Shown here in pieces: positions 1 through 64,000 of a stretch of DNA of 64,000 nucleotides. A program made the position numbers and the translations under genes. Where the stretch lies: NCBI GenBank assembly GCA_000934665.2, contig KZ538002.1, forward strand, positions 124,001-188,000, given 5' to 3'. Below the pieces are notes generated by a model. That model had not been told where the DNA came from, made no database searches, and was given only the letters and a program-made list of their open reading frames with translations. Each line of letters begins with the position of its first letter. Position 1 is the first letter of the stretch. This DNA is from Catajapyx aquilonaris. Lineage: Eukaryota.

Positions 1-1229
1 GCCCGACTGAGATTAATTTTTAACCGATTTGGACTTAATTAATGTAATGTTCCCGTTTGCGGAGAAAGGGAAAAAAAACTCAGCATCCACCTTCGAAATG
101 AAAAATGATCTGTCATAAAGCAACTCCCCTCAAGAGTCGATATTCCACATGCGCAGGTCATGAAGACCAAGGTTGTTAGGCTGGAATTAAATTAAACATT
201 TCGACCAGTAATGTTTTTTTGCGTGTACCAAGTGCCAAATTATCACATGGTAAGTGGATCACTTTGCATATGCTAACACCTTGTATTTTAAAAAATTGCT
301 CTTGGGCGATGATTGGGAATGGTTTCAAGTACAGGGCCTTACTAAACACATGGTCCTCGGAGCTTAACAGCTCATCCTTCATGAAAATGAAGCGAATTTA
401 ATTTCCGGGGATCGCTGCAATTTTCCAGGATTTATGATTATTACGCGGGTGTAGAAAAAATTCCATTACCTTCAATTACTATTGGGGGAAGCATCTTAGT
501 TATACCTCGATGGTCACGGCCGGAATTGTGCGGCTTTTTGGAGCAGTCCACCTCAATCAAATAGGGTTGCGGAACAATGGCTAATTCAAGGGGTGATAAT
601 CTGAAGTGATTTTACGACAGGAAGCCATTGTCGAGTAGTTGCCGCCATATGTTGTTAAAACATTGTCGAAATCTATGATCAGTGATAAGATGACTTACAG
701 TATGATTCGACGATGTTATCTCATGCAAAACACACCCCTACCACTAAATTTGTTTATAGGGCTTACGTGCACGTCTACTGCTCTCAACCGATCACACATA
801 CCATCATGTACTGATGACTGATTTGGAAGAGGGGAAAAACATGTGCACGGCGCTTTTTTTATTCCAGGAAATATTTATCCCAAATTTTTCAAAATAAATG
901 CGAGCATAGAGCAAACGAGGCTTGGTATTTTGGACGCGGTTGGCATCGGCCACGGTTGTTTGCAGCAATTATTTGCAAGTTCAATTTTGTAATGACAGCA
1001 TATCCGTCACAGCTTAACCTCTTAGAAGGTCTTCACAGTTAGCTAATCACGGCCAGTGCCAACGAAATGTACATCGCGCCAATGCATAATGAAGATGGAA
1101 GTTTGCCGTTACCTCGTTGCTCTTCAGCTGCCACTGGTAATTGCGGCCTCAGCTAAACATGCGTGCCAAATGAGCTCTCGTTCATCTTTTCAACGCAGAG
1201 AAAAATCCTTGGTTTTTGGGGGGAGTAGC

Positions 1230-1370
1230 CACCCTCTCTCATCTTTAAGGGCCGTTGGTCTCAATACAATATCTGCAAGGTTAGACACCTGCCCAAAAAA
1301 ATATTTCCTAACTCCTCTCTGATCACTTTTCAAAAGTGGTTTGGACTGGCTGAGTTTTGTCGAAGTCATC
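1230..1370 (-). mobile_element. Possible CR1-like LINE ORF2 3' remnant
   Basis: Translation KLSQSKPLLKSDQRGVRKYFFGQV weakly resembles the CR1 C-terminal KL...RKYFFSxRV motif. Confidence 0.25.
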
Positions 1371-3354
1371 CCTTCTACCAAACCGCCTACCTCCCATCCT
1401 GGTTGACGTCCATTTAACACACTGAAAGGTGGTGATTAAGATGTTCCCTCCATGTCACCATTGTCTTAAATGATAAAGAAGCTATTATCGATGTGGCACA
1501 GCCATCACGGCCACACGGCGCATTTTTCGCACTTGGCACACATTTTAGCAGCATTCAAACTTTTCCTTACCTCCTCTTCTCCCAAAAAAAAATCTCAAGG
1601 GTCATTCGGTAGCCAGGTGGATCCGTCTTCACGACAGGTTTATTAAACCGAAAATCCACCGTCGTAATCGCAAACCTGACTCTCCCAGGAGAGGATTCCA
1701 GACAAGCCCGGCTTTTAGCACCATCCAGCATTTTATATCGCTCATATAGCCATTCACGTGTTTTGATGTGTAAGATACATGACTCTTGATGAAACTGCTC
1801 GGTGTTGGTTTTTTATATCTTTCTTTGCTTGGCTGCATTTTTTGGAGCTGTTTATTTTGGGTGCCCCGATACATGGGGGAACGGTTCTCTCAGGGTTAGT
1901 TTCATTAGAAACGGAGTCCCTGCTGAGAAGACACAATCGGCTATTGAGGGGGACTCGACCGCCATCAGCTTTCCCGTTCCATAAATTCTCTCCTTCGCGT
2001 TTTTTACGAGTCTACGTCTCCCTAAAAGGGTCAGCAACACCCGCCAACTGAACAAAACTACTTTTTTTTCCTCCCTGACCAAGAGTGCGGAAATCTTGCA
2101 GTTTCTACCAGAATGGTCGTGTCCGGTATCATAATGCAGTATGAGGAATTTCAAGTTTATGGAGTGTGTGACGTCACTACTCTTGCATGCCGATATATTA
2201 ATTGCACGATGCAATAAAAGTCTTGCCTTCGCAGCCAAGTGCTGATTGCCAGGAAAGAGGATCTTCAGAAGCGACAATGTCTGCCAGCTGGCATGGTACG
2301 CATTGTTGTGATACACTTTTGGTGCACAAATATGGCCGCCTGAGAGTGGCATGGCGAGTCGCTCCAATAAATCGGCGGATGTCAGGTGCAACAACCGGAG
2401 TCTCTTGCGTTTTGCCACGAAAATGTGATAGAACCGTGTGAAATATCTCGTGGAGTACCGGTATGAAACGGTGCGCACGTGTAACCTGCACAAAAAGGGC
2501 GAACAAAGAGCCGGGTCCACTCTGCTTATATCCCTGGCCCCGGCATGTGCAAAGTACTCCCCCTTTGTTATAGCTGGCCCAAGTGTTATGAAGGAAGCAC
2601 GCAGGTCTGCCATTTACGTGGGCAGAGCTATACTTCTTCAATCTACTGGAATCACGCCTTTTCCCAAGAGCACAGGAATCTTGCACCTGCGCCCTCCCTG
2701 GAGAAGCCATCGCACTTTTTTTTACACATATATCTCCTTCTAGCTCTTTCCTTTTTGGCCAGCCCCGTGACCATGGAGGATCATCTAGAAGATTATCTTA
2801 TCCCTGACAGCTTGCTTCACCAATGTCTCTGGTCAGACAGAATCGTGGGTCATTGTTGTATCCGGATGCCAGGGATGGGTTCAATGGAGCTCGTTTAGAA
2901 CCACATTTTTTAAAGAGTATATATTATTCGGGTTTCTGGGAAGATAGAAATTAATATGGAAATTTGGGAGAGCTGTTGGCGGTGTGGAATTTGTATTATG
3001 CAGGGTGAGGCAACATCGGAGCACAGGCTGTTACTGATATGTGACATCCCAATTTGCATAACTGGCCGCTTTCGCACTTTCGGAGAAAAACGTGCAAGGC
3101 TGCTATTGCGTGCACAAGCAATATTTTAACACTTCGGCTTCCGAACATCCGAAGTAAATTATTGTTAGAATTCTGACCCGACCACTCCAGGCACAACAGA
3201 ACTGTAGTGTATACTGTACATACCGCTGTGTAAGACAGTAATATTCGACTTATGAACATATAGCTTGATCAAACAAAAACGAGAATTTTGCCATACAAAT
3301 TTTATAAACCCGCCCTCTGGGATGTCATTTGAACATTACTTTGTGGACCAGTGT

Positions 3355-3733
3355 GGACTTGCATGGTACTCATAACTTCAGGCAGTTTGTCGATAGGTGG
3401 AGGGGGAATCGGACAGCAGCTGTTTGAAGATGGCGGAACACATTCAGTTACGCTACAAGGAGGAGCAGAGGGTTATGAACAAGATAACATGCCACAAATA
3501 GTTTAAAATTTCGTTTTATGTTTGAGAGAAATTGAAGGGCTCTCTGCAATAAGCAGGTATGTGCACTTAGGTAAGGGTTCTCTGCAATGTGGACAATGTG
3601 GTCTTACCTGGTTTATAGGCTTTTCGCTTTAAAACACAGGAAAAAAGTCACGAGTGCACATACCTTCTTATTGTAGGGAGCCCTTCTATTGTTGCGGATT
3701 TGCATGCTACTCATAACTTCAGGCAGTTTGTCG
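3355..3733. repeat. 38-bp direct repeat pair (3355-3392 and 3696-3733)
   Basis: ggacttgcatggtactcataacttcaggcagtttgtcg vs ggatttgcatgctactcataacttcaggcagtttgtcg, 2 mismatches. Confidence 0.9.
3534..3686. mobile_element. Small inverted-repeat element (34-bp arms), MITE-like
   Basis: gaagggctctctgcaataagcaggtatgtgcact (3534-3567) is complementary to agtgcacataccttcttattgtagggagcccttc (3653-3686), with 3 mismatches. Confidence 0.7.
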
Positions 3734-3874
3734 GAATGCATATAGATGGTGACTCCCATTCCAAACATTTATTAAGAAGTATCACGAGAAGTCATTCTGT
3801 TTTATTCACAGAAGGGACAACAGCCGCCATGTAAATGTATCGGCAAATACGGACACGATGTATAAATGCCATGT

Positions 3875-3978
3875 ACTATATCGCTCAAAAACATAGAGGC
3901 GATTTTGCATTTGACTCAAGTGCATCCTGCACTTGAATCAAATGCAAAAATCGTCTCTATGTTTTTGAGCGATATAGT
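3875..3978. repeat. 104-bp near-perfect palindrome (about 50-bp stem, 3-nt loop), probably MITE-derived
   Basis: actatatcgctcaaaaacatagag...aagtgca TCC tgcactt...ctctatgtttttgagcgatatagt; 2 mismatches and 1 indel. Confidence 0.9.
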
Positions 3979-3989
3979 CCCTCTCAGTC

Positions 3990-4350
3990 ACGTGCCTGAG
4001 ACTGGTGTAAAAAAATTCCAGGTGTCATAGTTCCATTCCACCGGCCTGGCAGCCACTAAGTCTGTCAGACAACTTTCATCTGTCTGAAACATTTCACACC
4101 ACTCGCAGACAAGTGACTGCAAGGCACCTAGCAGATTCTGTATAGTGCTTGCATTCGCCGATATATTGCGATGGACTTTGTATATCATATGCCCAAAACA
4201 AAAATCAGTTCTCTTATCCTTCCTGGTGCACCCCAGAAGCGGCTCCATCATCTTTGAACAACTACTGTATGATTGACACTCCACATATCGGAAAAATACC
4301 TGCACTTGTGAGTTCAATACGAGTCCGCAACTATCACTCTCAAACAGCAT
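3990..4350 (-). mobile_element. Decayed LINE reverse-transcriptase fragment (CR1/Jockey group)
   Basis: IYKVHRNISANASTIQNLLGALQSLVCEWCEMFQTDESC resembles the RT segment that follows the YADD motif (...LQxDLxxLxxWCxxWxMxFNxxKC). The catalytic residues are lost. Confidence 0.45.
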
Positions 4351-4464
4351 CCCAAACTACCAGTAGATTTAATAATTATTTCACCTTTCTCGTTTTCATT
4401 TGATCCACCCTCGTACAATGTTGCCAAAAGATTCAATACGTATAAGTCTGGGACAGGCCGTACA

Positions 4465-4738
4465 GGGGCCGTCCATAATCCGCGCGGACAGATTTTTTCA
4501 CTTTTTTACCCCCCCCCCCCCTNNNNNNNNNNNNNNNNNNNNNNNNNNNNNNNNNNNNNNNNNNNNNNNNNNNNNNNNNNNNNNNNNNNNNNNNNNNNNN
4601 NNNNNNNNNNNNNNATTTGACGTTTATTGTCCGCGCGTACAACTGACTTCTACCCCCACCCCCCTGTACGGACAAAAGCGGACAAAGTGCAACCCCCCTC
4701 CCCCCCTTCACTTGTCCGCGCGGATTATGGACGGCCCC
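4465..4738. mobile_element. MITE with 26-bp perfect TIRs and 3-bp TSD (PIF/Harbinger-like)
   Basis: ACA|ggggccgtccataatccgcgcggaca ... tgtccgcgcggattatggacggcccc|ACA. The interior contains an N gap. Confidence 0.85.
4523..4614. other. Assembly gap (92 N)
   Basis: N run next to a poly-C tract inside the MITE. Other Ns (16703, 40897, 43911, 61436-61441) sit in G homopolymers. Confidence 1.
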
Positions 4739-7700
4739 ACAGTACAATTTAGGGCTTGCAACAGATGTTATAAGTTATGATGAAGTTGTGTAAGGAATAT
4801 CCTGTAGGACACATATCGGTCATTGCCTTTGGTGTGATATTCAGGATATTCCCTATACAAGCAATGCTGCCGGTCAGAATAAGTCGTAAAACCTAATTGG
4901 CGTGGCATCCCGTAACTATTATGGACTTATACGAGTAGGATGTAAGTTTACCTGAAGCAACTCCGGAAGTTACCGACAACATGCACAGAAGCGGTGTTAA
5001 ATTTCTTGCAAACTATTTCGTAGCACGTTCCTCAGTAAAGTATAAGGTTAGTTCATATAGACCAGGAACCACTGTCACGAGAATTTGCATTTATGACGGT
5101 GTCTCATTACCCTCGCAGCATAAATAGTAATAATGCAACGGTTTGCTCTCTGATTATGCCTAGTCGTGAATTTGAACTGGTTATGGTTCCCAAGAAGGTA
5201 TTTTACAAGTATATCTTTCGCCTAATTTAACGGGATAGCGGACTTACATTATTACAACACACCAGTAATGTATATTCCAACCTCAATATAACCCTGAACG
5301 ACGGCATAATAAATATTACCGAAGGCTATACAAAATGAATCTGGAAAGATATAGTAGAAGCTACAAGGCTCATAAATACATAATACGAAAGCGGTCCGAA
5401 ATAAGACAACAGGAGTTTCCTGAGGCTATGGCAAATAAATATTTACTCAAGGGCGCAACTTACGTCAACTATTTATTTTTTGAAATCGCCATTACAACTG
5501 ATCTAGTTCATTGTTGTCATTGCCACACGATTTCACTACTTCATGTTTCATTCCACCATTGAGGTCACCACATACTGAATTCCACTACTGGCTGTGTTGC
5601 TACTTAAGTCAGATTCAACCCGTTAAATCCTTCACCTGGGACACCTGCAAAGGGATCAATCTTAACTGCATTGATCACAGTCCCTTTCTTGTCCTCTCAT
5701 ATTGAACTAACACGGCGGGTGTCGGTGACATCGGGTCGTGACCCCTCTTTTCACGTTGACGACCGTGCCAAGCAGGGTATCCCTAGGGGGGGTTGCCACG
5801 GAAAAGGCTGGCCCATAATTCATCTCTGCCAAAACGATGCCCAGGCACAACGTTGCCCAGTTAGCATACCCTTCTTGTCACCCGGTGGCACCTTTTTGTC
5901 CAGAAGAAGAGGGATCAAAATATGGAACAATACAAAAAAAATTATCCGAGGTATTACTTCATGGCATAGGTACAGTATAACTATACATTTAAAAAAAATG
6001 TGGTCTGCACCGGCGTGGGGGGTTTGGGTAGGACCCTTATTGGATTATGCCACTTGCTACCGGACAACTCTCCACACCTCTTCCGACCCGCTTTTTTGAC
6101 GACTCTTGAGCCGAGGAGTCGTAACCACATTCCATCCAGGGACACACAAATTGGCCAAAACAGGATTTCTGGACGCACAACGATGCCGCCCACTCCGTTT
6201 TCATGTTTGCCTCGTTTCCACACTTCCTCCATGCACATTCTTCAACTTATCACGCGTCAGATTAAGTCGGGAATTCTTACTAATCTTGAAATGGAAACGG
6301 TGGCAATGTTTTCATACAGAAGAACCGGGAGGAACGGGGGGGGGGGGGATACCAACACCTTCTTTACCCACTTTTCAAAAGGACATTTATCATTTTTGCT
6401 TTGTAAATACAATTGAAAAGTCTTATTGGTCGAAACCTTATTTGACACATGATTTTATGCACCTGCGTATAACAGTATACCATGTGCACATATGTGTGAA
6501 TATCTCCTCACTGACAGTTATTACACGCTGGCACTTACAGACAGCTTCGTGATGTGGATCTCATGTTAAAATTTGCCAGAGGTTCAGTCAATTCTGAACC
6601 ACTCTGTACCGTGACTGGAACGCTACTGTGCATGTGGAGCATGTGTACACATCCGAGGCCACCTATGTATTCACCGTTATATTAACAGGCTACAAAGGGT
6701 GTACGTGAGCCCCCAGAATTTATGCTTCCATTATATGCCAACTCTTGCGACATGGTAATTGACTATTGAAGTACCCACGTCGTAATTTACAAACAGCGCT
6801 ACTCCCGCTTAACAATAATACCAACCTACGAGTTAGGCCCTACTTTTTTTTGTTCCTTTTCATTCTGTAACATCCGAATCTCCTACCAGGCATCCCACCA
6901 CCATCAGCACATAAGCCTGATATGCAAATCAGAGTTTCTCCTTCAGACCGAGTGGGACCAAATCGAGGCCACTCAGCACCACAATCCAATGGGATTTCGA
7001 GGCTCGAGGAACAGGTTTACACCTTTCGACCAGGTTACTTCACTCTAGAAAAATCCGCCAAGATGTGTCTGCGCGCACCACATCAGAGTTGCCAACAGAA
7101 ACATGCAGTCTTGGCCACCTAAAGAATTCTATTAGCAACCGAAGTATGGCGTCACCTGCATCCACCCCATACAAAAATGAGGCCCCAATTACACTGTCTG
7201 TGTCACCAGTCCACCCCGCCTTGGGCAGGGCTCCTCCAAGAAATTTTTGTGGGTTCGAGAGCCGGGAAGGGGGGAGAGGATAGGGAAAAGAGTGTCATTA
7301 GGCAGGGCGTCAACCGAGGCTAGATAAGGTCAGCCTCCGGTGCCCATGCAGCCAGTGCCAGTTGGGAATGGAAAATGGATGCTGTTTTGCTTCAATTTCC
7401 ACTCACGCCTCGGGAGAGAGGCAGGTACTTGTTGGGAGGAAGGAACCAACGAGCGCCACCCTGTATGTAACCTTGCGTTCTTCTTGGACTCCCACAACAT
7501 GGGAGTCCCTGACATCAGCCGGAATTAACTCAATATCATACCCTACGACATGAGATATGATCGTGGCAACTATACCGAGCACTGTTTGGCCCTGTTGATT
7601 GTATCGAGTCATTTTTTGGTGGAGGGCAAGTACAAGTGATATGGATCGACAATGCGAGAACAACTTTCTTTTTCTCCCCAGCATTCCGTCATCAAAAACT

Positions 7701-9903
7701 TCCTCAGAATAAATCTCGTCGAGAGATTCCAGTCGAGGTCATTGCATGACCCGCGCTATTAGAATCGGCAGAGGCGATAGTAAACTGGATTTACCAGAAA
7801 CGAAATCGAGCGGGATCAGCCGAGGATTAGCACGGACTTGAAAATGTAACGGATTCGCGAGTAGAGTAAAAGGGATAACGAGACGAGATTTGTGAACAGC
7901 ATCATTCTTCGCGACCTGCAAAACCAACTCAAAAATCCGATGAACTTGACCTCACCCTATAACGTGATACCGGCCAAGACGTGTCAATAATTGCAGTACT
8001 GTATAGCACGACCAGTACATGTTTACGGATCATGTTACCTTTGTTGGAACAGGTATATATACTCATCCCTTTAGAATCGGTTCTAAAGTCAACTCAATTT
8101 TCAACTGCGAATATATTTCTGCACGAAGCTTCCGGTTGGTTTAGCCAGTTGTACAACCTCGTGACGTGAATCCGACCAGGAAGAATGACACACGGCTGCA
8201 AACACATGGTACACAAAAAATATCCACACACTCGGGTCGTGCATAAGTAGATGAGATGGCAGCAGGGATGAAAAATACACCCCGTCTAATTAATGCAGCC
8301 TCGTGCTGGCGACGTCGATCTTTCGCTCTGGCGGCGATTTAACTCCGGACAATTAACTCCTTTGCTGGCGGTGCCTTCAAACAAGTGGCAGGTAAAGGAT
8401 CGTTTTGATCCGTCTTGTTGGTCCCGGAGCTTGATCCGGTATTTTAATTAATTACAAGAATGTCAGGGGTGGGCTGGAAAGGCAATCGGGTATATTTTTG
8501 TTATAGGGGGGAAGGGGGTTGGGAGGGTTCGATAGTGTATCTCCATGGTACCGTTTCCCCACCCCTTATGCATAGGGGAGGGCCTCCGATACAAATTGCT
8601 TTCCAACACGAATGCCTCACAAAGACAACAACGGTACTACAGTCAGGAGAGAGGGGGTTCATAAGGATGGAAGATAACAACAACGAAAAAAAAGTTTTAA
8701 AAAATGGTCCAAGCCCAATTTAGGCTCCCAAACTGACCGCACCATCGCCAGCAGTCCCCCTCTCTACCTGAGGTCCTCCTCCACCCCCTCCTCCTACTTT
8801 GGGGCTGAGTTGCCCCTTCTCAAGGTCTTTCTCCCCCGCTGGCTCTCTTCTGTAAAACAATGTAACATGGAGGGCCCACCTCTTCGGGAGTCTGTGCGCT
8901 AACAAGAGTAAGGGACTCCTTACTTCTCGCCCACTACCTTCGACCCCTGAATCACCCAAAAAAAGGACACAATGATACTGAATTTGGCTACCAAAAAATA
9001 AAGAAAGAACAGGTTCCAGGTTTTATAAGCAGCTCGTATCGCCATGACTTTTGTTCAGAAATGTGGCAGCGCCGGACCCAAAATGGTCCACCTCCAATCA
9101 AGGCTGATCACAAGGAATTGTTGCCAGAATTCCAAGACACCCTGTGCATGTCGCTTTGTTCCAAATGAGAGGCCTTTGTAACGCCTGAAAGTACTAACCG
9201 TTAGATATAAAAACGCGTCTTTATGTACGATACTGTTGATCCTAAAGAAGGGACAGGACCTTCTGCAAACTCATGTATGATTGGGTACGTCCGAAGACCT
9301 GTAGTGTAAAAATTCCTACAATGACAGCAGGCTACTAAATGCTGTGGAACCAGGTTGGAACTAGTAACGTGACAAGTATTAGCAACGTTTTCAATTCAAT
9401 CGCGCAATATTTCACTCGAACCCGTCTTATCATTTAAGATGAGGACTTGGCGCAAATTTGTCACGACGAAAGCCAAGAGTACCAGATGCTATGATTGCAC
9501 CACGTTGATGACAAATGCAGACTTGTTGATGAAGCGTATTATGACTCCATCAGAACGACATGGGCGTTGTTAGGCCCGCAACAATCAATCTGCTGTCAAT
9601 CAGTCCAGCAGTGGAAGCTAGGTGGAGTCCACTACTGTTTGTGGAACCACCGGATTGTTACAGTATGGTCAGATGCACGTCACACGTGTGTTCCATATGA
9701 GGCATTGGAAGCGCCAGGCGGACATGAGAGGCAGCCATGCATGGAGCAAAAGTGGGCTTGGGGTGACAATAAGCAGGCAATGAAAAATGAAAGTCATTAC
9801 AAGGCCCCTCCGCCAAGCCGACTTGGGGATGAGAGAAGCCTGCTTAGGGATTCCAGTCAAGAACATTTGGGACGGGTTCACTACGCAGCAGGGGAGCCCG
9901 GTA

Positions 9904-9904
<1 letters not shown>

Positions 9905-9947
<43 letters not shown>
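9905..9947. repeat. (CA)n microsatellite
   Basis: Direct reading. Confidence 0.99.
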
Positions 9948-9951
<4 letters not shown>

Positions 9952-10279
9952 CTGGCGCTGGTTTTCTGGGCTTGCTCTGGGGTTACCAGAAAGGCGCCAC
10001 GGATTACTCTCCCTTTTCTTGTAGCGTTGACGGGAAACAAGGTAAACACTACATCACGCCAGTTGAGGGAAGAGGAGTTGTGAACGGGTTGGGTTGACAA
10101 CGAGGCAGGCCCGCTGCGGATTACTCCTCCAGCTGTTTACCGGGAAGAGCACCAGCCACTAGCCAGCCTCTCATTCTGATCACTCAGGATTTGCTTCTGT
10201 ACATTATCACCCGACCATTCTCCAGTGAGCCTACCTAGACACAGCCTTTGTTACACCAGGGGGATGACTGTCGCCCCAT

Positions 10280-10520
10280 GCTCCTAAGCGACAGCCAGAC
10301 TTCACATGTCTTGCAGAGTGGACGGTCACGTCCGTCTTCAGCTAGCGGGGCCTTCATTGTAACCGTGATTGGCTCTGTGCATGACATATGTGCGCATGTC
10401 TCCAGGCGCCTACACATAGTCCATTGCTTGCTTCGCCACGTTTCAATTTGGAACTCGGGTATGGCTTCTCAATATTTTGACCACTTTGGTTTCAAATATT
10501 TCATCGTGCAATAAGAGTTG
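10280..10520 (-). mobile_element. Decayed I-group LINE ORF2 3' fragment
   Basis: W...RRLET...AEDGRDRPLCKTCEVWLS resembles the RRxExxLxRLRIGH...PxCxxCxxxLS zinc-knuckle region at the end of I/Nimb ORF2. Confidence 0.4.
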
Positions 10521-13500
10521 GTGTTGACTGCTGTGCGGAACAGTGCAATAGCATCAGGTGTGTGATCAATGCGGTGTAAGGATTGCACTCAATCCAGCCA
10601 TATTATGAGACAGAAGGCTCATTTTTAAAAGTGTCGTATTGTGGGAGCTAATATGTGCACCTAAAAATAAGTACAAAACACGCGTGAAACATTTGGAATA
10701 TTTCACTGGACCCATGTCTCGTGTGAAAATTATAAGCATAATATTATTGTCAGTCTTCTCTCTGCATTAGCATCAGATAGGCAGGTAGTGCTTGGGCTAC
10801 TATACAAGGTGGTGTGCCAAAAAATGCACTGTCTCTTGGACTGTATAAAACGAAATTTCTCTAGTTGATTTAGGAAATCTCGGATTCATTACTAAAGCTT
10901 CCTCATGCAGAATCAAGTGCATCCAAGCAATGAAACCGTTCATCGATTCTACTGTAAATGCTACAAAAATGTGAAGCTTAACTTTGCCCATATCTCCCCA
11001 CTCATCCTATAGTATTCAATGTTTTCCTATACATGGAAGTGCCTGTGTAGCGGTCGGCTCTCGTTGTTAACGAAGAGACCCATTCAGTGGGACAAAACGC
11101 CTGCGCCTAACTCTCAACAACAACAAAGTGAAACTGATAAGCAATTCCTTTGGAGCTGAGCTCCTTAACTTTAAGAAGTTACTTCTCGGAATAGAAACTT
11201 TCAGACGTTATAAAAATATTAACTGCTTGTGTAAAGTTAAATATTTTTCAAACCAATTATAGGCTGCGAAAAATGCGTATTCCATTGTTGACCTCTGGTT
11301 CCAAGGGCTCAAAGTGGGTCATTCTCAATGGAAAATTCATTTCAATTAATGGACTAGAGGGATGATCCCATTCAACCTGAAAGTTGAATTTAATATTTTT
11401 GAGAACCCCCAGGAGTGACTGTTGGTGAGAAAAATTTTTCTACCGCAGCAGACACTTAATTATTGAAAACTGTTGTATAAAAAAGCCTCTAAAAATGAAT
11501 AAGAAAAGCGAGATTGAATTTCCAAATGTCAAATCCGTTGCAGAACACCAACAGAAACTTCCATCCACACACCAATATCCCCAGTTCCCAGCCAGTACCC
11601 AGAAGACTGACGTCACTGATTGCCCGCTACGCCTGTTCCGCTGGAGTATGTCGTATTCGCACAGGTGTAGAGCAAATGGTATGATACCCTGCGAGGAATT
11701 TCCGAGCCTAGAGGAGTAGGTTGTTCCTGCATTCCAGGTAATTAGTGGAATCGTTTATAAACAGCGCACAGGCAGCCGAAGGCCATTGAAAAGTGAGACT
11801 CGGGGAAAAGAAAGAAAAAGGAAGAGAATAAAAAAAACCGATCTCGATAAGAAAAATTGGCCCGTGGCGGGGAAAGCCATTCGGACGTGTCACAGAGCGA
11901 TGGAGCGTTTCAAAACGACTCCAAAATGCTCTCAGGAGTCGTCCATTTTTTACACATATAATTCGGTCCCCCACCGCCATTCTTTATCCTTCCGCACTGA
12001 TGAAGTGGAATTAGTAACACCCCGTAGTCGGCCCCGTTGTCCGGGCGTGACTGGGATTCCTCACGACGACAGCTTTGATTACGTCCGATTGTTTCCTTGG
12101 CCAATATACCATCTTAGCGGGAGCCGTCGTGGTGGCCACTGGCCATGTTATGCTTACCCTTTGCATGGCCGTTTTGCTCGTGATTCACTTTTAGGAGGCG
12201 CCCCCGAGTGTACCGCTGTCTGTCTTCAGGGACTCATCTGCAAGTTGTCAACTGTCGCTACAAATTCGGGTGTCAAATAATCAAATTGTTCGTCAAATCT
12301 ATTCTGGCTCTAGGGGATGAGAAGTGTCCGGTGTCCGCACGTGCACAACACGTCCCAACAAGAAAACATCACACTTCCCCGAAACCCTACTTTTTTATTA
12401 CCGATGTGGATGAAAACTATTCTTATTGCATCCCTGGAGGCTCCCTTTTTCTTCACTAATTGGGGGTCGACACGGAGGCCTGAAGGTAGCAGTCCCCAAC
12501 CCCCTTCCCCAAAACTCTGGTATCCCCTGCAGGGACCATTCTTTCGCACCAGCAGCACGGTTCGTGGCCATGCGACAGAACCCTGTCACCAACCAACTTC
12601 CCCTACCTGGATTCTTCAACCCAAAACTTGGGAGACCTTTAGAGGCGTAAAAAAATATTTATGTGTATAAGTTACCAACAGTCATCAGTAGGCGGACTGT
12701 CCCGCAGGACGTTGGCTCAGGTCAGGAAGGTAAGCGGTAGGTAATTAATTGCAGGGCCTCGGGACAGTCGGGAAGGATGTGGTTCACATCGACAATAAAG
12801 CATCGGCAGGTCAATATATTGGCAGGTAATGCACGCATCCACTCGACACAACCTGAATTTTTAAATAGTACCACTGTTAAAACAGCTAATCTATCACTTG
12901 GCCGGTAAGTAAACAATGGCGATATATGAGCCTAGCACCAAATGAACAACAATAAATCCACACTAGTGCAAACAAGGTATTCCGTTTAATTATTGACATT
13001 CGGTTAAGTTAGGCCCGCACTCAGTGACAACTAACAGTAATGAGGAAACAGGTTATTCTTCTCTGGTTGCGAGAACAAAGGCAACACACCTATGACAGCC
13101 AGCCGTAAAGGGGGCCAGAAAGGGAGGGTAGGAGGAGCAGAGAAAGATTTGGAGCAATTTGGTTGCCAACCCTCATTCCCAAAGAGCCAGAAATTCTAGG
13201 ACTCCCCCCGTCTCCGCCTGGACCTCCCCCGACCTTCCCATCCTCTTTCTGTGGAGAAAAAAGGTCGGTGGTCAAAGAACGGCGCAGGGACACTTTTGCC
13301 GATGCAAGTAGTTGTTGTGTGTCTGTCTGCATGGGGCCCTAGTTCTTCCCACTCTCATCAAGGGGAGTTTCGTGATGCCCTCCGACCAGGGACTGTACTT
13401 AGGGCCGCAAAGCCTATACTTATGTGGAGCCGGCCGGCCGAACGTGGTGCGACTGCCCCAGGGACTCACTCCGAAGCTCAACCCCACTCAAAAAGGGCAA

Positions 13501-13849
13501 CAGGCGCCTTCCGAAAATGCTTTGCCTTGCTTCATCGGACAGGAGTCGCACATCTGCAGATATACTACTGCCTTCTATCTATTGGGGACACACCATTTTT
13601 ATCCATTCATAGGCTCATTATGGACCGCTGCTGGAGCTCGTTCAAATTATAGTCGTTGACTCAGGCCAGCTTGACATTATTGGACATTTTCCCATCGTGT
13701 TAGGTTGGTTCATGATTTGCTGAATGACTCGACGGACACATCCCGATGATTGCTGTCTACCTGCACGGTCTAGCGGTCCGTGGTGCGACTTCCTCGGCTG
13801 TATTTGGTCCTGAGATAAGGAGTTATCTTCCTTTCGATGGAGTCCGTGC

Positions 13850-14230
13850 CCACGCCTTGACTTCTCCCTCCCCCGCTTTCTCCCTCCAAGTCGACAAAGT
13901 GACATGGCGACGTTGCCGTGTGAACAGAAAAAGTAAGCATATGCGAAGGGCAAACATGGCTGGGCAAATAAGTGCCGCATTCTTGTGCTCAGTAAATGTG
14001 TGTTCTGGGTACACACTGTGAGATGAAACCAATAACTGACCCTTGCTCACTCTAGCGTTTATGGACAGTGTCTGCTGCTTCCATAGTTCAAGTCACTGCA
14101 CTGCTTGAAAAGTGAGTCTAGCATAATAGTGCAGCATAAGACATGAACTATTCCATCGTTCAAGTCGCTGCAATTTGGTCGTTCTTCAGAATGACTCTGT
14201 CAGTTTTCTTTCACTTTTCTTCTCACAACT
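13850..14230 (-). mobile_element. Decayed I-group LINE ORF2 fragment (post-RT region)
   Basis: Across frameshifts it reads ALRICL...TSP...EKAGE, resembling ALRICLGAFRTSPxxSLxxEAGE. Confidence 0.45.
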
Positions 14231-15507
14231 TAGGTAGTCTAATCGCCGCGCATTTGAGAGCTGAACCACTTTACTCACGTTATAAACGACCAAATCGTGA
14301 GTGATGAAGCGATAGAATCCAAAAAAGACAAGCTTTCCCTTCCTTGCATAATGAGTCGTGCCAGATTTTTATTTCCTTTTCACAACTGTACTTTTTTCTC
14401 CTGGTTGAAATTCCAAGGAAGGTATAGCCCGTCGATACCAAATATATGATTCCGGTTCGAACTTCTGACTTCCTGACACTACTCTACTTTCCCCCCGCAA
14501 GCCCTCGAGGTTCAACGTCTTTCAGACATGCAAGTTGACATGGAATTATTTCACCAGGACTCTGATATTATCCTAGGCCCCCATAATTTATGCCTCTGCC
14601 TGATAGTTGTCCTACACTACATCACAAACATCGGGTCCCAAATGCACTCATTCCAAGGACATGCAGATGATTTGTAAGGCTACTGTAACACTAACTGTGC
14701 GAAATGTGATTTGATGTATAGGCCTCTTTTGATTTCCTGCTTGACCAGCAAAACCTCCCCCGTCGTTCAAAAGTCAGTTTTTACTCCAGGTTAAGTCCGA
14801 GCGCTAAACTCGTCATCCTGATAAGAAACAGGCAACATGGGGGAGTTTTAAAAGTTGTCATCTGAGATTAAGCGTGGTGAAAACGTCTGTTGTCAACGCA
14901 TTCATCACACACTAGTTTGATTGGGTCAGCTTCGTCGAATAAAACCATCCATTTCCATCCCCGCTTAGGAACAATGGAGGCGTATATGGCAAAAACTTGC
15001 GCAAGAAATTGTCGTTTTGGAGTTGACCTTCGTGTTGCATAATATTTTCCCTCAGCCTTCCTGGGAAAATCATCTCTGCTTACAGGAACCGCTTGGATCT
15101 CATCGCATCTAACGATCAATTGTTGATTGTAATGTTCATCGGCGTGGAGAGTCCGGATCTCATACAGTAGATTATTAGAGCATTTCAGATATACTGTACA
15201 CAAAATAATTATTGGAATTATTGATATCCTGTTGGGCTATGTTTCAAATCAACCGGACATAAGAAATCAGATCATTTTTGCTGCCGAGTGATTGGTGAGG
15301 TTGAATGGATAGGTTCTGAAAATGACCTGTCCACTGCTGTTGGCTGTTGCTGACACTTAGGTTACAATAACGAGTTATGCACCTGTTATTACTACCCACT
15401 CAACTAATCTGAGGACCTGATAATATCGCATTCCGCCCTAAGAATCGGAATTGGGGTCCTTCCTTAATATTTTTTTGGAATGTGCTCAATATTGACTCGA
15501 TTGTTCA

Positions 15508-15590
15508 ACTTACCGTGTGGGTGTGCATATTTGCAGGAAATTCATAAGTAGTCGGGACTCACCTGAAAAGAGAGAAAATAATTGTTAAGA
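15508..15590 (-). promoter_or_regulatory. Recursive splice site (ratchet point) with 49-nt cryptic RS exon (15562-15514)
   Basis: The minus strand reads TCTTAAC (branch-like) AATTA TTTTCTCTCTTTTCAG|GTGAGT ...49 nt... CACG|GTAAGT. It is on the same strand as ds and inside the giant intron. Confidence 0.75.
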
Positions 15591-18500
15591 AAGAGCATGA
15601 TAGGAAGTGCATTCACATTAGGGTGGTTACTGAATGAAATATGCTTCCTCTTTATGTACCAGCTGCCCGTCGGCTATGGGTCAGATTCTTAAACCATTTG
15701 CATGATATATTGAGAGATGAGACAAAGAGTACGGCAGGGGCCCGATTGTGCCTTCAAATTGGTTCCTTTATGCCTAATCACGCTCGAATACAACTAGGAC
15801 GGTACAAAAAAAATATGAAAAATTCGGAGCACCTGCCCCATGAATCATATTATTAAAACACTTTTGTGGGCCCAGGAAGCATCTGGTTAGTGTAGCACTT
15901 TTTTGTGCGTGTGCGAGTGTGTACACCCCAATGCAAGTTCAATTTGGGCAATGACAGTGCAAGTTCTATCCGGTGTAGGTCAGGTTGTCATACCAACGTA
16001 CCTTTCTCGAAGGTGCGGGATGACCTTCGTCCACCGTCACCTGTCCGAGATGGCAATCTTTATGCAAATATTGTCATTACCTATAAGGTCGGGAAAGTTT
16101 TTCTCGGGGGATGGGCTGCTTAGCAAACAAGTCGTAATCTGCATTAAAATGTCATTTCATAACCGGTGAAGTATCACCCGGTATTACAAGGCTAGGGTGC
16201 AAACCCAGCAAATGGAGCGTGTATCCTGAGCTCCCCTGTGGACCCCTATACCTTCCACTTCTTCATCGTCCTTGAAGCCCGGACGAACGCCCCCTGCCTC
16301 CAGCATTTTTCTTCATCTTTTGTGTGTGTGTGTGTGTTCACTCTTCTACCGCCAAGATTGTCCAGGGGTATAACAATACTAAGTCGTACGTGCAGTATAA
16401 GGCGTGCTCGTCACTCTGGGCCCCTCTGGTGATGGATGCGACGAGTTAGTCAAACATCCCTCGTAGGTGACAACGGGAGGGGGCCCCCCTCGGCCTCCTA
16501 ATCCGCGAGTCGTTATGCCGTTTTTCGTGACAAAACAAGGTCGCAAAGGCCAGTCGGGATGGGGGTACCGTCCGATGTGACAGACAGGGAATGAATGGGA
16601 GTTGTTGTGACTGGTGCTTGCGGATTGGGGATCCGGAGTACGCTGGAAAATCGGTCTAAATTCAGAGAAAGTGCCGGCTGTACCGTTTGGATCCATTGGG
16701 GGGNAGGGGGAGGGGGGGGGAATGCGAGGGCAAAGTCAGAATTTTGCTCCATAAATCTTGGGGAGTAGTGTTGCCGACGGGTAACGGCGTGCACCTCTCA
16801 GCCATTCCTTACCACATAGGAAAAATTAATCAGGAACAACTCTGGTGGGCTTGTACGCTACCAACCTACGGCACCTCCTATACATATCTGCGCGACCAGA
16901 AAGTGAAACAAAAAGAAAATGATGCAACGAGCACCAACATACGGACCACCCTGGAGATATGTACTTAGGCAAATGACGTCATTAGGAGCGGGACGGCGTC
17001 TTTGATGCGCAAACCCCACACTTTAAAAGGCCCTTCTTGCTTAAAGATAATTTATTCGTAACTACAACATCCACCAGAAGTACAATATGATTTGGACCAA
17101 GATGGCTGGTGGTCTATATCGACGGCTAGTTATTCATTCACGTCAGAAACGGGCAGTCAGTTAGATTTTCGAGCCCGAGTGGCCTCTGAGGAAAATCCGT
17201 GGTCTTGAGGACGATGTGGGTGGGCCAACTTCCTAGGCCAATTTCTTACGTCGAAATGGCTTGTTAGTGCATCGCAAAGTTAATATTTATGATTTGACCA
17301 TTATCAATGTTTTAACCTGGTGGTGAATCAATCATCGGGAGGATTTATCATCGCGAAGACGAGCCGTGGGGGTGTAACGGGCTACGTCATCGGAATAGTG
17401 GACGGATGACTTCGTTAGCGCCATATTGACAACACATTGGGACATTGCCTTATTGCACTCATTGGCATATATCGCCTGAAGGAAGCCCTAGATTCTCCTT
17501 TGAATTCTGCCGGAGTAATTACAAGGCTGCGCTATGAAATATTGTTATGAAATCGGGAGTGTAGTGAATCCTTTGTGAAGTCAACCAATGATGGCAACCA
17601 TTACAAAAAAAAAAAAAACCCAGGTTCATCTCGTATCATTTTCCCTCGGTAAAACTCCTCCTCCGGCTCTCAAAGTGTAGCGAAATCCACTTTTTGTGCG
17701 TCAAAATGACTGATGTGCTTCTTCCCTTGTGGAGACCCGCCCACTCTCGAAATTTTTTTTTGCCGCCCCCGTAAAAAAAATGAAAAAAAAAAGGTACAGA
17801 GTGTACGGTGATTATCGTCTACAATGGAGGCCACGAAGCATGGAGTTTACAAGCTTGATTGAACAGGCTTTTGTAGGCTTGGGGGAGAAGACCGAAGGCC
17901 TTGGTCCATTTCACGCCAGATGGATCGAGGGGCCCCCAGAAGCCATGATGGCTCCTCTTACCCCCTCATCCCTACCCCCCTCAAGAAAGGATACTGCATC
18001 TCCCAGAACGAATTGGGCAGGTATGGCGGTGCTAAGAGGCACCAAAATTTTTCCAATTTTTCTTCTCAGCCTTTTTCATTGTGATCAAGTTGGATTCAGT
18101 TAGCGCACAGGAATCTTAATATGTCACGTCGGTACAACACCGGTAATTTTTTGAAGGTTACGTGCAACTTGGGAGTCTAAATAGGAGGGTGCCTTAAAAA
18201 ATACAATGCAGCATTTATTCATGACTTAAAGAGGGAGGAGAAAACGCCAAGTGAAACCTTCCAAGAAAATGCTGCCATATTTCAAGTGGAGGTGGACAAG
18301 TAAAACTGTTGGCTCACTTTGAAGGCCAGCTCATTTCAGTGCCTGGGACACTGCCTTTTTTTGGGAAGAGTGGTGGGGGGAGGGAGTGAAGAAGACACCA
18401 GGTACCACGATATGGTTTTAAAAAGATTGGTAATGGCGTTCGAATGTTGCTTTTCGGTGTCTCAGACTTCCTTCAAGAATACCCTCCCGCTCGAAATGGC

Positions 18501-21029
18501 CTCAATAGAATACGAGAGTGACTCCAGTTTTGATACATGAGGTACAGTGCAGTATGCTGTAGAATAATTAAAAGATTCCAAGTTACACACAATATTTCGC
18601 AACGATCCATTCACTTCAGTCGGGGGCTGGCTGTACAACCAGAATTCAGCTAGATGATTCAACCCAGCCTAATATTCGCTGCTAATACTTTTATAACCGC
18701 CAAAGGTAACTGCTCAAAAATAAGCTCGATAAAAGAAATCGCCAACACATTAATGACACTTTCATTATGTCAGGAACTGCAGTTGCAGTGCCGACTAGGC
18801 GGGCTAGCTCATGGGCTCAGGTACTGGGTTCAGTAAGTGAAACTCCGGACTGGGGACAACAACACGTCTATTGCTCTGGGGTTACAGACTGATGCAGTAT
18901 AACGGTGGCAGTTGGAAAATGTTGCATCATTTTGCCACCGGATGCTTCCCGGATTTATCCTGTATTTATATTATTACCTTGCTCTACCAAAGGGCAAGGA
19001 TTGGTAGCCTATAACGGCTTTTTCTTTTGAAAAATGTTACATAACAATGAGTGAAAATAATTAGGAACTGGGCAGGGTTTCACTTATGCCGCACTATCCC
19101 TTTCATTTCAGCGATATCGATAAGTCGTCAAGACCCCGCTTGTTCAGTTGTCCTCAAAATATGTCCGAAACAATGCCTGAAAGGGCGTCGCTGTTAGGAG
19201 ACAGTAGGACACTGTCTCCGCCCTTTTTTGAACTTTTTTTGTGTACGTGTGCGCGCTCTCCGTAGGCCGCATCACCAGACGATAAAACAAAGGTTGGGGA
19301 CACCAAGGTTGCTTCTTCTTCTCCTTTCTTCTTCCTTGCTTCCTTCCTTCTTCCATTCCCTAGGCCGCAGTTATCACTCGCAGCATCACCCATGGCACTG
19401 ATTGATGAGAGGCGAAGTCTCACTCGCCCGGTCCCTTCTAGAAGAACCCCCTCCAAAAAACGTCCAGAGCACAAGGTTGGGATCCTCCATCTTTTCCTTT
19501 CTCAAACACAGGACGAGTCTGTCATTAGTGTAGGATGCACTGCGTAAAAATTTTGGCCCCATCGTCCTCTCCAGATGGAATATAAATATTCACGCTGCAC
19601 GTGAACGCCTTCATTTACAATTCAAGCTGGAGGTTTTATGCCAAACGGGGGTCGTTATACTCGGGCTCCATGTTGGAGAGGTCCATGTCGCGGTTTTTAG
19701 GGCGGTTGTCGCTCTGGGTATTGATGCGGACCATTCCTTTAGCAAATGACACAAGAGCGGACCGTAAAACAGATTTATGGCCAAGAATCAGCATAAGGAA
19801 TAAATCTGAGCATTGTCGATGGCGCCGGGGGCTGAACCTTGTATCATATTCATTTCAAATGACATGGCGTCGCTATTTCTGGAAATTGCCTGAACAATAA
19901 GTAGTTTTGCAGGTGTTATGAACCTGTCCATACTTGGAATCAGTTTGTGCTTCTCCACTATGCCAGGTGCTTGCTTCATGTTTAGCGACACAACGGCACC
20001 ACTATTCTGGGATGATAATATATTGTAATAGATAACTTCCCAAGCAGCTGTGGTGGCCACTCCCGCCAGCAGTGTCGGGCGGCGGACCTTAGAACTAAGT
20101 TAAATTATTTTACCCAAGTCTCACGGGTATGTTCTAAGCATCCTTATTGCAGAAAGATATAGCCTCTATCATTCACGTGGTAACAAAGCAAAAAAAATAA
20201 TTTTAAATACGATTGTTTCTGAAATCAGTTAGTGAATTTTGCGCAAATAGAGTTCTTCTTAGTATTAAACATCACATTCGAACAATTGCGTTTAGGGGCT
20301 ATGAAGAATATGACCTGCTAACATAGCCTGAATGATAATATCATCCCTTCAGACACTGGTTTGCAATAAATCATCGAGACAAGACATGGAAGACTCACTT
20401 GGAACCCAGTAGCATCAGAAGTCAAGGTTTGAACCATTTTTAGTTCAGACTAGAACCCAGTACGGTGGTTCAAGGGACTTTGTCCATTCAACATAACAAG
20501 AGCAGCTAAAAAATTTCTTAACTCTTGAAAGTAACTGTTCAATTCTAAACAAAACACTTATCCCCGGTTGCATAAAATTGGGGAAACTTTCTGTTAAAAA
20601 AACAGGTATTCACAATACACAGGTACTGCAGATTCAGAGTTTTTCTCCTTAATTTTAGTTGATACAACAGTTCATTAATACCAAACAAATCGCAATAACT
20701 AAAATAAATAGTGAGTTTGAATCATCCTGAGAGTGAGAAACACAGTCAAAAATGCCCAATACATAGTAGAATATTCACAATTCTTACTTTATTATGACAT
20801 GTAGCCTGTCGACATGTTACTAGATTTTATAGATTCATGTTCAGTTACCTCTCATGTGAGAATATAGACTGATAATGCGAATGTTATGGCCCACAATAAT
20901 ATTCCGACGTTGAAATGCCACTTGTCACTGATTCCACCTGATATTCCGCATTCGACAAAACAATTATTATGTCCATCATTTTTGACAGTATTTGTCAAAA
21001 TACACGTGGAAAAAGGATTACAATAGGTA

Positions 21030-21370
21030 CAGCGGCGCATCTACGGAAAATAGCACCTATGGCAAGCACTGAAATTGCGCCCCTGTCCACACATCTGAAA
21101 CCCATCTTTCAGATAACTTTATCATAAAATCAGCTCAAATATACCAGTGATACCAGTCAAAAGTTCACTAATTTTTTAATTGACAAATGACACTACTCAT
21201 GAAAATTACAACCGCGCCTTCCTTGCTTTCACTGATGCAATTTGGTCTATGATGCTGTCAAAGTCAGTTTTTGTCAGGTTCTTCTCTTTCTACACTCAGC
21301 AGAGCAAGATCACAGAGTCTGCCTAGATCCATGTGTGGAGCCATCATAGTGCTTCTCGCCCATAACACTA
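21030..21370 (-). mobile_element. hAT (Tip100/Blackjack-type) transposon 3' end: transposase C-terminus + terminal repeat
   Basis: The minus strand encodes GRLCDLALLSVEREEPDK-(+1 frameshift)-TDFDSIIDQIASVKARKARL*, with the stop at 21208-21206. This is typical of the hAT dimerisation-domain tail. The terminus CAGCGGCGCATCTA is at 21030; the other end was not found. Confidence 0.75.
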
Positions 21371-22240
21371 TGCAAGACGATATTTGTCCATGTGACTGCA
21401 TTGTAATTGTTCCTTAGGTCACTCGTAACTCATATAATCACATTTCATTTTGTCTGGCCATTGTTTTTGACCTCGGAGCATTCAAAAAACCAAAGTCCTC
21501 GAAATATTGGTCTCATTACGAATCAAATGGGCCGAAATGCTGCTAGACCATCTCGGATTTTGGTGGGGGAAAAATCAGAAGCGGCCCATGACCATGCCTC
21601 CAATGTGGCAATTTTCCTCTTTATCGACTACTTCAAACTTGTAGCAATTTATGGCGATAATAATTATAGTTACCTTCTGCAAGTGCCCCCTAATGTGATG
21701 CATAATTTTATTTCCGCCAAATGGTCTATCGTGACTAAATAAAACAGTCCATATTTTATTTCAAATCGTTATTTGAGGCTTCGATCTAGGGTCTACCCGT
21801 GTTATTGACTGTTGACGACACTGAACATAACCTGAGCAAGGATAAAAATCCTCCACCTATAATATTGTGTACCAACAGTGTCACAGCTGCGCCTCATAGT
21901 GTGAAGATCCTGAAAGGGGAAGTTGGAACTCCGAACTCAACATCTAATATTTGCAAAATAGGTAAGTGTAAAGGAGGGTTTGTTCCCTAAAATAGCATTA
22001 TTCCAAGCAGGTACCTTACAAACAAAAATCATAAAAATGCGATTTTTATGCGAAATATACGGTGGTCTGAGAGTGAAGAACCTCGCTGAATCGGCAGGAA
22101 TGTAAACACAATGCTTTCCCATACGACGTATGCGATCATTATAAGAGAACATTATGCGATTTACTGATGTTTCCACGTAATCCAATATTAGGAAACAATA
22201 TTATCGATAGCCTCTAAAAGTAACTGTTAGAAACTGACTA

Positions 22241-22563
22241 CACTGTACTCCCGATTATCCGGGCTAATGGCTGCACGGGTGTCGCTGGATAATCGGAAAA
22301 CACGAATAATCGGAAAATGGTCCTAGACACCGTAAAATGAGCTATGCACAAATTTTAAATGAACGACTTACAGTACATACTGCTTTAAATAAGATTTAAT
22401 CAAAATAAGAAAAATTTCGTACATTTTTAGTTTGTCTTCTGGAAAAAAGTGTCACATTTCTTTGTTTGAGAGAAAATTTGTCATTTTTTTCGGAAGTTTG
22501 TTTATTTTATTTTGTTTAGTCATGCACGGATAATCCGCAACGCGGATAATCGGGAGTACCGTG
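22241..22563. mobile_element. pogo/Tigger-like MITE, TA TSD
   Basis: TA|cactgtactcccgattatccg ... cggataatcgggagtaccgtg|TA, with subterminal ggataatc repeats. Confidence 0.85.
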
Positions 22564-23378
22564 TACTTGGCAGTGTACTTGTTAAGTGAGACCAAAAAAT
22601 TGGTGAAACCGACACCTGCAGTTATACAGGCAGGGTACTATTTCGTCAAGTTACCATTATTGGACCACGACCCTGACGTGACCTCTCGGGGTCAGGACCT
22701 GGACTGGTCACATTTTATGAATTTTATAAATATTTTAAAGACTTCTTCCTTAAGTACCATATTACCTGATGGCACATGGCAGTGGTAATGACACTATATT
22801 ACTTCTTAACTTCTCCCGAAGTAGTCATCGCCTGCATTAGTAATACTGTTGTTTCTAACAATATGCCTACATTTTGCTCTAATTATTGATGTGACCGTTT
22901 CAGTTAGCAACTTATTTCCAGTAAGTTACATGCTTATTAATTAAAAGTTACTTATTTTAGTAGCTATCACAAACATATTAGTTACTAATATTAGGCAAAT
23001 GTAGAGGCACCTTTTTAGAGCACTGCACTGTGGGAGGGGTTAGCCTCCAACAAAAAGGGTTCAAACATTGTCCTCACGTGTCAAAGGGTCACAATGGGTC
23101 ACTCCGACAGTCACGCAAATCCGAGCCTAAATGATTCTTTCCATTCAACGTCATAATAGCCAAAAAAATTTGGCCATATAATATCTCCTAGTGCTGAAGT
23201 TCATGGGCGTTTTAAATAGGCTACGTACTTGTTGTAAGAAGTTAAAAATGAAAATCCATACTTATGGCCGCTGTATGAACGGCTGTGTGAAAAGATCTCC
23301 GCTTATGTACAGTACAGGTATTTGCAAGGCACAATCATAGATTTTCTCCTGAATTTGAGTTCATACAACTGGTTATTA

Positions 23379-23692
23379 TAATTTTAATAATAATAATATA
23401 ATAATTGTGGGTAATGCTTTCACCCCCAAACGGGGGTATATCGCATGATTTATTTTTTCAATTTTCTCAACTTCGGTGCAAGGAATCAAGGAAATTGGGT
23501 AAGGATAGGGATTTTCGGGGAGGGGACACGAGTGCTGTTCCCCAGGAGGTTATGTTGCCAGACACCTCCTTGGTGCAGGTGGGAGACCCTCCTGACGCAG
23601 GTGAAAGGAAAGTTCCCCAGGCGGGGATCGAACCTGGGGCCTTTCACACAGCAAGCCGAGACGTTACCATCTCGGCCACCACACCTCCCCCT
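23379..23692 (-). mobile_element. tRNA-derived SINE with 16-bp TSD
   Basis: The minus strand has an A box (TGGCCGAGATGG), a B box (GGTTCGATCCC) and a (TTA)n-like tail. TSD atacaactggttatta at 23363-23378 and 23693-23708. Confidence 0.9.
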
Positions 23693-24148
23693 ATACAACT
23701 GGTTATTAGACACATAGTATAGGAAGATGTTGAAAGAGTATAGAATATTTTTGGAAGCCGTTTATTTCATCTCCGCTAATAGATGAAGTTACTTTTTACT
23801 ATTAAAAGTAGCCTATTATTATCTGCTTAGTGGAAAACAACTAAATAAGCAGAATTTCTGTAATCAGTGTTTCTTCTTTGTTGGACCACCATGTATAATC
23901 TGAGCGATCTTCACATGCAATGTGTGTTGTGGCTTTTTCAAGTTCCGTCACTCTCGTTGTTATAGGAAAATACATAATGACTGATATTTATATGCACTCA
24001 ATGCACTAAATGCCTGATAATGCGCAGCATTACGATAAAAATTAGGAGCTAATGAAAAAGGGGGTAATAAGCAATTAACTTTTTACTGCATTTTCAAAAT
24101 AATTGTCAGAATGCTGTTGCAGCGGATACCTTCAGATTTCACAAATTA

Positions 24149-25259
24149 CCCTGACCAACAATTATTTTGTTACATGAACAACTTTAGCTGTTTCCTACGT
24201 ATTATTAGACGTTGATTCCGAATATGAGGTCAGGAATTATCCATCACCTTCCATTTTTCTGTAACAGACCTACCTTATTTTGCAGAAAATATACTGCACT
24301 TTGATCATTGTCACTAATATATTGGTTAAAATGGCATTGTTACATGAGCAATTTTTGCTGTTTGTCATGCATTCATAGGCGCTGATTCCGAATATGAAGT
24401 CAGAAAAATTCTATCAGCCTTCATTTTCTTGTAAAAAAAACCTACTTCTCAGAACTTTGCATAACTCAATGTCACCAATATATTGGTCAACAATGGCTTT
24501 GATAAATGCACAATTTTTGCTGTCTTCTATGGATTAGTAGGCCTTGATTTTGGACATAAAATCAGAAAGTTTCTATCGGCATCCGTTTTCTTGTAACAGA
24601 CCTTACTTCCCCGAGAGTAGGCCCTACTTTGCATAGCTCAATATGACCAGTTTATTGGTCAACAATAGCTTTGTTACATGAACAATTGTAGCTGTTTCTT
24701 ATGCATTAATAGGCTCTGGTTTTGAATATGAAGTCAGAATTTTTTTTATCAGGATCGATTTTCTTGTAACAAGCCTACCTTTTGTACTGCACATTACAAC
24801 ACCTTATGCATACTATTTAAAATAATATGCTTCCATATGACGATTTCGGCTTTTCTACTGCTACCACAATATGGGTAACATAGGTAATCCATTAATTAAG
24901 CCCTGTTAGTCATTACCTACTTATATGAAAGTGTAGCCGATGACATTGTTACCATAAAACTGCCGATTAGTCAAAAATTCTGAGTGATAGAAAATATAAG
25001 TTTACATAATCGATATCAGCGCAGATAATACAATAGGAATCGCATATTCATGTATATGTAACAAAAAGCAGTTCAATTTTGTCGATCAGTGAGTTACATA
25101 TTAAGGGAGGTTTTTCGCTCCCATAAAAATGCTCATTAGGCAAAAACTGTAGGTGATAGGAAGAATCGGTTACCATATTTGAAATCAGCACAAAAGACAC
25201 AATAAGAATCTCATATTCACGTACGTGTAACAAAAAAGGGTCAATTTTGTCGATCAGTG
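24149..25259. mobile_element. Chapaev3 (CMC)-like non-autonomous DNA transposon with internal ~170-bp tandem repeats
   Basis: TTA|ccctgaccaacaa...ttttgttacatg ... gtgtaacaaaa...ttttgtcgatcagtg|TTA. Four diverged units start near 24169, 24339, 24501 and 24673 (gattccgaatatga motif), and the right terminal region is duplicated (about 25040-25091 and 25205-25259). Confidence 0.7.
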
Positions 25260-25282
25260 TTATTGATAAAGCTATAGGAATA

Positions 25283-25841
25283 CAGTTGAATCCAGATATA
25301 ACAGACTTCAAGGGACCGAGGAAATCAGTCTGTTATAATTATAACCGAGGTCTGCTATAGCCAAATCGCCACTTTTTCAACGAATACACAAGTTTTCTGC
25401 TTTCATGTGCTTATGATGCATACTACTCCATTTCTGATTAATGAAACTACCCACAAACATGCCAAATAAGCTCACCCATAACTGAGGCAGGTCAAAGAAA
25501 AATCCGTCATTTTTTCTTCTGCCATCTCGTCCTTGCCAAATATGCCAGAAAATGAATGGTTTTGATCTTTTCGGTAAGTGTTAGATCAGTGACAGGTGGG
25601 AAAATGACACCCGCTCCAGTATGAAGTGCTTTCCTCGCGTGGAAAAGGAAGCGAACAATCAAAAGCAGCATATTTTTCCACTTACGGGCCAAAAATGGTC
25701 TATTATAGCCGAGATGAGGTGAAATTAGTCTGTTATATCAGGAGTGAAAATACACTTGTGGAAGTATGCCGGGACCAGCCTTCGAGTCTGTTATAACCAA
25801 AAGTCTATTACAGCGGAGGCGGTTATATCAGGATTCAACTG
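25283..25841. mobile_element. pogo/Tigger-like MITE, TA TSD
   Basis: TA|cagttgaatccagatataac ... gttatatcaggattcaactg|TA, with repeated gtctgttata subterminal motifs. Confidence 0.88.
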
Positions 25842-26379
25842 TACATATTGAACCAACCCTCTAGTACCAGCACTTCTGCTGTCGTCAATGCCTTGAGATA
25901 GTTAAGATGGAACGGCAATGTCGGTTACGCCCCTTTATCCACCTAGCTCCTCAATTGTACAATGTAACATTTTAGAACTGAAGTATTAGTTTTTCAGAAC
26001 CAGCATCTGCTAAGTTTTTCCTTTATCACGCAACGATAATGAAATGGATTTTCAGCATATTTCTTAGGTCAGCCCTTCAATTAGTTATCTTTCCATCATA
26101 AGGTGTACAATTATACGATTAATCGTAAAAGTCTTAGAATTGGGGTATAAAAATTTCACGATTATTTTGTGATCATTAGTGAACCTTGGCACACGGTAGT
26201 TTAGGCCAGGCTTTAAGCAAAGAGTGCAGACTCATTTGTTAAGTCTGAATGACTATTAATGTCCGGGTAAGGGAGGGTCTGTCCCAATTACTCAGCAAAT
26301 TTTATTGCAGTCTCTCCATCGAAAGGGAGTGTCCTTCCGATAACATATCTAAATTTGAATTCTGTTTTAATGACCTCTC

Positions 26380-27140
26380 AAGTGTGTCCCCTTAAATCGG
26401 AGGCCCAAACACCGTTAGTTCTAACTCGAATGAACTCCGTCTTGTACAGGATGTCCATAAAATGCGTGTGATATGATGGCGCCATATTTTGGAAGGAGGG
26501 ATCAATACACCCTGTCCTCTGCAACTTGGCTAGAAGTTGTTATCAGTGTCCCATTTGACAGGCTCCCCATGGCGCTTAACTGCCTACAAGCCAAATCTTG
26601 ATCTGTTCCTTTCTCCATCGGTTGAAGGAAATGCGTCCATTTCAGAATCATCATGTACAGTGTGGCGAATATGGTCAGTGACATGTCGGATGAAATTGAC
26701 GTTGAATAGTATGCCCCCACCCTTTCATGGGCAAGTGGACATGCAGATTCAGGTTTTCCCCCTTCCTCTTTATTGAATCGGAGGGGCGCAACCAGTGGAC
26801 AGATTCATGCACTTGTTGAGGATCTTGTGGTCCGGATTGGCGGCTCAATCTCTGGCGGCGACCGAGCGAGGCAGCGACCGGTCAAGTGGCCTGGACGGCC
26901 TTTCCCCCAGGCCACTCTCTTCTTCTTCTTCTTCTTCTTCTTCTTCTTCTTCTTCTTCTTCTTCCACAGCCTGCTTTGCTTTTTGTTCCTCCTTCTCTTT
27001 CCTTATGCCCCTTTTTGTTTCCTCAGAGTGCCTTGGCTGACACCCCCAACTGCTCAACCACCACTGGGCCAGCAGCCATGTTGGGCAGCAGGTGTTATTT
27101 TGGAGGTTGCAGGACACTGGTTCACTGCATGCCACATGTG
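26380..27140 (-). mobile_element. Decayed 5' end (UTR + ORF1) of an I-group LINE
   Basis: FLQPMEKGTDQDL...LSNGTLITTSSQ...PVQDGVHSS resembles Nimb/I ORF1 (FLV...LRNGTLLVET...PVxxxPHxSLN). Interrupted by (CTT)n. Confidence 0.4.
26918..26964. repeat. (CTT)n microsatellite
   Basis: Direct reading. Confidence 0.99.
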
Positions 27141-30100
27141 TAAATTAGACTATGCAGGACGCACAGTCCGAGACTGTACATGGCTGACCCTAACAAAATG
27201 TCCATTTTACTAACACCGTACTATTTGTATTGGACTGTGTACTTATATCTCCTAATAGGGGGAATCAGGGCACACGCACGGTCTGCGTACTAGAACTTTC
27301 CTACGAAACACTAGTGCCATATTTGGTGTCCAATGAATTACAGGAGTACCATAATTCTCGTGCCAAACGGGGTCAACAACTCTAGTTGTGAGTCCTTCAT
27401 GGACAATATATGAGGAGGCAGCAGGTAGGCACCCAAGAAGAACTAGGATACAGCATATTTGTGCCAGAACACCACGTAGGCTGCCCCTATTAACATGTTG
27501 CACTCTGTGACCATTCTCACGCTGCGAGGCGTCGAAATAGCCCCCTTGCTGCGTATCGCAGGGCTATAATTACGGGTACACCAGTGTACAGCATAACTCA
27601 TTTCTACCGGAGGACAACTGGAGCAGGGGATCAGTCATGAAGAGTGTGAGTCACAGTTTTCAAATTTAATGACAAGGCGGGGGCACAGCCTCTACACCCC
27701 TGACAAACCTGACACTAGGCATCCCTATCATGAAGTTGGAGTAGGAGTAGGAGGAGGAGGAGGGGAGGAAGGGGAAGGGGGGAATTAGAATTCAAAACAT
27801 TGTGAGGGCAGAACCTGTTTGTCGGCAGCTCTCGGCTGTCAAGTGGCAACGCCGCTTCCCCCTCCTCCACTTCTTAAAAAGTACAGAACCAGAGCACAAC
27901 AATGAAAGTAGTCGAGCGACAAAACGTGCAGGAGCAATGAGGTGTCCTCCAATAAACCGGCTCTAGCCTTGCGTCCGACAATATCAGGCGGTAGCCTGTG
28001 CACCCAGCTTTATCAACAGGAGAGGCATATAGCCCCCGTCCATAAGCAGGCCGATTGTTAGTGAAAGGGGGGTGCTAATCGCCCATTGTTACCCGATACT
28101 CCCCATTGTCCCGATTCAAAATGGAGTTTGCTTTGCACGCGTGCGCAAATATCAGGTTGCGCAGTGTGTCTGCGCACGACCAATTTCGTCAGTCCTGACA
28201 GTGCGCATCAAATAATTCGCAAGTTTCCCCTGTGTTTTATGGCGTACTGTTGTGTACTGTTACGTGATGACTAGCTAACTCTTGCGTCCAAGAGTGTACA
28301 GGGCTCAGAAACGCGTTTACTCGATTCCTGCTGCTCTAGACAAAAGGGCAGTCGTTCTACCGGAAAAATTAGCAACCCAGGAGTTTTCATGGTAACTCAA
28401 GATGAGCTTCTTGCGATGGCTTGTGGAAATAAGACAAGCACTGCAATTACTACCTCCCCCTCTCCCCCCCGTCTCTCCCCCCCGCCGACTCTTCTACTTT
28501 CATTCAACATCCTCAACCTCAGGAGTCTCCAATTACGATCCAGACCTTCACAAACGCTGTGTGCAATTTTTTGTTGGTGCAAACTGCAATTGCAATGTCA
28601 GTGCCTCCAGGTACGGATTTGGCAAAATAGTTACCTTCGAAAGCAACTAGAGTTAATTATATTGTATTACGGCCCAAAACAGGATGGTTACTGAAGGGAA
28701 AATGTATTCTAATCACTTCACATGCAATTTAAGCCCTATAATGTGCGACAGTTGATTATAAAATAATGCTACATGTGACAGCACGAAGGCGACTAAATGC
28801 CCCACTTTTATGAGGTTGTCGGGAAAACATGTATTTTTAAACTAACAGTCTATATATAAGGCTACTGTAGCTTGCAATTACATTGTCATTCAAGTAGGCT
28901 TGCACAACATGAATGAAACCTCCATGTGTCTCTTACTGTTAATCTGATATTCACCGCTATATTATAAATTATTCACGCCTGGCATTTCTTGAAACCCTAA
29001 GAATTTGATATCCTTGACAGTTAAGCTATGGCCCGAGTCCCTAAATTTGAATCCAGCACAGTCAGCCAGACCAATTGACCCACTTGGATGGCGATATGTG
29101 ATCTATAACTGGTTGTCAAAAAAAAGGAGGGCGCACGACATGAATTCCACGAGTTGTCACCAGCACATCGCCAATATGGAACCTGCCCCCTGGAGGCTGA
29201 TTCGTGCATTGAATTGGGAGTCGGCGTGAAATGCGATTACAAAGAGCACCATTAGAAACGTGGAGTGGGAAAGGTCCTTGCCATTCAAGTGCACTCCATC
29301 GAGTGGCTCTCATGTCCACACTTCAAAACAGCAAAAAAATGATCATGGACAGTCCTCAATAGGTCGCTCAATCTGCCTTCCTGATTTCATTTCTAATTGG
29401 CATCAAATTATCATTCCATAAATGGTCAAAGTGGAGCACACACACAGTTTTATTATACAAAACTTTCTCCACACTGATAGGTAGAACCACTGTCACTTTA
29501 TATTTACTAGAAAGCAGAATAGCTGTTACTTCCTATTCTTTTTAATTAGCACTCAATGTCATAGCTCCCTGCAACATGAAATTAGTACTATATTTAGGCA
29601 TGGCGTGCCAAGAATTACCACCAACAATCGTCTCCTGCCTGCAGATGTACTCAAGAAAATCACAAGGAACATGATCCGATGGGAACCGCACTGGCTGAAC
29701 GCATTTTGTAAGTTGCTGTACAAGGTGCATCTTCTAACACGCAACCTGGTAAATTGGAAGGCTGTATCACAAAGAACACAGCAGTCAGGCGATCATCAGG
29801 CGAGGGAACCAAATTATTCAGCTTGAGATACTGTATTTACTCTTCGTGCACACGGAATGGTCAAGTTTCCTCCCCATGGAGATTTATCGGAGCGAAACAT
29901 TATATCGCCTGCAGAATAAGAAAAACTTTTGCATCCAAAGGTGAGGATAAAAAAGAGGCATCATTTGCACTAAGAGGCAGGTACTTTTTCTCTATCCTGA
30001 GGAATACTGCGGGGTTCAAGTTATGAATGTAGTAACTTGACTTCAATTCATACCAACATATAATAGGTGGTATATAAAACTGAAATATGCGGTCCCTAAA

Positions 30101-32804
30101 GGGTTGGCAGTAATGAGCGGTTCCTTAGTATTCCGGTGCGGATGAAAAGCAGCCTTGGAAATCGGGTTTTTGGTCGTATTTGCATATCACGCTGGATACC
30201 TTTTAGCCGAGTTTCCTTCCTTCTTTTCGGGCAGACTTGCAAAAAAACCTTCATCTCATTGCCATTAGCTATTAGAACCAAGGCAAAATAAACGTACCGC
30301 AAAGTGCCCCCAAGCCAAAACTGTATTTATAGCAGTGTCCTATGTCCTTTGCAAAAAAGGGGGAGATATATAGTAAACCTCCCGGACAATTTGTAGTGGT
30401 CAGCCTAGTTGTCGAGTACGGTCAAGGAAATCCCCCCAGCTCCCACCCCACACCTTTTAATCTCTCGCCACAATCCGTAGCATGGCTGACAAGAGGAATT
30501 TGGCCGCGTGACATTTATGACTGGCCTGATTTAGCTTCCTCTCGACTTATGAACGGGACACCTGTTTCCAAAACAGTGCGAAAGAGTTCTTGTTTGGGGA
30601 AGGAAGGAACGCCGATGGAATACGCAATTCTTTTGCCGGACGGTGGGTTCCTTGGACCCTGGAGAATGACGGAAGTCCATACTTGTTGGGACATCCTAAC
30701 GGAAGTTGGGCAAGGTCGACCGTACATGTCGCATTCTCTTTCTTTAGGATTAATCCCCGGCACGGTCTTGTAATACGCAGGTCCGGACACTCCCTGCCCT
30801 TTTGCGTCAGCTTACTTGCTCCCACCCGCAGGGAGGGGTGTTTCCGATTTGGCGCTGGTGTCGCCCCACAGTTCCTAAGCGACACGAGCGCAAAATCGGA
30901 AATGCAACTAAGCTCACAGGGGTGCCAGGGGGCTGATTCCAGGTATTGTTGGGATGCCATATAACGGAGGCTGTAAATGCCAGGCCAAAATTGACATTTA
31001 TTACTGAGCTCTCAGCTGATTCGCCACCACTTATAACGTTTATCAATCGGTACGTTGTAATAAGTTGCAATTTGGTATTCAGTAATGCTGATTTACAGCA
31101 GAATATTTCCTGCGTAGGTTATACTTAAGGGAGCATAACCGAAGCTCATTTTTACGAGAGATGGATGTTGTATTTTTTACGGTGTAACAATGTTGGCTAG
31201 CTTGATATTCGCAGAAGTCATAAATCAAGTGCTCAAATAAACATATCTTCGCCTCCTTAATTCCGCCAGGCGCATCGTACACGCTAACGGTTCAGACTAT
31301 AAGGCACACCCCGAGGTTACTTTGTCCCTGGGAACCCAAACTTTGCGTGTCAAAAATATGAAACCCCCTTTTTTTTCTTCCACACATTTTAATTTTTCCG
31401 GTACCCACACATTACCAATACTTTGCTTGAGAAAATTATCGAGGAGCTGGTTTTTTTCTTCTTGAACGGCGGCCTTGCTTGTTCGGAAGAGTTTTCACGG
31501 GCTTTCAAAAAAGCTGAGGACAAAAAGTGAAAGTGCCGGAGAACTATCCTTAAAAAGTAATTTAATGCAAGCCAATCAATCCTCCTCCTTTAAAATGGCG
31601 TGTAAGAAACTGTGTGATTAGTCCCTGGCTGTACTTTTCAGGCCGGTAATTGACACAAAAATGAGGCAACTCTGTGGAGGGAAAAATGATGTGAGAGCCC
31701 TTTTGTCACACCTGGTGAAAGCAGTTTCATCCTCATCTGCAATAGACGGTAATGATTCCCCTCATTGACACGTTAGCACAAAAGGGCAACTTGTTGACCA
31801 TCTTAAGTGATGAGGTTCTTTCCAAGGGTCAAGGCACCCACGAGCAGAGTAATCGGACGCGGAATATTATAGATAATTTTTCTGTTATCGAAGCGATTTG
31901 CAGATAAGGAGGCATGCATGATCACGATTTATCCACTGTTCTGGCCATAAAAGGTTAGGCTCCTGCGCAGGGCAGCTTTTTAAACATGGTATCACATTAT
32001 TATAGCCTAGGCTGCAACCGGGGAATATCAAATTGAAGGTTGACTCTGCTGGGGTCATTTTCTAAGAAACCTTGGTGCTGCCAAAAACGCATTATTCAAA
32101 TGTCAAATGATATTTCGCTGTTACTTTTATTATAGAAAACCAGGGTTTCTCCCACATCCAAATGCGATCCCCATATATCCAGGGATCTTTGATGAATCAG
32201 AGCAGAGGCCGCATAAAGAGCCGCATTAACACCACTTGAAAGCTTCCCTTCACACTTCCAAAGGTCCATGGGTGGAGTAGCCTAAGAAGAGGGGGTTGGA
32301 GGGTATAGGGAGTGAGGGACACCCAATCCTTTTGATTCACAGATATATAACTAGCTTGCCCCTGATCCCTATCTGCGCAAAGTCATGTGTACAATAAAAG
32401 AGTTTCGCAAGGAGACCATTGCGAAAGTCAGAAAAGCATAGCAGTTTGACTTCCCGACCTAGTTGACCAAATGCCAGGGTTCAAAAAGTGGCGGGCGCTT
32501 AGTCGTGCAGCCTCATTGCCCTTATAAATCAGTGCGGTACATTTTACGAGGATGCATAATTTATAGACCAAGTGTGTGTCATTGCAAAAATAGTTCCCAC
32601 TTGGAATGGGGTTAATGTATGCGAAAGGCTCGGTCGTAAATTCTACGTACCTAACTGACACATCCATTTATGCTCGGCAGGCTACGCGTACACTGTGTTA
32701 TTCCCATACACTATTAATCATGTTATCAGTGGTTTTTTTAAAAATTCTCTAGTTGAATAATTTAGTGATATAATACGCTGCTACTGCTATATTGGCGTAG
32801 TGTA

Positions 32805-32909
32805 CAGGATTGAGACAGATTCCACCCACCGCCCTCAGTTATTGCGGTGGGTTGTTCGGAGAGGGTGGAATTCCGATAAGGCGGTGGGTGGAAGCTGTCT
32901 TAAGCCTTG
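32805..32909. mobile_element. 105-bp mini inverted-repeat element (about 29-bp arms)
   Basis: caggattgagacagattccacccaccgcc ... ggcggtgggtggaagctgtcttaagccttg. Confidence 0.65.
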
Positions 32910-33497
32910 AGCACGGATATACACGGCGTAACTCACCATGCAATATTCTGTAACTTGCCTTACGTGACTGGGGCTTATTAAGCAGGATTTCAAGTTGATA
33001 CCTCCCGTTGTAATGTAAAATTCCCCTGGGGTTTTTTATACAACAGGTACTAATAACGTGGAAAATAATTCACATATTTTTTATTTTTATTATTTCTACA
33101 GTTACAACATCGTTCTGATAAACCCAGTCATATATTGTCTCCGCGAGCACACACGCCGTTTCGCAAAAAACAATTTGAGCTTTATAATTATTTATGACCC
33201 TGAATGTAACTGACACTCGCAAAAACTGGTGCCCAGTTCTCATGCATTAAAAACTGAACCTTATGGATTTGTCAGTTACCATTATTTACAGCCGACACCT
33301 TCATTTATGAAACCCAAGCAATGTCTCACTTACGTCCCCAAAAAAACGCAGCCTGAAGCAGAGCAACGGTATCTAGCTGGGCGAATTAATTCGCAACTCA
33401 AACTCGGGCACAATGACACATGATGTCATTGCACACCGCCTCGGAAAAGCCGGCATAAAATTCGCCAGAGTCGGAGGCCAGCGGGATATGACTCTCC

Positions 33498-33618
33498 CAG
33501 GTAGGGCTGGGCAGGTAGGCAGCAGGTAAGAGGAGATGGAGGGAGGGGGGGTTGTTTAGAATGGGATTCTGCCCTGAAGGGTCCCCATTCTGGAGCTAGG
33601 CCCCAGCCTATCTACCTA
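33498..33618. promoter_or_regulatory. Cluster of TAGteam (Zelda-type) motifs
   Basis: CAGGTAG 33498, CAGGTAG 33512, CAGGTAA 33523, TAGGTAG (minus) 33612-33618. Confidence 0.35.
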
Positions 33619-34291
33619 TCTATCTCCACCTCATCTCCCAGACTGACCTCAATACCCACATACACATTTGCAAACACGCCCTGAGAAGGGCTTTTTCGCA
33701 TGCGGAAACTGTCAGGTGTGTACCCGCCCAATTAAGGTGGCTCCCGATCAATCGCTTCTGATGCATTGGGAGGAAGTCATCTGATCCAGAGACCCAACCT
33801 TAAAGGATTGTCTGGAGGACCTCATAAGACGGTTATTAGCATGTATGAAGAAGGAGGGAAAAAACCAGGAGTAAGGGGGGCTTCCGATTGATACCTTGAG
33901 TCGTGATTAATTACAGCAAAACGGAGGGCTTGCGGGAAACAAATCAAAGTCAAAGTGTGGATGTTTATCGGGTTGTCAGGAGGCATTTTCCACAAGGTAG
34001 TGCTTCGGTGTGTTTTTTTTTTATGAATGCACCTGCTGATGGAGGTGGCCTTCTCTTATTTCCGTGCTTTTTCACGCTTAATTACAGATTGTTTTGGATC
34101 ACGCTTGTTATTATGGTAATGTGCGATTATAGGGGATGATTTCTCATTTTACGTTCACTGAACATTTGGGTAGTTATTGTTATTTTATAGCGCATATCCG
34201 GTTCTGAATAACGGCGTTGGGTATTTAATTACGCTACAAATATTAATATAAACATAAAATCAGAATGCTTCTCGAAGTACCGGTACATATA

Positions 34292-34501
34292 CAGGGTGTT
34301 TCAATTTTTTGTCAGAACAGTTATCGGAAATATTGCACTAAGCTGCTACTTTGTAAGCAGTGTATGCCACTTCAACCTAAGATTCGCAGGGAATATTCCC
34401 CATACCTCCAACAAACCGGTTGCAAGTCACTGCTTACAAAGTAGCAGCTTATAGTGCAATATTTCCCATAACTGTTCGGACAAAAAAGTTGAAACACCAT
34501 G
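34292..34501. mobile_element. Tc1/mariner-type palindromic MITE (about 72-bp arms), TA TSD
   Basis: TA|cagggtgtttcaa...gctgctactttgtaagcagtg ... cactgcttacaaagtagcagc...ttgaaacaccatg|TA. Confidence 0.9.
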
Positions 34502-35118
34502 TACTTATATGACCTTCATCCCACTGAACACTCACTGAGAGAAACGATGAATCATAAGTAAGATAGTGTTGTCCCTCATAACTGACACACATTTGTACTC
34601 AACATTTCGTTATCTGATATTATTACCATTAGATAAATATTAATGCAGATATTAATTCGAGTTGATATGTAAAAATAGATCTTATTATGCATGCCACATA
34701 CTCGGCGGGTAAAAATTTTTTGGCACAGAAAGGTCACTCGACTACTCTAAAGGCCTCCAAATGGAAGAGTTAATGTCAGATAAGTATGACAGGTACGCTG
34801 TGTCCGGCGGTTATTGATTGTTTACAGCCTGTAGAAATGCGCCACCTTGTTAATGATTGACGTCTGGATGCTTTCAGATACGGCCTACCGCGGATTTCGA
34901 TCAAGGTACCTACATACAACCTAAATGTTGGCAAAGAATCAATTCATCCGGTACGACTGACCACACCCAATTCTGACGCAATATTTGGCAAATTATTTGG
35001 GAAAAAAACATGGCCCCCATTCCTAACCTCCAGTTTCTTCAAAATAAAAAATGGCAATTGTAGGGGGCACCCGGTGCGAAGGATTTTTCTGCCCACTTTT
35101 ATCAATAACAGCATCAAT

Positions 35119-35293
35119 TGATTAATGGGAGTTTGCTGATTTATTGCGGGGGTGAAGCTGAGGCTGTGTGTTTGCCTACATTAAATCTCCCGCCAGCCTT
35201 TTTACCTGCCGGAGAACCTTACAGGTAACCCCACAGTAATCCTTTCCCGCACGTCTATTCCGGCTAATTAATTAACGATACCTATCTTGACAG
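35119..35293. promoter_or_regulatory. Candidate Hox/Exd/Hth enhancer module
   Basis: TGATTAATGG 35119, TGATTTATTG 35137, TAATTAATTA about 35265, TGACAG 35288. Confidence 0.35.
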
Positions 35294-38200
35294 AGATCGG
35301 GAGTGTTATAGGAACATGCAGTTTAGTGTTGTTTTTTTTCCCTTTCTATCTCTCTCTCGGTCCGTTTTAATCGTTGTTGGTATCTCGCGAACGGTACAAA
35401 AGAGAGGAGTGGAGCCGGATGGTTGAACTTCCACAATTCGCACCTTGTGCAGGTGCTCGATAAGGACCACGGTGTCAACGGGAAGTGTCACCACGAGGCT
35501 TACCTCACTGCCCAAGCATGACCACAGATTTGTGTGGGAATCGGTTGAACCCGTGCAAAGCAGGTCCGATGAGTTCGCATTGTACTAAATTCAAAGTTGC
35601 AAACACCTCCTTTCGATGGAACACAATTTATTTGGCTCCTAACGTTTGTAAAACTGCAACTTATGTGATGTAAAGGGTGTAGTCTGCTTGTCGTTTTTTT
35701 CTGACCACTAACACGTACAAGGGCAACATCCAGAAGCATCTCAGGTAAACGCGGCATCATTTTGCCCATACCTGGCAATGTTGCATGGAATGTGTCAAAT
35801 TCACACATTTCGGCAGGATTTAGCCGCAAGCACATTGTGTAATTTCCAGCAGACTAATTTGAATTTACGATCACGTCTTATCTGGTCTGTAGGATAGACA
35901 CATATTTACAAATAGTTTGTGAAAATCCCGTTTCGCGATATGAACAGTTGTTGTCGCACTGGACGAGTTATGTTTCGATTGAGAATATTGATCAGATTAC
36001 AAGTGGGGTGCATGGGAGATAAACAAAACGACACCCGAGAAATTTAAAGCCCGTTAGAAAACAGGCACATAGCCGTTCATAAATTCCGTGGCTATTGAGT
36101 TAACCTTGCCGTGTGTTATCCCACTTGTTGTGGTCTGCCATGTAATTCAGACCAGGAGGGAAAAAATATGAAGGGCCGGCTGACTGGGGCTTGAACCGAG
36201 GCCAGGGCTGGTTGGCATGGCAAACGGAAACTAGTGAGAAACGGGTTGGTCAGGTCTTTTGAGTCCGGCTCAGACACGGCCGCCTCGCCTTCTTTCATGC
36301 TAGCCAGCCAGGGTAGTTGCAACACTGCTCTTCCACCACCCCTCCTCCCTACCATCCAGATGGGGGGAAAGGAAGGGGGAAAACACCTTTCACCCACCTA
36401 CCCAAACCCACACTCTTGCTATGGTACCTTCCTGCCATCCCATCGCCTTCGGGAATGTTAAAGGGAACCAGCTTCCGCTCAGGCTCCTAGATCGCGCGAC
36501 AATACCTCTCTGGTTCGGGGTTCGCTCGCTGGAGTTTTATCGGGCGCTCGGATCTGTAAATGCGGGTGTCCATTTTTTGAGAGAAGCCACTTACAGCGGA
36601 TGAGCATTAAAGGGGGGCGGATTCCTGGCAGGTGTTGAGACTTGGCTCCTCCGCTTGCACCGGCCCATATAACCACTGGCCCTTGGAATGGCATGAAATA
36701 TTTTCCACCTGGAAAGACCTGCCCCCCCCCCTCCCCCTCACACACATGGATATCAGAGATGTCTCAGTTTAGAAGCCACTCTTGACAGCGTGTGTCGTGT
36801 CGCTGTCAACACGTGGATAAGACCCATTCTTCGGGCTAAGAATATCTGATTGGCCCTACACTGTTTTACACTCTGATTAAGTCGCTTCCCCGGAATAAAC
36901 AAACGAATTATCGTGGTCTTTCAGGACATATTTGGACATACGTCGCAGCAGCTCAATCCTTGACAGTACAGCCCATCTGAAGTAAGACGTCATAGGGCAA
37001 TAGCATAACTCGAAAGCTCGATGCAAAACAGGAAGTTAGGCCTCTTTTGCAACGAATAATTGAATCAAGATAGGCCATATCAGATCCCACACAGTTTATA
37101 ATTCCAGAGAGCATGTCCCTAACCTGTCACTGATAGCCTCCAACTTCCACCTCGTATATCAAGCCGTTTCCGTTCCATCAATAGGCAAGCAGGCAGGCCC
37201 CCACATTGGCAGATCATTGGCAAGCCGGAGCCAGTGCATAAATCAAACCCTATCAAAATCAGTGGGCAAGCAAGCAACACACCGAAGGACGCCCAGGTAT
37301 AAGGTGCTGCTGTTTGGTGCCTCATAACTGGGCCGATGTGAGTGAGGAAGTTTATTTCGAGCCCTGGTGCTGGAAACAATTACCTGGCAGGGCTGCAGGG
37401 GACGTGCCCACCTGTGCTTGCGTGTGCACTTTGTGCAAGTGTGGCGCCTGCGTGGATTTTTACCTGCTCAAATTATGCACGCCAAACCAGGGGCCAGGGC
37501 TACACTCCAATCCTAGTCTATACATGTGTGTGTGTGTGTGTGCACCTTCAGATGAAACAGAAGGGGGAGGTGCCGCTGGGAACACGCTCATTACCACGAT
37601 ACTAAATCTTGACGTTGCAATTAATGAATCTACAAATTTATGGCGCAGGAAAAAATGGCCGCGATGCTCAATCGAACTATTTTTTTTTGTCTCCACCCCT
37701 CCCCTACCCCTACCTCTTCCTGCCGGTCTAAAGATTTCATCACGGGCATTGTTGGCAAATCGGTTACAAGCCTGGTCATAAACACGTCTTTTCTTAAATC
37801 GAATCCTAGCATGGCAAGGGCCTGGAAGGAAGAACAAAGAAAGAAAAAAATCTAACGGGCACTGCAATGACCCTGCAAATGGTCTCGCATTTTGACGATT
37901 ACTCCTAATTACTGCTTGCGGTGTACGCTGTATGAACAGGGCTGTAAAGTTTTGATAATCAAAGCCGGTTTTTTTTCTTTTTCGGAAATGCTAAATACTC
38001 CTCGAGAGCCAGTTTTTTATTATTATTATTTAGTTTTATGTGTTACGGCGGCGTTGGGTCATGCAATTTGGCCATTGTTTTCAGGCGGCGAGGTCAGAAT
38101 CGGATGCCCCCTATACGGGGCGTCATAAGAAGGCCGCTGCAGCCAAACTGGGCACATTTTGGGGTCCTCCAGATTGGCTGGAACAACCTGCCTGCAACGC

Positions 38201-41200
38201 TAACGAGACAAGAGTCATTTTCCACTCTGAACTGTCCGTCACAACGACTGAAAGATTAGCAAAGCCAGCAGCTGTAATTACCAACACGGAGGAAAGGCCG
38301 CGAAACAATGCCGAGACCATGGTGCAGGTTCCGACACTGTTCACTGGCGAGAATTGCTTCTAGCGTGAGCGAGAAGCCGATGCTCGAACCCCATTGGTCA
38401 GTTGACTCGCTGACGCCACCGCGTGGTGTTGAATGGCAGGTAGGGCCACGTGTGAGTAACGCAACAAGTGCAAAGTACGACGGGGTCCGGCAGCGATCGT
38501 GTATGCAAGGCGCGGTACCGGCAAAATGACATATTGAATCACCTCAAACTGATTACCCGTACTGTTAATGTACGGTACTTTGGCATCCACACGCGTTGGG
38601 CCCAACCCCGACGGGGGTAGAAAACCACGGCTCAATTCATGTCATACCCAACCCCGGGAGCACCTGTCACTCAATCAAACCCGGCTGAACATGACCGAAA
38701 ACCCATGCAACCTGCAACACTCGGTATGCCCAAGTGTTGCACGTTGTTTACCGAACGGACCTCCCGAGGCTCGAACCCAGGCGGTCCGTTCCATGATTGA
38801 TTCCATATGTCCTTGCTTGACCCTGTCATATGGGGTCATCCTGGGTTGTGACCAACAGTTGAAGGCCAGAATCTTCCAAAAACGATTCTTCTTTCTTTCA
38901 CCTTCTTCTGCCCCCACCAGTCCCCCGACATTCCTCACCCACCCCACGTGACTGTTCCCCCAGCGCCCATTACCAAGTCCCCCCTTTTCAGGTATGAGGG
39001 GAGGAAGAAGGTTGAGAAACCCCCCTCCGATATCATGGGGTTGGTCCCCGTCCACACTTTTGGGCCTCGGTGCGGTTGACTATAAATCAGAGGCTGGTGC
39101 GAGAGGACAACAAATGAGGGAGCCTACTTCGCACGCCTGTTACTTTCAGAGGGCTTCTTTCTGTTGGGGGACTACTGCATCGTCTCCAGGAAATCATTTC
39201 GATTTTGTTTTAAATGTTGGCGTATATATACGGACATGATTCGGAGGTTGTTTTTGCAGACATGAGTGACCTCCCAGGTAAGTTGTGTTGACAACATTGT
39301 TGGTCCATCAGGCTTCTTTTTCTCTAGCAATCGGTCGATCAATTGATATCAATCACGAACATCAACATGCGGGTAAAAGGCATGGCCGTGTGTGTGTGTG
39401 TGTCAGGGCGAGGCCAACAATTTTTTTTATTAAGCCAAAGTAGCAGTCTGTGACTTCCCATGTGGAAGCCGCGGGTCAAGAACCCGCGCCAGATACAATT
39501 ATTTATTGGCGATGATCGTATCAGCGTTTGAGGTAATCGCAATCAATCAAAGTGCCTCACGAAAACCCGTTCAAACTCGGGCAAAAATCTCGTCCTATCC
39601 CCGCATTACTGTCCCATGACAACAGGTGGCGCTTGGGAGAAAATATCTCCCGCCATTTTTTTCAAAATAAAAAAGTGGGCGCGACATTATTGATAAAAAT
39701 CACAGTGTAATCAACCGATGGGAACATTGCACCGCTACCAAGCTATGCAGGAAGACATCTTAATGACTCACGAAGATTCTCGCGAAATTACGGCGGGGCC
39801 AGCAATTTATTTTTACGCCATATTGCCACTTATGTCCGGTTTGGCCATGCATAAAAGGGCAAAGAGGATGGACGTTGAAAAAAAAGTAATTGGGAATTTT
39901 CCCGTAACGGCTTTGTGGACAAGAAAATAATTCCCGCTTGGAACCCATCACTATTAATCACGGATAAGTCGATAACTCAGTCACAAAGTTTCGCTATTTT
40001 CATCTCTTCCCCCCGCCGAAAGATAATCATCAGCAATGCTGCGTGTAATGAGGGGCTACTTACCGCGATTACCCAGGTATTTCTGATTAATACAAAGATG
40101 CAGCCTGATTAGCATAATTCCCCTTTCCATATAATCATTACGGTGTAATTATTAAAATGGACGCGAAGGGAAAAGAGGGGACCGAATTTCCTACGTAATG
40201 AGAAAGCAGACATGTCCGTACCATCCAAAAAAAGTTGATAGGTTTGGGTCATATGAGATACCTGAGAGCTCAACGTCCCGGGACCAGCTTCTTTTTAACT
40301 CATCCGGTCTTTTGCGTGAGAGCCTGTTCGCACTTGAGCCGCCCCTCAGGCCATCTTGGGGTCCTCAGGCGGCTCACTATGTTCTGGTGGTCATGTCGAC
40401 CCGAAATACCGTTACTGATCTGGCATAAAACTTGATGGCAAAGGTGTCGTAAACTGCGGTGCCGAAAATTCTTGGGGGGTACAGTCGGCAAAACCAGGTG
40501 TAAATGCGTGGGGTCCAAAATTAGGGGGAAACGGAACCACGCAGTCACACCTCAGCCTTTCGTACGGTACCTCATGTGTCACGCTACTGTCAAATTCACA
40601 CTTTTTCTACAAATTTTTCCACGTGCCGACAGTGTCAGCAATCATTTCCTGATCACAAAATAGGGTACATTTCAATCACTCTATCTTTCACCAGCTCCCA
40701 ACGTCGGTGCAACAAAGGAAAACACACCCTTGCGGAAAATCCCCTGGAGGAGGACATAATAGGAAGAGACGGCACGTTGCTAGATCAAAGGCAAAAGGGG
40801 GAAGGGGGATCCCCACCCGACAAAGGAACCACCAAAGAATTTCGGGACAAAAGAGCCCACAGAAATTTGCGGCTGTAAAGTGCGGATGGGGGGGGGNGTG
40901 AGTGTCGTAAAAGTTTTCCAAAAACTGGACTTTTTCCTCCCCAAAATGCGATACCGGCATATAAGGCGGTTTCAAAATAAAAGGAGGGGGGAGGGGGACT
41001 GATCGCAAACCGTTTGTGTAACAGGGCCGAAAACATTAAAAAGGCCCACCTAATGAATCCCAATTTGATGCAGAAGGGGCGAATTAATATTTGCCGCCAG
41101 CAATACGTGAGGAACAAAAACCAGATAAGGATCGGAAATATCCTGGAAGGTAGGCCCCAACGACGAATTATAATCGTTCATTCTTGGGCTTTAATTTGTA

Positions 41201-41417
41201 CAGATTGGACAACGTGCAATTTTCAGCCTGATTTTTTCTCTTCTTCACTAATAACTTTGGATCTTGAGTCAACATGCCAGGTATTTTAGGGTGCTGAGCA
41301 TATGGGCTACCTCTGATTGTTCAAATAGGGCTTATGAGGCCATAAATTTGGGCCATATTAGGCTGGAAACACATGGTAGTCAACACATGCACACAAGAAA
41401 GGTGTTAAGATGCCTAC

Positions 41418-43193
41418 CTTGAGGATGCAGTGTCCTATCTCCTCGTTTTCGGCCACGGTCACGTTGTAGAAGCTCTGGTCGAAAATGGGCTCGTTGTCAT
41501 TGACGTCGCGGATGGTGACGGTGACGGTGACCGAGGCGGCCAGGGGCGGATTGCCATTGTCCGTGGCTACCACAGTCAACTGCGGCATGGGATCTGTCTC
41601 GCAGTCGATGTGAGCACGTGTGGTGATGAGCCCGGTCCTGCGGTCAATCTGAAACCATTCCGAGTGTGTTTCAGGTGTGTCGCGGATGGCGTAGGTGACC
41701 ACGGAGTTGTTGCCGTCGTCCCGGTCTACAGCCGACACTTTGAATACCGACGTGCCCGGATCGGCCACCTCCAACACGTTAGCGTAGTACACGGTCTTCT
41801 CGAACTCGGGAGCGTTGTCGTTGACGTCCATCACGTGCAGGTAGAACGTCTTGGACGTGTTCAGTGGTGGACTACCTTGGTCTGTGGCTATCACGCTCAG
41901 GGTGTAATTCGGACGCAGTTCCCTGTCTAAAGGTTGCGACACTATCACCAGGTATATGATATTGTCGCGCGTTGTGAGTCCAAAGTGGCCGTCGCCTCCT
42001 TCCAGAGTGACATTGACGTTGGCGTACTCCTCTTTAGAATCGGGGTCGTGCACGCTGATCCTGGCCACAAACTCACCCGGTTTGGCATTCTCGGATATTT
42101 TGGGGGTGGCATCGTCGCTGAGGAATATCAACCTGATCACCGGCTGGTTGTCATTGACGTCGGTGACGCGGATCGAGACGAACGCGGTTGTTTCCAGGGG
42201 TTGTGCGCTGTTGTCACGAGCGACTACCACTAGTTCGTGTACCTCCTTGGTTTCAAAGTCCAATGCACGGTTAACTGAGATGACACCTGTCGTCGGGTCT
42301 ATCCGAAACATGCTGTCCTTGTCGCTTTGACGCCTGTTGATGGAATAAGTGACGGCACCGTTCTCGCCAGAGTCGGTGTCTGTGGCGAACACCTGCAGCA
42401 CGCTGGTGCCGACGGTGGTATTTTCAGTCACGGTGGCAAAGTACCGACTTTGGTTAAATATGGGCTGGTTGTCATTGACGTCTTGTATGGTTATGTTCAC
42501 TCGGATGGACCCTTTGAGTGGAGGCGTGCCACCGTCGAATGCCTCAATGACTAAACTGTACGACGGGGTCGTTTCCCGGTCCAGGAAACCATTCACCTGC
42601 AGGTCGAGATACAACACACCATCTCTTTCCCTGTGCGAAGACAACCTGAACGCATTGTTGATGTTCCCACTCGCGATGCTATACCTCTGAGTGTTGTACA
42701 CACCCAGGTCCAAGTCCCTGGCAGGATACAATGTCCGTTTCACATCCCTAGGAGTGTTTTCCGGGAACTCGATGGTCATCACCGGGGAAGGAAACGTCGG
42801 CGCATTGTCGTTCTCGTCCCTGACCTGTATCACCACTCGGATGTTCTCACCACTGAGCGGTATAGCCACCAGGGAGTAGGAACTCCTCATTTCTCGATCC
42901 GGCACAATCCTGGTACGGATCTCGCCCGTGGACTGATCAATGTGGAGGTCCGAGTCCACTGCGCTGCCGGGCACAGGGACAATCAAATATGGAGGCGGAG
43001 GAGGGCCCGGAGGACCAGGCCGATCCTCGCCGATGAACCCGATCCGGGTTCCCGCCGGGACCCCTTCGGACACCTCGAACTCCCGGATGTATTCGGCGGC
43101 GATGAGACGGACTGCTAAGAAGGACGCCAAGAGGCCCACCATCAGGGGACCGGCTGTCATCTTCAGAGTACAGCTCCTAGCTACCCGGCTCAT
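41418..43193 (-). CDS. ds: Dachsous protocadherin, first large coding exon (signal peptide + cadherin repeats EC1-EC5 + start of EC6; about 592 codons)
   Basis: The ORF has a hydrophobic N-terminus (LMVGLLASFLAVRLIAA) and five DxND-terminated cadherin repeats with PE/DRE/DxD motifs. Segments such as AFRLSSHRERDGVLYLDLQ, QPLETTAFVSIRVTDVNDNQP and HIDCETDPMPQL match arthropod Ds as I recall it. The exon ends ...CILK (AAG)|GTAGGC at 41418/41417; the last 19 aa of the listed ORF are intron read-through. An in-frame TAG lies 7 codons upstream of the ATG. The true start could be a downstream Met (43160 or 43142). Confidence 0.95.
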
Positions 43194-43219
43194 CTGTAGT
43201 CCCTTTGGGCACTAATTGG

Positions 43220-43291
43220 TCACCTCCGCCACATTTCTAAGGGGGACTCCAGCTCCGGTTCCATCCTTCTCGCCTCCAGGTGCGATACCAT
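43220..43291 (-). other. Upstream ORF in the putative ds 5' UTR (MVSHLEARRMEPELESPLEMWRR*)
   Basis: Three in-frame ATGs, out of frame with ds. The TGA at 43222-43220 ends 26 nt before the ds ATG. Confidence 0.5.
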
Positions 43292-43300
43292 GCACAGTTT

Positions 43301-43320
43301 CTGAAATGGACACAAATGGT
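43301..43320 (-). promoter_or_regulatory. Probable 3' splice acceptor of the first ds coding exon (exon would start at 43300)
   Basis: Minus strand ACCATTTGTGTCCATTTCAG|AAACTG, 107 nt upstream of the ATG. Confidence 0.6.
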
Positions 43321-43451
43321 GTAATCTAATTTGGAGGAAGTGGAACATTGACCCAGCCCCTGTCACTCCTACCCCAGCCTTATAAAGACCCATGTGAGCT
43401 TAGTTGCTCTCCCCCACCGATTTGGCGCTGGTGTCTCTCCACAGTCCCCAA

Positions 43452-43452
<1 letters not shown>

Positions 43453-43539
<87 letters not shown>
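43453..43539. repeat. (TAA)29 microsatellite
   Basis: Direct reading. Confidence 0.99.
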
Positions 43540-45559
43540 GCGAATGCAGGGTGGTGTTAAAAAGAAAGAATGCCGCCATCAGAAATGATGAAGGGCCCCG
43601 TGCTTTTGGATGCAAGCTGAGAGGTCGAAGCTGTCCTCCGATCCTCACTTCCAATTAGCTCTCGTGCCTAATAGAAATTTGAAAAAATTGCTGACCAAGG
43701 CCAACCACCTAACTCGATTACGGCGTACGTGTCGCTTTTGCCCGGTGCTACCACATATCTATACGCAATCGCTTCAATCAATAGGGGATCCCCATTTTCG
43801 CCATCAATTTATACAGCACTATAATGCCCCCCTTCGCTATTCCATCCGGACCAAAGAAAAGGGGAGTAACATCCAGCCAAGAAGATAGTAAAAAAACACA
43901 GGGGGGGGGGNGGGGGCAAAAAGGGCCAAAAAAGCCTCATCTCCATGCAACTAGGGCTATAACCAAGCACGACAAAATTAGCCGCGCCTTTTCCATGGCC
44001 AGTGCAAGTGGCCGAACCCGGTCCCAAGGCATTTGGGGGGCTTCTCGTCCATTGCCCTTTCAATAGTCAGGCCCCCTCATCGCCTTGATGATGTGGTTAT
44101 GCAGCATTTCCCCTCTTTGCCTGCTCACACGGACTCCTGATTACTAGATTACTTTCTAGCGCCACTATTATTAACGGAGATTAAACTACAAAAATTATCC
44201 TGCAGTTTATGCCACCGTCTCCGCCATCATTTTTTTTTCGTTCTCTCTCTTCTTCCGAAGGGCAGGTCCTCCACAAGGACACTGTTGTCTCCTGTAGTTT
44301 TTGGAGACAACCGCTTTTATGGCTGGTAATAGTGAAGCACCGCACAAATTACCCGATAATCATTTGAGGGAGGAGTCCGGAGTCTTTTTTTTCTGCCTTT
44401 TTGTAACTGATTACGGTGTGTGCAACCAAGATGAACGATTTTTAACAGCTATTTTATCCGGCGAGAAAATGTTCCCAGGCGTGGATCTCCTTTAATTAAC
44501 CTTTAAGGAATGAGGATTAGAAAAGTTGGAGAGGGGAGAGATTCGTTGCAGTGAGGCTGCGGGGCACACAACACAGGACGCCTAAATATGCCGACAGGTG
44601 CCTCCACAATAGGTGCCTAATTAGCCGTGTCAGGGCGCTTCTGTTTTGTTTGAGAGGGGAGGCCATGATACGTGGGGCAACACCAAATTGTCATTGTTTG
44701 CTTGGGTTTGACTCACAACACAATGTTTTTTCCAAACAACCTATTGGGAGCATTGTTGTCAAACACTGCGCATTGTCCACTGCTTATTAATGCAACAAAA
44801 TGATAATTTTTGGCGATATTCTAGTTCCGTTCCACTCTTCTATTCGAGATAAAATAAACTAGTGAAAAATGTACCTAGTAGTGTTGGTCAGTGTTGAATT
44901 TCGCCCCACATGGCCGCACTACTGTTAACAGCACCTCTGCCACACCCTGCCCATCACCCCCATGCAGATTGAGTAGTTGAGGTACGGGGGGGTGAGACGA
45001 GCAGGGAAACCGTCAATCCATTTACGAAGCGCCGTGACGGCACAGCCCAGTGTAAAGTAGAGTCGTGACCGGCTCCAAACCGCAGAGTATTCAATTGTAC
45101 CGGCCAGTATTACTCAAGTTTTAAGCTCCGGGGATCAAAGTGCGGCCGGATTGTCTTTTTTTTGCAGAAAATAAAAATATATGTATGGAGAGGACTAAAG
45201 TGGACTTTAGGGAACGCCCCAGTGCTTTTTGGGGGCAAGGTGGTTTCCCTGTTTTCTTGACACCGGTGGAGGTCATCATACAGAAGGTCACGGGACTCTT
45301 TCAAGGCCCCCCCGCTGGACATTATGTTCACGACTTTCCAATTTTGCGTGATTTTTCAACCCTGCCAATTGAATAGGCAACGACGGGAGAGGGCACAACA
45401 CCATTAGTAGGGGGTATACCATTTCATTTTTTGGAGGATGGTGTTAATTTTGCGGCCAAATTAAAATCCGCTAATTTTAGAAATGCGGAAAATATTGCCA
45501 AGTGACTCACCTCGAGTCAAATATTGTCTAGAATATTTTAGCTGTCACCCGGTTCGGTT

Positions 45560-45860
45560 ATGCAACTCTATGGCACGCTAGGCAAAGCTCAAATGCAATA
45601 ATGTTATGTACCGCTATGCAATTCCTTGCAGCAAACGTAGGCCATGTTTGCCTTTGGCACGAACTACTTCGAGTAAAGGTTTTGCAGCACTCACGGTATG
45701 CGCGTTTCCTGGACAATAAACACCAGATATTCTGTCTAAATAAGTATAACTGCCGCAGTAACCTTTCCAAAGTGTAATTGCATTTCGTTTTATTGCCATA
45801 CCACGATTCAGTGCTAGAAATATGCAGGACAATATGAATGCCGTTACAAAATTTCATGGA
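45560..45860 (-). mobile_element. Decayed L2/CR1-group LINE fragment (post-RT region)
   Basis: SWYGNKTKCNYTLERL...YRECCKTF resembles the WYGNxT...LxR...YRxSCKxLF region. Confidence 0.35.
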
Positions 45861-46420
45861 CTGTTATATGACAAAACGTGACAGACATTTCCTTTGCACT
45901 TAAAACACAATTAAATATTTAAATATATGCGACGTCGTCCAAGACCACCCTCGACTTAATGTATTTCAGAACTCGCCACATTTGATTTTTACATATTAGC
46001 TGTATACTGAGGTTAAAGTATACTGTACAAGTAGCTAGAGATTAAAATAGATCAATCATTGCGGAGTATTTATTTATGTACACGCATGCTATTCTCAGTC
46101 CGTGGCCAGCAAAATACATTAAAATATAGGGTCTCGGGTGCTAAACATATGGCAGTCTGGTCGTTTTGGAATACTAGCTAGGACAAAAAATGTATGTCAT
46201 GTTATGGTGTTTTCTAAGACGAGTTAGGCAGCAGGTTGTCGGATCGCTATTCTGCTGTTATCTAATTTTTTGTGGATTGAAGTAATATTTAACGCCTAGG
46301 TGTCAATTACTTTAAAAACTCAAATATTATGACATCATTTTGTGGCTACTATTCAGCGAATTTACGTTCAATATTCAGCATTGGAAAAGTCTTCCTCATG
46401 GGGTTTTCGCACAGTTGTTG

Positions 46421-46421
<1 letters not shown>

Positions 46422-46480
<59 letters not shown>
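46422..46480. repeat. (TAT)n microsatellite
   Basis: Direct reading. Confidence 0.99.
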
Positions 46481-47600
46481 GGAAAGGAATTTTCGACATT
46501 TTCAGGTTAAGCCGCGTAGGCTTCTAAATTTAAAAATAAAATACATCCCCTTTAGCGCATTGTAGGTATAAGGTACTAGGAAAAGTTCAGTAATTACGTA
46601 TAAAATGACCCGGTTAACAAAATACTTGACAAGTCCAGCACACAAAATCGGCCATATTGACCACATTGTAAACACTGTAAGAAGAGAGCATTGTGCACAT
46701 ACAATAAAGCAAGAAGTATTCTTCTATTTTGCCCTTACAATGCTTAGCACTTTTCACATGAAAATATACGGTACCGGCACTTATCTAAATTTTCACACGA
46801 TCTGTATACAGCAAAACTGCCAGCTTTGGTGAAACAAACTAAACACCATGTGAGCTACTGCTAGTACTAAAATTTCAAATATTCTAACCAAGACCTAACT
46901 TTCCAAGCTAAAAATGCAAGACAAACTATACACGCCACATAAGAGTTGTTATAATATAAATGTGCAGGCCTCTCTCCTAAATATATAAGTTAAATTACAT
47001 TTAGATTAATATTAGCACCGATTGCACCACAGTCATAAGACAGGATGTGAAAGTACATTACATTAGTTCACGAAAGGGCACGTGCTCTGCAGGTATAATA
47101 GATTAAGTAAAGATTCCAAGCTGAATCATTTGCATATGTAAATTTACAGTACCGTAATCTTTTCAAGGTAGAAATTTATATATTTTCCCGTCAATTTTAT
47201 GACGGAAAGTAATAAAAGTTGATTGCAGAGTGAGATGATCTGTATCGCTATAAAAATGAAGGGAGTGATTTCCCATGTGCACCCAGCTGTACTGTATATA
47301 CAATATGTATTACGTGATGTATTTCACACATTGACTACATCATATCACACCAAATTACTTAATGAAACTACACACGTGATCGGCAAGAAAAAAATATATA
47401 CCAAAGAAAAATCCTGGCTGGAATCAGCCTGGAATTTGGGTGGTGTTGACCTCCCCCCTAAATGACCTCTGGAAAAACTTAAGGAAAAACAAGTGGCGGG
47501 GTCTAGAACGAGTGACGGCGGAGGGGGGGCAAACGGGCGGTGGGGGAACCCAACCCCAAGGATGGCCAGGGCCTGAGTTCTCTTTCTCACCTGAGCTTAC

Positions 47601-47950
47601 CTGTGAAGGGAGTCGATGGCCGCTGAAGCCACCCCAAACACACACCTGCGCGATTTCCCCACCCAACACTCGCACACTGGTTCAACCAGAAAACCAATCC
47701 AGCAATACAAACACACACTCCCACACTGCACTGCCCCACACACAACAATCCAGAGTGAGGTTAATTGTTGGCGTGTCCCAAGAATCAATGGCTGAATGGG
47801 CTTGGTAGACCAAGACCTTACGAAGGTCTGGCTGACACTGGTCTTCAAGGGCTCACTACTCGCTTCCCGCCGCCACCACCCTTCCCCCCTCCCTTCCCCC
47901 CTCCCTGCTCCAGGGAGAGATCACGTGGGCTCCAGCTCAACCAATCACAC
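47601..47950 (-). promoter_or_regulatory. Candidate ds non-coding 5' exon and proximal promoter
   Basis: Strong donor CACAG|GTAAGC at 47601/47600 and a second CAG|GTGAGA 10 nt on. The exon-like sequence is GTG-rich. Upstream are G-tracts (47879-47905), CACGTG (47922) and CCAAT (47941). The TSS cannot be determined. Confidence 0.4.
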
Positions 47951-49586
47951 AGGAGCAAGGGGGTGCCATTGTTTATAGGGATATAGAAGATGGGGGTCGC
48001 GCCGGGTTTGACCCAGGAGGGACCAACTGGGATCTAATTGTTCACGCCCTCCTGAGGTGTCTGGGGACATCTTGGGGGTGCTGTCAACGGGAACTGCTGC
48101 CACTTTTTTTACTCAAAAATATGGTGTGTATGTCTGTCACTTGTTCCAGGTCATCTCCAATGGGGTCCATCAGAGAATGTTTGCGCCAATTGAATTTATT
48201 GCGGGATTGATGTACTATTTTTACCGCATGTGAGACATCATTCCAGTTTCACGTTCTAAGACCATAAAAATTACGCCATAAAAATGTTATAAGTCAGTGT
48301 GGGAAGGAATTTTAGAGCGGAAATATGAACAAATGTTTTTCACACTCTTCTTAATCTGCTTTTCTGTACACATGGTCGTGTGAACGCCAATTGAGTATTC
48401 ATTTCAGTTTGTGATTTTTATGCACTCAACTGCTTATTATTATGCAGTTACCAGAAATATTAGTCCTTAATCATAGGAAATGCTCATCTTTTCAAATACG
48501 CGACAAAAATAATATATAATAAAAATAATCCACCGTATTGGACAAGACGTTAGCCCACAATAGTATCGGCATCAATGTCTCGTAAGCTCGTAATTTGTAA
48601 AACTTCTAAAAATACGTAAAATATTGCACGCATTTTTCTCCTTTAAAAATAAATTTTAGGTCTCATATCCCAAACTTTATGGGACTGACGGTTTTATTTT
48701 TGGGTTTTATTTCATGACTCGAGAAATTCCCATGTTTTATTTTACGTATGCCCTCCCTTAATTACTTATGGAAATGAATAATCATAAAAACAATGTAGTA
48801 TCGAGCGTGCTCAGTCATAAATCTGACTAATCCAGGCATATTCGCTAGTAGGGCGTGTCAATAGTGTACGGAATTCAGGGAAGAAGATTTGAGCACTTGT
48901 TTGAAAAGACCTGGAAAAGACCCTGCATTATAGTTCACTTACAAGGAGGCCACAAAATAATAAATAAGGAGCTCCAAGATTAAAGCAAATAAGTGATGTT
49001 CAAATTTGTTTGTTAGGCTTTGAAATAAGCCCCGCAGATATTTAAAAAAAAACTCGCATTGGCATCCGAGGACAAGGGTACAGAAATTTTTCTATGGGGA
49101 AATATATCTGCAATGCCCAGAGGAGGAGAATGTCATGAGAATTTTTAATAAATAGTATACTTAGTACTGGCATTCGTGTATACCTTTACAGATTAGTTCG
49201 GTTAGACTGTAATGCATGCATAGAGAGACTAATCAAAAGTACAGCATAATTTCAAAAGTTTTCATGCATTAATAACTTGACCTAAGGACTTGATAAAAGC
49301 TCTTCTTAAATAAATGAATATTTATTTTTGGACTTAGTATATTTTCACTGGTCGAAAGTGTTTGGGCCCGGACTTATATCCTTAACCCAGCTCTTGATAT
49401 AGCTGTAAATTATGGTTGTAGTGGTCAAAAATTGAATGAAGTATTCGTGAATACTTAAAATGCAGAACGATCAGAAACTCATTGAATGACTTCGAGAAAG
49501 TGTAATAATTATAATTCTCCAATAAAAACCGTTTTAAGAACACGCTTTATGAGGTAGCGAACTCGATTCTGAGAGCCTGTCACTAC

Positions 49587-49770
49587 GCCGCGCCGTCTGG
49601 TGTGGAGGTTGCGAACTCACCGACTCACGTGACTACTACCGCTATCTGGCGTGGAAGTTGCGAAGTCACCCCCTAACGTGAATACCTACCGCTAGATGGT
49701 GTGGAAGTTGCGAAGTCACCCCCTAACGTGAATACCTACCGCTAGATGGTGTGGGAATGGCTAACTCACT
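49587..49770. repeat. 50-bp tandem repeat, about 3.6 copies
   Basis: accgctagatggtgtggaagttgcgaagtcaccccctaacgtgaatacct; units at about 49587 (diverged), 49638, 49688 and 49738 (partial). Confidence 0.95.
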
Positions 49771-49810
49771 GCACGCGTACTCACACACATCCGTGGCGGT
49801 GAAGCTAATA

Positions 49811-50371
49811 CAGGATGTTTCAGAGTCACGGGTCAAGCGCGCGCGAGAGGGTGGGGAAAATCGTAGGTAGTGGCAACCCCGGTCGGTTTTATAAAACAAT
49901 TAGAAATACGTAAGTAATCCATTTATTTATTACGGCCGTACGGCGTGACGTCACATCCTTTCTGTTCGAATTGACTGGCGCGGACTGGCCGATGCAGTAG
50001 TGGGTTGAACCTGGTTGAGCGGCTTTTTAGCCTTGCGGGTTGCACTGAAAAAGGCGCTCTCATGCTTATACCGGTAGGGTACTGTACACACTACTGTACA
50101 GTACCCTACCGGTATAAGCATGAGATCGCCTTTTTCAGTGCAACCCGCAAGGCTAAAAAGCCGTTCAACCAGGTTCAACCCACTGCACGTCTGCCAGTCC
50201 GCGCCAGTCAATTCGAACAGAAAGGATGTGACGTCACGCCGTACTGCAGTAACAAATAAATTGATTACTGCCGTATTTCTAATTGTTTTATAAAACCGAC
50301 CGGGGTTGCCACTACCTACGATTTTCCCCACCCTCTCGCGCGCGCTTGACCCGTGACGCTGAAGCACCCTC
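49811..50371. mobile_element. 561-bp foldback MITE (Tc1/mariner-like termini), TA TSD
   Basis: Arms 49811-50088 and 50095-50371 are near-perfectly complementary around a 6-nt loop (cactac). TA|caggatgtttcag ... ctgaagcaccctc|TA. Confidence 0.95.
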
Positions 50372-50382
50372 TATAAAGCGTG

Positions 50383-50406
50383 TACTACTACTACTACTAC
50401 TAATAC

Positions 50407-50454
<48 letters not shown>
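50383..50454. repeat. Compound (TAC)n(TAA)n microsatellite
   Basis: Direct reading. Confidence 0.98.
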
Positions 50455-50455
<1 letters not shown>

Positions 50456-50594
50456 GGGTTGAAAATTGAAAATTGCATTAGGCCTTATTGGCTCAATTTA
50501 ATTCAAACAATTCTGCAAGGCCCTTAATTTATATAAAATAACACTGATGTGACCATCAAAATAAAGGATTTAACAATATCGTACAAATAAATTT

Positions 50595-51489
50595 AATAAT
50601 GCGGCGCGGAATTCGATGGGTAAGCTACCATAACCCAAAGTAGCTGTGGGTTTCAAATCTGCTTTCCATTTTTATCTATACTACATGCGGTTTTCTTGCA
50701 ATGATAATAATGTAATAATTTGATTATAAAATTTCTACAATTAACTGAAATGAAACGACTGATTTATTTTTAAAAACACGTCTTAACCTAATTACCCCAA
50801 TTATACAAAAAGATAGTGTTTCTAAACACAGAAAAACTCATCTAGTATATTATAGGGACATAAAATATTTTTCAAATAAATAATCAAAGCTACTGTAACT
50901 AAGGGAACTTTTTGGCTACATAACCCAAAATTAGTGTTATTGGAATATCCTGCTGGGTTATCAAAGAAGCAGAAATCAGATAGGGCAGCTGGGATGTTCC
51001 AATGGTGGCCGATTACTGCTGGTATGGTGCTTAGTAAGAGATGACCCTCACAGAAAATTAATCCCAAATACAAGTCATCCTAGATTTCATTTGATTCAAA
51101 GAGGAAATGCCAAGAGAGCTAATATTTTGGGCCGGGGGCCGGTATGGCCAAAAAGTTCCCTTGCTTAGCTTTGATGATTTATTTGAAAAAGATTTATGCC
51201 CCTATAGTTTAAATTAGACATGTTACAGTATTCTGTGTGTTTCAGAACAATTTTGGTATAATATTGGGATAATATATTATAATTATATTAAGTGTTTTTA
51301 AATTATTTGTTCCATGTAATTGGTAGTAAGTTATACAGTATAATCAAATTATCACATTAATATCATTGTAAGAAAACCGCACACGATAGTCGATAGGGAA
51401 AAAATGGAAAGCAGATCTGAAATCAGCACTCTGGAGTTCGGGTAGGTCACCCATCAAACCTCGTGCCGCAATATCATTGCAGGGTAGTG
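50595..51489. mobile_element. Old foldback element with about 330-bp diverged inverted arms, Chapaev3-like right end
   Basis: About 50595-50930 is the imperfect reverse complement of about 51140-51475 (e.g. atctgctttccattttt/aaaaatggaaagcagat; aagggaactttttggc/gccaaaaagttccctt). The right end is ...gtagtg|TAA; the left terminus is unclear. Confidence 0.7.
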
Positions 51490-52665
51490 TAATATAGTAC
51501 CGTATTATTAGTAGAGGATGGTTAACTCAATTTCATCCAAAATGTGACTGATCGTCCTGCATTAATTTTCAAGTCTTCACATGTTAAATTGTCTGACAGC
51601 CATGTCTCATGTGGCCATATTTTCCTCTTATTTCATACAAGTCATTACTACTGTACCCCTTTTATTAGCTCGCACACACTGAAGGAGATCCCGATATTGT
51701 TGCCATGTGTAGAAAAATTTACAATATTTTTAGCGCATGCAGTTTCTTTCGAATATCTCAAACCTGCTTATACGCTGCGACTATACTGTGCTTTGAATGA
51801 ATATGTGATATTCTGGGAAGTTTTCTCCGAGAAGAATGCATTTACCGCGCCTTCAGGCAATGCTACGTACACCCGCGAGCATAAACATGGAGACGGCAGG
51901 CCCTCACCTTCGGCAGGCTGCAATGCCAATTTCAGCAATTACGGTATCAAATATACTGTCATAAATACACGAACACACGCCTGAAGCAGCTAACTCGGTC
52001 CAAAAAGAGTTCATTCATTTGAGTCGGATAAAGAAAGGTCAAAAAAGGGCCTGCAGTCTCCATCTTTATGCTCGCGGGGGTACATATACGCGTATTCAAC
52101 TAGATTTTCACAATATGATGTTTCTTGGGTTTGTTCTCACTCCTGATCTGAATTTGAGTAATTATGCCGACTACTCTTCGGGATGCGGTGTGATAATCTT
52201 AGGAACAATATTTAACTAAAATGATAAGTTATTGCAAATTGTGTTTTATGAATTCAGTATCTATACTCCCGGGAGGGAGACAAATAACACAGCACCTGCG
52301 TTATTGCACACGTTTGGTGTTTAAGAACCACGTCACGATTTACAATATGCAAAATAACGTTGAATTTTACGCTGAAAATTTGCATAAATAAAAAACAAAA
52401 TGTCGCTTTTTATTCACCATTATAGAAACAACGTTCACTAAAAATAATCGTGCAACGTAGCGTCCTTGACCCAGGAACAAGTTACTTTTTGTTGAATATA
52501 GGAACCTGAAAAAAGTTTTGTAGCCTGGAAAGTATTTTTTGTTGCACTCTGAAACATAACAAGTCTTCTTAATGATGCTTCATTGTTTCTTATAGGGAAG
52601 TTTTTTCATTAAATAGGATATCTTATAAGAAAGGTATGACTAGGTTGAACTCATCGAATGTATAC

Positions 52666-53043
52666 CAGTACCGGTAATAAAGAATGGTACGACACTATAT
52701 GGACGAAATGATTATTCTGATCCCAACCCCTAGGTCGCCAGCATGTTTTTAGGGGTCATGAGGAAGTCAGGGAAAAGGGAATCAAAATAAACAAGGAAAA
52801 AAAGCAAATAAGGAAAATTTTAGGGGGAAAATTCATATCTAATCTACGTAATAATTGCACCTGGTTGAACATTTTGCTAATTAAATTTTTTATTTAAAAA
52901 TGGCGATGGGTCATACGAGTCACGAGAGGTCCAGGAAAGGTTGTCCATACAGGGCGTCGTCGAAATAAGGTTGGGAATAATGCTGGATAATCAGGATAAA
53001 CATTTCGTCCATAGAGCCGTACCATTCTTTATGAACGAGACTA
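52666..53043. mobile_element. Tc1-like MITE (about 55-bp arms) containing a nested hAT-like fragment (about 52721-52985)
   Basis: ataaagaatggtacg...atggacgaaatg...tgat vs atca...catttcgtccat...cgtaccattctttat. The interior runs cccaacc ... aaggttgggaataatgctg. Confidence 0.65.
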
Positions 53044-54090
53044 TACTTGTACCTGTACTATACAGTATTTTCTGTGTGAAGCAAAACTAATATTTAAAAA
53101 TATTGCACTAACGATTCCGATCATTATTCCTGAACTTTCGTGACTCCCTATAGTTCTATGCGTCAGTATTATTTTAATACTAATATTACATAGCTTATAT
53201 GTTCTTATATGCCAAACAACCCTTTAACTTGACAGGAATGGTTTATCCGTAGGCCTATCTAGTGCTGGTGTATTTCTCTGCCAAAAGACTGCAGCAAATT
53301 GCTTCTTACTGTTTAGTTATAATTGCAGCCCTTTTGACATATCAAGTGGATAATACGGCATTACAGGGACGGAATCTATAGCGCAATTATTGTCCTGAGG
53401 GAGACCGGGGGAAACATACAGAAACACTCCGGTCGAGACGGGAGTGTCGCACCTGTCACTCCTGGAATGACAATCTGAAAGTCTATAGAGACTGTTGATA
53501 GGCTGCCTCGGTAATTAAGAGTGTTTCTGATGTTCTTTTATGATTGTCAAAGAGGGGGCATGGAGTGTGTCAAGTAAATGACACTTGTCAAGGTATAGAG
53601 ACATAACCCTCATTCTACAATACTCAGTATGCAGTTTGCGTCCCATCTGTAGCCGGGTGGCTGCCTGCTACATCTAATGAGATAGCAGTTCAACAAAATA
53701 TTGCACTATACCGTAACACATAAATTTTAAACTGAATGGCAAGGTGGAGGATCGTGTACCTGCCAAAATATGGTATATTTTATGCTTGAAGTGGTTCAAG
53801 TATACAAACTGAGTTGTTGAGACCAAATGACAAAACAAAAATCGGTGCACATGAATTTTATATTTTAAAAATTTATGAGTATAAACTCTGCAAATGAAGC
53901 CACCGAAACATTTCAATTACAAAGGAATTCTCAATAACTTTTGTAACGGGGGAAGGTGGGGTTCTTTATTGTACATAGCCTACTGGGGGAGCGAAGGTAT
54001 ATGGTACCGGACCTGGGGAAGGGTTAGGGGCACTTCTGGGTGTTGTAATTTTATTAACTACTAGCTTGGAGTGTGTCATATATTTAATTA

Positions 54091-54243
54091 CAGTAAAACT
54101 TCTATAGGTTGAATCTCCGTTGGGACCGGAAAAAACTTCGAGTTATAGAAGATTCGAGTTAGAGAAGTTTGGAATTTTTAAACACATAACTCTATAACTG
54201 AGGAAGCCTACCTTTATATCCAGCGACGAAAGTTGTTCAAAAG
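54091..54243 (+). mobile_element. pogo-like MITE terminal fragment
   Basis: TA|cagtaaaacttctata...gggaccggaaaaaacttcgagttatagaagattcgagttagag. 54134-54242 is the diverged reverse complement of 63895-64000. Confidence 0.75.
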
Positions 54244-54505
54244 TTGTGTCGGGAACACAAGCCGCAGCTTTTGACGTGAATACGTCTTTAAAATCGGATC
54301 AGTATTGGGGGAGTGAATTGATTGCTTATTATCAGTATTGAAGTCTGGATACATGCAGCACGGTAATCCTAAAGTCTGGACACATTCATGGTGACCCTAA
54401 AGTCTGGACACTCATGGTGACCCTCCTAAGAATATCCCTGCATGCCCCCCTGCATGCCCCCGCCATGGGTCCCATGGCAGGGTCCTGACTATAACACTCA
54501 CACGC

Positions 54506-54729
54506 CACTTAGGATATAGTAGACTCGGATATAATAGCCTGTAACGCTTTTCTGTAACGCGCGAGTTTGCCTCCATGCCCCCTATGCGGATCCGAATTTA
54601 GCCACTCCGGATATAGTAGACTCGGTTATAATAGACTCGGATATAGTAGACTGTAACGCTTTTCTGTAACGCTCGAGTTTGCCTCCATGCCCCCTATGTT
54701 GATCCGAATTTAGCCACTCCGGATATAGT
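54506..54729. repeat. 112-bp tandem duplication with 15-bp actcggatatagtag subrepeats
   Basis: ctgtaacgcttttctgtaacgc...gccactccggatatagt at 54539 and 54651. Confidence 0.9.
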
Positions 54730-54986
54730 CAAGAGCATCGGACGAGTTGTCTTTGGGCTAATTTTCGACGGGCGAGTTGTCGTCGGGCGAATGTGCATCG
54801 GGCGAACTCTGACGGAACCATTTGCCACTTTACAAAATCAGGTGACAGGTTGTCACGTGGAAGGTCCTAGATTCGAATCCTGATGATGATTACCGAGATT
54901 TACTTGAATTTCCCTTGTGACTTATTTCACACACATAAAGGCAATAGTAAATTTTCTCTACATATTCTTGTATGCCCATGCTTCAT

Positions 54987-55334
54987 GGCCTTTAATTTGT
55001 TTCAACTTCTTCGGCATCAGTGTAAGAACCCCTGTCGAGGAGTGTTTCTATATATACAGGGTGTTTCCGAGCTATCTTTACAAACTTCTATAGGGATAAT
55101 AGAGGGGACCAAGACAAACATATTTCATATAGGAACTCCTGTCCGGAAACGCCATCTAGAGGGGGTTCATAGACAAGGAACGGGTGTGCTCAGTCGCATT
55201 TCCGGACACTGGTTCCTATATAAAATATGTTTGTCTTGGTCCCCTCTATTACCCCTAGAAGTTTGTAAAGATAGCTCGGAAACACCCTGTGGTTCTTACT
55301 CTGATGCCGAAGAAATTGAAACAAATTAAAGGCC
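54987..55334. mobile_element. Outer inverted-repeat element (44-bp arms) enclosing a MITE
   Basis: ggcctttaatttgtttcaacttcttcggcatcagtgtaagaacc (54987-55030) / ggttcttactctgatgccgaagaaattgaaacaaattaaaggcc (55291-55334). Confidence 0.85.
55057..55289. mobile_element. Tc1/mariner-type palindromic MITE (about 92-bp arms)
   Basis: TA|cagggtgtttccgagctatctttacaaacttcta ... tagaagtttgtaaagatagctcggaaacaccctg|TG. Confidence 0.9.
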
Positions 55335-55569
55335 GGGAGCCCGAGAGCCTGAAATGCGTGGTATTATTTTGGAAACAAAACAGTTTATGTCATGGTATCT
55401 CATAAGTAAAATATAGTTTGCCCAGCGAAAGAATGAGGCTATGATGTCTCTCTTTAACAATGAATAACTCGCAGGTTGCTTGGCGACTCATTCTGATGGG
55501 AATTGGTTTGAGAAAGTGACGTCATGTCATTCTTTCACTGGTCAAACTACAGTAAGCGAAAGAAAATTC

Positions 55570-55985
55570 ATGTTTCGTAGCTATGATGGATTTCCATAGA
55601 ATAACCGAGTAAAGCCTTTGTTTTGTGTGGGGCTGGTGCGTCGCATCCTCTGTAACTTGGTTGCCTGAGTGGCTCAAATTTAGGGCGTTCTGAAATAATA
55701 CTTGCCTGGATAACTGGCCTTTTGGAAATAAATGAGAACTTAATTGTACGATGCAAGGGAATCTTGTCATTTAGAAAAACAGGCACTCCTGCTGCAGATA
55801 TCTTTGCCAAAAGCCAAAGTGAGCGCGTTTGAAATAGACCAAAAGTGGACTTATGGCCATTTAGAAAATAATGTTATAAAGGTCTTCCCGACAACAGCCA
55901 AAATAATAGTCAGTCATATTGTGACTGAAGATTTATTTTCTAAAAAACCAATGTTGCACAAAATTATATCAGCATTGGTCAGCTG
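55570..55985 (-). mobile_element. Decayed LINE AP-endonuclease fragment (L1/Tx1-like)
   Basis: NADIIL ... SAAGVPVFLNDKIP ... AP in the order expected for ADIIFLQET ... GVAIL ... YAP. Confidence 0.35.
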
Positions 55986-56329
55986 AGGCCTTTGGGTGTT
56001 AACTGTGGGTTCCCAGGATTATTCAATTAGTTTATGACACGGTCCAGGATTTACCTTTAGAATGCCAATGAAGGTCCGGACCGTACCCCCTCCCCCCCCC
56101 CCAAAAAAAAACCTCCCCTCCCTTACTTCATAATTCACAAAACACTTCACTAGTGCGAAAAGTTGCACTTTTCGTCCGCAACCAACTTCGCGAAATCTGA
56201 TGGGTGCGAAGTTGTCTGACAATTTGCAGGCAGACTACCAAATGGTCTTTGTGACAAGTTGCTTCGGTGTTTATTTCTTATCCTGTCCTCTGCCTCCACC
56301 TTCCTCATGTTCTTCATGGGTCCACCAAA

Positions 56330-57850
56330 CTACCCTTTGACTGCCTTTGACTCACACCACACAACTACACAAGAACTGATCACGTGTAAAACCAGCTACT
56401 ATCTGCACCAAGACCTCTGAAATGAAGTCCCAGTCTAGAACCAAAATAGGGGAAGAATTAGAAAAAGGAAATGTGGCCGATATAGTTTCCATTAAATTAA
56501 AATGGGTCAGTATAAATTGATCCCATATCCTACCCATTAGTTCCTACAAACAACAGGGGTCCGTTCAAGCAGGGGTCATTTCTTGGAAGTGAAAGCATGT
56601 GCAGCAAGGGTCAAGGGTCTATCTAGGCAGGACATGTTGAAACATTTTTCCATTTGTGATATGTAGTTGACATCGTGGCGGTCCGGACAAAATTTCTCCA
56701 CGGTCCGCCATGCAGTTGAATAGCTCTGGAATATCCTGCTCTTATAAGTTTAGTTTATCGGATGTATACAGGGTGTTTCTAAAGGTGTGCACTTTCTTTT
56801 GGACTTAGGTTCCTTGCGATATTCCAAGAAGAAATGCGGATGATTTTGCCCATATTGTCTTCATTACGGAGAGAGTCTATACTCTATAGTACATTAGTAC
56901 ATGTAGCACCAAGAGCTAATGGTAGCAATTAAACATTTGTTGTGGTACCCAAAGTTAAGGGAACCCATGTATATACTGTACAGTGTAGCAATGTGGTGGA
57001 ATAACCTGCAAAATGTCCCCTGAGCTTTTGATGTGGAGTCATACATATCACTGCTAGAGCCCATAAAATGGGCTTTCCTAAGATGTAACTCACTGCCCCA
57101 CTTGAAGGCGAAGCGACAAAAGTGTGCGTGAGATTTTTACATACAGGTTATGTGAGCTAGCCGTAGCCCATTGTCAATTTTTGGGAATTGCGTTGTTAAA
57201 GTGTCTTCGTATGGTAGCACAATTCCGGATGCAATAATCGCCAGCTGCATTTGGCATGACAAACGGGCTAAAAGTATTGCTTCACAGCTATATATTGTAT
57301 CAAAGAAAACTGGTTGGCGACTTTGGCAATATTATGGCGACGTGGAAACGGATCAGTAAATATGCACAGGTCTTTGTAAAGATGATAAAATATTCCAGAA
57401 TGAATGAGTTGGGAATCAGACAGCCGGATGGCCTGTGTTGAAAGTTTCTCAAGCCGTGCAAAAATGGGAGCCACCGAAGACGCCATGGCCCGGTTTTTTC
57501 CCAACCGAAAATAATGAATGGCTTATACTGTATTTCCTTTGTATAGTAGGGCCCAAGCCATAATTTGTGGATGGCAATTATACAGTAGGCGGGAGTGGAA
57601 TTTATTTTTACAGTGTCATCCGTCGTTCTAATGACACAATTAAGTTTATGGCTCTTCGTGGCGATGGTATAAGCATTCCAGCAGCGGCCATTTTCTTTGA
57701 AATGACACAATCCTGTGCAGAAAGGGGCTGGTGTATAATTTGGCAAGCATGATGCGTGCACTGGAAGGGCAATTCGTATACGGACTGACTGGGCGAGCCT
57801 GTCTGGCGGCCACTGCAATGACATCAGATGATGCCGGGTTGCGTCCCTTA
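56330..57850 (-). mobile_element. Long decayed LINE ORF2 (APE through RT N-terminus)
   Basis: Colinear relics MSLQW, CLPNY, PFIIFG, FHVAIIL, then CPDRHDVNY (SPGPDxIxY-like) and RPLTL (RPIxL-like). Interrupted near 56769 by a CAGGGTGTTTC mariner-type end. Confidence 0.4.
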
Positions 57851-59839
57851 TAATAATGCTTCTTATGCGCCCGCGAAATCCTCCCCCGTCGATGATAACG
57901 TTCCCAGGAATTTTTCCGGGCCTCTCATTTATCTCCAGTATCATTTGCAGGTACACGTCACAGCCATTTTTTTTACAAATAATTCTCATATCAAGAGTTC
58001 CCATACGAAAATTTGGATTTTAGTTGGCACCTTTTGAACCTGATGAAATATATGACCTGTTTGTAGGCGTGTAGGTGGGCAGCCTATACTGGCATCGTAT
58101 CCGAAGTGATTGCACGTAACCTACGTAGTATATAGGAGGAGAAGATGAGAAGGAGAGACTCGAAATTGATTAGCTGCAGGGCAAGCACGTGAACCTGATT
58201 GTTTTCTCGGGAGGCCGGCACCAGCAGAAAAATGGCATTTTGGGTTCCTTCCCCCCGAACAAGAAGCAAGAAAAAGAGAGATAGATGGTAAGAAAGAGAG
58301 GGGGAGAAAAAATTGCTCTGGTCGTGTATAGGCCTATGTACCCTCGCATGTGTGTAGGGAGGGAAGTGGGGGGGGGGGGTTGTAAGGTGGGTGCTGTAAT
58401 CCGGGTTGTGAAGCCGGCCATCGTCCAGCTAATCATGGCTACCTGCCCACTCTCATCTCATCCCGAGCTATCTCGATCGGGTTAATAATCGGACAATGCA
58501 GCCCTCCTTCCATCCCACCTTGCATGCTGGGTCGCCTCAATTACTTCTTTCCATGCCCACCTTAATTGCACTTCCTCTATCAGCAGTCTTGGGAATGGAA
58601 TTCCGAAATTTTTACCATCACCCACCGTTATGTATACATTGGCAAATTTTGAGGGGAGGGAGGGGAGCCTAGGCGTGCAGGGTTCTTTTTTTGCGTCAGT
58701 CTTAATTATGGGGTTGTGTTCATTCGGTGGTGCACACATGGATGGTGTCCGTTCAGACACTTTTGGTCTTTCATATTGAGTTCTTGACCTTGGTTGGTGA
58801 CCCCACCCCGCCCAAAGAAGGGGCTGAGAGAATCAATTTTGAACTTCTTGCAGATTCATGTTGTCGATACGGAATGTTTCCATTTATTTATTTATTTATT
58901 TATTTAAGTTATTTATTTATTTATATTGTTGATGATTTGTTTATTTTTAAGGCGTGCATATTGTTGTGTCTTACATTTGTCATGGAAGACTGATTAAAAG
59001 CACGCAATATATACATCTCGCTTCAAAATTGAGCTCACATTCTGTCTGTACAGTGTTTGATTATTTGATTGGTACGAGTACGGTACCTATGCGCGATGCC
59101 TTGGCCATGAATACTACTGAATGAATTTAAGGCTGTTTCAAGGAATAACAAAAACCAATTATCCGACAAGCAAGCACTAACTGCGATCTACAGTATCATA
59201 ATCACCCGATTGACCTCGTATACCATGGAGATGCCCTCGTGATGCAACAAATGGAGTAAACTCTTCTAATAAAAATGACATTTATTTTTATTTATTTATT
59301 TTAAATATTCGATAAATTTTGAACGAAACATTTCCGTATACCCTAGGTATAATTATAGTGTCGTTACTCATCTCGTCACATGGATTTATATAATGTATAC
59401 AATCCTATATCATTCCGCTGACAATATTATAATTGACAGCCTGCATGGGCTGCATGCATGCTAATGAACATAATGAACGATATATTAAACTGTTACAATT
59501 ATTGTAGAGTACCAGTACATTATTGCATGAAAATTGCGGGGCAAAATTGAAGAGACTTGTAGTCTACAGTACATGTGAAAGTAGTTTTTAGCACCTACTA
59601 AGAATGTATCTTATGCATGTGGTGCCTTATTATTACAGTTGGCAGCCTGCTCGTCTCCTAGGAAGCGTATTGTAGTTCAGAGAAAATAGAAAAGTCTCCA
59701 TTATAATTTGATCTCCACATACATCGAGATAGCTGGCTCAGCACAGCCTCTGTCCGGGATTGTGGACATCACGCAGGGATGCATAAGCTGTGAGGAATCC
59801 GGTTGCAGTTCCTCAGTGCAGCTCCTGGAGCCGGTGAAG

Positions 59840-60330
59840 ACTATAAGGTCCGAAGATAATGGCCAACAGAGGAGTGCCAGGAGACAAGCTGGGTAAGTTG
59901 GCCTGCTTCATGTATGCATCCCAACAATTCTTTGCAACCGGGTCTCTTCTCTCCTGTCCAGGGATTGTGGTAGACCCCGACCTGAAGAAGTCTCCTGAGG
60001 AGATCCATCGACTTCTCCTGGAAGCATCGGAACAGCTTGTGTCCGAGAACCGTTCCTGCAGCACCCACCTGCGCGCAGTTCGTCTATCCCTGCGAGGATT
60101 CCAAAGCATTCCAGAACCCACCCCAGAAGGTCTGCCTCCACATAACAAGTTCATATAGTTTACCAATACTTACTTCCAGCATACAGCATGTGTTATAATA
60201 ATTATGACTGTTCTCTCCCATAGACCTAGGATGGATCAAGATGTTGCAGCAAGACATTCAGATGTTCCACGCCCAGTTGGTTGGAGCCTGGCAAGAATAT
60301 TTGCAACTCAGGACCAGCCTTCTCCTTCGA
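59840..60330 (-). mobile_element. Decayed LINE AP-endonuclease fragment (CR1/Jockey group)
   Basis: Across a frameshift it reads ISSGDF...VYHNPWTG...GCKELL...LTQLV, resembling GDFNVHHxxWLG...GxxL...LxQLV. Confidence 0.45.
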
Positions 60331-61885
60331 GGGGAGTAACCCCTATCGGCAGAGGCCTAGTGACAATGTATTGATTGTTATACCAATTTGGGAAATATAT
60401 CATTTTAAAATTCCAAGTTATCTCTTTCATTCATCAGCACTCACTTCAGTGTTCCTCGCTTTGCACGGATGTTTGCAAATAAGTGACAAAGTTGCTCTTT
60501 GGAAACGGGAACATTCAAACTTATCACGTGCACTAACCCATAACAATATGGGGTGAGGAGTATCCTCCTCTTTCATATCCAGGCCAGCAGCATCTCAGCC
60601 AGCACCAGCAGTTTACGCCTTGCGTCTGTCGCAGTCTGTTGGAGGCTGGTTGGAGGTCAATATTAGCTAAGGGACATATTGAGTTACGGCTCTGAAAGGT
60701 GTACTTCTAGTGTTCCAATCCTATAGTTTATTTCCTGAATTTGGCGAGTGTCTCTTTACACCTATAGACTAATGTCGCGACATTTCATCGTAGATTTTAC
60801 ATGATAATTTCTCTGTGAAATATTACCGTTACGAGTGATTTTAAACTTTTAAGATTGTTAAACCTTCATTGCCTTCATTCTTATTACAGTAAAATGGCAT
60901 ATAGGGATAGGCCACATAGACCTTCACAATATGGGAAGAAAATTACCATCTCATAATTCGTGGGTCTATTACATTGTACTTCCACAAAGGCAATTAACAA
61001 TTAAATATAATAGTTATGACTGTACATTAGTAGTCTATAGGCCTACTGCAATAAAATACCGTATACGACTTTGATTTTTATATTTTATTTAATATTTAGG
61101 ATTTTTATGAATAGGATAATTATAGAGTTTCGCTGCACAAAGTAATAAAAAAGCTCGTAGTTGAGCAAATTTTTCCAAGGTTTTATCACTGAATTTTTAA
61201 TAATATATGTTGAGTTGCCAATTTTATTATGCAGTTTGTTCCAAGCAGCTCTATGCAACTCCTTTGATATGGTAGGGTACTTAGACTGTTGGAGAGTCTC
61301 CGCCACAGCGGATTTGGCGCTGCAGGCGCTCAATGAGGCCCCAGGGGCACTCGGGCGGTTGGCGGGCGAATCTGCAGACGGAGGCTGAGGACATAAAAGG
61401 AGCATGCAGCGATGTTGTGCGGTGAGTCGGGGGGGNNNNNNGGGCTCTGCAGTGGTTTGAGTTTGGATTTAATAGTTCAGAACGGTTCAGAAGGCGACAA
61501 GGCGTCCGCCCGAGACCCCGAGTGAGTCTGGGTCCCTCTCGGGCGCCGCCAGCGCCAATTCCAGGCTGGCGGAGACAGATACCGTCACGATACGGCTAGG
61601 CTGGGAGTTGCGGGGGCTGGTTCCAAGTATGCGTGTATAGTTTTTAGCTATCGCTAATATGACCTAAAGAGGTGATTTTTGTGTCTTGTTGCTCCCCGAT
61701 CCAGGTGCACTATTTTCTAGCAACTGGCCGTTTGTAATACATGACCATCTGGAAATAATTGGGCACCTGGATAGGGGCACAACAAACTACACAAAAATAA
61801 TTAGCCTACTTCGGACAATATTAGGCCTATCGATAACTAAAAACGACCCTGACACTTGGAACACACTGTATTTTATACTCTACAT

Positions 61886-61960
61886 CAGTGGTTCCCAAAC
61901 TCTTCGGGCCTCCACACCCCATTGACGACAGTTGGTCCTTCTCGTACCCCCTATTGGCCG
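61886..61960 (+). mobile_element. hAT (Charlie/Buster-type) terminal fragment
   Basis: CAGTGGTTCCCAAACT, preceded by an 8-mer with a central TA (ctcTAcat). The partner end was not found. Confidence 0.5.
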
Positions 61961-63464
61961 TGATATTTGTTTTCTATCTTGTGTTTTAACAACTTAACTG
62001 TTTTTCATATCAACTTGCCCAAACGCAAAATTCTACGTTCACCTCGCAAAAAAAGTGGAGTGGTGTGGTAAAAAATAAAATGTGATAAAAAGCCTTCATT
62101 AAGATTATCTGGACTACTTTAGAATGGATAATTATGAATCGTAACAATGGAGTTAGGAGGAGACCAAAGTTGAAGTTAATTGGACAGTGAACAACTGAAA
62201 CAAGCATGATTATACCTTGGACAGGGAAATTCTGTGTGGTCTGGTAAAAATAATTGATGCCACTTTGTTTATGTTACTTAGCAGGACAGTAATTTTAATA
62301 ATGAACATGAGGGGCCACGCAAATCCAAAGACTCCATTAAAATTAATTGCAATAAATCTAACACGGGATTTTAAAATGTTTATCGTTGCTTGCAGATATG
62401 AAATGTGAATGAATATAAAAATATAATAAATATAATGAATGAAAATATGAATGAAGGGATATTAAACACCATTTCACATTTAGTTGAAATTTTTATCCTA
62501 GCATATTGGACTGAGGTCTAAATAATGTCATCATATTTTAATTTATTCGTAAATATCACCGTTAAATGTGGTGCAGCAAAATGCAGCAATTTCTGAAAAG
62601 GTCCACGAGCATCCACGAGTCATAAACATTTAAATATTCCGCGTTAGATTTTTTTGTCATTAATTTCAATGCAGTGTTTAGATTTGTGTAGCCCTTCAGG
62701 TTCCTTATCAAAAGTAGTGTCTTGCTAACAAGGGACACTTTCCAAGTGCCACTCGCGGATTTTCATGAAATTTGGTGGGATGAAAAACGCACCTAAAGTG
62801 ACCTGATCAAAATGACCCTATGACAACATTTTGAGGAGGACAGAGGTCAACTCGTCCTAAAACTCCAAATTCCAATTTTTGACGGCGTGGTGTCTTCAAA
62901 TAAATATAATGGGAAATCATGACCTGACGCACCAGTAGACGAAATATCGTGAAATGTTTGAAATATCAAGCAGTTTATAGCCAGAATGTGCTGACTACCA
63001 AAACGGAAGGCATGGCGAGGCCTATTTTGGCAACATCTCAGGATAGTGTGAAACATGTCACCAGCCTCTGTAATTATTGTAAATTACACTATCTAATTGT
63101 AATGCACAAGTTTGAAGTAGGCTATGCCAAGAGATCTGCTCGGCTACCACCGTACTGGTGGCTGATCGCACGGTGACATCACTGTATAGTGAGTAGCCAG
63201 ACGTCCGAGCTTTCCCGACAGTGCTATGTCTCAAAAAGAGAACATAAAGAGGGGTGTAGCCTACTAAAGTACACCTTACGAACAAAATAATATTTGTACT
63301 TATATAGATTGACATTTTCTCAAGACATATTTATGTCAACACAGCACTGTTGGACAGATATAAAATGCTTTCTTACTGGACGAAACTTACTTGTAAAACA
63401 AAAAAACCGCAATGGAAAAATTTTAAAGACAGTATGAAACAAAACTAAAAATATTACAGATCCA

Positions 63465-64000
63465 TAAAAAAACTTCCATAAGTCGAACTTCCCTAAGTCG
63501 AAGTTCTCTATAAGTCGAAGAAAATGATGAGCTTGGTTGGTCACAATGTAAAATAATAAGAAATACACTTCCCTAACTCGAAGTTCTCCATAACTCCAAG
63601 TGGAGGCAGGGCCTTACGATGCATTTTCAGTCTCCCTAAGTCGAAGTTCATGTTGGCGAGTACGGAAAATTGTCTCATTTCCCAGCCGAAGGGTCGAGAG
63701 TACAGGCCACAGAAAGGCTCTTTCCTGATCTCCGTATATCTAAAGAAGTGTCTGACTCGAATGTGACAATTGCATCTTTTATTAAGAGTGAGAGCCGATC
63801 TAAGAGTAGACAAAATAATGTCCATAACGGAGTTTTTTTTTACAACAAAACAACGAGGAACATTGTAAGTGTGATAGTGATAGTTATTTTTAAGTTTTGA
63901 ACACCTTTTGTCGCTGGATATAAAGGTAGGCTTCCTTATAGAGTTCTGTGCTTTAAAAAAGCCAAACTTCTCTAACTCGAATCTTCTATAACTCGAAGTT
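63465..64000. mobile_element. pogo-like MITE running off the right edge
   Basis: Repeated ctaagtcgaag/ctaactcgaag subterminal motifs at 63468-63650 and 63965-64000. The right part is homologous (inverted) to 54134-54242. Confidence 0.7.

Follow-up and report, generated by a model that had tools for sequence, protein, structure and literature searches.

The giant intron of dachsous (ds) that follows the coding exon for the N-terminal part of the protein probably harbours a functional recursive splice site, or ratchet point, together with a cryptic RS exon of 49 nt, and the motifs assembled at this site would predict a stepwise removal of this intron. The site is located on the minus strand of the window, by which is meant the entire 64-kb stretch of DNA that was analysed and to which all positions given here refer. 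Both the mechanism and the motif are already known, while the host, a non-dipteran pancrustacean, would be new.

When read directly on the minus strand, the module takes the form TCTTAAC-N8-TTTTCTCTCTTTTCAG|GTGAGT and extends from position 15590 to 15557. Its first element is the branch-point-like TCTTAAC (15584-15590), the penultimate base of which, at 15585 and at -23 relative to the acceptor G, represents the candidate branch A; this motif constitutes weak evidence because it is frequent by chance. The polypyrimidine tract TTTTCTCTCTTTTC follows at 15565-15578 and comprises 14 uninterrupted nucleotides with a T at -5 and at -6, and in the TTTTCAG|GT found at the site itself T occupies -4 to -7. 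The ratchet point proper (15557-15564) consists of the acceptor AG at 15564-15563, which directly abuts the donor GTGAGT at 15562-15557. A second donor, ACG|GTAAGT, is present downstream with its GTAAGT at 15508-15513 and the corresponding exon end at 15514, the distance between the two donors (GTGAGT to GTAAGT) amounting to 49 nt. The predicted cryptic RS exon delimited by these signals (15514-15562, minus strand) has a length that is not a multiple of three and, when the phase of the upstream exon is carried on into it, reads VSPDYL followed by a TGA at 15544-15542, i.e. at the seventh codon.

The candidate ratchet point would divide the intron into a first segment of 25,855 nt (15563-41417, minus strand), which is the predicted first lariat, and a second segment that begins at 15513, runs to position 1 and extends past the edge of the window, beyond which the next ds exon is to be sought. 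The branch-like motif, the tract, the AG|GTGAGT and the ACG|GTAAGT situated 49 nt further on, all of which had been described in the earlier note on this DNA, were each recovered at the positions given there. The site had been placed about 25.9 kb into the intron, which corresponds to the 25,855 nt separating 41417 from 15563, and joining the exon end at 41418 to 15562 yields exactly the AAG|GTGAGT that had been anticipated.

The ds coding exon occupies positions 41418-43160 on the minus strand, within a long open reading frame (41358-43211), and runs from an ATG at 43160 through a signal peptide and cadherin repeats to a terminal CTC AAG in phase 0. The upstream 5' splice site, AAG|GTAGGC (41412-41420, minus strand), places the end of the exon at 41418 and the first base of the intron at 41417, and it coincides with the point at which homology to other Dachsous proteins ends. 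The product of the exon matches Pfam Cadherin in four stretches (E 3.5e-81) and shares 73-81% identity with the N-terminal parts of Dachsous from arthropods (Drosophila 73%, shrimp and krill 79%, cockroach 80%, Artemia 81%) which, along with the signal peptide, bears out the earlier assignment of the host gene to ds. The maximum identity to any database protein was 81%, and a quick, weakly resolved tree placed this Ds beside two springtails (SH-aLRT 94, the threshold being 95) and away from Diptera. These data agree with the previous impression that the animal is not Drosophila, and they point to a non-dipteran pancrustacean as the source.

A tblastn search with four long Ds proteins returned no match in the window outside 41370-43211 and, since no further ds exon is present within positions 1-41417, the intron is at least 41.4 kb in length and continues past the window edge. 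Two in-frame ATGs are present on the minus strand, at 43193 and 43160 (MSRVARSCTLK-MTAGPL...), and the true start of Ds is ambiguous because homology with other Ds proteins begins after the second of these. Further upstream, a good donor ACAG|GTAAGC was observed at 47595-47610 on the minus strand (exon end 47601), as was an acceptor, tccatttcag|aaactg, at 43295-43310 on the same strand, with its AG at 43302-43301, i.e. 140 nt ahead of the ATG; together, these signals suggest that ds has a 5'-UTR intron of 4.3 kb, preceded by a 5' exon that is non-coding.

The position of the long intron was compared across 120 database homologues of similar length, among which a K is aligned with the last codon of the exon in 119, while homology is lost no more than 93 residues past this codon in 118, the other two continuing as cadherin. 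From these counts it would follow that the phase-0 intron position after ...CILK is widely shared. Judging from the same alignments, this position appears often to break gene models, and the short Ds homologues of many arthropods resemble the output of gene prediction or ORF calling that has either run on into this same intron or terminated in it. The unrelated tails past ...CILK begin with V in 113 of the 120 homologues and with VS in 62 of them. In a few RefSeq-named Ds models the tail is not V-initial, a situation that would require a spliced alternative end.

Under the recursive-splicing reading, the module would be recognised by exon definition once approximately 25.9 kb of the intron have been transcribed, with U2AF binding to the 14-nt pyrimidine tract, U2 to TCTTAAC and U1 to the downstream ACG|GTAAGT. 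The exon end at 41418 would then be joined to the AG at 15563, thereby releasing a lariat of 25,855 nt and creating a new junction, AAG|GTGAGT, which would represent a full-consensus donor; the predicted read across this junction is ...CTCAAG followed by GTGAGTCCC. The regenerated donor would subsequently be spliced to the acceptor of the following ds exon, a long way off, the 49-nt unit would be removed with the remaining intron, and the mRNA would retain nothing of the module. If the donor at 15514 were employed instead, the 49 nt would be kept, causing a frameshift and a TGA after six codons, and the resulting product would be unproductive or truncated. An exon of 49 nt that carries a premature termination codon (PTC) between very strong splice sites in an essential patterning gene would presumably be costly unless it is re-spliced, and the GTGAGT at its first base would thereby provide the route for re-splicing.

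The two donors that would compete for this outcome are about equally strong. AAG|GTGAGT matches MAG|GTRAGT at nine of nine positions and ACG|GTAAGT does so at eight of nine; on the exonic side the regenerated AAG is better than the ACG of the RS exon, and for the intronic six bases a crude position weight matrix (PWM) based on generic frequencies returned 9.5 bits for GTAAGT versus 8.7 bits for GTGAGT. In both flies and mammals the donor of the ratchet point is generally stronger than that of the RS exon, and which of the two prevails does not depend on donor strength alone (both according to Joseph 2021). In the candidate, the RS-exon donor is not clearly weaker than the regenerated one. The interpretation of the site as a ratchet point, as put forward in the earlier note, was thus sustained with respect to most of the sequence features known from flies, but it is qualified by the near parity of the donors, because of which exclusive zero-nucleotide use of the site is not assured.

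Some transcripts may thus keep the exon with its stop, and the main rival explanation is that the 49-nt unit acts chiefly as a regulated cassette ('poison') exon which, being retained in a share of ds transcripts, lowers Ds output or yields a truncated N-terminal product, with the GTGAGT being incidental or a minor escape. The acceptor and ACG|GTAAGT are indeed both strong, inclusion would shift the frame and bring in a stop once six codons have been read, and the similar donor strengths make such inclusion plausible; furthermore, Joseph 2021 shows that inclusion of RS exons can occur even where the ratchet-point donor is the stronger. Poison exons (Lareau 2007 and others, as cited in Joseph 2021) resemble the candidate in that they are short, break the reading frame and possess strong splice sites within a conserved gene, but they need no donor at their first base, whereas the first six bases of the candidate are precisely GTGAGT. 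A full GTRAGT at the start of an exon is rare by chance, as this motif occurs at a rate of 4.3e-4 per nt in the intron, and with GTGAGT present re-splicing is mechanistically expected. A role predominantly as a poison exon is consequently considered unlikely, bearing in mind that it overlaps with recursive splicing, since a single RS exon may play both parts.

The rarity of the site was assessed using a simple PWM combining acceptor and donor, the frequencies of which are generic metazoan values that were not trained on the source species. The candidate site scored 16.9, as against 8.1 for the runner-up among the 174 sense-strand AGGT of positions 1-41417 and 8.9 for the best of the 160 AGGT on the antisense strand of the intron, and it ranks first of the 334 AGGT on both intron strands. 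Upstream of the ds exon there are 132 AGGT, of which the highest-scoring, at 11.1, is the above-mentioned donor with its exon end at 47601, the second-best AG|GT in the window. The pattern Y12-N-CAG|GTRAGT, with at most one mismatch, has a single match in the 64 kb on both strands and none in 100 dinucleotide shuffles. Among 1000 first-order Markov simulations of the intron none reached 16.9, the best score per simulation having its median at 9.2 and its 99th percentile at 14.5 and never exceeding 16.3. Among the 2349 AG dinucleotides of the sense intron, that of the candidate site is the sole one to follow at least 14 consecutive pyrimidines. The assertion in the earlier note that this is the only strong AG|GT in the intron, made by eye, is thereby placed on a quantitative footing. 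No second recursive site is evident in the part of the intron contained in the window, the 8.1 of the runner-up being lower than the simulated median maximum.

The AGGTRAGT 8-mer in itself occurs at chance frequency, with four copies in the window versus 3.35 expected, and what exceeds chance is its occurrence together with the tract and the second donor. Stretches of 14 pyrimidines have a frequency of 0.0018 in the window, and a GTRAGT is found 20-100 nt downstream of four of the 174 AGGT (rate-based P 0.035). With the above frequency of 14-pyrimidine stretches, the expected number of chance sites in the intron is approximately 0.002 for the tract with AGGTRAGT, and approximately 7e-5 when the second donor is included.

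These figures bear on a second rival explanation, according to which the elements are a chance juxtaposition that is not meaningfully used by the spliceosome, for example on account of RNA structure, silencers or intron-definition kinetics. This explanation gains from the unremarkable frequency of the 8-mer, from the 47 pyrimidine runs of at least 12 on the site's strand in the whole window, and from the fact that sequence motifs alone support the site; in addition, very many windows were scanned initially and rare coincidences therefore get picked. The joint expectations given above and the failure of all 1000 simulations to attain the score argue against it, as does the location of the site on the sense strand of an intron of more than 41 kb, since fly introns of that class usually have recursive sites (according to Pai 2018, a high-confidence one is present in 63% of those exceeding 40 kb). 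On balance, coincidence is regarded as quite unlikely.

Concerning repeats and nested genes, the 2.1 kb surrounding the candidate site have no other match within the window, and no tandem array was detected at the site. None of the 18 ORFs tested, 12 of which lie around the site within 11-20 kb, produced a Pfam match, and Rfam returned no match at gathering thresholds. Membership of a repeat family or of a nested minus-strand gene, either of which the earlier note had named as grounds for abandoning its proposal, thus found no counterpart in these searches, and a nested gene or mobile element was dropped as an explanation. Long introns of developmental genes often contain internal promoters and lncRNAs. 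The notion that the signals belong to another minus-strand transcript, such that either CAG|GTGAGT would supply the donor for an alternative first exon inside ds or an ncRNA would have the 49-nt unit as one of its exons, is compatible with the content of the window insofar as a non-coding transcript is concerned, but it is very improbable given the Pfam and Rfam results and because under a donor-only role four features, namely the branch motif, the 14-nt tract, the C found at -3 and the donor at +49, would each be a coincidence.

The exact 22-mer of the site was also searched for across metagenome contigs, where it was present at three loci (L001-L003), the match to the window spanning merely 23-25 bases in each case. 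As identity ends after these bases and the loci are unrelated to the ds locus, they were rejected as conserved counterparts. At two of them (L002, 2001-2022, and L003, 1152-1173) the 22-mer has identical surroundings, with more AG and GT signals downstream, and both of these probably represent eukaryotic DNA in the metagenome.

The window contains a number of repeated sequences elsewhere. Matches of the window to its own reverse complement, at 75-93% identity, were found at 49808-50374, 54987-55334, 34290-34503 and 3875-3978, the longest comprising 568 bases at 93%, and by their sequence these stretches would be palindromic or hairpin-like elements. A further inverted pair of 110 bp (63892-64000 versus 54134-54245) shows 90% identity between copies lying nearly 10 kb apart. 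Perfect or near-perfect microsatellites include (TAA)29 at 43453-43539, just upstream of the coding exon, and (TAT)20 at 46422-46480, along with (TAA)18 at 50401-50454, (TCT)16 at 26918-26964 and (CA)21 at 9905-9947. Within the ds intron, at 24156-24781, a unit of 172 bp is repeated in tandem about 2.8 times with 74% identity, and a tandem repeat of 112 bp lies upstream of ds at 54512-54729. Assembly gaps or ambiguous bases occur at 4523-4614 and 61436-61441 and as a single N at each of 16704, 40897 and 43911, leaving the candidate site untouched.

The favoured reading, that of a ratchet point with a cryptic RS exon, can be compared with several known systems, foremost among them Drosophila. 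In the Duff preprint, 196 of the 197 ratchet points of flies have TT at -5/-6, mapped branch points lie mostly between -36 and -21, and the host introns measure 11-133 kb and are divided into segments of 2.6-63.6 kb (mean 18 kb). The candidate shares with these sites the (Y)n-N-CAG|GTRAGT arrangement, the TT at -5/-6 and a branch motif inside the -36 to -21 interval; it too lies in a sense-strand intron of more than 40 kb in a morphogenesis gene, and the length of its first segment, 25.9 kb, is within the fly range. It also resembles the validated fly motifs in the S1 table of Pai 2018, several of which likewise contain GTGAGT. According to Joseph 2021, ratchet points are recognised by way of a cryptic exon that is short, at about 50 nt, and has a separate donor, such RS exons being for the most part out of frame or interrupted by a stop, and the unit described here is similarly about 50 nt in length, out of frame, interrupted by a stop and furnished with a donor of its own. 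Fly sites are further defined by reads that join the exon to the ratchet point, by a saw-tooth in intron coverage, by recursive lariats and by an AG|GT core that is strongly conserved between related species in contrast to the RS-exon body, whereas the candidate is predicted from sequence and resides in a non-fly host.

The microexons mI and mII of Ubx (Hatton 1998, as described in later papers) offer a second parallel, each being a short exon of 51 nt with a donor at its start that can be kept or re-spliced, as envisaged for the candidate. In contrast to the 49-nt unit, the inclusion of which would impose a frameshift and a stop, these microexons are in frame, coding, ultraconserved and represented in isoforms. 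Its 49 nt, frameshift and stop at codon 7 speak against counting the candidate among expressed RS exons such as Ubx mI and mII. Vertebrate RS exons in long genes (Sibley 2015 and Blazquez 2018, as summarised in Joseph 2021) share with the candidate exon definition, donor competition and a PTC upon inclusion; in mammals, however, most RS exons are expressed and the EJC represses the regenerated donor, with no more than a handful of fully suppressed intronic sites known.

Outside flies, the closest arthropod case is that of locust NPF1 (PMC8892266), in which a site was predicted by motif in a 230-kb intron, likewise in a non-dipteran arthropod. The locust site has received indirect support from U2AF65 RNA immunoprecipitation, whereas the ds candidate is a sequence-derived prediction in another gene and context. 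Among the arthropod recursive-splicing literature, as judged by titles, locust NPF1 was the sole non-fly site found. No published recursive site in fly ds was found in a literature search that did not extend to the tables of sites in Duff 2015, Burnette 2005 and Joseph 2018; the one paper to mention both recursive splicing and dachsous does so in its list of references, and four ds identifiers were absent from the five supplementary files of Pai 2018, which concern S2 cells.

Recursive splicing is documented by hundreds of cases in Drosophila and is sparse in vertebrates. The textbook-quality site described here, in the giant intron of a gene of planar polarity and growth, would afford a cheap and precise test of whether the fly mechanism, with its RS-exon logic, is general among arthropods whose introns are large. 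A site in use would mark six bases as a target, the loss of which is expected to inactivate ds through forced inclusion of an exon that carries a stop; an unused site would show how misleading prediction from motifs alone can be. It is conceivable, albeit doubtful, that the ds intron after ...CILK has been removed via a ratchet point since before the fly and non-dipteran lineages split, a suggestion that arises because the intron position appears common to nearly all pancrustacean ds genes (119 of 120 homologues). Should this ancient origin prove true, ds would provide the first recursive site traceable across Pancrustacea, and zero-nucleotide recursive splicing would be a general arthropod answer to giant introns rather than a speciality of Drosophila.
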